64,000 nt of DNA from Oopsacas minuta (lineage: Eukaryota; Animalia; Porifera): assembly GCA_024704765.1 (NCBI GenBank), contig JAKMXF010000110.1, forward strand, positions 124,001-188,000, read 5' to 3'. Numbering within the stretch: the first letter of the stretch is position 1; each line of letters starts with the position of its first letter. A model generated the notes under the pieces. It was given only the letters and a program-made list of their open reading frames with translations. It made no database searches and had not been told where the DNA came from. This document shows, piece by piece, positions 1-64,000 of this stretch. The position numbers and the translations under genes are program-made.

Positions 1-1567
1 TGACATACGACTAAGATATTGAGAAGTGGGTTGGATAGGAATGGAACCTGCAGTAGCACCGAATTTCTTTTCCAAACTCTTCTGCACACTGTCTAACAGA
101 GCATAGTTAGAATCACGCTCGTAACGCATAGTCATACGTCCAAAACTGACATGATTCAGATTCTTCAGCCATTCGAAATACGAGACAGTAACGCCTCCAG
201 CATTTGCATACATATCCGGTATCATCAGGACATTCTTAGACAGGAGTAGATCGTTAGCTTTGGTTGTGGTAGGTCCATTCGCTCCTTCTATGATTATCTT
301 AGCTTTGATAGAGTCAGCATTACCCATATGAATAGACTTCTCAGTAGCACATGGCACAAGAATGTCACACTCCTTGTCAAATAAGGACCCCTCTACAAAC
401 TCACCACCAGAGTACCCGGATACACCTCTGTTCTTCTTCTTGTACGCAATTATATCATCAGGATCCATTCCTTCCTTATTGTAGATTGATCCGTCATACT
501 CCATCACTCCCACTAATTTACAGCCAGCTCTGTGTAAGTAACGAGCAATGTAAAAGCCTACATTACCAAATCCTTGTACGATAAAGCTCTTCCCAATGAA
601 GCCTGGCACTACGTTTATAGAAGACATGAATTCAGGATCTTGTATGAAGTTCCTTAAAGCAAAGAATAGACCGAGACCTGTTGCTTGAGTACGTCCATGT
701 ATTCCTCCCTGACTGATTGGTTTACCTGAATGGGAAAAATATAAAATTTTCAAGCTTCTAACTCTCCAGTATAAATATATCACAAATTCATACAAGGGTT
801 TGGGAATTTGGGATATTTGAAGAGTATGTAACTATTCGGATTATTAAGCATTACCTAGAATTATACCAGTTAGCTTAAAATGGCAGTGGTAACTTACCAG
901 TTACACACGCATGTGCATTGATATCCAGATGTCCAGTAGTATGTGCATATGTATCAGCTATCCAAGCCATCTCTCGTTCTCCAGTACCCATGTCAGGAGC
1001 AGGAACATCAATACCAGGTCCTAAGAAGCCCTTCTTTGATAGTTCAATTGCGAAACGTCTTGTCAACCTCTCCAACTCTCCCACTGAGAATTTTCTGGGA
1101 TTTATCTTCACTCCTGCCTTTGCTCCTCCATACGGCACGTCTACTGTTGCATTCTTATATGTCATAAGCGTTGCTAAGGCTTTCACTTCATCTGCATTCA
1201 CATCTTCACTGTATCTACAACCTCCTTTACAAGGAGTTTTATGATGACTATGCTGTGCTCTCCATCCTTCAATATTTATAATAGTTCCATCATCTAGACG
1301 GAGAGGAAACATAACGTTCACAACATTATTACAAGGACGTATAGCATCCAAAATACCGACTATCTCTTCTCTAGGATGTCCTGTTATACGCATTTCATCT
1401 TTGATAATATATTCCTCAGCTTTCTTCAAATACTCTGATACCATCTGACTGAAGCTAGGGTTATCTTCCGGGTTCTGAGAGCTGATGGCACGTGTTTGTA
1501 ATCTCAGATTGGAATGTCTCAGGATGGAGGGACGTGGGATATGGTAGAAAACTTTGCGTAGAGCCAT
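1..1567 (-). CDS. GLUD: Glutamate dehydrogenase, mitochondrial type; 3' end outside the window. Exons 1567-898 and 725-<1
   Basis: Exon 1 has [24 protein letters not shown] and [19 protein letters not shown] intron (897-726) rebuilds VTG|KP. Exon 2 reads [55 protein letters not shown]. Confidence 0.97.
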
Positions 1568-2764
1568 TCTTATTATGCTTATTTAGATAATTTATACACT
1601 AATTCAGGAAACTTACGAAACATGCAAATAAATATTTTGAAATTGTTTAGCTCTTATTCTGTTTGGTTTTGAGATATGAGTCATAGACCAATCCATTTTC
1701 AGGAATAGAATGTGAATACAAATACAAAGAATGACAATTGTTTACTAGGAAAGGGGAGAACTTGTTATTAGAAGTTTGTTTCTTTCCTCTTTATGTATGT
1801 AGGTGCACTACTGCGTATTATGGGAGCAGATTCTTAGTGATAGGACAATTAATGAAAGACGTTTCGTGACAGGACATTTCGTAACAAATAGTAAATAGTT
1901 TGTCGGGCAATTTACTTTGTATTTGTTATGAATTACAAGTTTATTATTCGTTTGGTACAATTACATTTGGATTTGTCAGCCACAAGAAATAAGTAATAGA
2001 GGTGTTTATTTATAAACTGATGTACAAATCCCGTGGAAGGATGGTACCATTTCTTTTGGATGTCATCACCCAGCAATGTGTTGTTCTTTGATAAATAGAA
2101 GGATCAGGGTATATCTGTTGATAAATATGCATTATATATTACCGGGGAGGAAACCTGCAACACATAGGTGCCACGAGAAGAGGAAACACGGATTAGAGAA
2201 ATCAGAATCTGATTGAGGGATATTCGCCAAGGCTAAGATCTATTGTGAGAGGAATTGCTTACAGTTATTATACTCTTCTACAGATTAGATCATATTTGTA
2301 TAATTATAATTAAACTCAATAATAAGTTACACTTATGACAATTTTGAAACACTAATCTCAGGTGACCTTAGCAGTTCAATATTATTCCTAATTAATTGTT
2401 GTTACATGCAAATAAATTGAATATCATTTTCTTCGGCGTCATATTCACATGTCTAAGTATATTCCAGATTAATAAGTTATTGTTGTTGTTGAACATGATA
2501 GCGATCAGGAGAATCATTGATTCTACAGGGTCATTTTGATAAAAGGTCAAAATGTACGCATAAAACATTCTGATTCCAAAGTTAAAATTTTAGATAATCG
2601 CTAAATGTTCACTATATTGTCTCGCAAATAAATAGAAATAATTTGAAAGCAAAATAAATAGAAGATCCCAGATAATATTGATAATATATACAGAATCAAT
2701 GATATTGAAATGAATATAGTTTTATTTGTGTTTACAATGAGATATTGTATTTGAATCAGAAAAA

Positions 2765-4834
2765 TTAAATTTCCCGTTTCAGTTCATCAATTTGAGGAGA
2801 GTTTGATATAAAACTATTCTGTAATTCCTTGAGAGGAGAAGAAAACAGAATACTTTCATTACATAATAGTTTGTAATCTTGTGAATCATCTGTCTGGGAT
2901 ATTTGTGAATTTATCCTAGTTACAAACGGTGAATTAGGAATTCCATGTACCATATTAATATTACTACAAACTTGAGGGGTGTCTAATGCTCGATCTTGAG
3001 TAATATCATGACTAATTTGCTCTGGGATACAATGTAAAGAAATAGGTGAAGAAATATCTGCTAGAGCATCGAATCCGGAATTACCAGAACTTTGAGAACA
3101 TTTTTCATTATTCGGTTGAGTAGAGGGCAGAGAGGAGATATTCAATAAAGGAGATTTCAATAGAGAATTTGATTTTTGTGAGGATGTCAGTGATAATAAA
3201 CAATTATTTCCTAGACAAGTGAAAGGTGACTGTTGAGAAGAAATATGGTTCAAGGATTGTGAATTTTGACAGTTGATAAGTGGTTCTTCTGTAGTGCTAA
3301 TTTCTTGTAAAGATATATAGTCAGATTCTTCAAGTTTATCAATCTCTTCAAACTTTTCTAAATCATCGAATGCTTGATCAGTGATTTGTCTCTTCGGTTG
3401 AGTAGGAGTGAATTTATTTGTTCGCTTATCTTTTGATTGAGATGTACTTTCAAGTTTGTCTATATGAATTTCAAATAGATTAACTATACTTTCGTGTAGA
3501 ACATCTTGGGATAATTCTAGATTATCACATGTTAATATATTTAGATAATCAGCCTTTACTTCAGGGTTTTTGCTCCTAACAATAATAGAATTAATTGCAT
3601 TGCTTAATTCTCGTAATAAGAACGAATCGTCCTGCTTGCTCTTGATATTACTCTGATTTCTGAAAAGTTTTGATATCAAACTCTCACAGGAAGATTGTAT
3701 AAAACTCCCATTATCTTCAACAATATAAGTAAGGTTATTTGATAGAAATCTCAACGAATTCACTGTGTTTGTAAATGTTTCACCAATTGAGTCAAGCTCA
3801 AAACCTATAATAAGAATCAAACTATTTTGAGCATGTTGTCCTTCAAAACTAGTCGTGTAATATTGAGAATTAATCATACGAGATGTTTTATTCGAATGAC
3901 TCAATTTAACATCAAACTTGTTCCATTTAGCCCAAGTATTTGGCAGAATTATTGGCGCACAACCTGGTACGTAAGGTAGTGTATTATTAGGACCAACGAA
4001 TAATATATTCACATCCATAAGGTCGCTACCATTTAGCTTACTTCCACTTTTCAGAGGAGGGTATATACAACCTAAAAAGTACATTTTCCAAAAACATTTC
4101 TTGCAATTCTCCACACAAATTGCTTGGGGCTTTGCTAATCGTCTGTAATTAGGTGGAATTATATGAGTATTCATATTGGGGATATGTTCATTGAGAAATT
4201 CATTTACATCATTAGCAAAATATTTCCCTAATTGAAAGTAATTGAAGGGACACAATACACGGGCATGATTCCAATATTCTCTCAAGTTTCCTTGATGTGT
4301 AAATTCTATTTTTGTTGAAAGCTTTGGATTAACAATGGTGTGGAATTGTAGAATATTTTTAAGAGATTTCAAAACTTGTTCTTTTTCTGACAAAGTAGCG
4401 GTAAAATGAGGTAAAATAATCCTAAATGAATTTTCCGTTACGTTGGCCATTTCCTGTGATTCATGCATTTGTACACCATCTTCATAGAGAGCTATCCTCC
4501 TTATCAAGATAGAATTTGGTAGATAGGAAGCAATGAATATGAAACAAGGATGTTGTCTTGATTTAACCTCTTTATAATAATCAATCCATATATTATGTAG
4601 AGTCTTAGAATCCGCGAATATATCAACAATATCATCCACACAATAAGCTTTATTCCAACAAACTTGTGAATACAATTTATTACAAGTAGAAAAGCAGTCT
4701 AGATTCTTGTCTGATATTTCCACGGTTATGTTTGCGTCCTTAAGTGATTGGGTTGTTAGATGTGCTGAACTTAATATGAAGAAGTTTATGAACTCGCTAA
4801 TTGTTGTTGAGATGATATTGTCCTTAGTTGACAT
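2765..4834 (-). CDS. TOP6BL: TopoVIB-like meiotic double-strand-break protein (SPO11 partner), single exon; likely ATG at 4834 (ORF track starts at 4876)
   Basis: Manual alignment to human TOP6BL as remembered gives five collinear blocks: LKNILQFHTIVNPKLSTKIEF ~ IKHFLRKIIMVHPKVRFHFSV; NILFVGPNNTLP ~ SIFLYGPLGLP; WAKWNKFDVKL ~ VDWKKYHLCM; NSLILIIGFEL ~ QTLLLFLFVDF; LSNAINSIIVRSKNPEVKADYLNIL ~ [28 protein letters not shown]. An S/Q-rich low-complexity tail follows. Confidence 0.7.
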   Translation of the reverse strand: MSTKDNIISTTISEFINFFILSSAHLTTQSLKDANITVEISDKNLDCFSTCNKLYSQVCWNKAYCVDDIVDIFADSKTLHNIWIDYYKEVKSRQHPCFIFIASYLPNSILIRRIALYEDGVQMHESQEMANVTENSFRIILPHFTATLSEKEQVLKSLKNILQFHTIVNPKLSTKIEFTHQGNLREYWNHARVLCPFNYFQLGKYFANDVNEFLNEHIPNMNTHIIPPNYRRLAKPQAICVENCKKCFWKMYFLGCIYPPLKSGSKLNGSDLMDVNILFVGPNNTLPYVPGCAPIILPNTWAKWNKFDVKLSHSNKTSRMINSQYYTTSFEGQHAQNSLILIIGFELDSIGETFTNTVNSLRFLSNNLTYIVEDNGSFIQSSCESLISKLFRNQSNIKSKQDDSFLLRELSNAINSIIVRSKNPEVKADYLNILTCDNLELSQDVLHESIVNLFEIHIDKLESTSQSKDKRTNKFTPTQPKRQITDQAFDDLEKFEEIDKLEESDYISLQEISTTEEPLINCQNSQSLNHISSQQSPFTCLGNNCLLSLTSSQKSNSLLKSPLLNISSLPSTQPNNEKCSQSSGNSGFDALADISSPISLHCIPEQISHDITQDRALDTPQVCSNINMVHGIPNSPFVTRINSQISQTDDSQDYKLLCNESILFSSPLKELQNSFISNSPQIDELKREI

Positions 4835-7256
4835 TCTAAGATGTATATAGCTAGTTTTGGTTAGCATCAATAACAAATCTAGACTAGTCTAATATAAACT
4901 CGTACATGGAATTTCTGAAGCGAAAATTCTGATATTCTTAACTCCAGGGGCGACGAATTTCTCAAAGTAACCTCTTAATTAATGAAACTAAATTTCAACA
5001 GGCTAACATTAGCCCAAATACTACCATGTTAACCCTGTAACAAATCTGTCCGTATCCAAAGTAGTAAAATATACATTATCAAATGAATAATATCATTATT
5101 AGAACCTTCAAACATTTCAATATCATTAGACAAGTTAATATGATATAACGTCAGAGTTTTCAACTACACAATACTATCAAATGTCATTAATTATAATTAT
5201 CAGATTCTATATTAAGATTGGTAGCAATAGCATAAATATATTGACTATCGTAGATTTATGAGTCAGTGTACAGGTATATAAACAACCATATAAACATTGT
5301 AATTGCACTTAATTGTAGTGAAATCAGTACGTATTACATATGGCTAATGGGTAGTGGTTCCGTGAGTTTCGAGAAATATCTAGGAAACAGTTAATTACGA
5401 GGGGTTGATAAGTATGCATGATGGGTCAATGGATCACACGTGTGTCAAAATGGGTCAGCGATGGTGGCCCATGGTCCACTCTGGGTACCATAGGGAACTA
5501 TTATTCAAGTTATTAATCAATTAATATAACGTTGCCTGTTGTCGCAACGAAATCAAACAACTTAGTATGTATATCTTAAAATAATTAATACGTACATAAC
5601 TTTAATCATTACACACTTCATGATAAAGTTAATAGTGAATAGAATAGTTTTGCTCACTAAAAGAAATATATTCATTAGAAATGTTGACTAAGTTATTGCC
5701 TCCATTCCATAAAATCACTAACCGATATTAGTTAAACCTTAGAATAATATAAATGTGATTTTACATATCTTATAAGTATCACAAATAATTATTGTATGTA
5801 TAATCAATGAATGATACAAATTTGATGAATGGATAAAAATAATCCCATATGAATAGGATTCGATACTTTATATCATTTAAATAGTATAGTAGCCCAGACT
5901 AGAATAATCAACCGATGTATGCTCCGAATAATTGCCCCTGAAGGAGCAAAAGTAAATAATCGCCGAGTAATAAGGCGAACCATAGCAATATGTTAAACGG
6001 AAATTAAGTTTATTAACAAATATTCATATACGTACGTATGATCAATTCCTGTCACATTGAAGCTCAAGTGACGGCGATAGTTACTTCGATATGACCGATG
6101 AAATATGCAGTATGTTATTTTTACGGTTTGGAATCAGATTTGTACAATTTCAGACTTCTATTTAAAGTATCGTAAAAAGAGTACCACAAGGAGCCGGGAG
6201 AGGGGCCAAATATTCAATAATTTTCCATTACGTAACGTTCGTTTGAACGATCCCATTGTTTATATGCTATCAGAGATTATAGAAATATAAGTAAATAGTG
6301 ATTTCCATGTGGTCTAGTGGTTAATTCATTACCAATGATATCCATTTATAATTCATTATCTAAAGAAACCAAAATAAATTACATAATTGATTTAGTCACG
6401 TTTCTAGATCATACGGATCGGTAGAATGACAAGCAATTATAATGAAATTCGGGTCGTTAGTTCTTACAGCTATTCATGGAACAAATCATCACTGATTTTA
6501 AGGTGGGTTGGGAGAGGGGGTGATGACTCTACCCTGTATTAGGGGGAGTAACTTTCGGCTGCAGGTCTTATTTTTGTATAAAAAAACTATAATCACATCG
6601 CTCTACTTATTTCTTAACTAAACTAATACTGTAATACGTTTGTAATTTACCTTACTTTCTCGAGTAGTATCCCCTACTTGAAAAATCATCAATCCAGAAT
6701 ACTCACCCCTTCTCCAAGGAGAGCTAAAAATAAAGCGCAGGGGGTAGTATTAAATACGGTATACCTGGCCAAAAAGAAAGATAGATGGTACAATTGTACC
6801 CCTTGCTTCCGTATTGACCTGTGGGTATTATCTTTTCCATTCTAATCCTCCAACTTAAATAGCACACAAAATTATCAAATAAATACGAGAAGTCAGACTA
6901 CTGATAGATAAGATGCAAAAACAAGGAAATTGATAGTATTTACATGAATCCACCAATATCAAATTTAAGTCAAAATAAATACTGTCGAGAGTTACCTAAT
7001 GGTTGACAATTCAAAGATAAGCTACTATGTAAAGATAGTATAGAGTAAAGATTGAGGCAATAGCAAGTATTACCCTAATAGAGTAGTATAGCAGGTTCTC
7101 GAATTACTCGTTGGCTATGTACATATCTCTAAGTATGCACATAATTTCATATAAATACATATATTCATATTTAATATCCTACGAAAAATTATCTGTAAAA
7201 AGCAAATTGCAAACATCGATCAACTAGAGATATATTTCATAATCCAATAGAAAATA

Positions 7257-8351
7257 ATGGCGGAAATTCATGATCACGATGATCACCATGACGAATTGCT
7301 TAATATAACCTCTACCAATTATACAGGTATCAACCTCAACAGCCCAGAATGGATTGCCATACGCGTTGCATTAGCTATGAGTACGCTAATTGAGGTCTTC
7401 GTAGCTGCATTTATTATTGACATCCTCCATCGCAAAAAGTTAATATCTGAAAGTATATTACGTATCATAGGCTCGTTAACCGCAGGACTCATGCTGTCTG
7501 GTGGCCTAGTGCATATTTATGCGGAAGCAATGGAGCATTACGTAGAGACCACAGAACACCCTGATTATTTTCTACCATTCTTGATCGGGGCTATCACAAT
7601 CCTTTGTCTTATTGTCGTTGATAAGGCGATTAAAGTCGCAATGGACGAACGGAAGCACTATATAGAACGTAGAACAGGAAGAGCTATGGTTGAAAAGAAT
7701 GAAATAAAGGAAATTGAATTGAAGACAGGGGGCGAAGAGAATGAACCAAAGGGTTTCAATGAAGAAAATGTACCTTCAGCAGAAAACGAATACACAGTAC
7801 AAGAGACTGATACAAACAACATACAAGGACATGGACATTTTGACATAGCATTAGGAACGGATAAATGGTACGTAGCGATTTTATTCCTGGTTGCTATAAG
7901 TTTGCATTCTATCTTCGCAGGACTCGGATTTGGTACAACAAAAAGCTTAAATATTATGTTACAAATATACGCATTCATTATCCTACACAAAGGTCTTGTA
8001 GCTGCTAGTTTATGCGTTGTCATGATAAAGCACAAGAATGTGTTTACAACAACTCGATTTTATCTGGTGGTTTTTACGTTCGCACTGTCTACACCTATAG
8101 GTTCATTTATCGGGATAGGAATATCAAATATTAACACAGAGTTTGAACTTGTAGAGGTTGTGTTTAATTGCATATCAGCTGGTACATTCCTGTATCTAAG
8201 TCTTAGAGAATTGACTGCTATGTTCTTCGACGAGGCAGAAAGAAAATGGTGGGTTGATGTTCTAAAGATAATCGCGTTTATTATAGGGTTCGGTTTTCTA
8301 ACTGCATTGGCTGTATGGCATCCACATGAAGCAGACTCACACGACCATTGA
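7257..8351 (+). CDS. ZIP (SLC39, ZIP1/2/3-like) zinc/iron transporter
   Basis: About 8 hydrophobic segments, AGLMLSGGLVHI, TM4 SLHSIFAGLGFG, TM5 ILHKGLVAASL, STPIG, SAGTFLY; His-rich N- and C-termini and a GHGH loop. Confidence 0.92.
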   Translation: MAEIHDHDDHHDELLNITSTNYTGINLNSPEWIAIRVALAMSTLIEVFVAAFIIDILHRKKLISESILRIIGSLTAGLMLSGGLVHIYAEAMEHYVETTEHPDYFLPFLIGAITILCLIVVDKAIKVAMDERKHYIERRTGRAMVEKNEIKEIELKTGGEENEPKGFNEENVPSAENEYTVQETDTNNIQGHGHFDIALGTDKWYVAILFLVAISLHSIFAGLGFGTTKSLNIMLQIYAFIILHKGLVAASLCVVMIKHKNVFTTTRFYLVVFTFALSTPIGSFIGIGISNINTEFELVEVVFNCISAGTFLYLSLRELTAMFFDEAERKWWVDVLKIIAFIIGFGFLTALAVWHPHEADSHDH

Positions 8352-9536
8352 GTACCCACATTTCCATGTTAAATGAATACATTAGGTATTACATAATATA
8401 AGTTTAGAACATAACGTATTTTCTTTGTACTCTGTAACATGCTATATTTACATGGAAATGTATTACATTACAAATAGTCTGTGCTGTGCTCAAATTGTTC
8501 AAATTGTTGTACCAATTATTATAGTGCAATGATGAATGTATTATGTATAATTGGCATATGGGAGGGGGGGAATGGGGCCATATGTGTAATTGTGTATACG
8601 TGAAAGTGGAGCTCAGTGTTATGTATTTTTGTTCTTTTCAAGGGGGGCACGCCCCCCTGACACCCGTGTAAATGCCGCATTGCACCGGACGCGACTGATT
8701 TTGGACTCCTTGACCTGATAATTATTTCAGGATGTCCAATATTTTCGTCCCCTAATGTACTTCATGTTCTATCGTCTAATCCTATGGATAAATTCTGAAT
8801 AATTATCCTACAATTACCCCTGTCTAACTTTTGATACGAAATCTCTAGTATGATTAGAAAAACAGACCAGAAGGTGTGAAATATCATTAATCATATGATA
8901 AATCATTTAGATATAGATTTGAAAGTGTCAGCTCAATTAAATTATTGAGTTGACCGCATCAAATTATTGTCTTAGAATTGTTTAGTTTTTGGTGTGTGTT
9001 GTACTAGAATATCATTACTTACAGGATAAGCAATACGTACATAGTGAAACCAGATGCCAGCAGGCAAGTAAAATACGTACAAACAATAGAGGCAGAATAA
9101 TATTAAGATTAAGATTGAGCTTTAGTTATTAAATTAAACTGATGGAGTAAAAGAGTAATTCAGTGAGTCACAATAAACTCAAGAGTTCAACTCCAAATGA
9201 ATATACACAGACTAAGTGTCTGTTTTAATCTGGAGAACCGGATATTGATATATATATATATGTATATACGTAAAATTAAATCACCTACATATGTAGACGT
9301 GTTCTATTGCAGAGTCCTGACAAACCAATTGTACAGATTTGTAGTGGTAGGTAATTGATGCATGGCTGTAATGAATACGAATTTAATGAAATAAAAAGAA
9401 TATTATGTGTAGTCACGAAGTTCCCGGTGTAGTCTAGGGAATAAATAGAAAATAATATGAATGAATTCTTATCTGTGCATTACTATAAATGTGTGTGTAA
9501 ATATCTTGTGATTGAAGTGATGGGGTGTATTAGAAA

Positions 9537-12500
9537 TTATTGTGAGTTGTTGTTGTTGACTATTTCATTAGTTGAGCTTTCTAACAGTGTGTAAGCACGT
9601 TTTAGCGACTCTATCTGTTTGATAGCCACTTGGTTGTTTGGACTCCGTGTGCTGTCAGAGTGTATTAAAATCTGGTAGCAAGTCTCTTTAATATGGTTAG
9701 CAAATTTCTAAAAGAGATAGACAATGAAGCAATTATTAATTATCATCCTTACGAAACTACGTAATACTATTACAAACTTTGAAAGGTTTGGTATCAGCAG
9801 TGTGTATAATACAGGCTAATCCAATGATTGAGTACGGTACATCTAGAAAATCAGGTCTGTACATACAGAAGCAAGATTTGAGTGCACTGAGGGAGAGTAA
9901 CTTCTTACGTAATCCTCTCTCTATCTCTAGAACTGGTATAATGTACTCTATGAATTCCATTGGTGTAGATAGTTTAGAATATTCCCAGCCAAGCTTCTTT
10001 GCAACCTACAATATAGTGGAAATCATTAATACGATTAAATCGGTATTAATATAATCTGAGAGGTTATATAAAAAGCAATACTACATTCATAATGCTTTAG
10101 ATCATTACATACTAACCGATGTACATTTTATACGAATATTTTATCGTACAATTAGTACAATAATAGGAAATCCGTTTCGGAGAACGTACGTATTAAGCCG
10201 AGTACTACTAGCTACCGTATATTTAAAACAGAATGGTAAAAGTGGAGTAGAATTAGTAAATTCAGACACTATAAGATGAAATTCGTAAAGAGTTCAAAAT
10301 TAAACAAGTTTATTCCAATAAATTGAAATATTATTGGATAAATATTGATAATTCACTCTTTAACAATAATTATAACAAATAATATATTATAAAGACATTA
10401 GTTTACAATTAAGGAATACTAGTGTAATTAGCGTAGTGTACCTAGGCCTGGGAAATAATTAATCTCTAGCTATGCCCCTGCTGTAAGTCATTAGAAAATT
10501 CCCATAAATATAGTGATATAATAGTGGTAATAAATTCATGACGAGTTTGACAGAATTCCTCCAGTCTACTTTATATATATAAAGGGAACAAGATATCTAC
10601 TAAAGATTAATTAAATAATACTAACAAATAATTCCATTTTAATGTTCACTACTGCCAAGCTCATACAGAAATGGAATTGAATGGGAATAATAGCCATTCA
10701 GGAAGAAGAAGAAACACAGAATACTAATATGATAGTTGTAAACAAAGAGCATTAAAATAGACATAAAAATATAACACAAACTCAAACAATCCTGGTAGGT
10801 AGATAGTGCCTCAGTGATTTCGTACATCTACACCAACAGTAATTCCGTCTGTATATTTTTCGGCCTTGACAACAACAACTTTTAAATCTCCTTTGGAGTT
10901 CACTTTAGCCTGTAATTTTATTTTCTTGTCCCCCGCACGCATACTGTCCATATCTATCAGGTTATGATCCTTCATTTTCACATTCGCAATTTCCCAATCT
11001 TCCATTGGCATAACGTCATCAGTCCTAGCTCTCTTTTCCAGTTCCACTCATGATAATATTTAATGGGCAATTTTATTAAAATATGTTTTCGAAAGGCAGT
11101 TATATACTTGCGTATTACAATGTAGATTGCGACTAGAATTTGAGATTATTTCATCTCAAAAATATATTTCTAATTGAAGGACATTTATGTATTCTAACAA
11201 AGGAGAATATGTAATCTCAAAAACTAGAATTTAGCACACAGAACAATATACAATACCTTCTTACATATATCATAACATATGTATCAGATAACGTAGTATA
11301 CGTAATGTCACTAAGAAATTCTTCTTAGACCTCTAGGTCAGGATTTCTCAAACTCACATGTGGTATGGCCACATTGTTCGGAAAACTTGTATCATGACCA
11401 CACCTTAGGTCGACATATTTGGAAAGGTTTGGCCATATTTGGTTATGTTTGGTCAGCGAACTTCAACTTAACCAAAAATCTAACTTGTATATGGAAGATG
11501 TCGACTATATAATTAATAGGGATGAATGAAATAATACAAAAGTATAATTCTATTTCAATGCTTGCAATTGCACGATGTATACAGCTAGAATTTGAGATGA
11601 TTTCATCTCAAAAATACATTTCTAATAGAAGGACATTTATGAATTCCGATAAAGGATAATATGTCATCTCAAAACTTTGTATTTTTTCTATGATTTTGGG
11701 CTCTTAATTTTGATGTGTTGATTGTTGCAAATAAGTTCCGAACAGTCATTCTTTGTTTATAGGTTGCCCTGTTAACAAATTGTTACAAATAATAACGAAC
11801 AAGATGAAAAAACACTTTGATACGAAATAAAGTAGTGTCTAGGATGCCGACAGTTTGAAATTTCCTTTATTCTTGAACTTTTCTATTTGTAATATACTCT
11901 TGCCGTAGTAAATTAATTATTTTGTTTGTCTTATCGAATTGATTACGATATACATTAATTATGGTTGTCTACGTGTTTTCCACGCAATATTTGTCTTGTG
12001 ATAAGTTCTGAACTAAGCTTTTGAGTAGGTTGGGATATTGTAAATGGTTCCATACGTATTTATAATTGACCAACAATTCGTCTATCAGCATATTGTAAAT
12101 ATTGCATCCTTACCAAAATGGAATTTGTGTAGACTCAACCGCCTATAAATCCGAATAAGTTAATTAATTAACCTATTAGACATAGCTGGATAGATGTACC
12201 ATCTTCTCCAGGTACATAGGGAAACAATTTTGTGATCTTATTCGTGTCTAATTTACAACAACAAATATTCATATACTCTTAACCTTGTATAGAAAGAAAT
12301 ACACAGCGGCATTTCATTATCTAAATTGCTTTCTACTAAACCTTAAGACATAACATGACAACCACATCCATGCATCTCTTATCAGCAATATTGCTGTTTT
12401 TCTCATTCATTTGTATACTCAATGCCCGAGTACATCCAGTTCCCATCAACGGGACCCTGAAGTACACATGAATGTACCATAGATCCTCTCTTACTGGAAC

Positions 12501-15500
12501 TATCCAGGGGGGAACATCACGTCACACAGAGGATGGATATAATCTAACTATTCACCGTATTCCTCATGGTAGGAATAACTCTGTTGCTGCTAAAGGAGTT
12601 GTGTACTTACAACATTGTCTCCTCTGTTCCAGTGCTGATTTCCTACTCAACCTACCATCTGAATCATTGGGATTTATGCTAGCAGACCAGGGATATGATG
12701 TTTGGATGGGTGAATATTATAATTTTAATTGGTTAATTAATTGATTGTGTGTATTAGGTGTACTTTTATATTTATGAAATATTCGTGGGAATTTCTATTC
12801 CAGATCTCACGTGACTCTCAAGCCCTCAGATCCAGATTTCTGGAAGTTCTCATTCGAAGAACACTCCCTCATAGATCTCCCAGCTAAGATAGACTATGTA
12901 CTGAATTACACAGGAAAGTTGCAGCTAAAATACATAGCTCATTCTCAAGGTACTTTTATTGGGTTTTTAGGATTCTCTTCTAACAAAGAACTTGCTTCTA
13001 AGATTAAGTTATTTGCAGCCATGGCTCCTGTATTATATGTAGGCCACATTAAAGGATTGGTTAAGTTTATTGCAGAAAACTACTAAGACTTAGATTTTCT
13101 ATCATGGTTGCTAGGTCTCCATGTATTATTACCTAGCGGTAAGCTTACTCATACTACTGCTGAGTTGTTTTGTGGAAAAATAGATGCTTTTATTTGTGAA
13201 GATGTAATTTTTGCAATCTGCGGTCCTGATCAAACAGGATTCAACAAATCTCGCCTTGTAGTTTACGTATCACACACCCCTGCAGGCACTTCTGTTCAAA
13301 ATATGCTGCATTGGGGACAAGCAGCATTAAGGAATAATGTTACACATTTTGACTATGGGAAGAAAGAGAATATGAAAAAATATAATCTACCCTATCCTCC
13401 AGCATATGATCCATTTAACATTCAAATACCTATTGCTCTATATCACGGGAAATACGACTGGTTAGTACAACCTAAGGATTATCAGCAATTAAGTGAATTA
13501 CCTAATATAGTGTATCAGAAAGAATTGGAAACTTTTGAACATTTAGACTTTATTTGGAGCATTCATGCAGCTAAACTAGTCTACTCTGATATCATCGAAT
13601 TGTTTGAAATGTATTAACTTGTTGTATATGTACTGTGTATATTTGTGAATTTTAATACAATTTAGTTTCTTAGAAAGCATTAATATTAATTGCATTCTAT
13701 ATTTTGCATTTTTCAGCGATCAGTTTGTGACACAAAAATAATTAAGAATTAAACTAAAATTGAATTTAATTGAGTGTCAGAATAACATGCTACGCATCTA
13801 TAAACAAGGATAATGTTATATTATTTTCTTATTTGATGTGTAATTATACTTTCACATATCTATCGCGTTTCGGATTAGGTACACGTTATTATTTAAGTAG
13901 ATTTTATAGCAATCAATATCTCAAATTTTAGAATATTGGCAGAAAGTTTACTGAGTATTTTTTTGATTAAACCAGCAGTTTAATTAAAAAAATTCTCAGT
14001 AAACATTATAATATAAGTTCAAGTTGAGTATAATACAAACATATCTTTGAGATATTGATTGCTATAAAATCTACTTAAATAATAACGTGTACCTAATCCG
14101 AAACGCGATAGATATGTGAAAGTATAATTACACATCAAATAAGAAAATAATATAACATTATCCTTGTTTATAGATGCGTAGCATGTTATTCTGACACTCA
14201 ATTAAATTCAATTTTAGTTTAATTCTTAATTATTTTTGTGTCACAAACTGATCGCTGAAAAATGCAAAATATAGAATGCAATTAATATTAATGCTTTCTA
14301 AGAAACTAAATTGTATTAAAATTCACAAATATACACAGTACATATACAACAAGTTAATACATTTCAAACAATTCGATGATATCAGAGTAGACTAGTTTAG
14401 CTGCATGAATGCTCCAAATGAAATATAAATGTTCAAAAGTTTCCAATTCTTTCTGATACACTATATTAGGTAATTTACTTAATTGCTGATAATCCTTAGG
14501 TTGTACTGTTGTATGAGGATTCAAGTACTTCTATTATAACAACCATGGATACTTCACAGCCATGTGGGTTTAACTACCTTCTATTTATGGCTTCATAACT
14601 GTATACTTCCTATTACACATCAACAATTATGTATATTTATTTTCTTGAATTATAATACTCTACGGGGGGAAAGCATGCTGTGTTCATAAAACAGCTTGAT
14701 TTTAAAATATATTGAACATAAGAAATCTGTTTGTTGTATTGCCTTAAATACTCTTTGCTAATGGTTTTTGTTCAAATCCCATAGCATTTATTCAGAGAAA
14801 GATCATATTGAAAATACGAAACAGTTTGTGTTGGTTGATAATAAAAGAATAGTTTGTATAATTATTGATGTGTAATAGGAAGTATACAATTATGAAGCCA
14901 TAAATAGAAGCTAGTTAAACCCTCATGGTTGTTATAATAGAAGTACTTGAATCCTCATACAACAGGTCAAAGTCCATGTATCGACCATATGGGAGGGATA
15001 TGAGAAAACTTACAATTGTCTCGTAGATCTCTACAGGTCTGTGGAGCCCAGAATTGAGTGAAAATGAAACTATCAAACGAGTTATAGCTCAGAGTTTCAA
15101 TTAAGGATGCGGTGAAGAGGATACAAATCAGAAAGAGATATATACCATGCATTGAATCGTAAAGTTTATGCAAATAAAATGATTTATCCATTGTGTAGTG
15201 TATACAATGAGATGATAATTATTACAATAGAGATTTGCATGAGTTCTTTCCAACAGCATTTAACATAAACTGAGAGGAAATATAATAATTGGTTCATTTT
15301 TCTAATCATGGGGTATTTTGGGTATATATTTAATCTTTGGAGGTAGGAAAGACTATATAGCAAACATGGGTATTGGAGAACAAGGTATATTATTGGATGT
15401 CAGTACAATTCCTAGTGATAAAATAATTCTTGATACAGATTAAGGTTGTATACTTGTTCATAATACAGCATAACTATACATTGCGGATATTTCAGCCAAC

Positions 15501-17195
15501 GAATCGTAAGATCCATATATGTATATAGGTCAACCTGACCAATTGAATAATACATGCTACGAACCTTACTTCAAAAGTTTATAGGATATGAATATGTTGC
15601 GTTACCTGACAGCGGATACCAAGAAAATAATTTGAAAGTAAATAGAATAATCCAAACCTTAAACTCCTCGCGGATGATATGAATAGTAGAGAGCATGGCT
15701 GTCTCAGCTAGCTCTTCAGGACTGAAAGGTTTATCATTTAGTACTCCACTAGCTATGCAGAGACATGTAGCAGCTGGAACTTTAAAGGAATATAGCTCTT
15801 CACGCTGATCAGCAAATAATATGCTAAGATATCTACAAATGGTATAAACTAATGCGCTTCTTAGGAGCAGCCCGTGAATCTGGCATAACCCGGGGCTAGA
15901 ATTTCAAACCAGAGCAAAATCTTTATTTTTTGATAATCTATCACAGGTCGACAGGAAGACGGGCCAGGCAGGGGTACAAAAATCTTAACCTGGGGCCAAA
16001 GTCCCGTTTGCCCCTATAGGACTAATGGCGCTTCTCTTAATGGTATGGTAGCTTATAGCTTATTAATGTCGTTTTACAATGCTAGGTACTTACTATCTAA
16101 ACATGCTGCATAAAGCTCACAAATCTCGAAACAAATTAACTAAATTTACCAAAAAAACATGATATATTCAATATATCATTAGAATGCAATATATTATATT
16201 GGTGCATTCTAATGATAATACAGAAACGCGTATACAATTATTCATTGGATAAACTTGCCAGTAATTCTCTACAAACAAGAAAGTAGTGTAATTAGAATTT
16301 TCGAGAGCCAAAAGCTAAGTTACAACTAAAAAACAATTAAAGAAATTTAATGTTTGATGAAATGGATTAAACTGAATGCGACAAAGGATTAAACTACATT
16401 TCAGTTATATAATAGATAGATAACTATTAATATAAATGGGTTATCTACCTGTCATATAGAGCAACAGCTAACTGAAACACATCATAATAGCAACACTTCC
16501 TAGTCTCTTCTTCAGGATGCATCAGATGCTGAGCTGTATCAAACATCCATCCCACATTATCAAGTCTATGTCCACTCAGTTTAGAGTTGTAGTGTACTCT
16601 ACTGATAAAGTTAGCCCCCTCTGGGGTAGAGGATAAGAAGCTCTCGCTGTCTAGTAGGATCTGAATTGCTTCTGGCTACAATAGGATTATATCATATAAA
16701 TATCAGCATTTGTTACTTACATTCATTGTAGAAAAATTTTGCATTGGAATTTAGTTGCAGCAAGGCAAAAGCAAGCTCGGATAAGTCGTCCCCTTGCGGA
16801 AACAAAATCTTATCCGAGTTCTAGTGTACTATACACTCATGAAAAATTCAATATACTTTATAACTCATGAACTTTTCCCCAGCTTTGACTGGATATGTAA
16901 CAGGATTAACATTGTCAAGAGACACAGACTTAAATGAAGTATCTCTTGACACAACTTCCTCAGTACAATCATCTACTGCATGTGTAACAGCTGACTTAGA
17001 ATCAGTCCAGCTATCAACACCTTCTCGTGGGGTAGTGGAGATACAGATGTCTTCTCCAAAAGGATTACAACCTAGACTGTCATTACTCCAGATAAGAGAG
17101 TCAATGGAATTTTGTGTGCTGGTTGTACGAGATGATTCACTCCAGCTGACGTCATCACAATATGAGGGAGTAGGATAACGAGATGCTCCTGACAT
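9537..17195 (-). CDS. Divergent cyclin (closest to cyclin D by my manual comparison), 376 aa. Exons 17195-16857, 16675-16449, 15823-15658, 10005-9778, 9707-9537
   Basis: All four introns are GT-AG and frame-consistent (1131 nt). The spliced product reads HRLDNVGWMFDTAQHL..DVFQLAVALYDSIL..FKVPAATCLCIASGV..PFSPEEL..IREEFK|VAKKLGWEYSKLSTPMEFIEY..FLDVPYSIIGLACI, collinear with cyclin D1 [76 protein letters not shown]. The start codon is uncertain. Confidence 0.82.
12355..13617 (+). pseudogene. Lysosomal/gastric acid lipase (LIPA/LIPF family) pseudogene, nested antisense in cyclin intron 3
   Basis: Signal peptide, RDPEVHMNV, TEDGYNLTIHRIPHG, YLQHCLL, ADQGYDVWMG, nucleophile YIAHSQG, catalytic GKYDW and FEHLDFIW. 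Lesions: TAG at 12480-12482, TAA at 13084-13086, three apparent 1-bp deletions (~12443, G-run ~12510, ~12524), and an apparently lost AG acceptor near 12775. Confidence 0.9.
13464..14507. repeat. Long inverted repeat: arms 13464-13925 and 14046-14507 (462 bp each), 120-bp spacer
   Basis: The right arm is the reverse complement of the lipase 3' CDS and downstream flank. By eye I count 4 mismatches, all in the outer ~95 bp. Confidence 0.97.
13946..14004. repeat. Small hairpin inside the spacer of the long inverted repeat
   Basis: gtttactgagtatttttttgattaaac-cagca-gtttaattaaaaaaattctcagtaaac: 27-bp arms, 2 mismatches. Confidence 0.85.
14506..14965. repeat. Second inverted repeat: arms 14506-14630 and 14858-14965
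   Basis: Arms are near-identical apart from 17 extra bp in the left arm (gatacttcacagccatg, bounded by a ccatg direct repeat). It shares a 2-nt overlap (ct, 14506-14507) with the end of the first inverted repeat. Confidence 0.92.
14858..15152 (-). pseudogene. RNASET2: Ribonuclease T2 pseudogene fragment inside cyclin intron 3
   Basis: From ATG 15152: signal peptide MHGIYLFLICILFTASLIETLS, then FDSFIFTQFWAPQTC..C..IPPIWSIHGL*P, the CAS I motif (W/F-T-I-H-G-L-W-P) with TGG changed to TGA at 14969-14967. Downstream sequence is degraded, with only a weak echo of CAS II. Confidence 0.8.
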
Positions 17196-17316
17196 TCCAG
17201 AAGAAGTACAGTTAATAACTAACTGTACTGAAGGAAGAATTACATAGTGTTAATACCTGTTCAGTGGCTCCAGTCAACATACTTACAAAATATTTTGAAC
17301 AAGTTTAAAACAGTTG

Positions 17317-17479
17317 CAATGGAACCTCGTTAATATGAACACCAACGGTAAAAATTTGAACACATTATCCGGAGTCATATGAATTGAATTACCATTGTAG
17401 GGAGCTGATTTTGTGTAATATTCGTTCGTCTTATCCGGAATTTCGTATTAATCGTGTTTGTATTAACGAGGTTCCACTG
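17317..17479. mobile_element. Tc1/mariner-pogo-type MITE, family B
   Basis: TIRs caatggaacctcgttaata / tattaacgaggttccactg followed by TA; internal sequence shared with 31741-31921. Confidence 0.7.
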
Positions 17480-17555
17480 TATTTAAGTCAACGTAAGTAT
17501 TTACACTGTGTTTATTGAAAAGTGATAAAATATTCTACACATTAGTTAGTAGAGC

Positions 17556-18677
17556 TCAAACTACGCTTATCTTTTGTTCATTTACTACAGAATCAATAAA
17601 TGTATCTTGAATACCATAATTTTGAATCTTTCTTGATAAAATTACAGATCCTCCTAAACATACATCTCCCAAGTAAAATACAGCAACTTGTCCTGGCGTA
17701 ACAGCGCGAATGGAATCAAACAGACATTCCACATGTACCTTATCATCTCCATACATACTCAGTATACAGTAAGTTGCATCAGATGTGTAGCGAGTCATTA
17801 CAGTACACAAAATTGGAAAATCTTCAATTATTATCCAACTAGGAAATTCTATAGTGAAACTATCCGAATACATTGCTGGATGGTTATAATCATATACAAC
17901 GTAAATACTGTTACTCACAGCATCTTTAGCTACAACATACATTCCTTTGTGGTGTCCTTGTAACCTAGCTCTCTGTCCTATGGTATAGAACTGATATCCT
18001 ATATGTGTCCCCACATACACGTTTTCAAGAGAAAATGCACTTCCAGGATTATATGGAATATATTGTGATAGAAATCGATGGAATTTTTTCCGTTTTCCGA
18101 CAAAACATAACCCCATACTTTCCTTACGTGCTAGTATAGGATTGAAGTTCTCTTCTCTTGCAATTTGCAATACCTCACTTTTTAACATATTTCCTACAGG
18201 AAATAATACTTTAGAGAATGCTAATGGATCTGTTAGTGATAGAAAATATGACTGATCTTTGGTAGGGTCTTTACCCTTTATCAATTTAACTCCATCCATA
18301 CGTGCGTAATGCCCTGTAGCTAAATAGCTAGCAGAGAACACTGGCAATTGTTTCATGAGGAAATTAAATTTTATATATTTATTGCAAAGGACATCTGCGT
18401 TTGGTGTATGTCCATGGTTATAACTGGCTAAGTATGGTTGGAATACATAATTCCAGTATTCTGCAGTGAAATCAATAACTGAGTATTCAATCCCAATCTT
18501 GTGGCACACCCAGTCTACGTCACGAAAATCTTTTTCATACGAGCATTCAACTCCTTCTTCTCCGTGATCCCAGTTTTTCATCAACACACCGTGTACATCG
18601 TAACCTTGTCTCTTCAATAGTAACGCACTGACTGAGGAATCAATTCCCCCTGACATAGCCATTAGTACTCGTTTCAT
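17556..18677 (-). CDS. TRMU: Mitochondrial tRNA-specific 2-thiouridylase (MnmA/TRMU)
   Basis: PP-loop AMSGGIDS, MKNW, DVLCNKYIKF, ATGHYA, KDQSYFL, ESMGLCFVG, YTIGQR, PGQVAVFY..CLGG. Confidence 0.97.
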   Translation of the reverse strand: MKRVLMAMSGGIDSSVSALLLKRQGYDVHGVLMKNWDHGEEGVECSYEKDFRDVDWVCHKIGIEYSVIDFTAEYWNYVFQPYLASYNHGHTPNADVLCNKYIKFNFLMKQLPVFSASYLATGHYARMDGVKLIKGKDPTKDQSYFLSLTDPLAFSKVLFPVGNMLKSEVLQIAREENFNPILARKESMGLCFVGKRKKFHRFLSQYIPYNPGSAFSLENVYVGTHIGYQFYTIGQRARLQGHHKGMYVVAKDAVSNSIYVVYDYNHPAMYSDSFTIEFPSWIIIEDFPILCTVMTRYTSDATYCILSMYGDDKVHVECLFDSIRAVTPGQVAVFYLGDVCLGGSVILSRKIQNYGIQDTFIDSVVNEQKISVV

Positions 18678-19096
18678 TTTACTATTTCAATAATATATCA
18701 TTACAAGTAAGGAATATTTGCTGTTTGGTAAACGAACAATACAACCTTTTAATACTAGAAAATAATATTAAATTCAAGAGCTTATAAATGTACGTACATA
18801 GGTTACAATTTGAGGTGTGTGGATCGATTACTTAATGATGCCTATATAATTTTGGCCCTAGTAAATATTATAATTATTAAACTATAGGCTTAAAATATGC
18901 AAAATTCAATTATAACGCAATTATTAAGCAAGAAATATAGAAAATTAGTCAGAACTTTGATATTCATTTAAATGATGAATTAATGATGCGTACACGAATA
19001 ATATTATTATCGAAAGGAAATTAATTAAGACGAACGCTATGTACATACTAAATCACAACGAAATCTATTGAAATCATTAACATATATTGATGGAGT

Positions 19097-19813
19097 CTAA
19101 GATGTAACGAAGCCTTTATTAGTCGAATCAGGAGAATTACAGGTGGAATTCGTAATGAGAGACTCAGAGTATTGAGAAGTTACTAATGATGGATGAACCA
19201 AGTGTTCATTAGATATAAACATATTTGAAGGGCTAAATGTAGAACAATCAGTAGTAGATGTCTCTGAGGTGCGATGTATTGTCTCCTGGAAAGGTCGGGG
19301 GTCAACCAAATGATGGATATCTTGCTGACTAACGCTCAATAGTACCTCAGAAAAATTAGAGTCCATTGAGGGAGGAGGAACCACTACATCTGAAGCATCA
19401 TAGTCATAACTATCCCTCACCAATGAAGTATTTGTTATATCTGATGCTATATCGTCAGTATTAATGTTATTTATTGAACTGGATGTGTATATAGATTGGG
19501 GAGCAATGAAATACTGTTGAGGCTCTTTACCATAATATAATAATCTGCTGTTTTCTATATCACCATTACAGGAGGATATCTTGTAACACATTATGTAGAA
19601 AGAAATACAAATGAGTAATGTTATGGTGCAGATTAGGAGTATGATAACAAATATGAGTGCGAAAATAATGTAATACAACGAAAAATCATCCATATTGGCA
19701 CGCATGAGAGAGCTAATGAGTTGTTGATGAGTATGGCTTGAGAGAGTGGGTTGAGGTTGAACAAGAAACTTGATAACTCCATCTCTATAAATTGTGAGAG
19801 CATATATTTTCAT
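19097..19813 (-). CDS. Truncated LRP5/6-like paralogue: transmembrane helix and cytoplasmic tail only (candidate ATGs 19813, 19705, 19693); could be a pseudogene
   Basis: TM YYIIFALIFVIILLICTITLLICISFYIM. The tail ITNTSLVRDSYDY..VVVPPPSMDSNFSEVLLSVSQQDI matches the neighbour's VTDTSLVRDNFDY..VRVPPPSVVSNYSENLLSVSQQDI. A frameshifted LDLa relic lies at the 5' end (19849-19872 ggaattgatcactacttcaaagta ~ 21280-21308). Confidence 0.7.
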   Translation of the reverse strand: MKIYALTIYRDGVIKFLVQPQPTLSSHTHQQLISSLMRANMDDFSLYYIIFALIFVIILLICTITLLICISFYIMCYKISSCNGDIENSRLLYYGKEPQQYFIAPQSIYTSSSINNINTDDIASDITNTSLVRDSYDYDASDVVVPPPSMDSNFSEVLLSVSQQDIHHLVDPRPFQETIHRTSETSTTDCSTFSPSNMFISNEHLVHPSLVTSQYSESLITNSTCNSPDSTNKGFVTS

Positions 19814-20356
19814 AAAGAAACAAACATTCCATCATGTTATTACTACTGGAATTGATCACTACTTCAAAGTATAATAGGATGCTATAGCCATTTTAAAGTA
19901 CTATGATGTACACTCAATATAGCTTATCCGAACTGATAATGCAACTATCTACTATCACAAGTTATTAGTGTCATCAATCCAAGAGAAAACTGTAATTAGA
20001 ATGATTACGTATAGACAATAATCTTTCTGCAACTTAATTAGACTGTTTACAGCACTCAATTTATAGTTTGGGCATATTCTGCTTATGAAGTTAGGTAACT
20101 CTTGGATAGAAGAGCTCTCTAGCATTCAAATCTTATCTACGTATATTTATAATAAATGTATTTAATGTATATTTTAATAGAATTTACAAAAATAGTATGT
20201 AATTGAGTCTATAAATAGAATACAGAATCAACCCAATAAAAATATAATTTGATGTCGCAGAGAAAACTATCATTGACTTCAATAGCTAAAGTGTATTGTT
20301 GAAGATTGAAAATCGATAATGATGGAGCACTTCGTGGAACTGTTCTTAAGATGTGA

Positions 20357-23300
20357 TTAATGATGGAACACTTCGTGGAATTGTTCTTGAGATTTGGAAT
20401 TTGTGATTAGTGTATAATGAGAAGAGACGGAAGATGGAAATCGGAACATATGAGTACGTTTAGGAGAGCAGTCAATAGAAGAAATAATATACGAAATCTC
20501 CGAGTTGGGATGTGCGTAATCAAAGAAAGGCTGGCTAGATGATTTAGTAATGTGTGACGTCAGGTCTGAAGAGTTTGACTCTATAACGTGTGGTATGTCT
20601 TGCTGGCTAACAGATAAAAGATTTTCTGAGTAATTACTGACAACTGAAGGAGGAGGAACTCTCACATCAAATGCTTTCTCGTAATCGAAATTATCCCGTA
20701 CGAGAGAGGTATCTGTCACGTTAGAAACTAAATCTACAGTTTTGATATCAAACGAACCTGAGCCGTATACAGGATCTTGAGAAAGGGGAGATTGAAATTC
20801 TAAATGTGGCTGAATTCTAGGGAAGAAGTTTAGGGAGCATGTCCCGATTATAGAACTTGGGGTTCTAAGATGTAGATGTTTAGGTGGTTCAATGGGCTTG
20901 ATGATCGGACAAGTGCTCTCAAAAGAACGAACCTCAAGCTCAGAGGATGGATTACTGTTATTCTCAACATCACGGATAGAAGGAATATTGTAAGTCTTAC
21001 GACGGTAATATGGACGCATCAACCACAAGGATATACACGTAACTAATGGGAACATGCAGACCAAAATTATGATAATAACTGCGAGAGCGATTATTACGTA
21101 AAATAATAATATGTTGTCCTTCGTGTCAATACTGCTTGTGCTACTAACTGTAGAAGCTGTTGATGAGAGAAAAGTACTGCTTGAGTTTATACAAGAACTC
21201 TCATCTGAATCATCTATACAATCAGAAATGTTATCACATATATTATCTTTAGAAATACAAATTCCATTACTGATGCACTGGAATTGATCACTATTACACT
21301 TCAAAGTACAGTTTATTTCATCTGAACCATCAATACAATCCTGTATGCCATCACATCGCCAGATGACGTCACTACACTCTTCACCAGGGCTACAAGCTAT
21401 TTCTACGTAAGGACATGAGTTAGGCCTACAACTCATGCTAACTGTATCAAATCTTGTATATAATGGACATGTGCATTGACCTGAGTCATTTCCATTCACA
21501 CAAATACCCCGACAACCACTCATGATACATTGGTGTGTACTGTGATGGATTTCAGGGTCTATAGTGTGTCCTATCATATCGTATATACTCCCTACACGGT
21601 CTACATCAGTAGAACTGGTAGATCTAGTGTATATATTGTAGTAATGGAATCTTGTCTTTATCGGGTCAGTGAATTTCTCCCACCAAACTATCTCATCACC
21701 TGTAATAGCAATCTTCATATCAGTTAATTCTCGTAAAGTAACGTTACTAATCTTGGGTAGAGAGTGGATAATAGAAACTTGTTGTGTGGTGAAATTATAC
21801 AGAGCTATCTCTCGCTTATCATAATCATACCAGAATAACGTATTATGTCTGTGACTATAGACTAGAGATGATGGTCGAGATACATAATCTGAGTTCACTA
21901 TAATCTCTGAATTGTTTCCATCTATGTTAATAGAGCTTATAGAAGGAGTGCTAGACCAATCTGAGAAGAATATTCTACTCGTAGTTGGGTCGGCTGCTAG
22001 GGCACGAGGTTGAAATGTGGTGTTATAGAATAAATATCCTGATAGTGTATTATCTAAACGGGTAAACTCGATAGAATTTCCATCTGTACGTGTCCACATT
22101 GCTAACTTCCCAACCCAATCAATCTGGAAACTAAATAGTTGTGATTCCACAGTGCTAACGTTAGCTATTGTTTTAGGAAACATTTCTCCTCTATTCAGGC
22201 CAAATGACATAATAACACTGTTATTAGAAGACACATGATTAACCCAGTATACTGTGTTATCTAACTGATCAAATGAGATATATTGTGTGTTATATAGAGT
22301 ACCTACAGGTATTGCTTCATCCATGACGTGTGGATGTTTATTGAGAGCAAGAATATAGAATTCTGTCAGAACTATTAGATAAGTTTTACGGAGTTCACAA
22401 TTTCTCTGATCACTAGATAGCTTCATATGGACTGGACACTCACATACATAATTCTGCACATCACCTACTGAATTAGGTTTACCTAGTAAACACAGGTGTG
22501 AACAACCGCCATTATTAACTGCACAAATATGTTGAATAGGTTGAGTAGACATGTGAGACAAGTGGAGAGCACCTGGCTTGCTAATGGGCAAAGTGATTAA
22601 TTTCTCAAATTGCCCTGAAGGTAGATAATGTTTCTGTAAGAAGTGTGTATCAGGACTTGATGGGAAAGAAGCTACTGAGAAGAATTTATCTGAGCTAACT
22701 GCTATATGCTGTATATCTGTGCTGAAGTCAAGGAGATATGAGCTATCTGTACAATCTGGTAGTGAACATTGCAGTACTGTAGGCAGCCATTGATTTTCTA
22801 TTGAAGCGTTCCTAGCCCAGTATAATACATTAGTATTAGCGTTAACACTCAATGCAACAGCTGATCCTCTTACATTAACTAGTGACTTCACATTCCCAGT
22901 ATTCCCATACATTGACATAATGCTATGAGGTGATGCACTGGTACTGTAGTAAATCTCTCCTGATCTAGGGTTAGTTGCTAGGGTAAATGGAATGCTATTT
23001 CTGGAATGTAGTAATACTTTTTGTAACGAACCATCTTCAGTTGATACACCTAGGAGTCCAGTAGAATTGTCTGACCAATATAGGTTTCTTGTAAGAGCAT
23101 CAAACGATAGCCCCTGTATAGAATTGTACCCCTCGAGTACAGTTTGCTTATCACCTCCTTCTCTATGAATACGACCTACCACGCCCTCATGTGTGTTACT
23201 CCAGTACACTATTCCCTCTCTTACATCACTTGAAACAGCTGATACGGTTGCATTAACTTCTGAACGAATTCTAATATCTAAAGAAGATGTTTCCCTGAAG

Positions 23301-25321
23301 TTAAACAAGGGATTGTTTTGATAAACTTCTAATAATCCAGGTTGCGAAAAGTACAGGGCCTCTCTGATCTCTTCACATTGATAATCGCCATTATACGAAG
23401 TTAATTCGAATCCAACAGCACACATACATGTGTAATCACTCGGGTAAGATGGTAGGCAAATGTGAGGACATACCAATTGATCACTACCGTATCTACAAGG
23501 AGATGTCCTATCTAAGTCATCATTTACAGTTGTGATAGCAAGTATTCTGCTTGTGTACTGAAATAGCAGAGAATCACCAGTAAATACACTCATTAAACTG
23601 TCAGTTTTTAAGCTCAAGATTTCACCTTCTCTAAAAGATATGCTAGAAATGTTTTCCATATGGATAGTATAGTCTGAAAAGAGTACTCGCCTTTGTAAAT
23701 CGAACCTCTGTACTCCATTAGAATCAGACCAATACAGGAACTTTCCAGTAGGATCTAATGCAAGCGAGACAGGTAACCCTACGTCCTCTCCAACGAGAAT
23801 CTGTGGGTCAGTTTTAGCGTCCATCGGCGCAGACATTATGCTATACAAACCATCTCTATCCTCTATCCAATACAAATTACTGTTCTCTAAATTTGTTACG
23901 AGATTACTGGGAGCTCCTATTATGACGTCACTACCAAACAATACTCTACGATAATATCCGTTAGTACGACTCACTTCTATTCTCTTCAATATTCTATCAC
24001 ACCAGAATAACGTATCACTCAGTCTATCTACTGCTAGTCCGCTAACCTGACCTAACAGATCTTGCACTATTATATCAGTATGTCCTGTAATAGTATTACT
24101 AGTTCTAATCAAAGAATATGGAATACCATTAGTGTTAAAATTCTCACTCCAGTATATCCAGTTATCTGCAGCTGTTAGCTCTTGGATATTAGAAGGGAGA
24201 TATCCTGTTAACGGTAATAAGCTGGAACTAACATACTCACCATCATTACGTAGTACGTATACTCCAGCATCAGTAGATATCAGAGTAGTCTTGTAGAGAT
24301 CTGTGTTACACTTAGGACTCTGTGTAATCTGCTTATCGCCATTAGGACAATAGCAAGTAGAGTTGCTGTGAGATAGAGGTAAGCATAAGTGTGTACAGCT
24401 ACTGGTTAAACAGGGGTCAGTAGATGGTTGTGTGGTATCAGGGGTTAGCAATAAGTTTTGTATGTCTGTAATATTATCAATTACGTCTAATTCTGTAGTG
24501 TAAGAATTAGTATTAGAGATCACGGCTAGTTTCCCAGTGCTAGATTCAATGTAGAACAACCATTCTCCATCTGGTGTTATAATAAACTCTTTCAATTCTT
24601 CTGTGTTATCCCAAACCTTGTGTTCAGTAGGATTCTCATAGAGCTGATCTAGTGAAGACTTCCACAGACTCGTGTGTGTACTGTTCTTATTAAGTGTATA
24701 CAAATGTGTATGTGAAATACCAGAGTTAATTATCTGTGTATTATAGCGTTTTAACACGTTAGGAGTAGTACTGTTGAATTTGAGTTGATATACTTCGTTC
24801 TGTGTAGTGGTGTATAGCAGTTGGTAGTTATTATAATCGTATGAGATAGAGTTGATCGAATTATCTCCTACCCCGTCACTTGTTAAGATACGCGGGGTTA
24901 GGAAACCTGAACTTGTATTAGAAGCTGATATCTGTAAAGATGATGATGACGTCATAAATAAACTTCTACAATAAGGGTCAATTGCCATTGTATTAATACT
25001 ACTATCACTTGTCTTGATTTTAGTATTATACGAAAATGAATTGCTAATGATTGATTTCTCTATGTAATCGCCTGCTGAATAGTATAGAAATAGAGAACAT
25101 GTAGCTATAGATGTTATCTGTTTATCACTGATAGGATAAGGTAATCTTGATAGAGAGTTGAGGAGAGGGTGAGTATCATTTTCAGACAGTCTGAATGTTG
25201 CTGAGTAGAAATAATTGTTTGTTTGTAGAATGAGGTTGTAATTCTTCGTTAGTCCGTTAGAGTTTTGGAGCAAACTCAATGTTATGAAGATAGAAAATAA
25301 AGTAGCAATTGTTCTGTTCAT
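20357..25321 (-). CDS. LRP5/6: LRP5/6-like LDL-receptor-family protein, single exon, 1654 aa
   Basis: Signal peptide; four beta-propeller + EGF modules with YWTD-like motifs (IYWSE, LFWCD, LYWSD, VYWSN, VYWVN, LFWYD; the first propeller is degenerate); two LDLa repeats (CDGIQDCIDGSDE, CDNISDCIDDSDE); TM helix; cytoplasmic PPPS motif. Confidence 0.85.
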   Translation of the reverse strand: MNRTIATLFSIFITLSLLQNSNGLTKNYNLILQTNNYFYSATFRLSENDTHPLLNSLSRLPYPISDKQITSIATCSLFLYYSAGDYIEKSIISNSFSYNTKIKTSDSSINTMAIDPYCRSLFMTSSSSLQISASNTSSGFLTPRILTSDGVGDNSINSISYDYNNYQLLYTTTQNEVYQLKFNSTTPNVLKRYNTQIINSGISHTHLYTLNKNSTHTSLWKSSLDQLYENPTEHKVWDNTEELKEFIITPDGEWLFYIESSTGKLAVISNTNSYTTELDVIDNITDIQNLLLTPDTTQPSTDPCLTSSCTHLCLPLSHSNSTCYCPNGDKQITQSPKCNTDLYKTTLISTDAGVYVLRNDGEYVSSSLLPLTGYLPSNIQELTAADNWIYWSENFNTNGIPYSLIRTSNTITGHTDIIVQDLLGQVSGLAVDRLSDTLFWCDRILKRIEVSRTNGYYRRVLFGSDVIIGAPSNLVTNLENSNLYWIEDRDGLYSIMSAPMDAKTDPQILVGEDVGLPVSLALDPTGKFLYWSDSNGVQRFDLQRRVLFSDYTIHMENISSISFREGEILSLKTDSLMSVFTGDSLLFQYTSRILAITTVNDDLDRTSPCRYGSDQLVCPHICLPSYPSDYTCMCAVGFELTSYNGDYQCEEIREALYFSQPGLLEVYQNNPLFNFRETSSLDIRIRSEVNATVSAVSSDVREGIVYWSNTHEGVVGRIHREGGDKQTVLEGYNSIQGLSFDALTRNLYWSDNSTGLLGVSTEDGSLQKVLLHSRNSIPFTLATNPRSGEIYYSTSASPHSIMSMYGNTGNVKSLVNVRGSAVALSVNANTNVLYWARNASIENQWLPTVLQCSLPDCTDSSYLLDFSTDIQHIAVSSDKFFSVASFPSSPDTHFLQKHYLPSGQFEKLITLPISKPGALHLSHMSTQPIQHICAVNNGGCSHLCLLGKPNSVGDVQNYVCECPVHMKLSSDQRNCELRKTYLIVLTEFYILALNKHPHVMDEAIPVGTLYNTQYISFDQLDNTVYWVNHVSSNNSVIMSFGLNRGEMFPKTIANVSTVESQLFSFQIDWVGKLAMWTRTDGNSIEFTRLDNTLSGYLFYNTTFQPRALAADPTTSRIFFSDWSSTPSISSINIDGNNSEIIVNSDYVSRPSSLVYSHRHNTLFWYDYDKREIALYNFTTQQVSIIHSLPKISNVTLRELTDMKIAITGDEIVWWEKFTDPIKTRFHYYNIYTRSTSSTDVDRVGSIYDMIGHTIDPEIHHSTHQCIMSGCRGICVNGNDSGQCTCPLYTRFDTVSMSCRPNSCPYVEIACSPGEECSDVIWRCDGIQDCIDGSDEINCTLKCNSDQFQCISNGICISKDNICDNISDCIDDSDESSCINSSSTFLSSTASTVSSTSSIDTKDNILLFYVIIALAVIIIILVCMFPLVTCISLWLMRPYYRRKTYNIPSIRDVENNSNPSSELEVRSFESTCPIIKPIEPPKHLHLRTPSSIIGTCSLNFFPRIQPHLEFQSPLSQDPVYGSGSFDIKTVDLVSNVTDTSLVRDNFDYEKAFDVRVPPPSVVSNYSENLLSVSQQDIPHVIESNSSDLTSHITKSSSQPFFDYAHPNSEISYIISSIDCSPKRTHMFRFPSSVSSHYTLITNSKSQEQFHEVFHH

Positions 25322-25637
25322 AATGTTGAAATAGCTAATTTAATGATAAAGAAGGAATAGTAACGAAGTTAAGATTAGGGACTGAAAATAACTTGTACAG
25401 TATGATAATATTGACCAGTAACGAAATACTTGGAAAGTTATAGGGACCAAATTTTTTATGGAAGAATACAATAGGATGGAAAATAACAATCCTATATCAG
25501 CTCAAAATACGATTAACATATTAGAAATTAGAGTATAGAGCATGTTCTAATGATGTAAGATTGTAAATCTGACAAATACAAACCAATTGAAATTATAGAA
25601 TTATATCAGATCATCCCTAATAATGGAATATTAAATA

Positions 25638-25797
25638 CAGTAGAACTCGGTAAAGACGTACTATTTCTCAAATCCAAAAAAATTATTCATCATTCACTGT
25701 ACAACAATACGTTAATACTTATTCGGATAAGACATATATTCGGTTAGTACTTACTATTTTCATTTCCAGAGGGGTACGTCTTATCCGAGTTCTACTG
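25638..25797. mobile_element. Tc1/mariner-pogo-type MITE, family A, in the LRP / SOD-repeat divergent intergenic region
   Basis: 24-bp TIRs cagtagaactcggtaaagacgtac / gtacgtcttatccgagttctactg (2 mismatches), TA on both sides. Confidence 0.85.
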
Positions 25798-26318
25798 TAC
25801 TTAATTACAAAGATCAAAGAGCTAGCACAATATACAGCTGCATGGTTGATCGCTATTTGCTCAATTTGTGACCAGAAATTTTCCCAATAAACCACAAAAA
25901 TGGTCATCTTAATCTAAGGCAGCTGGCTTATCCTATATGCTTGAATAATGAATAATTCTTATTATTTGCCAGGTTTTCAATGATATTTACTTAGATAATG
26001 TGAATATGAATTAAGTAGATTCCTAGAAAAGTGATATCTTTGTTCGCAGCAGCTAAAGTTAAGAAATGGATAACACAGGTGTATTGTAAAGATGGATTTG
26101 TCAGTAGAATTTACATATAGTAACCATAATAGACCCAGGATTAGTAGTATCATACTCAGAATAGTTTGAATTAGTTGAATATATTGAAAGTTTTCCAAAT
26201 AAGTAATATGTATCGATTTTATGTTAGGTAGATTAGCCATCTATAATCAATACTGATTCTAGTAAAACTATAAATATAGCAAGCAATATGGACACATTAA
26301 TTCCAATTAAGTTTATTA

Positions 26319-28451
26319 ATGTTAATCCTATCATTAACTCTACTATTCGCTGCCTTGTACAGCATCAATGCACAGGGAATAGCACGCTTTGATACTAGAA
26401 GCCTAAACGGGTATATCATATTCACTGAACTCGAGAATGGAAGTTTAGAAATAATGGGAACCTTTGAAAACCTTCCTTTCGATTACAGCCTGCCCTACCA
26501 TGTACATGTATATCCGGTAGATTACCGCTATGACCCAGCTGTTAGATGTGGAGCGCTTTATACAGGAGGACACTACGACCCAACAGGAAGGCTAGCAGCA
26601 GCTGGGGATAGCTATAGAGAAGATTGTATGGCTGATTCATCTGCATGCGAAATAGGAGATTTGAGTGGAATATTTGGTCCAATATCAAATGGTACATTTA
26701 CACACCAATCTTCCGATTTGAGCTTAAATGGACCTTATGGTATCTTATACCGGTCTATTGTTATCCATAGAGTTGATGCTGGAAGTACCCCTAGATACGT
26801 TTGTGCTACTATCGAGCCGATGAACGATCTGGCATCCTCAATAACAGCAAGAGCCGCATTCTATGGGAATATTATCAGTGGGAATATATATTTCTTCCAA
26901 CAAGATGCTGATTCTGTCTCAACGAAGATATTCGTCGATCTCAACACAGTAAACACGGAAAGAGACCTTGAGAACCTAGATTGGAATATCTATAACAGTC
27001 CTCCGGGGGTGAGGAGCAGGAGGGGCGACTGTACTCATGTGGGAGAGTTGTACAACCCTAGAAGGCGAAATGTGGACTCTTGTGACAATAGGGACGCAAG
27101 AACATGCCCTGAATACGCTCTGACAGAGAAGCATGGCGATCTTACTGTAACTAGTGATGGAAACAAGTTCTTCTTCACAGAAGTAAGGGGTATAACTCTG
27201 TCTGGTAGTAATTCCATCATAGGGAGGTCTATAACGATTAGCAGAGGGAATGAAATAATAGCTTGTGCTGCTATTGGAGTAGTGAGTGCAATCAGACTTA
27301 GAGCTGTGCTATCGGATGGATATGTAATTTCAGCTACTCAATACTTTCCATTCAGTTCCTCACGAATTAGTACTACAGGAAGTAGAGGGAATATTAATCG
27401 TCTAGAGTTACAGGAAAGAGGATACATTAATGGGGTATGTGATGGTTCTGCTACTCGCTATAACCCGTTTGTAATTAACGTAGAAAACAGAGGAACAACG
27501 ACACCAGATTCCAATCCTCTTGGTGATCTGCTTGAGCAGATACCTAGTGATGGAGCAACACTTATGACGTCACCAATACCGTTGTCTGGAGTCAACTCAG
27601 CAGCTGATAGGACAGTTTGGTACCAAATAGGGGAAAGAACTGGTTGTACTAGCTTCACATATGATCTCACGGATCGTTCTGACAACGCATTCGTAGTCAG
27701 AGCAAATGCTACATTCGTGGACCGCAGTATTACCTGCATGGTTTTTTTCTCGCAATTAGTCACTGGGGTTTCATACCGACCTACATTCGGGGAGAGACCG
27801 TCAAATCCTAATTTCCAATCAGGTGACGTATTAATAACAGATTTATGCACGAACGATACTGACAGGGAATACAGGTTTATCATGGATCCATCAGGTCAAT
27901 GTGGTGTGGATTACTATAATCCTTATAATGTTAGGAGACAGAGCACTGACAGAGTTTTGTATGATCAAGATTGTGACAGAAGAGAACAACGTAGATGTAC
28001 TGTGGGGAATAATTTGGGACAGACAACCAGTGATTCAATGAGGAGTTATGTGAACACAAATCTGGAGCTAGCTGGATACTATGGTATAGCTTCAGGTGAG
28101 ATAAGAGTACAAGTGGATGGTAGTTATTGCGCGCAGCTGCAAGTTATAGGTGAAACCAGTGCTGTGTACTCAGTTAACAGCTGTGAACAGTTCAATAATA
28201 GACTTGGAAATGCAATAGATACTTGTGCAGGAGTGGAGTCGAATAACTTTCTACCGATTAGTTGTTCAGATGATGACATTAACGAGGTTGATAACACAGT
28301 GACTGTAAATGTGAATACGGTGTTTCCAGAAGGAACAGACACTGAACAAGTAGAAGCATGTATCCTCGCAAGTATCAGCTCGGGGAATAAGCTTGCAGGT
28401 TCAACCTCAATCTTTTTGATGATTGCAATCATTATTCTACTGATTGTATAG
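26319..28451 (+). CDS. Secreted, probably GPI-anchored Cu-only SOD repeat protein (CSRP-like), copy 1
   Basis: Signal peptide. First domain has YHVHVYP, TGGHYDP, CEIGDLSG, RSIVIH, PRYVCATI. Later SOD-like repeats are degenerate (DWNIYNSP, EKHGDL, GRSITIS, IIACAAI). The C-terminus has small residues then a hydrophobic tail. Confidence 0.85.
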   Translation: MLILSLTLLFAALYSINAQGIARFDTRSLNGYIIFTELENGSLEIMGTFENLPFDYSLPYHVHVYPVDYRYDPAVRCGALYTGGHYDPTGRLAAAGDSYREDCMADSSACEIGDLSGIFGPISNGTFTHQSSDLSLNGPYGILYRSIVIHRVDAGSTPRYVCATIEPMNDLASSITARAAFYGNIISGNIYFFQQDADSVSTKIFVDLNTVNTERDLENLDWNIYNSPPGVRSRRGDCTHVGELYNPRRRNVDSCDNRDARTCPEYALTEKHGDLTVTSDGNKFFFTEVRGITLSGSNSIIGRSITISRGNEIIACAAIGVVSAIRLRAVLSDGYVISATQYFPFSSSRISTTGSRGNINRLELQERGYINGVCDGSATRYNPFVINVENRGTTTPDSNPLGDLLEQIPSDGATLMTSPIPLSGVNSAADRTVWYQIGERTGCTSFTYDLTDRSDNAFVVRANATFVDRSITCMVFFSQLVTGVSYRPTFGERPSNPNFQSGDVLITDLCTNDTDREYRFIMDPSGQCGVDYYNPYNVRRQSTDRVLYDQDCDRREQRRCTVGNNLGQTTSDSMRSYVNTNLELAGYYGIASGEIRVQVDGSYCAQLQVIGETSAVYSVNSCEQFNNRLGNAIDTCAGVESNNFLPISCSDDDINEVDNTVTVNVNTVFPEGTDTEQVEACILASISSGNKLAGSTSIFLMIAIIILLIV

Positions 28452-29075
28452 TGTGTTTGTATGTTACTAAATTTAGGTCTGTTGTATTATCCATAGATTA
28501 TACACACTTGGAATTTAGAAAGATAAGTATGTGCTTTAGAACTTGCTATGATTAATTGTTTGTAAATTAATAGTTTTCTGTATTTATATATTGTAAATAG
28601 TATTATAGAAATTGGATAAAGTCTGTAGCGGTGGCATATTTTAAATTTTCCTCAATGAATATACGCCCGGGAAATTACAACGTGGTAGTACTCCGGCCCC
28701 GGATAATTAATGGTTTAGCATCGAGCAGGCTTCACACACACGCCAACCTTCAACTCCCCAAATGTTAAACCAAGGCATCTGCGCATCGCTTAAAAATCCT
28801 CAAAAGGATTTGGATGTGGATTATTGAGTTCTTGGAATGAATGACTTTGTATTCCCTTATTACACATAATATTATAAATATATCCAAACATCATATGACA
28901 GAACATTCTTTGGAAAAATGTGCGTGCTAAGATTAAGCAAGGTCTGGTGATAAATGTTGAAAGTATGTGTACGTATACAACTTGTGGTTTCTTGAGGGTT
29001 TCTTAGCATAAAAAGTAATTAGGTTGTGATGCATATATCATTTGACTAAAGCCTTTGAACAGTCCTCTCAAGAAA

Positions 29076-31229
29076 ATGCTTCAGCACTTCATAACATTCC
29101 TGCTTATTCTGGCATTCCAATCAGCCAACAGTGCTGGACATATAAAAACGGCGTATGCAGACTTTGATGGAAAAGGAGTGCAAGGAAGAATCACGTTTTC
29201 AGATGATGGAGCTTACGTAGAAATAGCAACTAACTTCAATTCACTCCCAGTCAACACAGGATTACCTTATCATGTCCACAACTGGCCTGTTGACTACACG
29301 CTAAACCCTGATGCTAGATGTGGCTCAGATTACGTCGGTGGACACTATGATCCATACGGAAAGTCGGTTGAACATGGGGGGAATTACACGAATGCGTGTG
29401 CAAGCAACACAAGTGAATGTGAAGTTGGAGATTTATCTGGAAAGCATGTATCGTTACTAATCGGTAATTGGGTTGAGAACGATACTTGGGGACTATCCCT
29501 GAGCAATTTTCAAAGTATTGTATTTCGCTCTATCGTTATTCATGATTCAAACGGTGATAGGCTAACCTGTGCAACAATACGACCTGGTGACGCACCAAAT
29601 GAGTTACTCACGGCTAGAGCTAGATTCAATGGTCCGACTATTGGTGGATCTATTCGTTTCTTCCAGCCAAGTAGCACTGCCAGAGATACCTACATATTCT
29701 CAGATTTATTCCTTACTAACTCAGGACCAGAGTTGACAGATAACTCATGGAGTATCCTCACCCAACCTACAGGGACTGATGCCAGATTGGGAATATGTGA
29801 TAATATTGGAGGCACTGAATTTACTACGGTAACAGGAACGGTAACATGCATAGCTAGTGATGCAAGTACCTGCCATGAATACCAGCTGACTGAGAAACAC
29901 GGTCCTCTAACAATAAGGAACCCATCAGATGGAGCTAATAGAAAATCATTCAGTGAGTATGACGGAATAAAACTGTCTGGAGATAACAGTATTATCGGTC
30001 TATCTATCAGAATACAAACTAATGGAGGAGATACATTAGCTTGTGCTACGATTAAATGGGCCAACTTCATACAAGCTACAGCTGATTTCAATGGTTATGC
30101 GATACATGCGATTGAGTATTCTCCTTTCCTACCAACTCATATAAAGTATACTGGAGATCCCAGTAATATTACAAACCAGTTGATAAATACAGAAGGGTAC
30201 TTTACAGAACGTGATTGTGATGGATCATTACATACATATTCACCATTTACTCCATTTGTACCTGTCGTGGAAGTGAACGAGACACAAGATATTAATGCAG
30301 TCGGTAACCTGACTGGCTCACTCACAGATTCGTTGATATGGATTAATACACTACCTCTGTCTGGATATTACTCTACGATTGGTAGAACTGTTTCTATACA
30401 GAGGGACGAGGTGTGGGTGTGTTCAGATTGGCAGGATGATTTCACTCACAGAAGAAATGATGATTCGTACATCTACAGAGCTAGAGCTGTGTATACACCG
30501 GGTTCTTGCTGGGTGTCTTTTACTCAAAGAGTATCTTCTAATTCATACGAACCTGATGACGAGACAGGATTTTACGTGTCAGACTTTGATACGGGAGAGG
30601 TGACAATATTCGATTACTGTCCTGCAGGTGAATCTACTCGTCAGTACAGAATACAAGCTGGTATTTTGGGACGTCCAGATACCAGCACGTACAATCCTTA
30701 TAGGGTTAAAACATATGGAATGGATACTATTGCATATGGAAATGATTGTGGTAACTACAGAGTTGAAAGATGTGAATTTGGAGATTTGGAGAGACTTGAG
30801 TTACAAAACACATTCTGGGCTGGCACTCACACAAACTTAGAAATGTTGGGAAGGTTCCGAGCTAGTTATCACGTCCTAGAGATGTTTGATACACTTAATG
30901 GCGTTACTATTGAAGATGCATTTATTGAACCAGCTTACTTGTCTGAATTCACTGCATGTACCTCCAGCTGTGATACGGCTGATGGGGACAGCTACACACT
31001 AGAGCAACCACATACGCTAGCATACCTTTCATGTGAGATGGCTACTGACAGTTCAGAATGTGCTATTAATGAATATGAAGTGAATGGAATTGCGACTGGA
31101 TCATCAGATGCTGAAGCAATAGAAAATGCTAATTTCTTTGCTGACCTGTATAATGCTGGATACTGTCTGCAAGCTACTGCCTTATTTGTTATATTATCTC
31201 TAGTTCTACTCTCTTTACTCACGTATTAG
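29076..31229 (+). CDS. Secreted, probably GPI-anchored Cu-only SOD repeat protein (CSRP-like), copy 2; ATG 29076
   Basis: Paralogue of 26319-28451: YHVHNWP, VGGHYDP, CEVGDLSGKH, RSIVIH, DRLTCATI; degenerate later repeats; hydrophobic C-terminal tail. Confidence 0.85.
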   Translation: MLQHFITFLLILAFQSANSAGHIKTAYADFDGKGVQGRITFSDDGAYVEIATNFNSLPVNTGLPYHVHNWPVDYTLNPDARCGSDYVGGHYDPYGKSVEHGGNYTNACASNTSECEVGDLSGKHVSLLIGNWVENDTWGLSLSNFQSIVFRSIVIHDSNGDRLTCATIRPGDAPNELLTARARFNGPTIGGSIRFFQPSSTARDTYIFSDLFLTNSGPELTDNSWSILTQPTGTDARLGICDNIGGTEFTTVTGTVTCIASDASTCHEYQLTEKHGPLTIRNPSDGANRKSFSEYDGIKLSGDNSIIGLSIRIQTNGGDTLACATIKWANFIQATADFNGYAIHAIEYSPFLPTHIKYTGDPSNITNQLINTEGYFTERDCDGSLHTYSPFTPFVPVVEVNETQDINAVGNLTGSLTDSLIWINTLPLSGYYSTIGRTVSIQRDEVWVCSDWQDDFTHRRNDDSYIYRARAVYTPGSCWVSFTQRVSSNSYEPDDETGFYVSDFDTGEVTIFDYCPAGESTRQYRIQAGILGRPDTSTYNPYRVKTYGMDTIAYGNDCGNYRVERCEFGDLERLELQNTFWAGTHTNLEMLGRFRASYHVLEMFDTLNGVTIEDAFIEPAYLSEFTACTSSCDTADGDSYTLEQPHTLAYLSCEMATDSSECAINEYEVNGIATGSSDAEAIENANFFADLYNAGYCLQATALFVILSLVLLSLLTY

Positions 31230-31740
31230 ATGTGTTGAATAACATTATTTATTGATAATTATTCTAGAAAGCTATTTACTTATTATTATTGAATTTACTA
31301 TCAGTTAACTATTAAAATTTCTAATTATTACTCTCTGGGATTAAACTGAAAGATATAAATAGCAAATTTGGCGAAATTATTGAAAATGCTAGTGTAAAGG
31401 AAGATATTGATTTAATCATCGATACGTATGTAATATGGTGCATGTAGTCATGTACCGGTGATACACTATAACCAATTAAACAGCATACGCCTGAATGACA
31501 CCCTGGGTGAAAGTAAACTTACGACAGCAGTAGACCCTCGATTATCTGAACAGCAAGAAATGTTTAGTTTTGAAAATTGTACAAATTTTTGAGCTTATGC
31601 AACTCTAATACTAGTTTTCTGAAAGCTGTCGTGGTGTTAGGCACTTATTGACATGAATATGCAGTAAAATATACTAAACTAGAAAATCCAAATATTCATA
31701 TATCATCCCGCAGAATAATTTCATTTATCTGAACACTATA

Positions 31741-31921
31741 CAATAGAACCTCATTAATACCTACACCAAGGACCGTCGTGATTTGTACTCCTTATCCGGA
31801 GTACGTGTTAACCGGAGTAAATAAATTGAATATCCATTGTACGGATTAAAATTGTGTAAAATTCTGTTCGTCTTAACGGGAAATTCGTATTAAATGTGTT
31901 CGTATTAACGAGGTTTCACTG
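31741..31921. mobile_element. Tc1/mariner-pogo-type MITE, family B
   Basis: caatagaacctcattaatac ... gtattaacgaggtttcactg, TA on both sides; homologous to 17317-17479. Confidence 0.75.
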
Positions 31922-32491
31922 TACTTGAAATTCAAAGACCAAGGCGTTCGGATAATCGAGGATGTACTGATTCAGAATTGCAGAAATATATGAAAGATAT
32001 TTGATACCTGAACGATGTTGAGCTGATATAAGAATAAATGTTAGATTCGACATACGGTGGCTTATTTGCAAATCGTATTTTGTAAGAAATCTCCTTTCTG
32101 ATACTCGAATTATGATATTACGCACACTAATTACCATACAAAACTACACTCTATGTCCGTGGAAAGACTTGCAATAGGCGGATTTGCTATTAGACGACTT
32201 GCTAAGAATTGCGGTATTCACTGTTTCAGGTATTTATCATATTGATAAAATTAACCATTGGTTTCGATGAATTAATCAGGGCAGGAACCAAGGACCCAGT
32301 CTATCCATATACAATTCACCCAATCTGAACTACAAATAGCAAGAAAGAACAAACGCAATTCAAAATGTCATTAGTTGGATTCAGTGCATAAGTATACCAA
32401 ACAATCTATAGTTAAATAGCACATCAGAGTATATCCTCCTAACTACAACACTGATACAAGGGGATACAAATTTAGTCAAGGAACAAACCAA

Positions 32492-35400
32492 TTAATCCAC
32501 TTTCTCATAATGCTCATCATCACTATTATCTGCTTCACCAACCGTAATGTTATGTTCTGCCAGTAGAGCATCTGTACCTGGTGCATTCTGTTCTATCTCT
32601 TCCCTCAACTGGTCGTTGGCTGATTTTAGCCCAGCAGATCTATTATATTTAATTTTGGTTATAAATATTGATAGATTTGAGCTATAAAGAATTCATGTTA
32701 CACAGCAATGTTAATTCAAGAGTAAAGTCAAATTAGTTAGCGTATAATACGACAAGGGGGCATTGAATGTGTGTATCTTCAAATACATAATATTATTATT
32801 GGGAGAAACTAATTAAAAATCAACCATATTGGCTCTAAAATTAAACTCGTTTAACTTGCTGGATAAGATTTGAAATTATGGCAGATGATGTTTTGTCTCG
32901 TTCGTCTTAGCATCCACCAAGCTTTGATGACAAATGTTTACACTACCCATAGAACTGATGCCAAATAAATACAATTGAAATAATCTGACTTTTTGTGCAG
33001 CAAAGTCAACTCTGTTGCGTATAAGAAAATTAATAATTTGGAGTTAAGTTTCTAATGATACAAAAACGGTTTTCATATGAATATGTGGCAATGTTAGTGG
33101 CATAACTGCCAAAACTTTTGTAATGTGAACCATAGTTCGAAGTATTTCTAGATGATAAAATATTTGAGCAATATTAATCTCCAAGAACTCGTCACCATCT
33201 TTATAAGTTATAACATTACAGTACACAAAGCTTATTTTATATAGGATTTTTATTCGTAGCAACAAATGTAGCTACGAATAATGTGAAAATTGAAAATAGC
33301 TGAAACTTTGACTAACATTGTACAAGTATTAACTCACTTCGCATCAGCTACCCATAATCCAGAATCCACACATCTTTTCATATGATATTCGGCATCCTCT
33401 TTAGACATTGCATTGAGTACTTGATGGAGTTTAGCTATACTCTGTGATTCGAAACATTCCTTCAATTCCTATGAACAATCTCATCGGTAATAATTGCTTG
33501 TAACCATGAACAAAGTGGCCACAAACAAAGAACGCTTATCTACAGGCGTGTTGCAGATTGTACAGTTGTAGTTGGAAATTTGGTGGGGAGTAATTACTGA
33601 TTATCACTCGAAAGCGAAAAATTAATAAAACAATTAAATTCTTTGGGATGTAGTTGAAATTTCGGTGAATAGTTTTGGATATTCGGCAAGTGAAAATGCA
33701 CACAACTAATATATGTAATTCCAGTTTTATAGAACTATGTAGTGGTTAGTACATACAGCTTGACTTTCTCTAACATCAGACACAACACACATGAAAGAGA
33801 ATTGTTAAACCTGTGAAGTGCAAATACTTTCTATATCCAAGCAACTAATTGACGTGTGCAATGAGTAACATATTCTATTAATTACTCCTTACACTGTCCA
33901 CTATCAAATGACGATTGAATCAAGGATTCAAGACTATATTTAAAATTGAGACTTATGTTGATTCAGACGATAACTTACGTTCGGTAGGGTCTCCATTACA
34001 TCTGCTGGATCTAATCCTCCTGGTCCTAATCTCTTCTTCCTCTCTTCCTATACCAAAATTTATTAAAAATGCGATTTAATGATTCCTGGGGTTATCATTA
34101 AAGATAGTTAGTAAGCTGAGAATGAAATTAAAATTATAGTCAATTTCTATTATCAAAGAACACGGAAATATTGAAATACCCGCTTATTTCGAGGTTTGGA
34201 TTTGTACTAATATTCTCCCAAACCGTCAAAGTAACACACTTTTCATCGTAATATCGAAGTAATTATCGTTGTCGCTTGAGCTTGGATATAACGGGAGTTA
34301 ACTGTATATATTCCTTACCTCTTCATACTCTTTCATTGCTTTATCAATTCTAACCTGAGCACGTACTTTAACACGCTCAATAAACCCTTTTACTTCATCT
34401 TCATAAGCTTCTACATAAGTCTTATCTGCTGTCTTTATTCTAAAATAAAGTGAAACTTATATTAATTAAGTACCCATAAAAGCAGATAAATAGTTCAATT
34501 TAGGTAGAAGAGATTCTTATAGCTGGCAGTTCTATTGCCGATGAAGAGGAAATAGCCGCCCCAGTCTGAATTATCATGACGAGAGGCAATATATACGCTA
34601 TGCTGAGGTAAATAGATTATTGTTTAAGTAAATATGAAAGCAAGTGCATAAGGACTAGCATATGTAACTGAAGTGAATTGGGCGAATCTGTTGTGTTTGC
34701 TAGTTATTTTGGCTTCAGAAGTAATAAACGATCTTGCAAATTCATTTACTTAAACTTCAGAACAATAAATGGAATAAATTTGTTATTTGAACCTCGCAAG
34801 CCAGCCCTGTTTACAGAATCATTTTTGGACAAATAGTATGTAGTACACGTAATGTTTTGGCAAAAAATATTCTACTAACACAGTGTATATAACTTTAATA
34901 CGATATAATGATAGGGTTGTAGCATGAAGGCCACTATAGGGTACACATGTAACACGCAAGAAGTAATTATGTAATTTTGTGTCCTATCGCATGCATAGGC
35001 AGTTCAGTTCAGAGTACAGTGTATTGTGCTAATAATTATATTATCCTATTAGATACAGTAGAACTTCTTCCAACCCAAAATTTTAATTCCCATACATTTA
35101 AATACAATATCTATTCAGGTAGGTTTTACACTCAGATAGCACGTACTAGCTTCTGTTTCATGGAGGAGTGCGTCTTATCTTAATTCTACCTTACAATCAT
35201 ATCTATTTCCAACTGACAAATTAAGGATGGTAATGCTATATTGAAATACTCGAAGCAAAAGTTAAGAGAGTGTGCGTGTCCGTAACTGTGCCTGTTATAT
35301 GATAATCTACCTGTTAACTAGCACAATAGCACAGATACAAATTGTTAATTAACATTCGGGATTGCTAAACGACCAATCTACGTATACATATGCAAATATA

Positions 35401-38400
35401 GAGCTAAAATAGTCAAATATATGCTTGCTATAATCTGTAATGTCACAAAACTCTTAGTCTATATTGCAATCATCTCAATACACATGATAAAGCAGGTACC
35501 AAAGTAACGGATAAATAATAATGAGTAATAAAATATGAACTCATCGATAAATAAAATTAATAAACTATTCAAACACATTTCATGAAAATAATATTCTAAT
35601 ATATTTGACAGGGACGAATCATATGTAGATACAGGTCCGTACCATTACTGTCTATAAATGAAAACAGGATATATTCATACAATTAAATTTCGCGGAAAAG
35701 TTTGTACCACGAAAAGTATAATGACGGTTATAACGTCGTAAATGAGACAAGTTTACCTCTCAAAAAACTTAGGGACACAACTCCTAGGATCAATCTTAAG
35801 CTGCTTGCCTAGCTCCAATATGTAGTTAAGACATATTGTCTGTTTGGCTACACGCTCCATCAGGGAATGTTTCTATAGAAATATTCATGATACAACAGAG
35901 CTCATGAGAATCTACTAAATGAAGCATAAACTAGAATGTACTCTCTAATATAGGGAATTATAACTATTACTATAGTATTCCTATACCATGGATGTAATCA
36001 CAGGCATATCAATTACGTCATCAGATAATTATTATTCCAACTTAGCGAGCCAGTGAAGAAACAAAACTTCAATAAAAGTGTAAGTTCACATTTACATGAC
36101 AATTGAGTATTACATTGATATAAGCATTACTCGTATTTGCTAGAAATTTGATCGAACTTACTTCTTCAACTTCCAAGTTGATACACCATAGAGTTAGATA
36201 GCCTGCTGTATCTTCATTAACTAGTTCGGAATTCCTGACCAAGAAGTCTTTGCTGTAAAAAAGTGCAATAATATTCAGTATTTGTGAGTAAGAAATTGAC
36301 AACAATTGTACATCGATGTAATACATACAGTCAACTCCGGTTATAACGAATACCAGCTTATATCGGAGTCTGAAATTGTACAAATACGTATAGACATCAA
36401 ACAGTCTCGGTATTTCTTCGGTTATATCGATCTCCGTATATATCGAAGGAATTATCGCAGTCCCTTGAGTTTCGATATAACAGAGTTGACTGTATATTTT
36501 CTGCAAATAATAGAGTAATCAAAATTAGGAAATATAAAGTGTCATGTCAAGCAGTAAAGGTTCGTAGCCGCGGGTACGGGGTTTGCATAATTATGAAATT
36601 CACCAGACTAGGAAAAGTTATCCTTTGACATCTACAATATTTTATATTTACAAGATTACCTAGCAGTAAAATCACTGAACATTCCATATTTCTTTATATT
36701 CTCTTCATGTTTGTTCATGAACTCTTGCTAGAAATACAAGCAACAAAAGAAATAAATTCCACTTACAAATATGTGTAGCAAATACCATATGTATGTGAAT
36801 AAACACATTTGTGATAGTAAAAGATTATTAAGGAATATTGCAAGGAAACACAAATGAGCTATTATGTATAGGAGGTTGGCAAATAATCGAACTCTAATTT
36901 CATCATTACAAAATAACACATTCAAATTGTGTGGGCAGACTAGCTTTGTAAGTCTAAATGCCATATGCAAATTGTAGAATCGCAATTAAACACAATTAAT
37001 ATACATAAGTTTTAGACAAAAGAATTAATTAATTAATTTGCTTCAAACATTGAACTAACAGATTTCTTCATTCGCTCCTCTTCAGTAAGTGGTTCAGCTT
37101 TTTCATCATTTATGTTAACGACCTGAAAACAACGCAATTGTAACAAAATGTGTATTCATTTAATTCTCTAAAAGTCAAATTATATTCCCGTCAAATACGT
37201 AAATACAGCTTTCTATGGTTATAGAAAGTACAACACACTCAATACACAGACATATCATCGGTTAATTAAGTTGTAAAGTGCAGGATACGCGAGGAAGGAG
37301 GGAAGGAAGTTAGTTTTATCTAAAACATTGTATATAACGCCAGATATATGTAATATGATTATGTAATGAGTGGTAATGAACTGTGGCAGGTGAATACATT
37401 ATACACTAGTATCGTTGCCTAATTATATGTGGTTTTAAGGTTTGGTTTATTATTGCTAAAGCACAAACACAATATTATACGCAGACAAATTATATTTGAA
37501 ATTTGAGGAAGAGATCTTGTGTTGAATAATTAGTCAATAATTTACAATCGTAAGGTTGCAAATAGGAATTGGTGGCATAATCGAGCAACTTTAAAGATAC
37601 AGCTAACTCCTGTTATATCGAAGTTCAAGGAACCGCGAAATACTTTGATATAAGCGGAGTTTGACATAACCGATGGGATATACGTATGTTACTTTGACTG
37701 TTCGGGACCAAATTTGTACAATTTCAGATTTCGATACAACCGCAACTGGATATTTCGATATATCCGTGTTCGATATGACAGGAGTTTACAGTATTCTTAA
37801 GCGATAAAAAATAATAATAATATCTATCCATATCCTGATAAACATAGCAGATAGTATTCTTACTGTAGAATCGAATCCATCACGACACATAGTATCGATG
37901 TTCCATGGCTGAGATTTGGCTTGCTTGTTTAGTTCAATCTCTTTTTCCTGGTTTTCTCTGTCCTATCGAAAGTTCAACTCTTATCATTTAACAAATTAGT
38001 AAATTACATGTGTGATTAGAAAACTCGAATGTTGCAAATACTCCGAAGACCTATAATACAATACCTTCTTCTCCAACTCTCTTATGTACTTCTCAAGCTC
38101 AATCTTATCATCCTAGGAAAATTACAAGTGTGACTTACAAAGCACAAAAATCCTTTGAAATTGAACAATTATGAAGTATGTTGTAAGAGGGAAACGTACA
38201 AGTTTCTGTGATTTCTGTCTGGCCTCTTCTAGCTCTGTCTTAGTTCTATAGAATTAACGAGAAGTTGTTATAATATAGAATTACGGCAACATTGCTATAG
38301 CATTTTTTAATTAGGGTTAATTATTCGTTAATTCCATAATTGTCTTGGTAGAACAAAAACACGTATACGTATATGATAGTATGTTAGAGAATGTTGTATT

Positions 38401-40304
38401 CTAGAAATCTTGAGTAAATATACCTGATTGATGTTTCGGACAAAATGAACGATGAGTACACAAAAAACTAATTATAAAGTAATAACGCAATTACTTGGTT
38501 CTTTCTTTGTCAAGCACTCGTCTTTCCATGTCAGCCTTCTCCATCCTCTCAACACGAGACTCATGTCTCCATTTGTGAAGAGAAGGAGTGTGTATGTTTG
38601 GATGTGTTTCATCTTCATCATCACTGATCTGAATATTATACAAATAATATTACAAATTGAAATTTGCAGTTCTATCTCACTTCGAATTAGGTTTATGAAA
38701 TTTGCATTGGCTGTGCAGAATTTGAATTTGATGGAATATCATATTTTTTAGACAATATTTCTGTCATTCATATTATACAAACACGCAATCTGTGAGTCAA
38801 TAAGCCAAAATATCATCCCTCATAATAACCTAATGCACTCTCAATGGTTAGTTCCGCCTTTCCAATCCTGATAAAAAACTGTGATTGACAAAATCTTAAC
38901 CTCGAGTGAGGGATATTATATTTCAATATTTCTTTGTACTTGTATATGAATTGGGATTGATAAACCATAATTTGATTGTAAACCTTTGAATACACCCTCG
39001 GGTAGGGCTTAATTCTCAAATATAACCATAATATAAATGAATACGCATGTGTGACACGTGCAGAATTATAAATATATTTCGTATTATCTAGGGACTGAGA
39101 TTGTTACTTTGATATAAGCAAAATTCGATATAACAGATGGAATATATGTTAATTTGACGGTTTGGAACCATATTTGTACAATTTCAAAAGTATTATAACG
39201 GACGGACGGACGTCGTACATTATCCATGCCATTAAGACATCTCCCTATAGCAGCTGCACCAAAAATCGTGAATTTCTATTATATATCTGCAATGAGTCTA
39301 TTAAGTAATGAATAAGTTATCACGAAACCATGTTATAGCGTCTAGCATGAAATTACACTGAGTACTCTTATATCTAACTAGACAGAATGTAGATAATGAA
39401 TTAGAGCAGGTAAGGTGACAATACATTTTATGCAAGAGTATGTTGAAAGCTAAAAAACTAGTAGAGAGGAATGTAGGAAAGGCTACAGTAACAAATAGGG
39501 CTTACAATCCTGGGATCCTGAAGTGTAATTGTTTGTTACTTTATTTTCTGGATAAGTATGTAATAAGCATTAGAACAAATAGGATTTGTATTAAATCAAG
39601 TTCGGTAAATATGTAGTCTCGTTATTATGAACAAGATTTTTGGTCCCGTGGGGTGTCACAATAAACGACCCTGACTGTATTTACATTTGTAGCTTAATAT
39701 GATATACGCTACATTTCTTCCTAATATACTCTCTAAATTGCAGAATGCAATACTCCCATATTTAAACATTTTGGTGATGTCCAGATCTGGAATCATTTTC
39801 TTCGATTCTTATGTGGCAAATTTACACAATGGAAAGTGTGCAAAATTGTGTTAGAATGCTCTGATGGGTCTACTAATGGATTATATATATACATCTTATA
39901 TGAACTGAATACGTGTCTGTAAATACATTCTTTAAACAAAATCTCGCCATATTGTATTGGTGGAGATTAACTTCCGTGATTATAACTCCTAGTGGCAAAT
40001 CATGGGATAAACATGATTACGAAATGATAAAGTCAACTCCTGTCATATCGAAGCTAAAAGGAATGCGAAAATTTCTCCGATACAAGCAGAGTTCGATACA
40101 ACCGATTAAATTTATATTACTTTGATGGTTTGGGACCATATTTGTTTGTCAATTTCAGGCTTCAATATAGGCTGGTATTCTGATATAACGGGAGCTGGGA
40201 GTTGGATATGATATACCAATATGTACTGTAATATATACGTGTGTACACAAGTGAATATGTATTGTAATTACCTCAATGTGATCCCACTTGCTGTAGTCAA
40301 CCAT
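32492..40304 (-). CDS. CDC37: Hsp90 co-chaperone CDC37, 388 aa, 13 coding exons: 40304-40272, 38628-38495, 38245-38200, 38112-38065, 37962-37864, 37122-37060, 36727-36660, 36252-36162, 35872-35757, 34439-34319, 34047-33979, 33468-33338, 32639-32492
   Basis: All introns are GT-AG and frame-consistent (1167 nt). The product reads MVDYSKWDHIE|ISDDEDETHPNI, QPWNIDT, TAGYLTLWCINLEVEE, KAMKEYEE|EERKKRLGPGGLDP, YHMKRCVDSGLWV. Confidence 0.96.
36328..36492. mobile_element. Tc1/mariner-pogo-type MITE, family C, in a CDC37 intron
   Basis: TIRs cagtcaactccggttataacg / cgatataacagagttgactg, TA on both sides. Confidence 0.8.
37600..37791. mobile_element. MITE family C copy in a CDC37 intron (partial relatives near 6050-6160, 34280-34305, 39090-39200, 40030-40200)
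   Basis: cagctaactcctgttatatcg ... cgatatgacaggagtttacag, TA on both sides; shared internal motif gggaccaaatttgtacaatttcag. Confidence 0.7.
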
Positions 40305-41229
40305 CTTGTTGTTTACCTAGTAACTTGTAATATGTAGTAAACTAATAATAATAAATACATTCAGTAAATATGATGGATGAATGTGTCATCGTTGAGACTA
40401 TGTTTTTCTCTACAAGTAGTCTGTACTGTCTCTCCTTGCTTACTTGTGTAATGTATACACACAAAAGACATAAAAATGAATTGTATATTATGCATAATTT
40501 TCGGCATAAAATGAAAATTAATTACCTGGAAGGTTTATTGGACTAACTTTCAAGTTAATTTTGAGATAATATTTCTGTCTATTTAAGTGTCGAAACGAGA
40601 TTGGTATCACAGAATAAGTTGATAAATTTTACAAAACACCGATAAGCGAAAACAGAAAATCTGCTAACGCTAGGAGCACACTAAGCTAGAGCATAATTTT
40701 GCCAATTCAGTCAAATTAAAAGTACAGCGAGGAAATCGTTATTCATTTGTCTTTGTAATAAAGTAATATAACTAAAATATTAATGACTGAAAAATACTGA
40801 ATCTATTCACGACTTGGAGAGGTCTAATTGCATACAAGACATATATTTTACGGACAAAACAGGAGTAACCTCGATTTATACAAACTGTATTATTTTGCTA
40901 AATAAGATTGATTTAATGCATAATAATTATATTGGATTATATAATTAATTGACGTCATTGTCTATTCCTCAAAATTCGGAAATAATTAAATTCTTTTCAT
41001 TTTAGGAAAGTACAGCCCATACGTATAAAATCTAGGAAGTAAGATTCAGTAAAACGAAGTAAATATGTCATCAATGTAATAGAATGTGTACACATGAATT
41101 TTGTTCAGACTTAAGAATAACACATTTTAGAATAATAGCATTATCACTAATAATTCCCATTAGAAAGCCTCAAAACTGGGGATAAGAATGTATAAAGTTA
41201 AAGCGGATAATTACAGGGCTGATTGAGTA

Positions 41230-42576
41230 TTAACTGCTACAACAACTCTTCTCTCTACCTGGGGGTGTGTCATACCTCGCACTTTGACTCATGTCTCCGG
41301 GTATCTGGGTGATGTAGGTGTCTCCGTTTCCTTGACCTCTCTGTCTGAGGTGTCCAGGCCCTATCCTGTTGTCTAGAGATATTACTCCTTGTTTAGCTGG
41401 GTTGGAAAGAGCGGAGTCTGGACTCATGGTTGTAAGTTTATGTTTGTGACGTTTAATCAGTTCTTGTGTGATTTGGAGGAAAGCTTCCTTTACTCCTGTA
41501 ATAGAAGGGAATGTGAGTAAAATATAAGGTATGCAAAATTTACTACAGTAGAACTCCGATAATAAGTACTAATTTTGTATTCAGGGTGTATTTAGGTACT
41601 TGGTTGGCACATAAAAGTAACAGTTGAGTAACCATGAAGGATACAAAGGATCGACCCTGAGACTCATTTAGTATAGGATTAATAAGTTACCATCTTATGA
41701 GAAGTCCCTGTAAGAAAAAGTACAGGCCAGAAATTCCTGGATAAACCCATTGCCCCTGGTCTTATCCGAGTTCCATTGTACTCGATTATTTGGACATATC
41801 GCTGATGTTATCATAATAAAATTGATGTACATAGGATATAAAAATAAAGAATTCTGTGAATTTTAATAAGTAATAATGTGAGCTTGATGCATACTTGCCA
41901 ATTGTCCCGTTGTTTTTGACAAATGTTGAGGGCCAAAGAGGCTAATGTTGCGCCAAAACTTGCCAAAACCTTAATTGTCCCTCATTTTTGTAGTCCAGTC
42001 TAATACAAATATGCTACATCCCACGATGTCGCGCTAAATTAGTGTGTCCGTCCGGCTTTTTTCTTCACTCAGGTTGGCAAGTATGTTGATGTATTCCAAA
42101 ACTAACAAATTCTAACCTGTATTCTCCTTAGCAGAAGTCTCTACAAAAATAGCATTAATACTATCCGCATACTCCTTTCCCTCCTCCGTAGTTACTTGCC
42201 TGTGCTCGTCTAAATCAGATTTATTACCAATCAAACACATTGCTATATTATGCTCCACATTCTGCTGAAGTTCCTTCACCCAATCCTTAGCCAAATCTAA
42301 GCTATTTGCTTCTGTGATGTCATACACTACAAGAGCTGCATTGGCATTCCTGTAGTACATAGGTGCCATAGATCTGAACCTCTCCTGCCCAGCTGTATCC
42401 CATAACTGTAATTGTACACGGTAGTTCTCTATATTCATACGAAATGTGAAGAAGGAAGCGCCTATCGTTGGATTAACGTTGTTCGAGAACATCTTGCCTA
42501 CATATCGCATCACTATAGATGTCTTACCGACACCTTGTGTGCCTAGACAGACTACCTTTGTATCCAGGTTCTGCAT
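41230..42576 (-). CDS. Rab GTPase of the Rab5/22/31 group, probably RabX1-like, 241 aa; exons 42576-42117 and 41495-41230
   Basis: GTQGVGKT, PTIGASF, WDTAGQERF, APMYYRNANAA, GNKSD, ETSAK. A GT-AG intron joins ENTG|VKEAF. The C-terminus SCCSS* fits a geranylgeranylation signal. Confidence 0.92.
41546..41778. mobile_element. MITE family A copy in the Rab intron
   Basis: cagtagaactccgataa ... ttatccgagttccattg, TA on both sides. Confidence 0.7.
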
Positions 42577-42961
42577 CTAATACACGTTTATGTATGCGAA
42601 GTTTGAAATGAAGTTTGTGAAGAATTATATCCTAATATTGTTAAATGTCCTAATTCCACAATTGAGATGATATAATTAGCTGACCTTATCATATATCATA
42701 TATATACAAATTGTACATACAATTAGGCAACTGCATTACTCCTGATATCACCTAGCATTGATAAATACCTTTTTGGAATTGTTAGATTATGTTTATAATC
42801 TAACAATTACATTACACAACCTAATCCATTAATTATCAGAATATACGTAGATATCTGTATTAAATAGGTAAGATGTTTGAGTATAGGACTTAAATGCATG
42901 AATAGGATATATTTAATCATGAACTATGTGTATACACTGTATGATCTGTTATTCAAATCTG

Positions 42962-42963
<2 letters not shown>

Positions 42964-43000
<37 letters not shown>
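42964..43000. repeat. (AT)n microsatellite
   Basis: Uninterrupted AT dinucleotide run. Confidence 0.95.
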
Positions 43001-43003
<3 letters not shown>

Positions 43004-43631
43004 GTATATATGTATATATTATTCTCTAAAAAAACACGATAAACACGCAGTTGTGCAAGAGACAATCTTTGATTTCGAATTTTCGATACAAGTCAAATAT
43101 CCTATTTCCAGTCCTAGCTGAAATTATGATAGTTTTGCACCTACTTTCAAAAGGATGATCAATCCGAGACAATTTGGAAATAGAATAAATTCGTATGACA
43201 TAATTGATGTTATAAGTAGCTTTTATAAATAACTTTATTCTGTAATGGATATGGACAAATACCAACACACACATACGAGCCGTACAAAATATAATAACTA
43301 GAAATCAATGGAGACTGTAGAGCCTAATGTATCGTAATAGTCATGTTATGGCTTACAATTCCAAATCATTAACAAAGCATTTCAATTATTGAAATGAATT
43401 GGAGCAATATTAAGATACTCTATAGTGAGATTCCGAGATAAATAAACTTCTATGAATAAACTCAAAGAATATGAAATACAAATATAAGCTTCTAATTTAT
43501 CTAATATCAGCAAAGTAAAAGAAACAAACCATCTATTCGTGGAGTGGCATAGTTGTATGCTAAGTATTAACGTGAGCACAAATACAACAATTCATACAAA
43601 CAGGGAATATGTATAACCGCTGGTTAGTTCA

Positions 43632-45575
43632 TTAACCAAGATCTGGTACATCACGTAAATCGACAGTTGTATCAGTTGTAGATTTTATACAATTATCCGT
43701 CTCGAATAATGTAATGTAATTTGTAGAATGAGTTTTAAAGAGAACACCAGGGATATATAAAGACTTTTGTGGACCTTTCGCTGGCCAAAACCGACCCAGA
43801 TTAAAATTATTAATGAATACAACCCCTTTAGAGAAAGGTGGGGACGTAATATGTACATACGTATCCTTTTGTGTGCCAGTTTCTTTTGGTAACTCTCCTT
43901 GATAAAAACAATATTGAGTTCTTCCTTCTGGATAAAACTCTGATCTCTTTAATGTATCATGCATAAAGTGATGAAAATCGAATGAAGTTATCATCCAGGA
44001 AGTAATCAATTCATCTGATTGAAATTGAATAATACCTTTATGCTCGTGATTAAAAGTAGAATCACCATTTACAACACTACGATGTTGATAATTAATACGA
44101 CCCATATTCTCAACCATAATCTGAATAACTTGCATGGTAATACTACAATTCTTATGGAAAGTAACGTTTGTAGATTTTCGATCTAAAATAGTAATTAGTT
44201 CACTGTTGACATAGAAATGACCTCTATCCTGTATGGACAAATTAACGGTTGTCGTTAGGTTCGATTTACAATCTCCAGTTTCGAATACTGTCTCATACAA
44301 TATATACCCATAGCTTTGGTTAAAAAACTCCATAGGTACTGGAGTTTTTACTGTATAGATTTTGAAACTGTCTTTATAATCATGGAATATATTACCGTAA
44401 TATTGCAGTGTTACTTTCCCATATGTAACTTTATCATCACCAACTGGAGGGTTAGGCAAAATCACATTTCTATAGTTTGCGATAAACTTACGGATAGCGT
44501 AGTACTTCTCAGTTAGGTCTCCTCCCTCAGATATAGGAGAGTCATAATCATAACTTGTAATCCAGGGGGAATACTCGGATCCTTTTAGCATTGCTCCGTT
44601 CATGAATCCGAAATTAGTCCCACCAGAAAACATGTAGAAACAAACTGATCCGTTCGCATCGAGAATAGCATTGAGGGTGGACAGAATCCCTTCTGTAGGT
44701 CTCTTCTGGTGTTCACCACCCCATACATCTGGCCATCCAGTATAAAATTCTGAATTTACAAACGGAGTACCATAACTGTATTTCCTCAATTCATTAACTG
44801 AATTCTGTACATTTGTTCCAATACCAAAATCAATAGTAGCTAGCAAGCTATTTGTTAAAGAACCTCTTTTCAGAAGGCTGTATGAATTTCCATCAGTGGA
44901 GAAGAGAGTGACATCTTTCGCAGGGATTATATTATTAAAATATTCTACTAAATTGCTGAGATACGTCTTATCGCCTCCAAAACTACCATACTCATTCTCG
45001 TACTGTAGCATAATGATAGGACCTCCCTTTGAATAAAGAAATGGATGAATTTTAGGAAGTATAACATGCAACCAATTGTAGACATAGCTCATATAAACTG
45101 TATCCTTTGAGCGTAACATTATATCTTTGTGTGTAAGTAGCCAACTCGGCATCCCTCCAAGATCCCATTCAGCACATACATAAGGGCCAATACGTAGAAT
45201 AACTAGTAGACCAACCTGTTGAGCTAGCTTTATGAAATGGATAATATTGTGGTTACCATCAAAATCATATACACCTGGTCTGGGCTCGTGTATATTCCAG
45301 AATACGTATGTCTGCACAGCGTCTAGTCCTGCTGCTTTCATCTGCCTTAGTCTTAATGCCCAGTACTGAGGTAGTACACGTGTGTAGTGGAATATCCCAG
45401 AAATATAGCGAAACGGTTTACCGTCTTTCAAGAAATATCTGTTATTGAAATCAGGTACAAATGATGGATCAGATCCTGCGAGAGTCGTCTGATCCAATTC
45501 CACAGACAAAGAATTCACAACATGATGACATGCAAATGATAAACAGAGTGATATAAACAGGATAGTGTTTACCAT
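43632..45575 (-). CDS. GLB1: Beta-galactosidase, glycoside hydrolase family 35 (GLB1-like), single exon
   Basis: Signal peptide; DGKPFRYISG, AGLDAVQTYVFWNIHEP, GPYVCAEWDLGG, acid/base QYENEYG, nucleophile NSEFYTGW, GGTNFG, TSYDYDSPI, GRIN, NLGRFW. Confidence 0.95.
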   Translation of the reverse strand: MVNTILFISLCLSFACHHVVNSLSVELDQTTLAGSDPSFVPDFNNRYFLKDGKPFRYISGIFHYTRVLPQYWALRLRQMKAAGLDAVQTYVFWNIHEPRPGVYDFDGNHNIIHFIKLAQQVGLLVILRIGPYVCAEWDLGGMPSWLLTHKDIMLRSKDTVYMSYVYNWLHVILPKIHPFLYSKGGPIIMLQYENEYGSFGGDKTYLSNLVEYFNNIIPAKDVTLFSTDGNSYSLLKRGSLTNSLLATIDFGIGTNVQNSVNELRKYSYGTPFVNSEFYTGWPDVWGGEHQKRPTEGILSTLNAILDANGSVCFYMFSGGTNFGFMNGAMLKGSEYSPWITSYDYDSPISEGGDLTEKYYAIRKFIANYRNVILPNPPVGDDKVTYGKVTLQYYGNIFHDYKDSFKIYTVKTPVPMEFFNQSYGYILYETVFETGDCKSNLTTTVNLSIQDRGHFYVNSELITILDRKSTNVTFHKNCSITMQVIQIMVENMGRINYQHRSVVNGDSTFNHEHKGIIQFQSDELITSWMITSFDFHHFMHDTLKRSEFYPEGRTQYCFYQGELPKETGTQKDTYVHITSPPFSKGVVFINNFNLGRFWPAKGPQKSLYIPGVLFKTHSTNYITLFETDNCIKSTTDTTVDLRDVPDLG

Positions 45576-45901
45576 TAGGAAACTTATATCAGCTAAAACA
45601 TAATATTATAAAGGAGATAATTAGAAAACCATTAAAAGCAGTGATGAACAAATCAGTTGTGCAATTCACAAGTTATCTATAAATGGTAGTAATTACAGAT
45701 ATACGGTGTGTAGTATTCTTATCACAGGAATTATTAGACTATATCAGAATTAATAAGCGTTGCCCTTCAGGGAATTTGAAATCATTCGCGTTCTCATAAC
45801 TCGTAGCTCAGACTTTTGGTCCTCGCTTTATTTCCCTTCCGCTATTAACAAGGTTATCAAATTGTAAATACAGTTATCCCAATAATATAAAACAAGCATC
45901 A

Positions 45902-46381
45902 TTAATCATATACAAAAGGTCCAAATGAATCTTCACAGAGTTTATTGTGATTAAATATGAATAAACTCTGAGGTTCTGCAAATGTAGATTCTTCTGGTGA
46001 AATAGCTTTTCTAAGATTAGTCTCTATATTAACCATCGAATTAAATATAGTATTCAATTGGGTTTGTACATCCTGAAAGGAGTGAAATATCTTGATTTTC
46101 AACTCATATTCAATAGTTAACTTTTTCAATTTTTCTAATTCTGACTGTTTCCTTGAAACTATAAGACGCCGTTGATTCTCTTTGAGTACGAATGACCTAT
46201 CATTCATTCTCTTTAATTTCATCGCCATTTTTCTTCTAATCTGTGTTTCTCTAAAGCTCTTCTGCTTTCTCCTTCTTCTGGTAGGAGTACTTGTCTTATT
46301 ACCTGTGTCTATGCCTGGAGTAGTAGCTGTATCAATTTCTGTTTTCTTTAAAACAGTAGTGTTATCGCTGTTCTGAATCAT
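45902..46381 (-). CDS. Hypothetical 159-aa protein with a basic region followed by a coiled coil (loosely bZIP-like)
   Basis: RRRRKQKSFRETQIRRKMAMKLKR then a heptad-like stretch; no family recognised. Confidence 0.45.
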   Translation of the reverse strand: MIQNSDNTTVLKKTEIDTATTPGIDTGNKTSTPTRRRRKQKSFRETQIRRKMAMKLKRMNDRSFVLKENQRRLIVSRKQSELEKLKKLTIEYELKIKIFHSFQDVQTQLNTIFNSMVNIETNLRKAISPEESTFAEPQSLFIFNHNKLCEDSFGPFVYD

Positions 46382-46451
46382 TGAGCGAAATATTAATGTG
46401 TATGTTGAATCAAATTAAAAATATATTCTGAAGATGTATGTATAATTGTAT

Positions 46452-47409
46452 ACTTGACTAAGATACAGAAGAAGCCTATATGCCAAATGTGTTGTATTGT
46501 CTCATTGGTATATTGATATGAATAGAATTGAAGCCATCATCTATAAAGTGTCAATATCATTGTGACAAACTTGAGCTATTATATTATATTCAGACATCTG
46601 TATAATCTGGACCACCTCTATAATCCTACAATGTATCTGACCTGAAATATTCATTTCTGATCACAAATTCACTTGCTTAAGACAACAATTTGCTAATTAG
46701 ACAATATCCCAACGTATGTCAGCATATTAAAATGAATTAACTATATTAAAGTAGAAGATGTGTCAAATGACAGGATGTAAATTACTCAATTAAGGTAATT
46801 ACAGTATTAACTCTATTGATAATAGTTAAACTCAGACGTACCATTAAAATTATTAATTAGAATGACTCATTCATAAATACATTATAGTAACTCCAGTTGC
46901 TAAGTTGTAACTCATTATAATCAGTAATTTAGAATGACTCATTCACAATGCAATATTATCATTACTAGTCTATCTATATATACCCACATGAAAATGGGAA
47001 AATATTCAAAAGCTCCTCTTCTACATACACAGCATAAAACTACAACTAAACTGAACTCTTAATCAATTAGAAGTCCTCCTATTCCTACAAGCTAGCCAAC
47101 AGGTAACGATTATATATATTATATGAGCGCGCTTCGCTTGCTCGTGCTACGCGGTTGTGAACAATTCTTGTCCACACTCAGGCCTACGGCTCTCGGCTAC
47201 ATAAACTCATAATCTTAACCGTACCAAACATGATACTGCCATAATCTCAAATCTGCTGAATTTATGAGCCCTAAAGTGTACAAATATTTATGAAATGTTG
47301 TTTACAATATCAAATTTGGACTCAGCATACTCTCTTACCTCAGTATAACCATTGTGAGCATGCTTCTACCACTATATATCCATAAAAACATTACATATGA
47401 GAAACTTGA
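46452..47409 (+). repeat. ~960-bp segment duplicated at 55676-56657
   Basis: Near-identical from acttgactaagatacagaagaagcc to catatgagaaacttga, with small indels. Confidence 0.95.
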
Positions 47410-47886
47410 AATTCAGAAAATCGGATTCAGCGTACTTAGTTACTCCTGGTCTAGCCGACAGACTGGGAGTGCGGCTAACGAGTCTTGGCCAATACATTTT
47501 GAATATGTGTAAAAGGTGCGAAATTATGATTAATCGTTGATAAATCATGTAGTGATAAATATAAGATATTAAAATTGGAATCTCTATACTTGATTGGCCC
47601 TTCTAGCGGTTGAAACGAAATATCAAGCAGTATTTTGTGATAAATGCAAAAAGGTGTGAAAATATGATTAATCATCAAAAGGTGTGAACAATTCACTTAA
47701 AAAAATTCATACCCGAGGTGCAAATCTACTACCCAGAATGTATATATATATATATATACCAATTTTTATGTTAATCGGATTACTAGATTTCGTGACCATG
47801 CTGACGTCGAACATCGTCCAGGCCATTAGGGTACCTCCCTATAGGAGCAAAAAGGCGAGTCTCACAACTTATCTTACACATGTAAT

Positions 47887-48001
47887 CAGTGGCGACGCTA
47901 GCCAACTGCTACAGGTGGGTCACAAGTAATTAAAATGGGGCATACTAACATTAAGAGGTGGGGCACAGGCCCTACCTGGTCCCACCCTCGAGCCGCCTCC
48001 G
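47887..48001. mobile_element. Small hAT-like MITE just upstream of the GIMAP-Hint gene
   Basis: Imperfect TIRs cagtggcgacgctag / ctcgagccgcctccg (10/15) and an 8-bp flanking duplication catgtaat / aatgtaat (7/8). Confidence 0.55.
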
Positions 48002-48114
48002 AATGTAATGGGCATGCATAACAACCGACCTGTTGTCGTTGTTTATGTCAATCATGTGCATTCTCGGAAATACTAACTCTGACCACAGTACATTTATACT
48101 TATGAAATTTAGTA

Positions 48115-50790
48115 ATGGCTTCACAAAATCCAGAACAGGCACAAACTTTGAGCAAAAAGGAAAAAGAATTCTATGATAAATTCCAAGAATATTCAGGGTA
48201 TAAGAGATCGATATTCATGATCGGAATTACTGGAGCAGGGAAAAGTACATTCTGTAACTTTCTAGCAAATGATAAGTTATTTGATGAAGGATGTGGTTTC
48301 ATTTCTAAGACACAACAAGCAGGTGCTTGCAAATTTAGCTTCAATTCAGAAGATGTACTCATTATAGATTGTCCAGGATTTTGTGATTCTAAGCGTTCTC
48401 CTGAGGATATTCAAGATGAACTTTGCAGAGTGGGAGTGATGGCAAAGGACGGAACTGATGCTGTTGCCATTGTGGTCAATTCAATGGAGAGGTTCAGCGA
48501 TAATCATAGAAACGTGCTTAACCAGCTTGAATTTCTAGGCGGATCTTTGTGGGAACACGCATTCTTAGTTTTCACTAGAGAATCTAAATTAATAAAAGAA
48601 TTCGAAGTGGGAAGAGGCGAAGAGTATATTGAACTGATAAGTGCGGACAAAAATTGTCCACCAATCTTGTCAGAATGGTTGAAAAAGGCGAACAGACGTT
48701 ATGTTTGTGTTGAAAGCAAAAAGAAGTTTCAAAATGAAGCATACAGGGACGAAAAATGTAACAAGATCTTCGAACTAATGGATGATATTCGTATAACAAC
48801 AAACAATACGAGATACAACAATTCTATGATGAAACAAGGGGCTAGTTTCTTCAGACAAATTGCCGAAGCAAGAAGAAAAGAAGACGGAATGCAAAAATTA
48901 GCGATACAAATGGAGCATCAGAAGAATGAAGATAAGAAAATCATAGAAGAGGCACAAAGAAAACTAGAAGAAACACAAAAATCAGCAAATGAAAAAAATG
49001 AGAGAGACATGATGGTGATCGGACAAAAACAAAATGAAATTATGGAAATGAATAGAAAAATGGAGCATGAGAGGAAGGAAAATAAGAAAATCACAGAAGA
49101 TGCACAAAGAAAACTAGAAGATGCACAAAGAAAACTAGAAGAAACACAAAAAGCAGCAAATGAAAAACATGAGAGAGACATGATGATGAACGAACAAAAA
49201 CAAAATGAAATTATGGAAATGAATAGAAAAATGGAGATGAATAGGATAGAAAGTGAGATGCAGCAGTATAAATTACGAGTTGAAAAGCTAGAATGTGAGC
49301 GGTTACAAGAAATTGAAATTCGAAAATTGAAAGAGTCGTCCAGGGAAGCTGCTGAATCTGTATCTGGAAATGAGAGCAGTTCTTGTTTTTCTCATCAAAC
49401 AAAGATCATGCTTTCAACAGGAGAACTGAGCGATATTATCAATATTAAATCAGGTGATATAGTATTTACACCTAATGGTTCTAGGAAAGTTGCTGTCCTC
49501 TCAATGATCAAGAGATACAACGATAAAATCTACACCATTGATAACAGAGATTTCCAATTTAACAAGTTTCATCCTTTCGTCGCTTATCAAACAACAAACA
49601 CTGAACAGACATCTTTTGCTGTTATTGACGTCAATGAGTTCATTAACTTCATGCCTACCATGGCAGCAAGAAACATAAAGAGCCTATATGCAAGAGACAC
49701 TAAGTTATCTGGATATTCTAAGCAAGGTCTGTGTCCTATCCCAATTCAATCAATTTCAAAGAGTGAAGAAGATTTATCTTCCGAGTACGATATCCTTTAT
49801 GATGTCATTCTAGAACCAAACGGAACAGGAATTAACGAGTATTTTGCTGGAGATGTCAATCAGGTATTTCTCGTATCTTCCGAAATATCAATGTATACGC
49901 TAGAATCCGAACGTAAAATCATGCCGGCTCATATAACAATTCTTTCTATCATAAACAAAATATCACAACAACAAGCTGTGTATTCAAGTAAGATGCTCAA
50001 TACAGAGAATGACGTAATAAACTTCTTCGAAAACGAAATTATCCAAGATGATGGAATAAGTCTACTGACAGAGGCATCATTGAAAATGTCACATTTTCAA
50101 TCACTCAATCTCACAAGCATTCCTGTCACAATAAAAGAAATTGAAAAACATCTAAAGCAAACTCTAAGTTTCTTTGCAGAACCAAAACCTATAGCTGTAA
50201 CAACTTTGTCTCTGATTTATGAGGATTTTCAAACACTTATCGGTCCACTTCACACAATGATCAAGTTGGGATGGAGGGAATACACGCCTGCAGGGGAAAG
50301 AGAGCAATTGTCAGTAGGAATAGCAGATATTGCATTCATCAGCGAAGAATGTTTCTCTTTGCCAATTGAAATTATGTTAACTAAAAATACAGATGAAGTA
50401 CCGTACATGATGCAAGAAAGGGAGAATAACCAAAATGCAAGAATAAGACAAATAGTTGACACAATATATATCCCATTCGATGAAACACGTGATGACAAGC
50501 TATACTTGGTTGTGAAGGAGAAAAACACTCCAAATATTATCGCTAGGAAGTGCATCATACTTAATCCAAATAAAGTCTATGATTACAGATTGTTGAAATT
50601 ATTCTCATGTGATCATTTCAACATTTCGGAAGTAAGAGTTAACCTGGACATCAGGACTGTGTCTAACAAGCAAATGAAGAGGGAAATAACAGCAAAACAG
50701 GAATGGAACGAAGATCTTGAATTAGATTTCGCAGAGAGATTCGCTTCAAAGATAGTTGACTGCTTGGTGCAGAAAGTGAAGGCTCTGTGA
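48115..50790 (+). CDS. AIG1/GIMAP-family GTPase + coiled coil + intein-like Hint domain + uncharacterised, possibly C2-like C-terminal region; 891 aa, single exon
   Basis: G1 GITGAGKST, G2 SKT, G3 DCPG, G4 VFTRE. Coiled coil ~aa 250-420. Hint: S|C424FSHQTKIMLSTGELSDIINIKSGDIV, block B NKFH486PF, block F LYD563VIL, EYFAG, ending FLVSS589E. Confidence 0.88.
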   Translation: MASQNPEQAQTLSKKEKEFYDKFQEYSGYKRSIFMIGITGAGKSTFCNFLANDKLFDEGCGFISKTQQAGACKFSFNSEDVLIIDCPGFCDSKRSPEDIQDELCRVGVMAKDGTDAVAIVVNSMERFSDNHRNVLNQLEFLGGSLWEHAFLVFTRESKLIKEFEVGRGEEYIELISADKNCPPILSEWLKKANRRYVCVESKKKFQNEAYRDEKCNKIFELMDDIRITTNNTRYNNSMMKQGASFFRQIAEARRKEDGMQKLAIQMEHQKNEDKKIIEEAQRKLEETQKSANEKNERDMMVIGQKQNEIMEMNRKMEHERKENKKITEDAQRKLEDAQRKLEETQKAANEKHERDMMMNEQKQNEIMEMNRKMEMNRIESEMQQYKLRVEKLECERLQEIEIRKLKESSREAAESVSGNESSSCFSHQTKIMLSTGELSDIINIKSGDIVFTPNGSRKVAVLSMIKRYNDKIYTIDNRDFQFNKFHPFVAYQTTNTEQTSFAVIDVNEFINFMPTMAARNIKSLYARDTKLSGYSKQGLCPIPIQSISKSEEDLSSEYDILYDVILEPNGTGINEYFAGDVNQVFLVSSEISMYTLESERKIMPAHITILSIINKISQQQAVYSSKMLNTENDVINFFENEIIQDDGISLLTEASLKMSHFQSLNLTSIPVTIKEIEKHLKQTLSFFAEPKPIAVTTLSLIYEDFQTLIGPLHTMIKLGWREYTPAGEREQLSVGIADIAFISEECFSLPIEIMLTKNTDEVPYMMQERENNQNARIRQIVDTIYIPFDETRDDKLYLVVKEKNTPNIIARKCIILNPNKVYDYRLLKLFSCDHFNISEVRVNLDIRTVSNKQMKREITAKQEWNEDLELDFAERFASKIVDCLVQKVKAL

Positions 50791-51500
50791 CAACATTAAT
50801 CATATAGGCCCTTAGTTATCGGTTATTAGTTCTAGCCCTGTTGTTCGTAGTAAGTTTATACGCATTGAGCAACTAATAGTATAGACATCATTAGTTCCCT
50901 AGTTTGTATGTAGGTTATTAGTTTAGGCTCTGTAAAGTGTGCTTTTGTTGACATTTCATTAAAGAATCTCTCAAAACATGATTATTTAGGAGTAAATCAT
51001 GGGTTAATTCAATATGTAGCGGGGTTTCATACAGGCTTTGGATTCACCCTAAGGAAAATCTTCCCCCCAGGTGTGTAAAACTGTAAATACGTGTATCAAT
51101 AAGAATCTTGGGTACAGCCAGAACTCAATACTAAATAATCATTCGATTCAGGAATCTTGATATTCTTCCCACCCAGAAAAAATTCTCTACACAACCTTGT
51201 GTAATACCTGCTCATGACTTTGGATGTAAAATATTGTATTTTCAGTACGCCAACATAAATCAAAGAGCAGGATAGTCCTAATACTACAAAATCGTACATT
51301 CATGGGAACTCAAATATGCTAAATTGTCAGCTCACATTTACGACCAAAAATTATTAAAAAGTCATAAAGCAAATAATGCAGAGAAATATGATTAATAGAA
51401 AAAGATTATTCATAAATAGATGAGTAATTTTAAATGTAGAAATAATAGAGACAATGTATATATAATTAAGGGCAAGATTCACTTGTATTATAAAGAAGGA

Positions 51501-52466
51501 ATGGGATGTGTATATGGAACGCAGATTGGAGCAGGATTGCCAGTTGGAACAAATTCAGAAACTCGACAAATTCAAAACATAAATAATGACTTTCTAAACC
51601 ACAAATATCGTAATCCCTCTAAGGATTATGACTTGAGTGATGATACAGATGATGGGTATAAGTATCTGAGAGGAGGTTATCCATACTATCCGCCTTATGG
51701 ATGTGAGACAATAGTAATTAAGGTTATAAAGAAGTACAGTGATGACGTCTGGTTAGGACAAAATGGCAATCGTGGTACATACTTAACCATGCCATCAAGT
51801 AAAGACACGATTCGACAGTTGAAAGTACTCATCCAACAAAAATTAGGAGTAAAACCAGAGAATCAGTGCTTAAGGTACCAAGGCATACTAGTAGAAGATA
51901 CAAACACTCTAGAAAGTTATAATATAACTGACTATTCGATTATTACAGTATTCGTTGGAACTCAAGGCAGTTCAATAGAACAAAACTTGATTGATTCTAT
52001 ATATTTGGATCCTTATTGGGATCGTGACTACACAAACTTAACAGGTGAGCATATTAAGCGTATGAGAGGAGGATATCCATACTATAGACCTTGTGGATGG
52101 AAGAGAATAGCTATTAAAGTGACAGGGAAGTATTCTGATGACAAATGGCTGGGACACACTGGTGCAGAAGGTGAATGGGCAGTATCATACCATGGAACGA
52201 AAAAAGGTGCGTTTGACAATATTTGTACCCAAGGGTATAAAGTAGGAACAAGAGCGGTATATGGTAGAGGTGTTTACTCATCTCCTGATATTAATGTGGC
52301 CAAAGGTTATGCAAAACAATTTCTAATTAATGGAGTTACATATTTGGGAATATTTCAGAACCGAGTAAACCCAAAAGGTGTGAATATAGTGAATGATGGA
52401 GAGTTCTGGGTATGTCCAGATCCAAATGATATCAGGCCGTATGGTTTATGTGTGAAAAGATGTTAG
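51501..52466 (+). CDS. UBL-ART copy 1: MGC N-terminus, partial ART-like segment, ubiquitin-like domain, NEURL4/PARP-like ART domain; ATG 51501
   Basis: UBL: IRQLKVLIQQKLGVKPENQCLRYQGILVEDTNTLESYNI. ART: RPCGWKRIAIKV, WAVSYHGT, GRGVYSSP, AKGYA, FQNRVNP, GEFWV, DIRPYGL. Confidence 0.85.
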   Translation: MGCVYGTQIGAGLPVGTNSETRQIQNINNDFLNHKYRNPSKDYDLSDDTDDGYKYLRGGYPYYPPYGCETIVIKVIKKYSDDVWLGQNGNRGTYLTMPSSKDTIRQLKVLIQQKLGVKPENQCLRYQGILVEDTNTLESYNITDYSIITVFVGTQGSSIEQNLIDSIYLDPYWDRDYTNLTGEHIKRMRGGYPYYRPCGWKRIAIKVTGKYSDDKWLGHTGAEGEWAVSYHGTKKGAFDNICTQGYKVGTRAVYGRGVYSSPDINVAKGYAKQFLINGVTYLGIFQNRVNPKGVNIVNDGEFWVCPDPNDIRPYGLCVKRC

Positions 52467-53611
52467 TGTTACTTCCTTTGAGACAATCTTAGAGTTGTAT
52501 AATAGTTTGTGTGTCTCAAATAAGTTTCTATAATTGTGAATTGTATATTTCGTATATTAAAATACGTAAGTAATCATTTGGCTGTAAATTTCCCACGGTC
52601 CATCTAAAGTATATCAGCAGCCTGGGTCAAAAGCATTAGCATAATGTACACACTTAATAGATAGGAATATAAAGAAAGATCTTTGCTGAGATTAGTTCAT
52701 TGTAAATGTTTAATAAGTAGATTATCTAGTAATGTTAATCAAGTAAATGACTATCAAAAGAGATTATGTAATCTCCAATACAAATTGTAGAGAGTATATG
52801 TGATGTTTCTAATGTAAATATAATCTTTCAAAAATAGAATAAATCATTGAATTTCAAAAATTGCGCAAAAAGTACGAACTGATCAACTTCGAAACGAACT
52901 TGACCCGAAGCAGTCCCAAAGATGATAAAACTATTTATTCTCATCTTTTTTGGATGATAACTTAGGATTGATAGCTGTTGCTTTAAGCTAGATGACAAAC
53001 ACAGAATTGTAACCAAGACAAAACATGAAAATATGCAAAGGGAAGTTAGACCGGATAAAGTTGACTTCAGAGGAGAGGTAAATATAACTCAATTAATTGA
53101 GCAGAGTTGGGAAGAGAGAAATATTTAGAAAGAGGATATGTGCCGTTGTTACGGAAAATATACAAAATTAATTCATCAGATATATTAAATAACGCAGAGG
53201 ATATTAATAATACAAAATGATAACTCATTTATGAGATGAGTCATCTTAAATACTAATATGGCAATAGTGGAGAGTATATATATATATATATATATATAAT
53301 CAAGAGGCCAAATTACAAAAACGAAGCTGGAAAAATACTTGAGAAATAAATTCATCTTCAATCCAAACGTGAGTTCGTACAATGGTTGTTTCAATCTGTA
53401 TTGCTTAGCTAAATAAACGCGACAATCAACGAAATGTGGCAAAAGCGGTTACTTCTAATGATGCTGCATCTTGGAAGTTTACTTGTACATTCTAGATATG
53501 TTTAGGACTTTAGGTAATAGAGGATTGCCGTAAATATGATAGCAATACAATAGAGGCAACATAAATATTAGGTGAATAATCAAACTGTTGTTGTATTTCA
53601 GGACAAAGATC

Positions 53612-54697
53612 ATGGGATGTGTATATGGAAAGCAGAATGGAGCAGTTGGAGTGCAGGTTGGAGCAAATTCAGGAGCTCCACAAATCCCAAACTATAAGCA
53701 AAACACCCTAGACTCCAACATGGGCGTAGCTAAGGGGTTGCTAGGAGTTGCTGGCAACCCTAGCGTTACTGTCAGCTACCCCAGTTGGAACATCATCAAA
53801 GAGGAATTGCAAGCTACGCATCTAGACTCCAAATATCGTGATCCCCCTAAGGATGATGACCTGAGTGATGATACAGATGATGGGTATAAGTATCTGAGAG
53901 GAGGTCATCCATACTCTCTGCCTTATGTGTGTGAGAGAATAGGAATTAAGGTTATAGAGAATTACAGTGATGATGTCTGGTTAGGACAAAATGGCAATCG
54001 TAATACATACTTAACTATGCCATCAAGTAAAGACACGATTCGACAGTTGAAAGTACTCATCCAACAAAAATTGGGAGTAAACACACAGAATCAGTGCTTA
54101 AGGTACCAAGGCATACTATTAGAAAATACAAACACTCTAAAAAGTTATAATATAACTAACAATTCGACGATTAGATTGTTCATCATTGGAACTCAAGGCG
54201 GTTCAATAGAACAAAACTTGATTGATTCTATATATTTGGATCCTCATTGGGATCGTGACTACACTAACTTAACAGGTGAGCATATTAAGCAAATGAGAGG
54301 AGGATATCAATACTATAGACCTTGTGGATGGAAGAGAATAGCTATTAAAGTGTTAGGGAAGTATTCTGATGACAAATGGCTGGGACGCACTGGTGCAGAA
54401 GGTGAATGGGCAGTAACCTACCATGGAACGAAACAGCCAGTATTTGAAAAGATTTGTGAAGAAGGGTATAAAGTAGGACCAGGAGCGAAATTTGGCAGAG
54501 GTGTTTACTCATCTCCTGATATTAATTTGGCCAAATTTTATGCAACACAATTTCTAATTAATGGAGTTAAATATTTGGGAATATTTCAGAACAGAGTAAA
54601 CCCAAAAGGTGTGAAAATAGAGTATGCTGGAAAGTACTGGGTATGTCCAGATCCAAATGACATCAGGCCGTATGGTCTATGTGTGAAAAGATGTTAG
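53612..54697 (+). CDS. UBL-ART copy 2 (MGC N-terminus); ATG 53612
   Basis: Same architecture as copy 1; UBL ends TQGG; ART has YHGT, GVYSSP, GKYWV. Confidence 0.85.
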   Translation: MGCVYGKQNGAVGVQVGANSGAPQIPNYKQNTLDSNMGVAKGLLGVAGNPSVTVSYPSWNIIKEELQATHLDSKYRDPPKDDDLSDDTDDGYKYLRGGHPYSLPYVCERIGIKVIENYSDDVWLGQNGNRNTYLTMPSSKDTIRQLKVLIQQKLGVNTQNQCLRYQGILLENTNTLKSYNITNNSTIRLFIIGTQGGSIEQNLIDSIYLDPHWDRDYTNLTGEHIKQMRGGYQYYRPCGWKRIAIKVLGKYSDDKWLGRTGAEGEWAVTYHGTKQPVFEKICEEGYKVGPGAKFGRGVYSSPDINLAKFYATQFLINGVKYLGIFQNRVNPKGVKIEYAGKYWVCPDPNDIRPYGLCVKRC

Positions 54698-55675
54698 TGT
54701 TACTTCCTTTGAGACAATCTTTACTGAGATTAGTTCATTATAAATGTTTAATATGTAGATTATCTAGTAATGTTAATCAATTCAATGACTATCAAAAGAG
54801 ATTATGTAATCTTCAATACAAATTGTAGAGAGATGATGTAATAAGAAATTAAGATATTAACTATAAATTTATCCAAAAAAGATAAGAATAAATAATAGTT
54901 TCATCATCTTTGAGACTGCTCGGGTCAGGTTTGGGTTCGAAGTTGATCAGTTCGTACTTTTTGCTCAATTTTTGAAATTAAATGATTCATTCTATTTTTG
55001 AAAGATTATATTTACATTAGAAACATCACATGGAACTTTAATGAAATGACCTCAAAAGGACTTTGACGAGATAAATATAAAACTTGTCCAAAGAAAAACT
55101 TGTTTAACTAATCTATATTATTAAATCTAAATTAATGTTTGTCCGTTTCTAAGCAAAGGATTTACGGTATGCAATTTTGAAATTCTTGCACAACTATGTA
55201 TTAATCATGTTTATCAAGGAAGTAAATATAATTCAACAAAACTTCACTAAATATGTCGAACATACAGAATCCGATTTTCACACTTTTGGATTACTCATAT
55301 CTAAATGAAAGTTGTTTTTATGAATATAAAGTAAACAAATTCGCCAAATATCAACATATATATACAGGTTTGCCCTCAACGGCTACAAATGGGGTTGATC
55401 TTACAAAATACATTCAAGAATATATATGACATATACGTACATTGTTTTGTATATCTATATTATAATTCTCAAGGGGGCCGTCAATGTGAAGAATAATGGA
55501 AACCTCGAGGCGCAATGCGCCGAGTTCATCGCAAAGAGACGAGCCAAAGGCTCGTATTAGTGAAAATGCCAACAAAACATATATTTCAGAGGAATTTCGG
55601 AGAATATATACATTGATTTACACTTCGGGTTCGGGTCGGGTCGGGTTCTGAAAAGTGGACCAAATTCCAACTCTG

Positions 55676-56657
55676 ACTTGACTAAGATACAGAAGAAGCC
55701 TATATGCCAAATGTGTTGTATTGTCTCATTGGTATATTGATATGAATAGAATTGAAGCCATCATCTATAAAGTGTCAATATCATTGTGACAAACTTAAGC
55801 TATTATATTATATTATATTCAGACATCTGTATAATCTGGACCACCTCTATAATCCTACAATGTATCTGACCTGAAATATTCATTTCTGATCACAAATTCA
55901 CTTGCTTAAGACAACAATTTGCTAATTAGACAATATCCCAACGTATGTCAGCATATTAAAATGAATTAACTATATTAAAGTAGAAGATGTGTCAAATGAC
56001 AGGATGTAAATTACTCAATTAAGGTAATTACAGTATTAACTCTATTGATAATAGTTAAACTCAGACGTACCATTAAAATTATTAATTAGAATGACTCATT
56101 CATAAATACATTATAGTAACTCCAGTTGCTAAGTTGTAACTCATTATAATCAGTAATTTAGAATGACTCATTCACAATGCAATATTATCATTACTAGTCT
56201 ATCTATATATACCCACATGAAAATGGGAAAATATTCAAAAGCTCCTCTTCTACATACACAGCATAAAACTACAACTAAACTGAACTCTTAATCAATTAGA
56301 AGTCCTCCTATTCCTACAAGCTAGCCAACAGGTAACGATTATATATATTATATGAGTGCCCTTCGCTTACTCGCGCTACGCGGCTGTGAACAATTCTTGC
56401 CCACACTCGGGCCTACGGCCCTCGACCACATAAACTCATAATCTTAACCGTAGCAAACATGATACTGCCATCATCTCAAATCTGCTGAATTTATGAGCCC
56501 TAAAGTGTACAAATATTTATGAAATGTTGTTTACAATATCATATTTGGACTCAGCATACTCTCTTACCTCAGTATAACCATTGTGAGCATGTTTACACCT
56601 ATATTTTGAAATTTGTTTACTTTATATCCATAAAAACATTACATATGAGAAACTTGA
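55676..56657 (+). repeat. Second copy of the 46452-47409 segment, inserted into the UBL-ART array
   Basis: Direct sequence match; fused at its right end to a UBL-ART 3' relic. Confidence 0.95.
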
Positions 56658-56930
56658 TCAGGCCGTATGGTCTATGTGTGAAAAGATGTTAGTGTTACTT
56701 CCTTTGAGACAATCTTAGAGTTGTATAATAGTTTGTGTGCTCAAATAAATTTCTATAATTGTGAATTGTATATTTTGTATATTAAAATACGTAAGTAATT
56801 ATTTGGCTGTAAATTTCCCACGGATAATCTAAAGCATATCAGCAGCCTGGGTCAAAAGCATTAGCATAATGTACACACTTAATTAGGTAGGAATATAAAG
56901 AAAGATCTTTAATGAGATTAGTTCATTGTA
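56657..56930 (+). pseudogene. 3' relic of a sixth UBL-ART copy (last codons IRPYGLCVKRC* plus downstream flank)
   Basis: atcaggccgtatggtctatgtgtgaaaagatgttagtgttacttcctttgagacaatc matches the ends of copies 1 and 2; the flank matches those after copies 1 and 5. Confidence 0.88.
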
Positions 56931-57857
56931 ATAAATAATAGTTTTCTGATGTTTGGGATTACTTACTAATATACTACTATTAAAGAGGTACAAATACTAA
57001 TAATCAATTTACTAGCAAAATTTTTGGGAACTAAATTGCATGTAAAACGTTTGATATACTTTCTACTTATAACTAGTAAAATGATGAAAATTGGAATTTG
57101 TAATTAGGCCTCTAATCGTTAAATTAAATGGTCACTCACGATACAGGTAGGGAGTGAGTAACACAAGAATGTCTTAGAAAATTCCATTCGCAAGTTTTGT
57201 CTTTCAACACTTAGTTATATTCAAATTTTGGAACAGTACAGTTGTCGCCACAGGCTTGTATGTAAATAGGGATTTGCAGAAAATCTGATGTATTTATTAC
57301 ATTAAAAAACGTACTCAATTAGACAAAAACAAATTAGGAAAGTGCTCATGGCTTGTGCAGATCCAGATGATAACTTAGGGGGTTGAATACTTGAAGTGAG
57401 TTATTCTATTCCAATTTGTTGTGAATTTGAACAAATGGTTGAGTTATATAGAATGAGTTGAATTCATATATTTTAAAAATAACAAAAGACAGGGATCTAT
57501 CAAAAGTAGTTAGAGCAGTAGTATTTAGTAATTATTAGTTCAATTAGTCAAGTATTGGACATTGTCACATTACACAAGCATATTTTTGAATATTGAAATT
57601 ACCACCATTTCTAAAAAGTATGCCATATTATCATATTCATGCCACTCATAGGTAAACCTCTATTTGTGTCTAATAGCGAATTTAGGTTAAATTTAACCAT
57701 CCAAACTATGAGTAGTAAGTATGACATATATATATATATATATATTAAGCTTTTAGGAAAGTGCTCATGGCTTGTGCAGATCCAGATGAGAATCTAGCAT
57801 TGGTAGCTGCTGCCCCAAGCTCGATGACAAACAGAGAAATTGTAACCAAGACTAAAG

Positions 57858-58909
57858 ATGAATACTTACAAAGGGAATCACGGTCAGGAAAAAGCAAGCG
57901 GTTATGATTTTAAAGGAGTAGTAGATGTACCCAAATTGGTTGAGCAAAGCTATTACGAACAGCAAGTAGACGAACCAGAGTCAGGATATTTTAAAACATT
58001 CTTCAAAGTAGCAGCTGGTGTAGTCATTGGAGGAGTGGGTACAGCAGTTGTAATAATCGCAGTTTCTGTGTCAGTACCGCTTCTAATTGGAGCAACTGTT
58101 GTTGGAGTGGGAGCAGCAGCTGGGGGTGCTGTTGGAGGCATTGTTGGAGCAAAAATATATGACAAAAGTAAATGCCACTCAGTTCAAATACTAATTTCAA
58201 CATTCGATGGGAGAGACATAAGCTTGGTTATGCAATCGAACAATGACACGATCCAACAGTTGAAAGTACGCATCCAACAAAAATTAGGAATAAAACCAGA
58301 GAGTCAATGCTTAAGTTACCAAGGGATACCATTAGAAGATACAAACACTCTAGAAAGTTATAATATAACTAACAATTCAACGATTACATTGTCTATAAGA
58401 ATCCAAGGTGGTTCTTCAAGAGATCTCTACTTTATAGATCATACTTATATGGATCCTTCTTGGGATTATGACTTCACTAACATAAGTGATGGGGATACTA
58501 AGTTCATGAGAGGAGGATATCCATACTATAGACCTTGTGGATGGAAGAGAATAGCTATTAAAGTGTTAGGGAAGTATTCTGATGAAAAATGGCTGGACAC
58601 ACTGGTAACAAAGGTGAATGGGCAGTAACCTACCATGGAACGGAAAAAGGTGTGTTTGACAATATTTGTAACCAAGGGTATAAAGTAGGAAAAAAAGAGG
58701 CATATGGCAAAGGTGTTTACTCAGCACCTGATATTAATGAGGCCAAACGTTATGCAACGAAATTTCCATTCAATGGAGTTGAATATTTGGGAATATTTCA
58801 GAACAGAGTAAATCCAAAAGGTGTGAATATAGTGAATGACAGAAAGTACTGGGTATGTCCAGATTCAAATGATATCAGACCGTATGGTCTGTGTCTGAAA
58901 AGATGTTAG
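57858..58909 (+). pseudogene. UBL-ART copy 3 (Gly-rich hydrophobic N-terminus), frameshifted at ~58595; pseudogene or assembly error
   Basis: ctggacac here versus ctgggacac/ctgggacgc in the other copies: one G is missing from a G run, splitting ORFs 57858-58628 and 58589-58909. UBL ends LSIRIQGG. Confidence 0.75.
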
Positions 58910-59592
58910 GACTCTTTGTTTTGAGACAACACGTTTGTTAGCTAGTGTACGTGTGTGTGTGTAGTATTACTTAGGTTATTTTTGTTTTGTTGCTCTAATG
59001 GTACATTAATTTCAATATTTGTAATTGTGTTAACTTTAATGAATTAAACAATAAGAAACGTGATTAAAATTATTACATCAATTAGTTGGTGTTAGTTGAA
59101 AATGTGTCACTAATCCTCCTCCTGTATCATTTTAGGCTATTTTCTCATTATTGTTGTAGGACAATTATCTTAAATACATTTACCGTGTGCTACATGAAAA
59201 TCATTACCCAAGAAATTTGAATTCTAGCACTCACAAAAAGCTTTTGGATAATATACAATCGAGGTTGCATTTAAAGAATTATAATATTGAATTACTGCCG
59301 AATGCAAAATATTATTTATGTAGTAATACCTTATTCAATTTCTAGTGATAACATGTAAATTACTAATACCATAAATACATTATACGAAAATAGGGAATAT
59401 GAGTTCAATTAGTGACAAAGGTTGAACTTAAGTACAAGATAAATAGCCTATAAATGCATCTAACAAATAAAGGAATTAAACCAAATTTTATCATCCACGA
59501 ACTACGACTCCATACAGATATACTACTTTGGAAGTTCAGATCCTATTAATCAAGCCACCAGAGAAATACTATCCTCCAGAAACGTTACAGAT

Positions 59593-61344
59593 ATGGTTAG
59601 CACAATTCAATTCGATTACCTATCATTCGTAGCTGCTGCCCTCAGTGCTCTAACAGAAAAGAACATAGTCACCAAGATAGAATATGACAGAATAAGTAGG
59701 CAAGTGAAGAGTGGTAAGAATGTGGAGTATGTTTGTGCTGGTGAAGTGAATGTAGTAGAAGAAATAAAACAAACTTATGCGAAAACAGCTGAGTTAGTTG
59801 CACAACGGTATATCCCTCCATCTGAGCGCGCTGAGTTATCACAAGCAATTCAACCAAACGCAGATGATACACCAAGTAGTTGGTTTGGATTATCGTACTT
59901 GAAATACAAGTACAAACAAACAAAAACAATTGAAATAGATGCAAAGAACAAAGTTTCGACAGACATATCGCTTCACAACAGCTCGAAAATAACCAAGGAA
60001 TCTATCCTTGAGAAAATGGGCGCTATTAGCAATTTCCAATTATTTGGTCAGAGTAAAAGTGATAACAAGACACAAAATAACACGGTTTGTTATTGCATGC
60101 CAACGATTCCAATTTCAGAGCCATTAACAACAAGATCAACTCACAGGCGAAGAAGTCAATACAAAGCAAATCCGCAACCCATTATTGAAGATGATCCCGC
60201 AAATTCAGATCAGGAGATTCGTGGGAGATTAAGTAGGGCGAGTTGGAAGAACATACAATTAACAAATAGTGTGCAAAAGCTAAGATCTTATGAAGATATT
60301 CACCAGGATTTATCAGACATTACACTGTGGCCAAATACCAAACCAAAGAAATATAGACAACACAGAAAACTGATTGAAGATAAGGATTCTGATCAATATG
60401 ACTCAGATTCGTCATTTGTAATAATCGAATCAATAACTGAAAAAGAAGGATTAATGAAAGGGAAGAAAGTTAACAGAGCACGTCACATATCAGAGAGGAA
60501 GGCAACACTATTTGACCAATATTCTAGTGAAGAATTTATAGATACACTTTATCATGACGCTTTAGGACCAGAGTTTATTTCAGATAAGATCGCCACAGGG
60601 AGAAAAGAACTAACCATCGATTTGCTCATAAATCTACCATCTGGGAATACTATCATAGTAGAAATGGAATCAAAATATTGTTTAGTGAATAATATAAAGT
60701 ATAAAATTAAGGAAAAGACAGGAATAGCAATAACAGAACAAGTTCTGCATTTTGGAGGCTATTTCTTGCGAGATGAGAAGGCACTACACGAATATAGCAT
60801 AAAGGCTAATTCTACTATCCATTTGAGTATTAAGGCTAAAGGAGGAGCGAAAGAACAATTGTTTTACATGAATTCTACTTATTTGGATCCTCCTTGGGAT
60901 TATGACTTCACTGACATAAGTGATGGGAGTACTAAGTTTATGAGAGGAGGACATCAATACTATAGACCTTGTGGATGGAAGAGAATAGCTATTAAAGTGA
61001 TAGGAAAGTATTCTGATGACAATTGGCTGGGACACACTGGTGCTAAAGGTGAATGGGCAGTAACCTACCATGGAACGGGCGAAGGTGCGTTTGACGATAT
61101 TTGTAGCCAAGGGTATAAAGTAGGAACAAGAGCGGCATATGGTAAAGGTGTTTACTCATCTCCTGATATTAACGTAGCCAAAGGTTATGCAAAAAAATTT
61201 ACATTCAATGGAGTTGAATATTTAGGAATATTTCAGAACAGAGTAAACCCAAAAGGAGTGAATATAGTGAATGATGGAAAGTACTGGGTATGTTCAAATC
61301 CCAACAACATCAGGCCGTATGGTCTGTGTGTAAAGAAATGTTAG
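59593..61344 (+). CDS. UBL-ART copy 4 with a long unique N-terminal region, 583 aa; the true start may be upstream (frame open back to 59464)
   Basis: UBL IDLLINLPSGNTIIVEM..IKYKIKEKTGIAITEQVLHFGGYFLRDEKALHEYSIKANSTIHLSIKAKGG, followed by the same ART domain. Confidence 0.85.
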   Translation: MVSTIQFDYLSFVAAALSALTEKNIVTKIEYDRISRQVKSGKNVEYVCAGEVNVVEEIKQTYAKTAELVAQRYIPPSERAELSQAIQPNADDTPSSWFGLSYLKYKYKQTKTIEIDAKNKVSTDISLHNSSKITKESILEKMGAISNFQLFGQSKSDNKTQNNTVCYCMPTIPISEPLTTRSTHRRRSQYKANPQPIIEDDPANSDQEIRGRLSRASWKNIQLTNSVQKLRSYEDIHQDLSDITLWPNTKPKKYRQHRKLIEDKDSDQYDSDSSFVIIESITEKEGLMKGKKVNRARHISERKATLFDQYSSEEFIDTLYHDALGPEFISDKIATGRKELTIDLLINLPSGNTIIVEMESKYCLVNNIKYKIKEKTGIAITEQVLHFGGYFLRDEKALHEYSIKANSTIHLSIKAKGGAKEQLFYMNSTYLDPPWDYDFTDISDGSTKFMRGGHQYYRPCGWKRIAIKVIGKYSDDNWLGHTGAKGEWAVTYHGTGEGAFDDICSQGYKVGTRAAYGKGVYSSPDINVAKGYAKKFTFNGVEYLGIFQNRVNPKGVNIVNDGKYWVCSNPNNIRPYGLCVKKC

Positions 61345-61883
61345 TGATATCTACTTTGATACAATGTCAGAGTTAATATGTTCGCTAGTGTGATGTTATA
61401 TAATTATCTATATATATCTGGGAATTTCGGTTTCGTTTTGTTGCTAATATAAATACGTCTAAATACTTGTTGTTTTGATGGCTATATTCATATAATACCT
61501 GACAAATAATGTGATGAAATGTATAATCTAGGATTCCTATTCTAAGAAGCAAATTAGTTAAGATTAATACCCGAGGTGTCCCGGTTAAGCTGCTTAGACT
61601 GTGTCTGGAAAAAAACGTAAATTAAAATTCAGTCACGTAGATATGCAATTATAAGATAAGGAATCATTGCTGAAAATATGATTCATATAGAAAATGAAAT
61701 ACAAGAGAATAGCTAATATCAAATACAATAATATCCCAGTCTATAAATATAAATTACATACTAATAAGTGATATTTGAAGCTACTAATACAATTTTCTGA
61801 TAAAATCCAAAAAGAAAATATCAGTCTACTAATAGAAGTCTAGAAGTGAGTTTGAATTTGTTATAATTATTAGGAGTGAAAAG

Positions 61884-61975
61884 CAGTAGAACACGGATAA
61901 GACATACCTCTTCAGGGGAAAGATAAGTACACACGTAATTACTATGCTAGTGTAAGTCTTATCTGAGTTCTGCTG
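61884..61975. mobile_element. Short MITE family A copy (another partial copy at ~16776-16826)
   Basis: cagtagaacacggataagac ... gtcttatctgagttctgctg followed by TA. Confidence 0.65.
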
Positions 61976-62215
61976 TATATCCAAATATATCAGTTGAGGT
62001 CTGTATCAATAATATATTGATTGAATAAACCATAGGACCCCGAGACTAACTTGGTTTCAGAGCAAATTCTGACATTGGTCAGACTTGTGCAATACAACAA
62101 CCGATGAGTAATTAGAAAATCTGATGAAATATCGGATTAATCAGACAAACCGTTAAGTTTTCAAAGTAGTTAATACTACCTCATTCAATCTACACATGTA
62201 TGATAGGAACTAGCC

Positions 62216-63199
62216 ATGAACAGACAAATGACAGGATATTTTGGGACATTATTGAAAGTAGCAGCTGGTGTAGTCATTGGAGCAGTGGGTGTTACCGTTG
62301 AAACAGCAGCTGTAATAATCGTTCTTGTATCAGTACCTATTCTAATTGGAGCAACTGCTGTGGGAGTGGGACTGGCAGCTGGAGGTGCCGCTGGGAGAGG
62401 TGCTGAGCGTGGTACAGTAGCAATTAACAAACATAGAACAGAGAGTAATTTCGATGGAAAAAGCAACACAATTCAAATATTCATTTTAAATAGCGATGGA
62501 AGTGATACATACTTAACTATGCCATCAAGTAAAGACAGGATTCGACAGTTGAAAGTACGCATCCAACAAAAATTAGGAGTAAACACACAGAATCAGTGCT
62601 TAAGGTACCAAGGCATACAATTAGAAGATACAAACACTCTAGAAAGTTACAATATAACTAATAATAATTCGACGATTAGATTGTCCATTGGAACTCAAGG
62701 CGGTTCAATAGGACAAGACTTCATTGATTCTATATATTTGGATCCTCATTGGGATCGTGACTACACTAACTTAACACGTGAGCATATTAAGCGTATGAGA
62801 GGAGGATATCAATACTATAGACCTTGTGGATGGAAGAGAATAGCTATTAAAGTGACAGGGAAGTATTCTGATGACAAATGGCTGGGACACACTGGTGCCA
62901 AAGGTGAATGGGCAGTAACCTACCATGGAACGAAACAGCCAGTATTTGAAAAGATTTGTGGTGAAGGGTATAAAGTAGGACCAAGAGCGGCATATGGTAA
63001 AGGTGTTTACTCATCACCTGATATTAACGTAGTCCAATGTTATGCATCACAATTTCAAATTAATGGAGTTGAATATTTGGGAATATTTCAGAACCGAGTA
63101 AACCCAAGTGGTGTGAATATAGTGTGTGCTGGAAAGTTCTGGGTATGTCCAGATCCAAAAGATATAAGGCCGTATGGTCTGTGTGTGAAAAGATGTTAG
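62216..63199 (+). CDS. UBL-ART copy 5 (Gly-rich hydrophobic N-terminus)
   Basis: LLKVAAGVVIGAVGV..VPILIGATAVGVGLAAGG; complete UBL IQIFILNSDG..IGTQGG; ART with YHGT, GVYSSP, GKFWV. Confidence 0.85.
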   Translation: MNRQMTGYFGTLLKVAAGVVIGAVGVTVETAAVIIVLVSVPILIGATAVGVGLAAGGAAGRGAERGTVAINKHRTESNFDGKSNTIQIFILNSDGSDTYLTMPSSKDRIRQLKVRIQQKLGVNTQNQCLRYQGIQLEDTNTLESYNITNNNSTIRLSIGTQGGSIGQDFIDSIYLDPHWDRDYTNLTREHIKRMRGGYQYYRPCGWKRIAIKVTGKYSDDKWLGHTGAKGEWAVTYHGTKQPVFEKICGEGYKVGPRAAYGKGVYSSPDINVVQCYASQFQINGVEYLGIFQNRVNPSGVNIVCAGKFWVCPDPKDIRPYGLCVKRC

Positions 63200-63717
63200 T
63201 GCTACTTCCGTGGAGACAATCTTAGAGTTGTATAATAGTTTGTGTGCTTAAATAAATTTCTATGATTGTGAATTGTATATTTCGTATATTAAAATACGTA
63301 AGTAATTATTTGGCTGTAAATTTCCCACGGGTCATCTAAATAATATCAGCAGCCTGGGTCAAAAGCATTAGCATAATGTACACACTTAATTAGGTAGGAA
63401 TATAAAGAAAGATCTTTAATGAGATTAGTACATTGGAATATCAAAAGAGATGATGTAATCTCCTATACAAATTGTAGAGAGATGATGTAATAAGAAATTA
63501 AGATATTTACTATAAATATATCGAAAAAAGATGAGAATAAATAATAGTTTTATCATCTTTGGGATTGCTTACTGATATACTACTATTAAAGAGGTACAAA
63601 TATTAATAATCAATTTACCAGCAAAATACTATAAGTATTCATTGTGAAGGTATGTTAATATAAATTAGAAATTAATAAATTAATAAAAAGTATTAGAATT
63701 ATGATGATAAATGTGTA

Positions 63718-63950
63718 TCATATGATAAATCTGAATTTGTAATTTCCGGCTTCGAAATTCTCGAAATCGGATTCTACACACCCAATTACCCCAGACAGCA
63801 TGTTAACACCATTACTTTAGAATTTCCCAAGGTGTGATAAATATGATTAATCGCCAAAAAGGTGTGAAAATGTAACTTTAGAAAGAATTCATACCTGAGG
63901 TGCAAATCTACGACCCAAAATGTATATGTATACCTATTTTCATATTAATC
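63718..63950 (+). repeat. Diverged copy of sequence at ~47393-47775, upstream of the GIMAP-Hint gene
   Basis: Shared blocks catatga..gaaattc..aaatcggattc, aaggtgtga.aaatatgattaatc..aaaaggtgtgaa and aattcatacc.gaggtgcaaatctac.accc, with an internal deletion. Confidence 0.7.
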
Positions 63951-64000
63951 TGACTGCATCTATAGTCACTGAAGATATTAGTAGACACATTATGTTTTAA

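Follow-up and report, generated by a model that had tools for sequence, protein, structure and literature searches.

What does an immune-type GTPase gain when an intein-like domain is joined to its C-terminal side? The question is raised by a gene of the glass sponge Oopsacas minuta, lying in a 64,000-nucleotide stretch of contig JAKMXF010000110.1 (below, the window), whose product combines an AIG1/GIMAP GTPase with a Hint domain. The most familiar Hint domains are those of inteins and of Hedgehog, and in the latter self-cleavage goes together with the attachment of cholesterol; Hints that lack the C-terminal Asn (Hedgehog/Hog) are limited to the acyl shift on the N-terminal side and to transfer. 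To our knowledge, the activation and localisation of GIMAPs are poorly understood. With a probability of about 0.6, we propose that the protein is a cytosolic precursor, in which the AIG1 GTPase and a coiled coil are tethered to an autoprocessing cassette of Hint, helical, C2-like and hairpin parts and would be released by N-terminal cleavage between Ser423 and Cys424.

The open reading frame, window:48115-50790(+), is intact, encoding 891 amino acids from an ATG start with no internal stops. The expression data are contigs of one run (X4), apparently RNA. A contig of this run links 47100/47102 to 48111/48113, its upstream arm being 48 letters long; the joint, present in X4 only, skips 1010 nt with GT..AG ends (cut +2). 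In X4 the depth drops to 18, 12 and finally 0 beyond position 50927. In this one run, the coverage is transcript-like and the 5′ UTR is spliced, which suggests that the gene is probably transcribed, with the following features:

47055–47102, + strand: 3′ end of the non-coding first exon (5′ UTR), with an in-frame TAG at 47093–47095 and the boundary ...CAACAG/GTAACG, from the X4 contig.
47103–48112, + strand: 5′ UTR intron, GT..AG, 1010 nt, from the X4 contig joint and the splice-site letters.
48115–50790, + strand: coding sequence of 891 aa in a single exon, stop codon at 50788–50790; X4 contigs span 48111–50942 without a joint.
50791–50942, + strand: 3′ UTR, at least to 50942, where X4 contig 32 ends.

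No signal peptide or transmembrane helix was found in the 891-aa protein, and, judged by its sequence, the encoded precursor is cytosolic. Its first half (aa 1–423, 49.5 kDa) comprises the GTPase and a Glu/Lys-rich linker, and the cassette (aa 424–891) accounts for 53.8 kDa. The N-terminal half contains:

48208–48837, + strand: AIG1/GIMAP-type GTPase domain, aa 32–241 (PF04548, E 3.8e-24), with P-loop GITGAGKS and DCPG.
48838–49365, + strand: Glu/Lys-rich linker, aa 242–417, read as a coiled coil from its composition (Glu 20%, Lys 13%, Pro 0).
48944–49258, + strand: 171-nt (57-aa) tandem duplication within the coiled coil (48944–49087 versus 49115–49258, 90% identical).

The PF04548 match scores 85.6 bits against a Pfam gathering cut-off of 27, and both the P-loop (G37-I-T-G-A-G-K-S44) and the DxxG motif (D85-C-P-G88) are intact. 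These motifs are invariant or nearly so among 10 paralogues. In the linker, Arg and Gln are abundant along with Glu and Lys; its length differs among paralogues, and the 57-aa insertion produced by the tandem duplication is present in this copy only, compared with all paralogues.

Ten intact paralogues or orthologues retain the junction and the motifs. Between the two O. minuta copies, dN/dS is 0.20 for AIG1, 0.25 for the Hint domain, and 0.23 for the C2-like domain, that is, the copies are under purifying selection. The surroundings of the copies vary: the paralogue on C343 has a methyltransferase and a Tc1-like transposase as neighbours, and in a second sponge-like assembly three tandem copies lie next to exons of ribosomal protein L4 and a kinase.

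The Hint part begins directly after the linker:

49381–49386, + strand: predicted scissile junction between Ser423 and Cys424 (Hint Cys1), from conservation in 72 relatives and alignment with the VMA1 intein.
49384–49884, + strand: Hint domain, aa 424–590, from fold, conservation and dN/dS; His486 at 49570–49572, Asp563 at 49801–49803, Glu590 at 49882–49884.

Sequence profiles recognise this region in part. The Pfam Vint profile matches aa 423–487 only, i.e., positions 1–63 of 166 and thus blocks A and B, with 23.1–25.8 bits, just below the cut-off of 27; in the C343 paralogue these 63 positions score 28.4 bits. PF01079 (Hog-type Hint) gave no match in the Pfam search with E-values up to 1–10, while the true PF01079 genes of the same genome are found at E about 1e-30. 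When the protein was searched singly against PDB sequences, nothing useful was returned, and neither PADLOC nor NCBIfam has a family for the sponge protein. A family profile, on the other hand, matches the VMA1/PI-SceI intein with E 1.7e-11, and Cys424 falls on its Cys1.

The structural model, m3ab9eafb5430, was built by AlphaFold2 on an alignment of 72 sequences, about 20% identical to the query, and has pLDDT 89.8 and pTM 0.89. With 13 close sponge sequences only, pLDDT was 46, and below 35 in the Hint part, so that the distant relatives from an exhaustive HMMER search were needed. According to VIA-align, aa 424–590 of the model match the Tetrahymena BIL2 (6tmm) with Z 16.8 (rmsd 2.3, 139 residues aligned), the Clostridium thermocellum BIL (2lwy) with 15.3, Hedgehog (1at0) with 13.5, and the Tetrahymena Vint (8r2c) with 10.1; at least 20 inteins, BILs and Hedgehog match at Z 12–15, and Foldseek gives TM 0.73–0.76 (normalised by target) with probability 1.00. 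The modelled fold thus identifies aa 424–590 as a real Hint domain, as the preliminary description had anticipated from sequence motifs when it read the protein as an AIG1 GTPase and coiled coil with a Hint starting at Cys424. The PF04548 match and the model uphold this architecture, the coiled coil being read from composition.

The best structural match brings up the possibility that the Hint acts as BIL2 does. According to a published report (PMC8616854), BIL2 conjugates the ubiquitin-like domain on its N-terminal side to substrate lysines; by analogy, a lysine of another protein would attack the thioester, joining the GTPase and coiled coil to it by an isopeptide bond without ATP. We regard this as improbable, since BIL2 ends in an Asn (mutated in the crystallised N143A form), which the family of the sponge protein lacks, and what would be transferred is a 49.5-kDa GTPase rather than a ubiquitin-like tag. 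In addition, the adjacency to a UBL-ART array seen in the window is not kept at paralogous loci, and for this reason a functional link to that array, an idea based on the origin of BIL2 from a UBL/ART locus, is not supported.

The catalytic residues can be followed through the family. The junction reads SSS/C424-F-S-H-Q, block B is N483-K-F-H486-P, block F contains Y562-D563, and the domain ends in F585-L-V-S-S-E590. In the 72-sequence alignment, position 1 is Cys in 71 sequences and Ser in one, preceded by Ser in 63 of 72; the block-B His is retained in 67/72 (Gln in the other five), the following Pro487 in all 72, and the block-F Asp in 71/72. Being kept across relatives only about 20% identical, these motifs are not conserved by chance, and together with the intein alignment they bear out the proposed assignments of Cys1, His486 and Asp563. 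The block-B Thr position holds Thr in 54 sequences, Ser in eight, Asn in five, and Ala in four; the Asn, pointed out earlier for this protein, is real and confined to the sponge clade. Given this Asn, and Gln for His in 5/72, rates may be low or conditional.

The same substitution, shared by all sponge copies, would suit a Hint that cleaves under strict conditions or not at all, so that the full-length, C2-anchored GTPase would be the working form and the Hint would act as a switch responding to redox state or to a ligand, or as a structural adaptor. The weak scores of the Pfam Hint-family profiles point the same way, and ligand- or metal-gated precedents exist, e.g., Zn and BIL2 (PMC8616854). 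Still, near-invariance of Cys1, His and Asp at about 20% identity, combined with dN/dS of 0.25, is hard to square with a scaffold, and we consider this explanation unlikely, if less so than conjugation to a lysine.

The C-terminal edge of the domain is equally distinctive. The terminal His-Asn was described as replaced, and this applies to the whole family: positions 588–590, Ser-Ser-Glu in the sponge protein, follow the pattern [SA][SA]E, with no terminal Asn, Gln or Asp and no +1 Cys, Ser or Thr. Glu590 is present in 72/72 sequences and is the sole invariant polar residue of the family, the other invariant column being Pro487; the preliminary description had treated it only as a part of the Ser-Ser-Glu replacement. 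In the VIA-align ranges, the last residue of gp41-1, NpuDnaB and the BIL is paired with model residue 172 (Ser589), so that Glu590 would occupy the +1 position, a placement by alignment ranges only.

Lacking both the C-terminal Asn and a +1 Cys/Ser/Thr, the domain is not expected to splice or to cleave at its C-terminus. Some distant matches do carry PT-HINT or Intein_splicing profiles, and the fold is that of inteins, so one might think of intein-like splicing or of release of the helical-C2 part as an effector, as in pre-toxin Hints. Yet positions 588–589 are Ser or Ala and position 590 is Glu in 72/72, and the C-terminal module is constant and the N-terminal domain variable, the reverse of polymorphic toxins, which makes this the least probable of the alternatives.

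The conserved catalytic set and the missing terminal Asn make N-terminal autocleavage the likeliest chemistry on prediction. Cys424 would attack the carbonyl of Ser423 (N–S acyl shift) with the help of the block-B His486 and the block-F Asp563, and the resulting thioester would be resolved by water or an incoming nucleophile, freeing the GTPase and coiled coil from the cassette. Glu590, which would lie at the +1 nucleophile site of inteins beside the thioester, could serve as the general base for the resolving step, and the C2-like and helical domains may bring the reaction to a membrane or determine which nucleophile is used. That the protein cleaves, that Glu590 acts in this way and that any adduct forms is what we infer from these features, a lipid or protein adduct being purely conjectural.

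The region downstream of the Hint consists of three parts:

49903–50265, + strand: helical domain, aa 597–717 (model residues 180–300, pLDDT 76–93).
50305–50661, + strand: C2-like beta sandwich, aa 731–849, with near-invariant D845 and R847 (VIA-align, Foldseek).
50665–50787, + strand: C-terminal helical hairpin, aa 851–891 (model residues 434–446 and 449–473, pLDDT about 89–95).

Just downstream of the helical domain lies a near-invariant G719-W-R721, G719 and R721 being present in at least 90% of relatives. The C2-like beta pattern noticed at the C-terminus corresponds to aa 731–849 of the model, which match C2 domains, eight-stranded beta sandwiches, with Z 11.9 (1wfj; otoferlin C2A, 3l9b; 110–122 residues aligned) and Foldseek TM 0.64–0.73 normalised by target. 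Pfam C2 families gave no match here or elsewhere in the protein, and the ESM Atlas yielded no usable lead for aa 593–891 beyond one C2-like row.

This region raises the question of whether the cargo leaves the cassette modified. In a Hedgehog-like transfer, the helical and C2-like domains would present a membrane lipid, whose hydroxyl or amine (of a sterol or a phospholipid head group) would resolve the Ser423 thioester and leave the GTPase with a covalent lipid anchor; the precedent is Hedgehog itself, which combines a Hint with a sterol-recognition region. The presence of a C2-like fold, a classic phospholipid-binding module, after the Hint is consistent with such a transfer, as are the pTM of 0.89, compatible with the Hint and the C-terminal module packing as one unit, and the character of the top conserved non-Hint residues, which are charged (R721, D845, R847) and, together with the invariant Glu590, would fit a nucleophile that is polar or bears a phosphate. 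However, C2 folds also make protein–protein contacts, the sponge domain is outside the Pfam C2 profiles, and most family members are bacterial, without sterols; hence we hold this transfer to be a possible but doubtful outcome, ahead of the other alternatives. A broader version, equally tentative, is that the cassette represents a second, Hedgehog-independent adduct-transfer machine of bacterial ancestry, in which the C2 and helical domains would hold a membrane lipid as nucleophile, Glu590 would activate it, and the cargo would be freed with a covalent lipid anchor. The cargo would then be the immune GTPase in sponges and a common N-terminal domain of about 300 aa in bacteria, amphioxus and hemichordates.

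Returning to the release of the GTPase by N-terminal cleavage, its proposed machinery appears to be older than the fusion. Word-indexed protein searches returned the sponge clade only and, taken alone, would wrongly suggest a sponge-only module; the exhaustive HMMER search supplied the distant relatives. At least 164 protein clusters contain the Hint-helical-C2 cassette; most are from bacteria, of six phyla, and others from amphioxus and a hemichordate. The cassette is not an invention of sponges, being pre-existing, widespread and mostly bacterial. The preliminary description had not recognised the Hint and the following region of about 300 aa as such a cassette. The common N-terminal domain is found in 115 of 132 relatives, and AIG1 in the sponge clade only, which points to the N-terminal domain as the swappable part and the C-terminal module as the constant one. 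The common domain gave no Pfam or PDB match and no usable lead in the ESM Atlas.

Representative relatives are uncharacterised “Hint domain-containing” proteins of about 780 aa, e.g., WP_187803974 from Aquipseudomonas alcaligenes, WP_410994864 from Paenibacillus, XP_070567577 from Ptychodera flava, and KAI8505210 from Branchiostoma belcheri. They are true homologues of aa 418–891 (E down to 1.6e-31), with the S/CF start, TxxHP, YD and [SA][SA]E, but bear a Trp-rich N-terminal domain of about 300 aa instead of AIG1 and the coiled coil. Sponges, then, would have exchanged the usual N-terminal domain of a mostly bacterial cassette for the AIG1 GTPase. A quick tree recovers the sponge sequences as one clade with support of 100 and a long stem of 1.94; neither amphioxus nor Ptychodera groups with them, and the two do not group together. 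Such a tree names no donor or transfer direction for the sponge cassette.

At 16 of 25 bacterial loci, the cassette gene follows a gene for a protein of about 1300 aa without a Pfam domain, in which hydrophobic, transmembrane-like stretches are visible by eye. This partner had no match in the sponge genome (one query) and none in Pfam or PDB, and PADLOC and NCBIfam have no family for it or for the bacterial relatives.

Finally, we compared the sponge protein with known Hint systems. It shares with Hedgehog the Hint fold, Cys1, the block-B His, an Asp, the missing terminal Asn, a C-terminal extension, and an N-terminal cargo that is released (in the sponge, by prediction). It differs in the junction (S/CF versus G/CF), the lack of a PF01079 match, the cytosolic rather than secreted precursor, and the invariant Glu after the last strand; the Hedgehog extension is a short sterol-recognition region, whereas that of the sponge protein has about 300 aa and is helical and C2-like. 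BIL2 of Tetrahymena BUBL1 and the bacterial BILs are the best structural matches, with identity of only 16–22%, and BIL2, with its terminal Asn, lies between ubiquitin-like domains. The VWA-Vwaint-Vint proteins (PF14623), also cytosolic, align in blocks A and B (hhalign probability 94.7%, E 6e-8, 70 columns; BLASTP E 4e-7), but the likeness ends with these blocks and is structurally lower; their Hint is at the C-terminal end, after VWA and Vwaint, both absent from the sponge protein, and a canonical gene of this type is present in the same genome (G000:C11). What we see is a third, uncharacterised Hint cassette, with Hint, helical and C2-like parts and an invariant Glu, found in bacteria of six phyla and in three lineages of animals, which in glass sponges has captured an immune-type GTPase; if an adduct exists, it would imply new protein-lipidation or ligation chemistry.

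Fusion of AIG1 with a Hint, considered new in the preliminary description, has already been published for Acropora (C-terminal Hint, pfam01079; PMC3723955), Biomphalaria (C-terminal “hint/hedgehog”; PMC7053062), and amphioxus (“HINT,” no further type given; PMC12373286). The logic is the same, an immune-type AIG1 GTPase N-terminal to a Hint, but the sponge Hint is outside PF01079, has VMA/Vint-like blocks A–B, and is followed by the extra helical and C2 module, so the sponge protein looks like an independent fusion. AIG1 and Hog-type Hints have been joined independently in the same genome, which encodes a GTPase-MACPF-Hog-Hint open reading frame, and in other animals. This recurrence suggests that self-catalysed, irreversible release or re-anchoring of the GTPase has been selected in the GIMAP biology of invertebrates.

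In the ORF listing of the window, the AIG1-Hint gene is an uninterrupted reading frame of 891 aa at 48115..50790 (+). Four public sequencing runs, all from one sample, contain this stretch; three cover genes and spacers alike, and the coverage of the fourth, X4, behaves like that of RNA, with a depth of ~1-6 just upstream of 48111, ~35-230 over the ORF, and 0 past 51300. One X4 contig splices 47100/47102 to 48111/48113 with GT..AG ends, the splice-site letters in the window agree (donor CAG/GTAACG, acceptor TTTAG/TAATGG), and an in-frame TAG lies upstream of the coding exon at 47093-47095. The gene is modelled as a non-coding exon followed by a 5' UTR intron of 1010 nt and a single coding exon from the ATG at 48115; expression is probable from the contig-level evidence of this RNA-like run. 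The intron also contains repeated sequence (47130-47830), where the three gene-and-spacer runs show uneven, very high depth (up to ~20,000), with many joints and loose ends.

The O. minuta assembly (365 contigs, 61.46 Mb) carries two copies of the gene, and the closest named protein, hypothetical protein LOD99_12366 [Oopsacas minuta] (82% identity over aa 424-891), is encoded on its contig C343. A tandem duplication of 171 nt within the coiled coil (48944-49087 vs 49115-49258, 90% identical) accounts for the greater length of the window copy compared with its relatives. The gene that follows, at 51420-52466 (+) onward, has a ubiquitin-like domain (E 1e-12), then a weak PARP/ART-like match (E 0.008-0.02); this adjacency is not kept at the paralogous loci. 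Directly downstream of the paralogous AIG1-Hint gene on C343 lies a Tc1/mariner-type transposase ORF (HTH_Tnp_Tc3_2 + DDE_3; excerpted locus L002:8359-9438).

In Pfam, AIG1 matches aa 32-241 (E 3.8e-24, 85.6 bits, cut-off 27), and direct reading finds the P-loop (G37-S44) and DxxG (D85-G88) motifs, as well as the Hint motifs S423/C424-F, N483-K-F-H486-P, Y562-D563, and the ending L-V-S-S-E590. The Vint-type Hint profile gives a sub-threshold match (aa 423-487 vs profile positions 1-63 of 166; 25.8 bits for the excised domain and 23.1 bits for the whole protein, cut-off 27), and Hom_end_hint a weaker one. No hydrophobic stretch of transmembrane strength was found in the whole protein, the highest 20-residue Kyte-Doolittle mean being 1.33.

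An HMMER search, run exhaustively with a profile built on aa 418-891, yielded 164 cluster representatives with E<=1e-3, of which 83 had E<=1e-10. With close sponge sequences alone, AlphaFold2 reached pLDDT 46 and did not model the Hint part; with 72 of these representatives aligned, pLDDT was 89.8 and pTM 0.89, and the model comprises:

aa 424-590, beta-rich domain (Hint)
aa 597-717, helical domain
aa 731-849, beta sandwich (C2-like)
aa 851-891, helical hairpin

Compared by VIA-align with 48,161 PDB representatives, the Hint part resembles the Tetrahymena BUBL1 BIL2 domain (Z 16.8, rmsd 2.3, 139 aligned), the Clostridium thermocellum bacterial intein-like domain (Z 15.3), about twenty inteins (Z 12-15), the Hedgehog autoprocessing domain (Z 13.5), and the Tetrahymena Vint domain (Z 10.1), and the sandwich resembles the C2 domains of 1wfj, otoferlin C2A, E-Syt, Munc13, and cPLA2 (Z 11.9-10); Foldseek is concordant for both parts. 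Aligned through the family profile, C424 coincides with the first residue, Cys1, of the VMA1 intein of yeast (E 1.7e-11). Thus, the Hint domain and the C2-like C-terminal part proposed in the preliminary description are both borne out.

Residue conservation was counted in the 72-sequence alignment, whose rows from outside the sponges share 15-24% identity with the query. Position -1 of the Hint is Ser (63/72) or Cys (8/72), Cys1 is Cys in all rows except one with Ser (71/72 and 1/72), and position 2 is Phe in 68/72. In block B, the Thr position holds Thr in 54 of the 72 rows, Ser in eight, Asn in five, which are exactly the sponge rows, and Ala in four; the His is kept in 67/72 (Gln in 5/72), and the Pro after it in 72/72. 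The block F Asp is present in 71/72 rows (Glu in 1/72), the final two Hint positions are Ser or Ala, with Asn in 0/72, and the next residue, at the Glu590 position, is Glu in 72/72. Outside the Hint, G719, R721, D845, and R847 are near-invariant. Comparison of the two O. minuta copies gives Nei-Gojobori dN/dS values of 0.20 (AIG1), 0.23 (C2-like domain), 0.25 (Hint), 0.40 (helical part), and 0.49 (coiled coil). The structural alignments with gp41-1, NpuDnaB, and the BIL stop at Ser589 (model residue 172), opposite the last intein residue; judging from these alignment ranges, Glu590 would hence sit where the +1 nucleophile of the extein is found.

The Hint has Cys1 together with the His of block B and the Asp of block F, and lacks both a terminal Asn and a +1 Cys/Ser/Thr, so that neither splicing nor C-terminal cleavage by the intein route is expected. 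Hedgehog/Hog proteins undergo an N-S acyl shift, and a nucleophile then resolves the thioester. Since the chemistry that remains is of this kind, we take predicted N-terminal autocleavage to be the likeliest function (probability about 0.6): an N-S acyl shift at Ser423-Cys424 would be followed by resolution of the thioester, releasing the GTPase-coiled coil (49.5 kDa) from the cassette of Hint, helical, and C2-like domains (53.8 kDa), with Glu590 at the +1 site as the obvious candidate general base for activating water or another nucleophile. A non-cleaving scaffold could be suspected from the block-B Asn that sponges alone have in place of Thr, but exactly the catalytic residues are selectively conserved, and we assign this reading a low probability. 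The nucleophile of the predicted autocleavage may be water, a lipid, or a protein lysine. A membrane-linked reaction would be plausible in view of the C2-like fold and of the conserved Arg/Asp pair, and a lipid nucleophile is still rather unlikely in our estimate; a protein lysine, the nucleophile of BIL2 (PMC8616854), has a very slim chance. If true, adduct-transfer chemistry would sharply raise the interest of this gene.

Typical HMMER hits are 750-830 aa long and enter the Hint at around residue 290-350; some 35 of the hits match the C-terminal module to its end. Pfam detects Vint in 49 and Hom_end_hint in 43 of 59 full-length relatives, and AIG1 in the query only. On clustering of the N-terminal regions, 115/132 form one family of uncharacterised, Trp-rich ~300-aa domains, and only the 11 sponge sequences have an AIG1 N-terminus. 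Named bacterial members come from Aquipseudomonas, Paenibacillus, Endozoicomonas, Desulfolucanica, and Alkalihalobacillus; animal members lie on chromosome-scale scaffolds of Branchiostoma and Ptychodera flava. The eukaryotic assembly ENA ERZ20067936, presumably another glass sponge, has at least three copies in tandem. Given the shared C-terminal unit and differing N-terminal domains, the Hint-helical-C2 unit is an old, mobile cassette, in which the sponge lineage swapped the usual N-terminal domain for AIG1 and a coiled coil; an exchangeable N-terminal domain and a constant Hint-C module fit a "cargo-releasing" cassette. In the tree of relatives, the sponge sequences form a monophyletic clade, and both vertical descent and transfer would be compatible with its long and loosely placed branch.

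A prokaryote scan (one genome per species) gave 22 loci from Pseudomonadota, Cyanobacteriota, Myxococcota, Bacillota, Chloroflexota, and Actinomycetota. At 16/25 bacterial loci, the cassette gene immediately follows, in the same orientation, a gene for a ~1300-aa protein without Pfam domains and, by eye, with hydrophobic, transmembrane-like stretches; these partners are homologous to one another (E 8e-63). This two-gene unit (~1300-aa protein, then ~780-aa Hint-helical-C2 protein), conserved in bacteria of five phyla, had no PADLOC or NCBIfam match, and a search with one partner protein found no match in the sponge genome. The excerpted loci with the unit are:

L003:3979-10346
L005:4017-10358
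L007-L013, L015-L019, and L026

Searches of the O. minuta genome gave at least 35 matches of AIG1-like type and 14 to Hog-type Hints. A single ORF of 1234 aa on contig C33 (609511-613212, - strand; L029:2511-6212:-) encodes:

aa 83-255, AIG1-like GTPase (MMR_HSR1 28.9 bits; AIG1 23.8 bits, slightly below cut-off)
aa 544-722, MACPF/perforin domain (E 6e-14)
aa 1023-1227, C-terminal Hog-type Hint (E 3e-31)

Contigs C33, C88, and C133 carry more Hog-Hint ORFs, 1000-1150 aa long. On C45 (16430-19554; L030:1430-4554), the end of a 688-aa AIG1-like ORF is overlapped by an other-frame 381-aa ORF with a Hog-type Hint (E 1e-27), and the pair may be a single gene divided by a frameshift or short intron. 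Contig C11 carries a canonical VWA-Vwaint-Vint gene for 665 aa, with Vint at E 6e-43 (562897-564891, - strand; L001:4897-6891:-); the 2008 paper defining Vint describes the family as apparently absent from Metazoa.

The folds named in the preliminary description stand, but its assertion that no GIMAP-Hint fusion had been described is wrong: AIG1 with a C-terminal Hint has been published for a coral, Acropora millepora (pfam01079 in four transcripts; PMC3723955), a snail, Biomphalaria glabrata (PMC7053062), and amphioxus (including CARD+AIG1+HINT, with fungi mentioned; PMC12373286), and O. minuta itself has the GTPase-MACPF-Hog ORF. What appears undescribed so far is the Hint type, the helical and C2-like extension with its invariant Glu, and the kinship to a bacterial two-gene system, for none of which a description was found in the literature searched. 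Unlike Hog-type Hints, the sponge Hint has no PF01079 match, and its resemblance to Vint is confined to blocks A and B; it scores below the Vint cut-off and differs in architecture. The sponge gene looks like an AIG1-Hint fusion of independent origin, and the cassette beneath it is a distinct one without characterised members.
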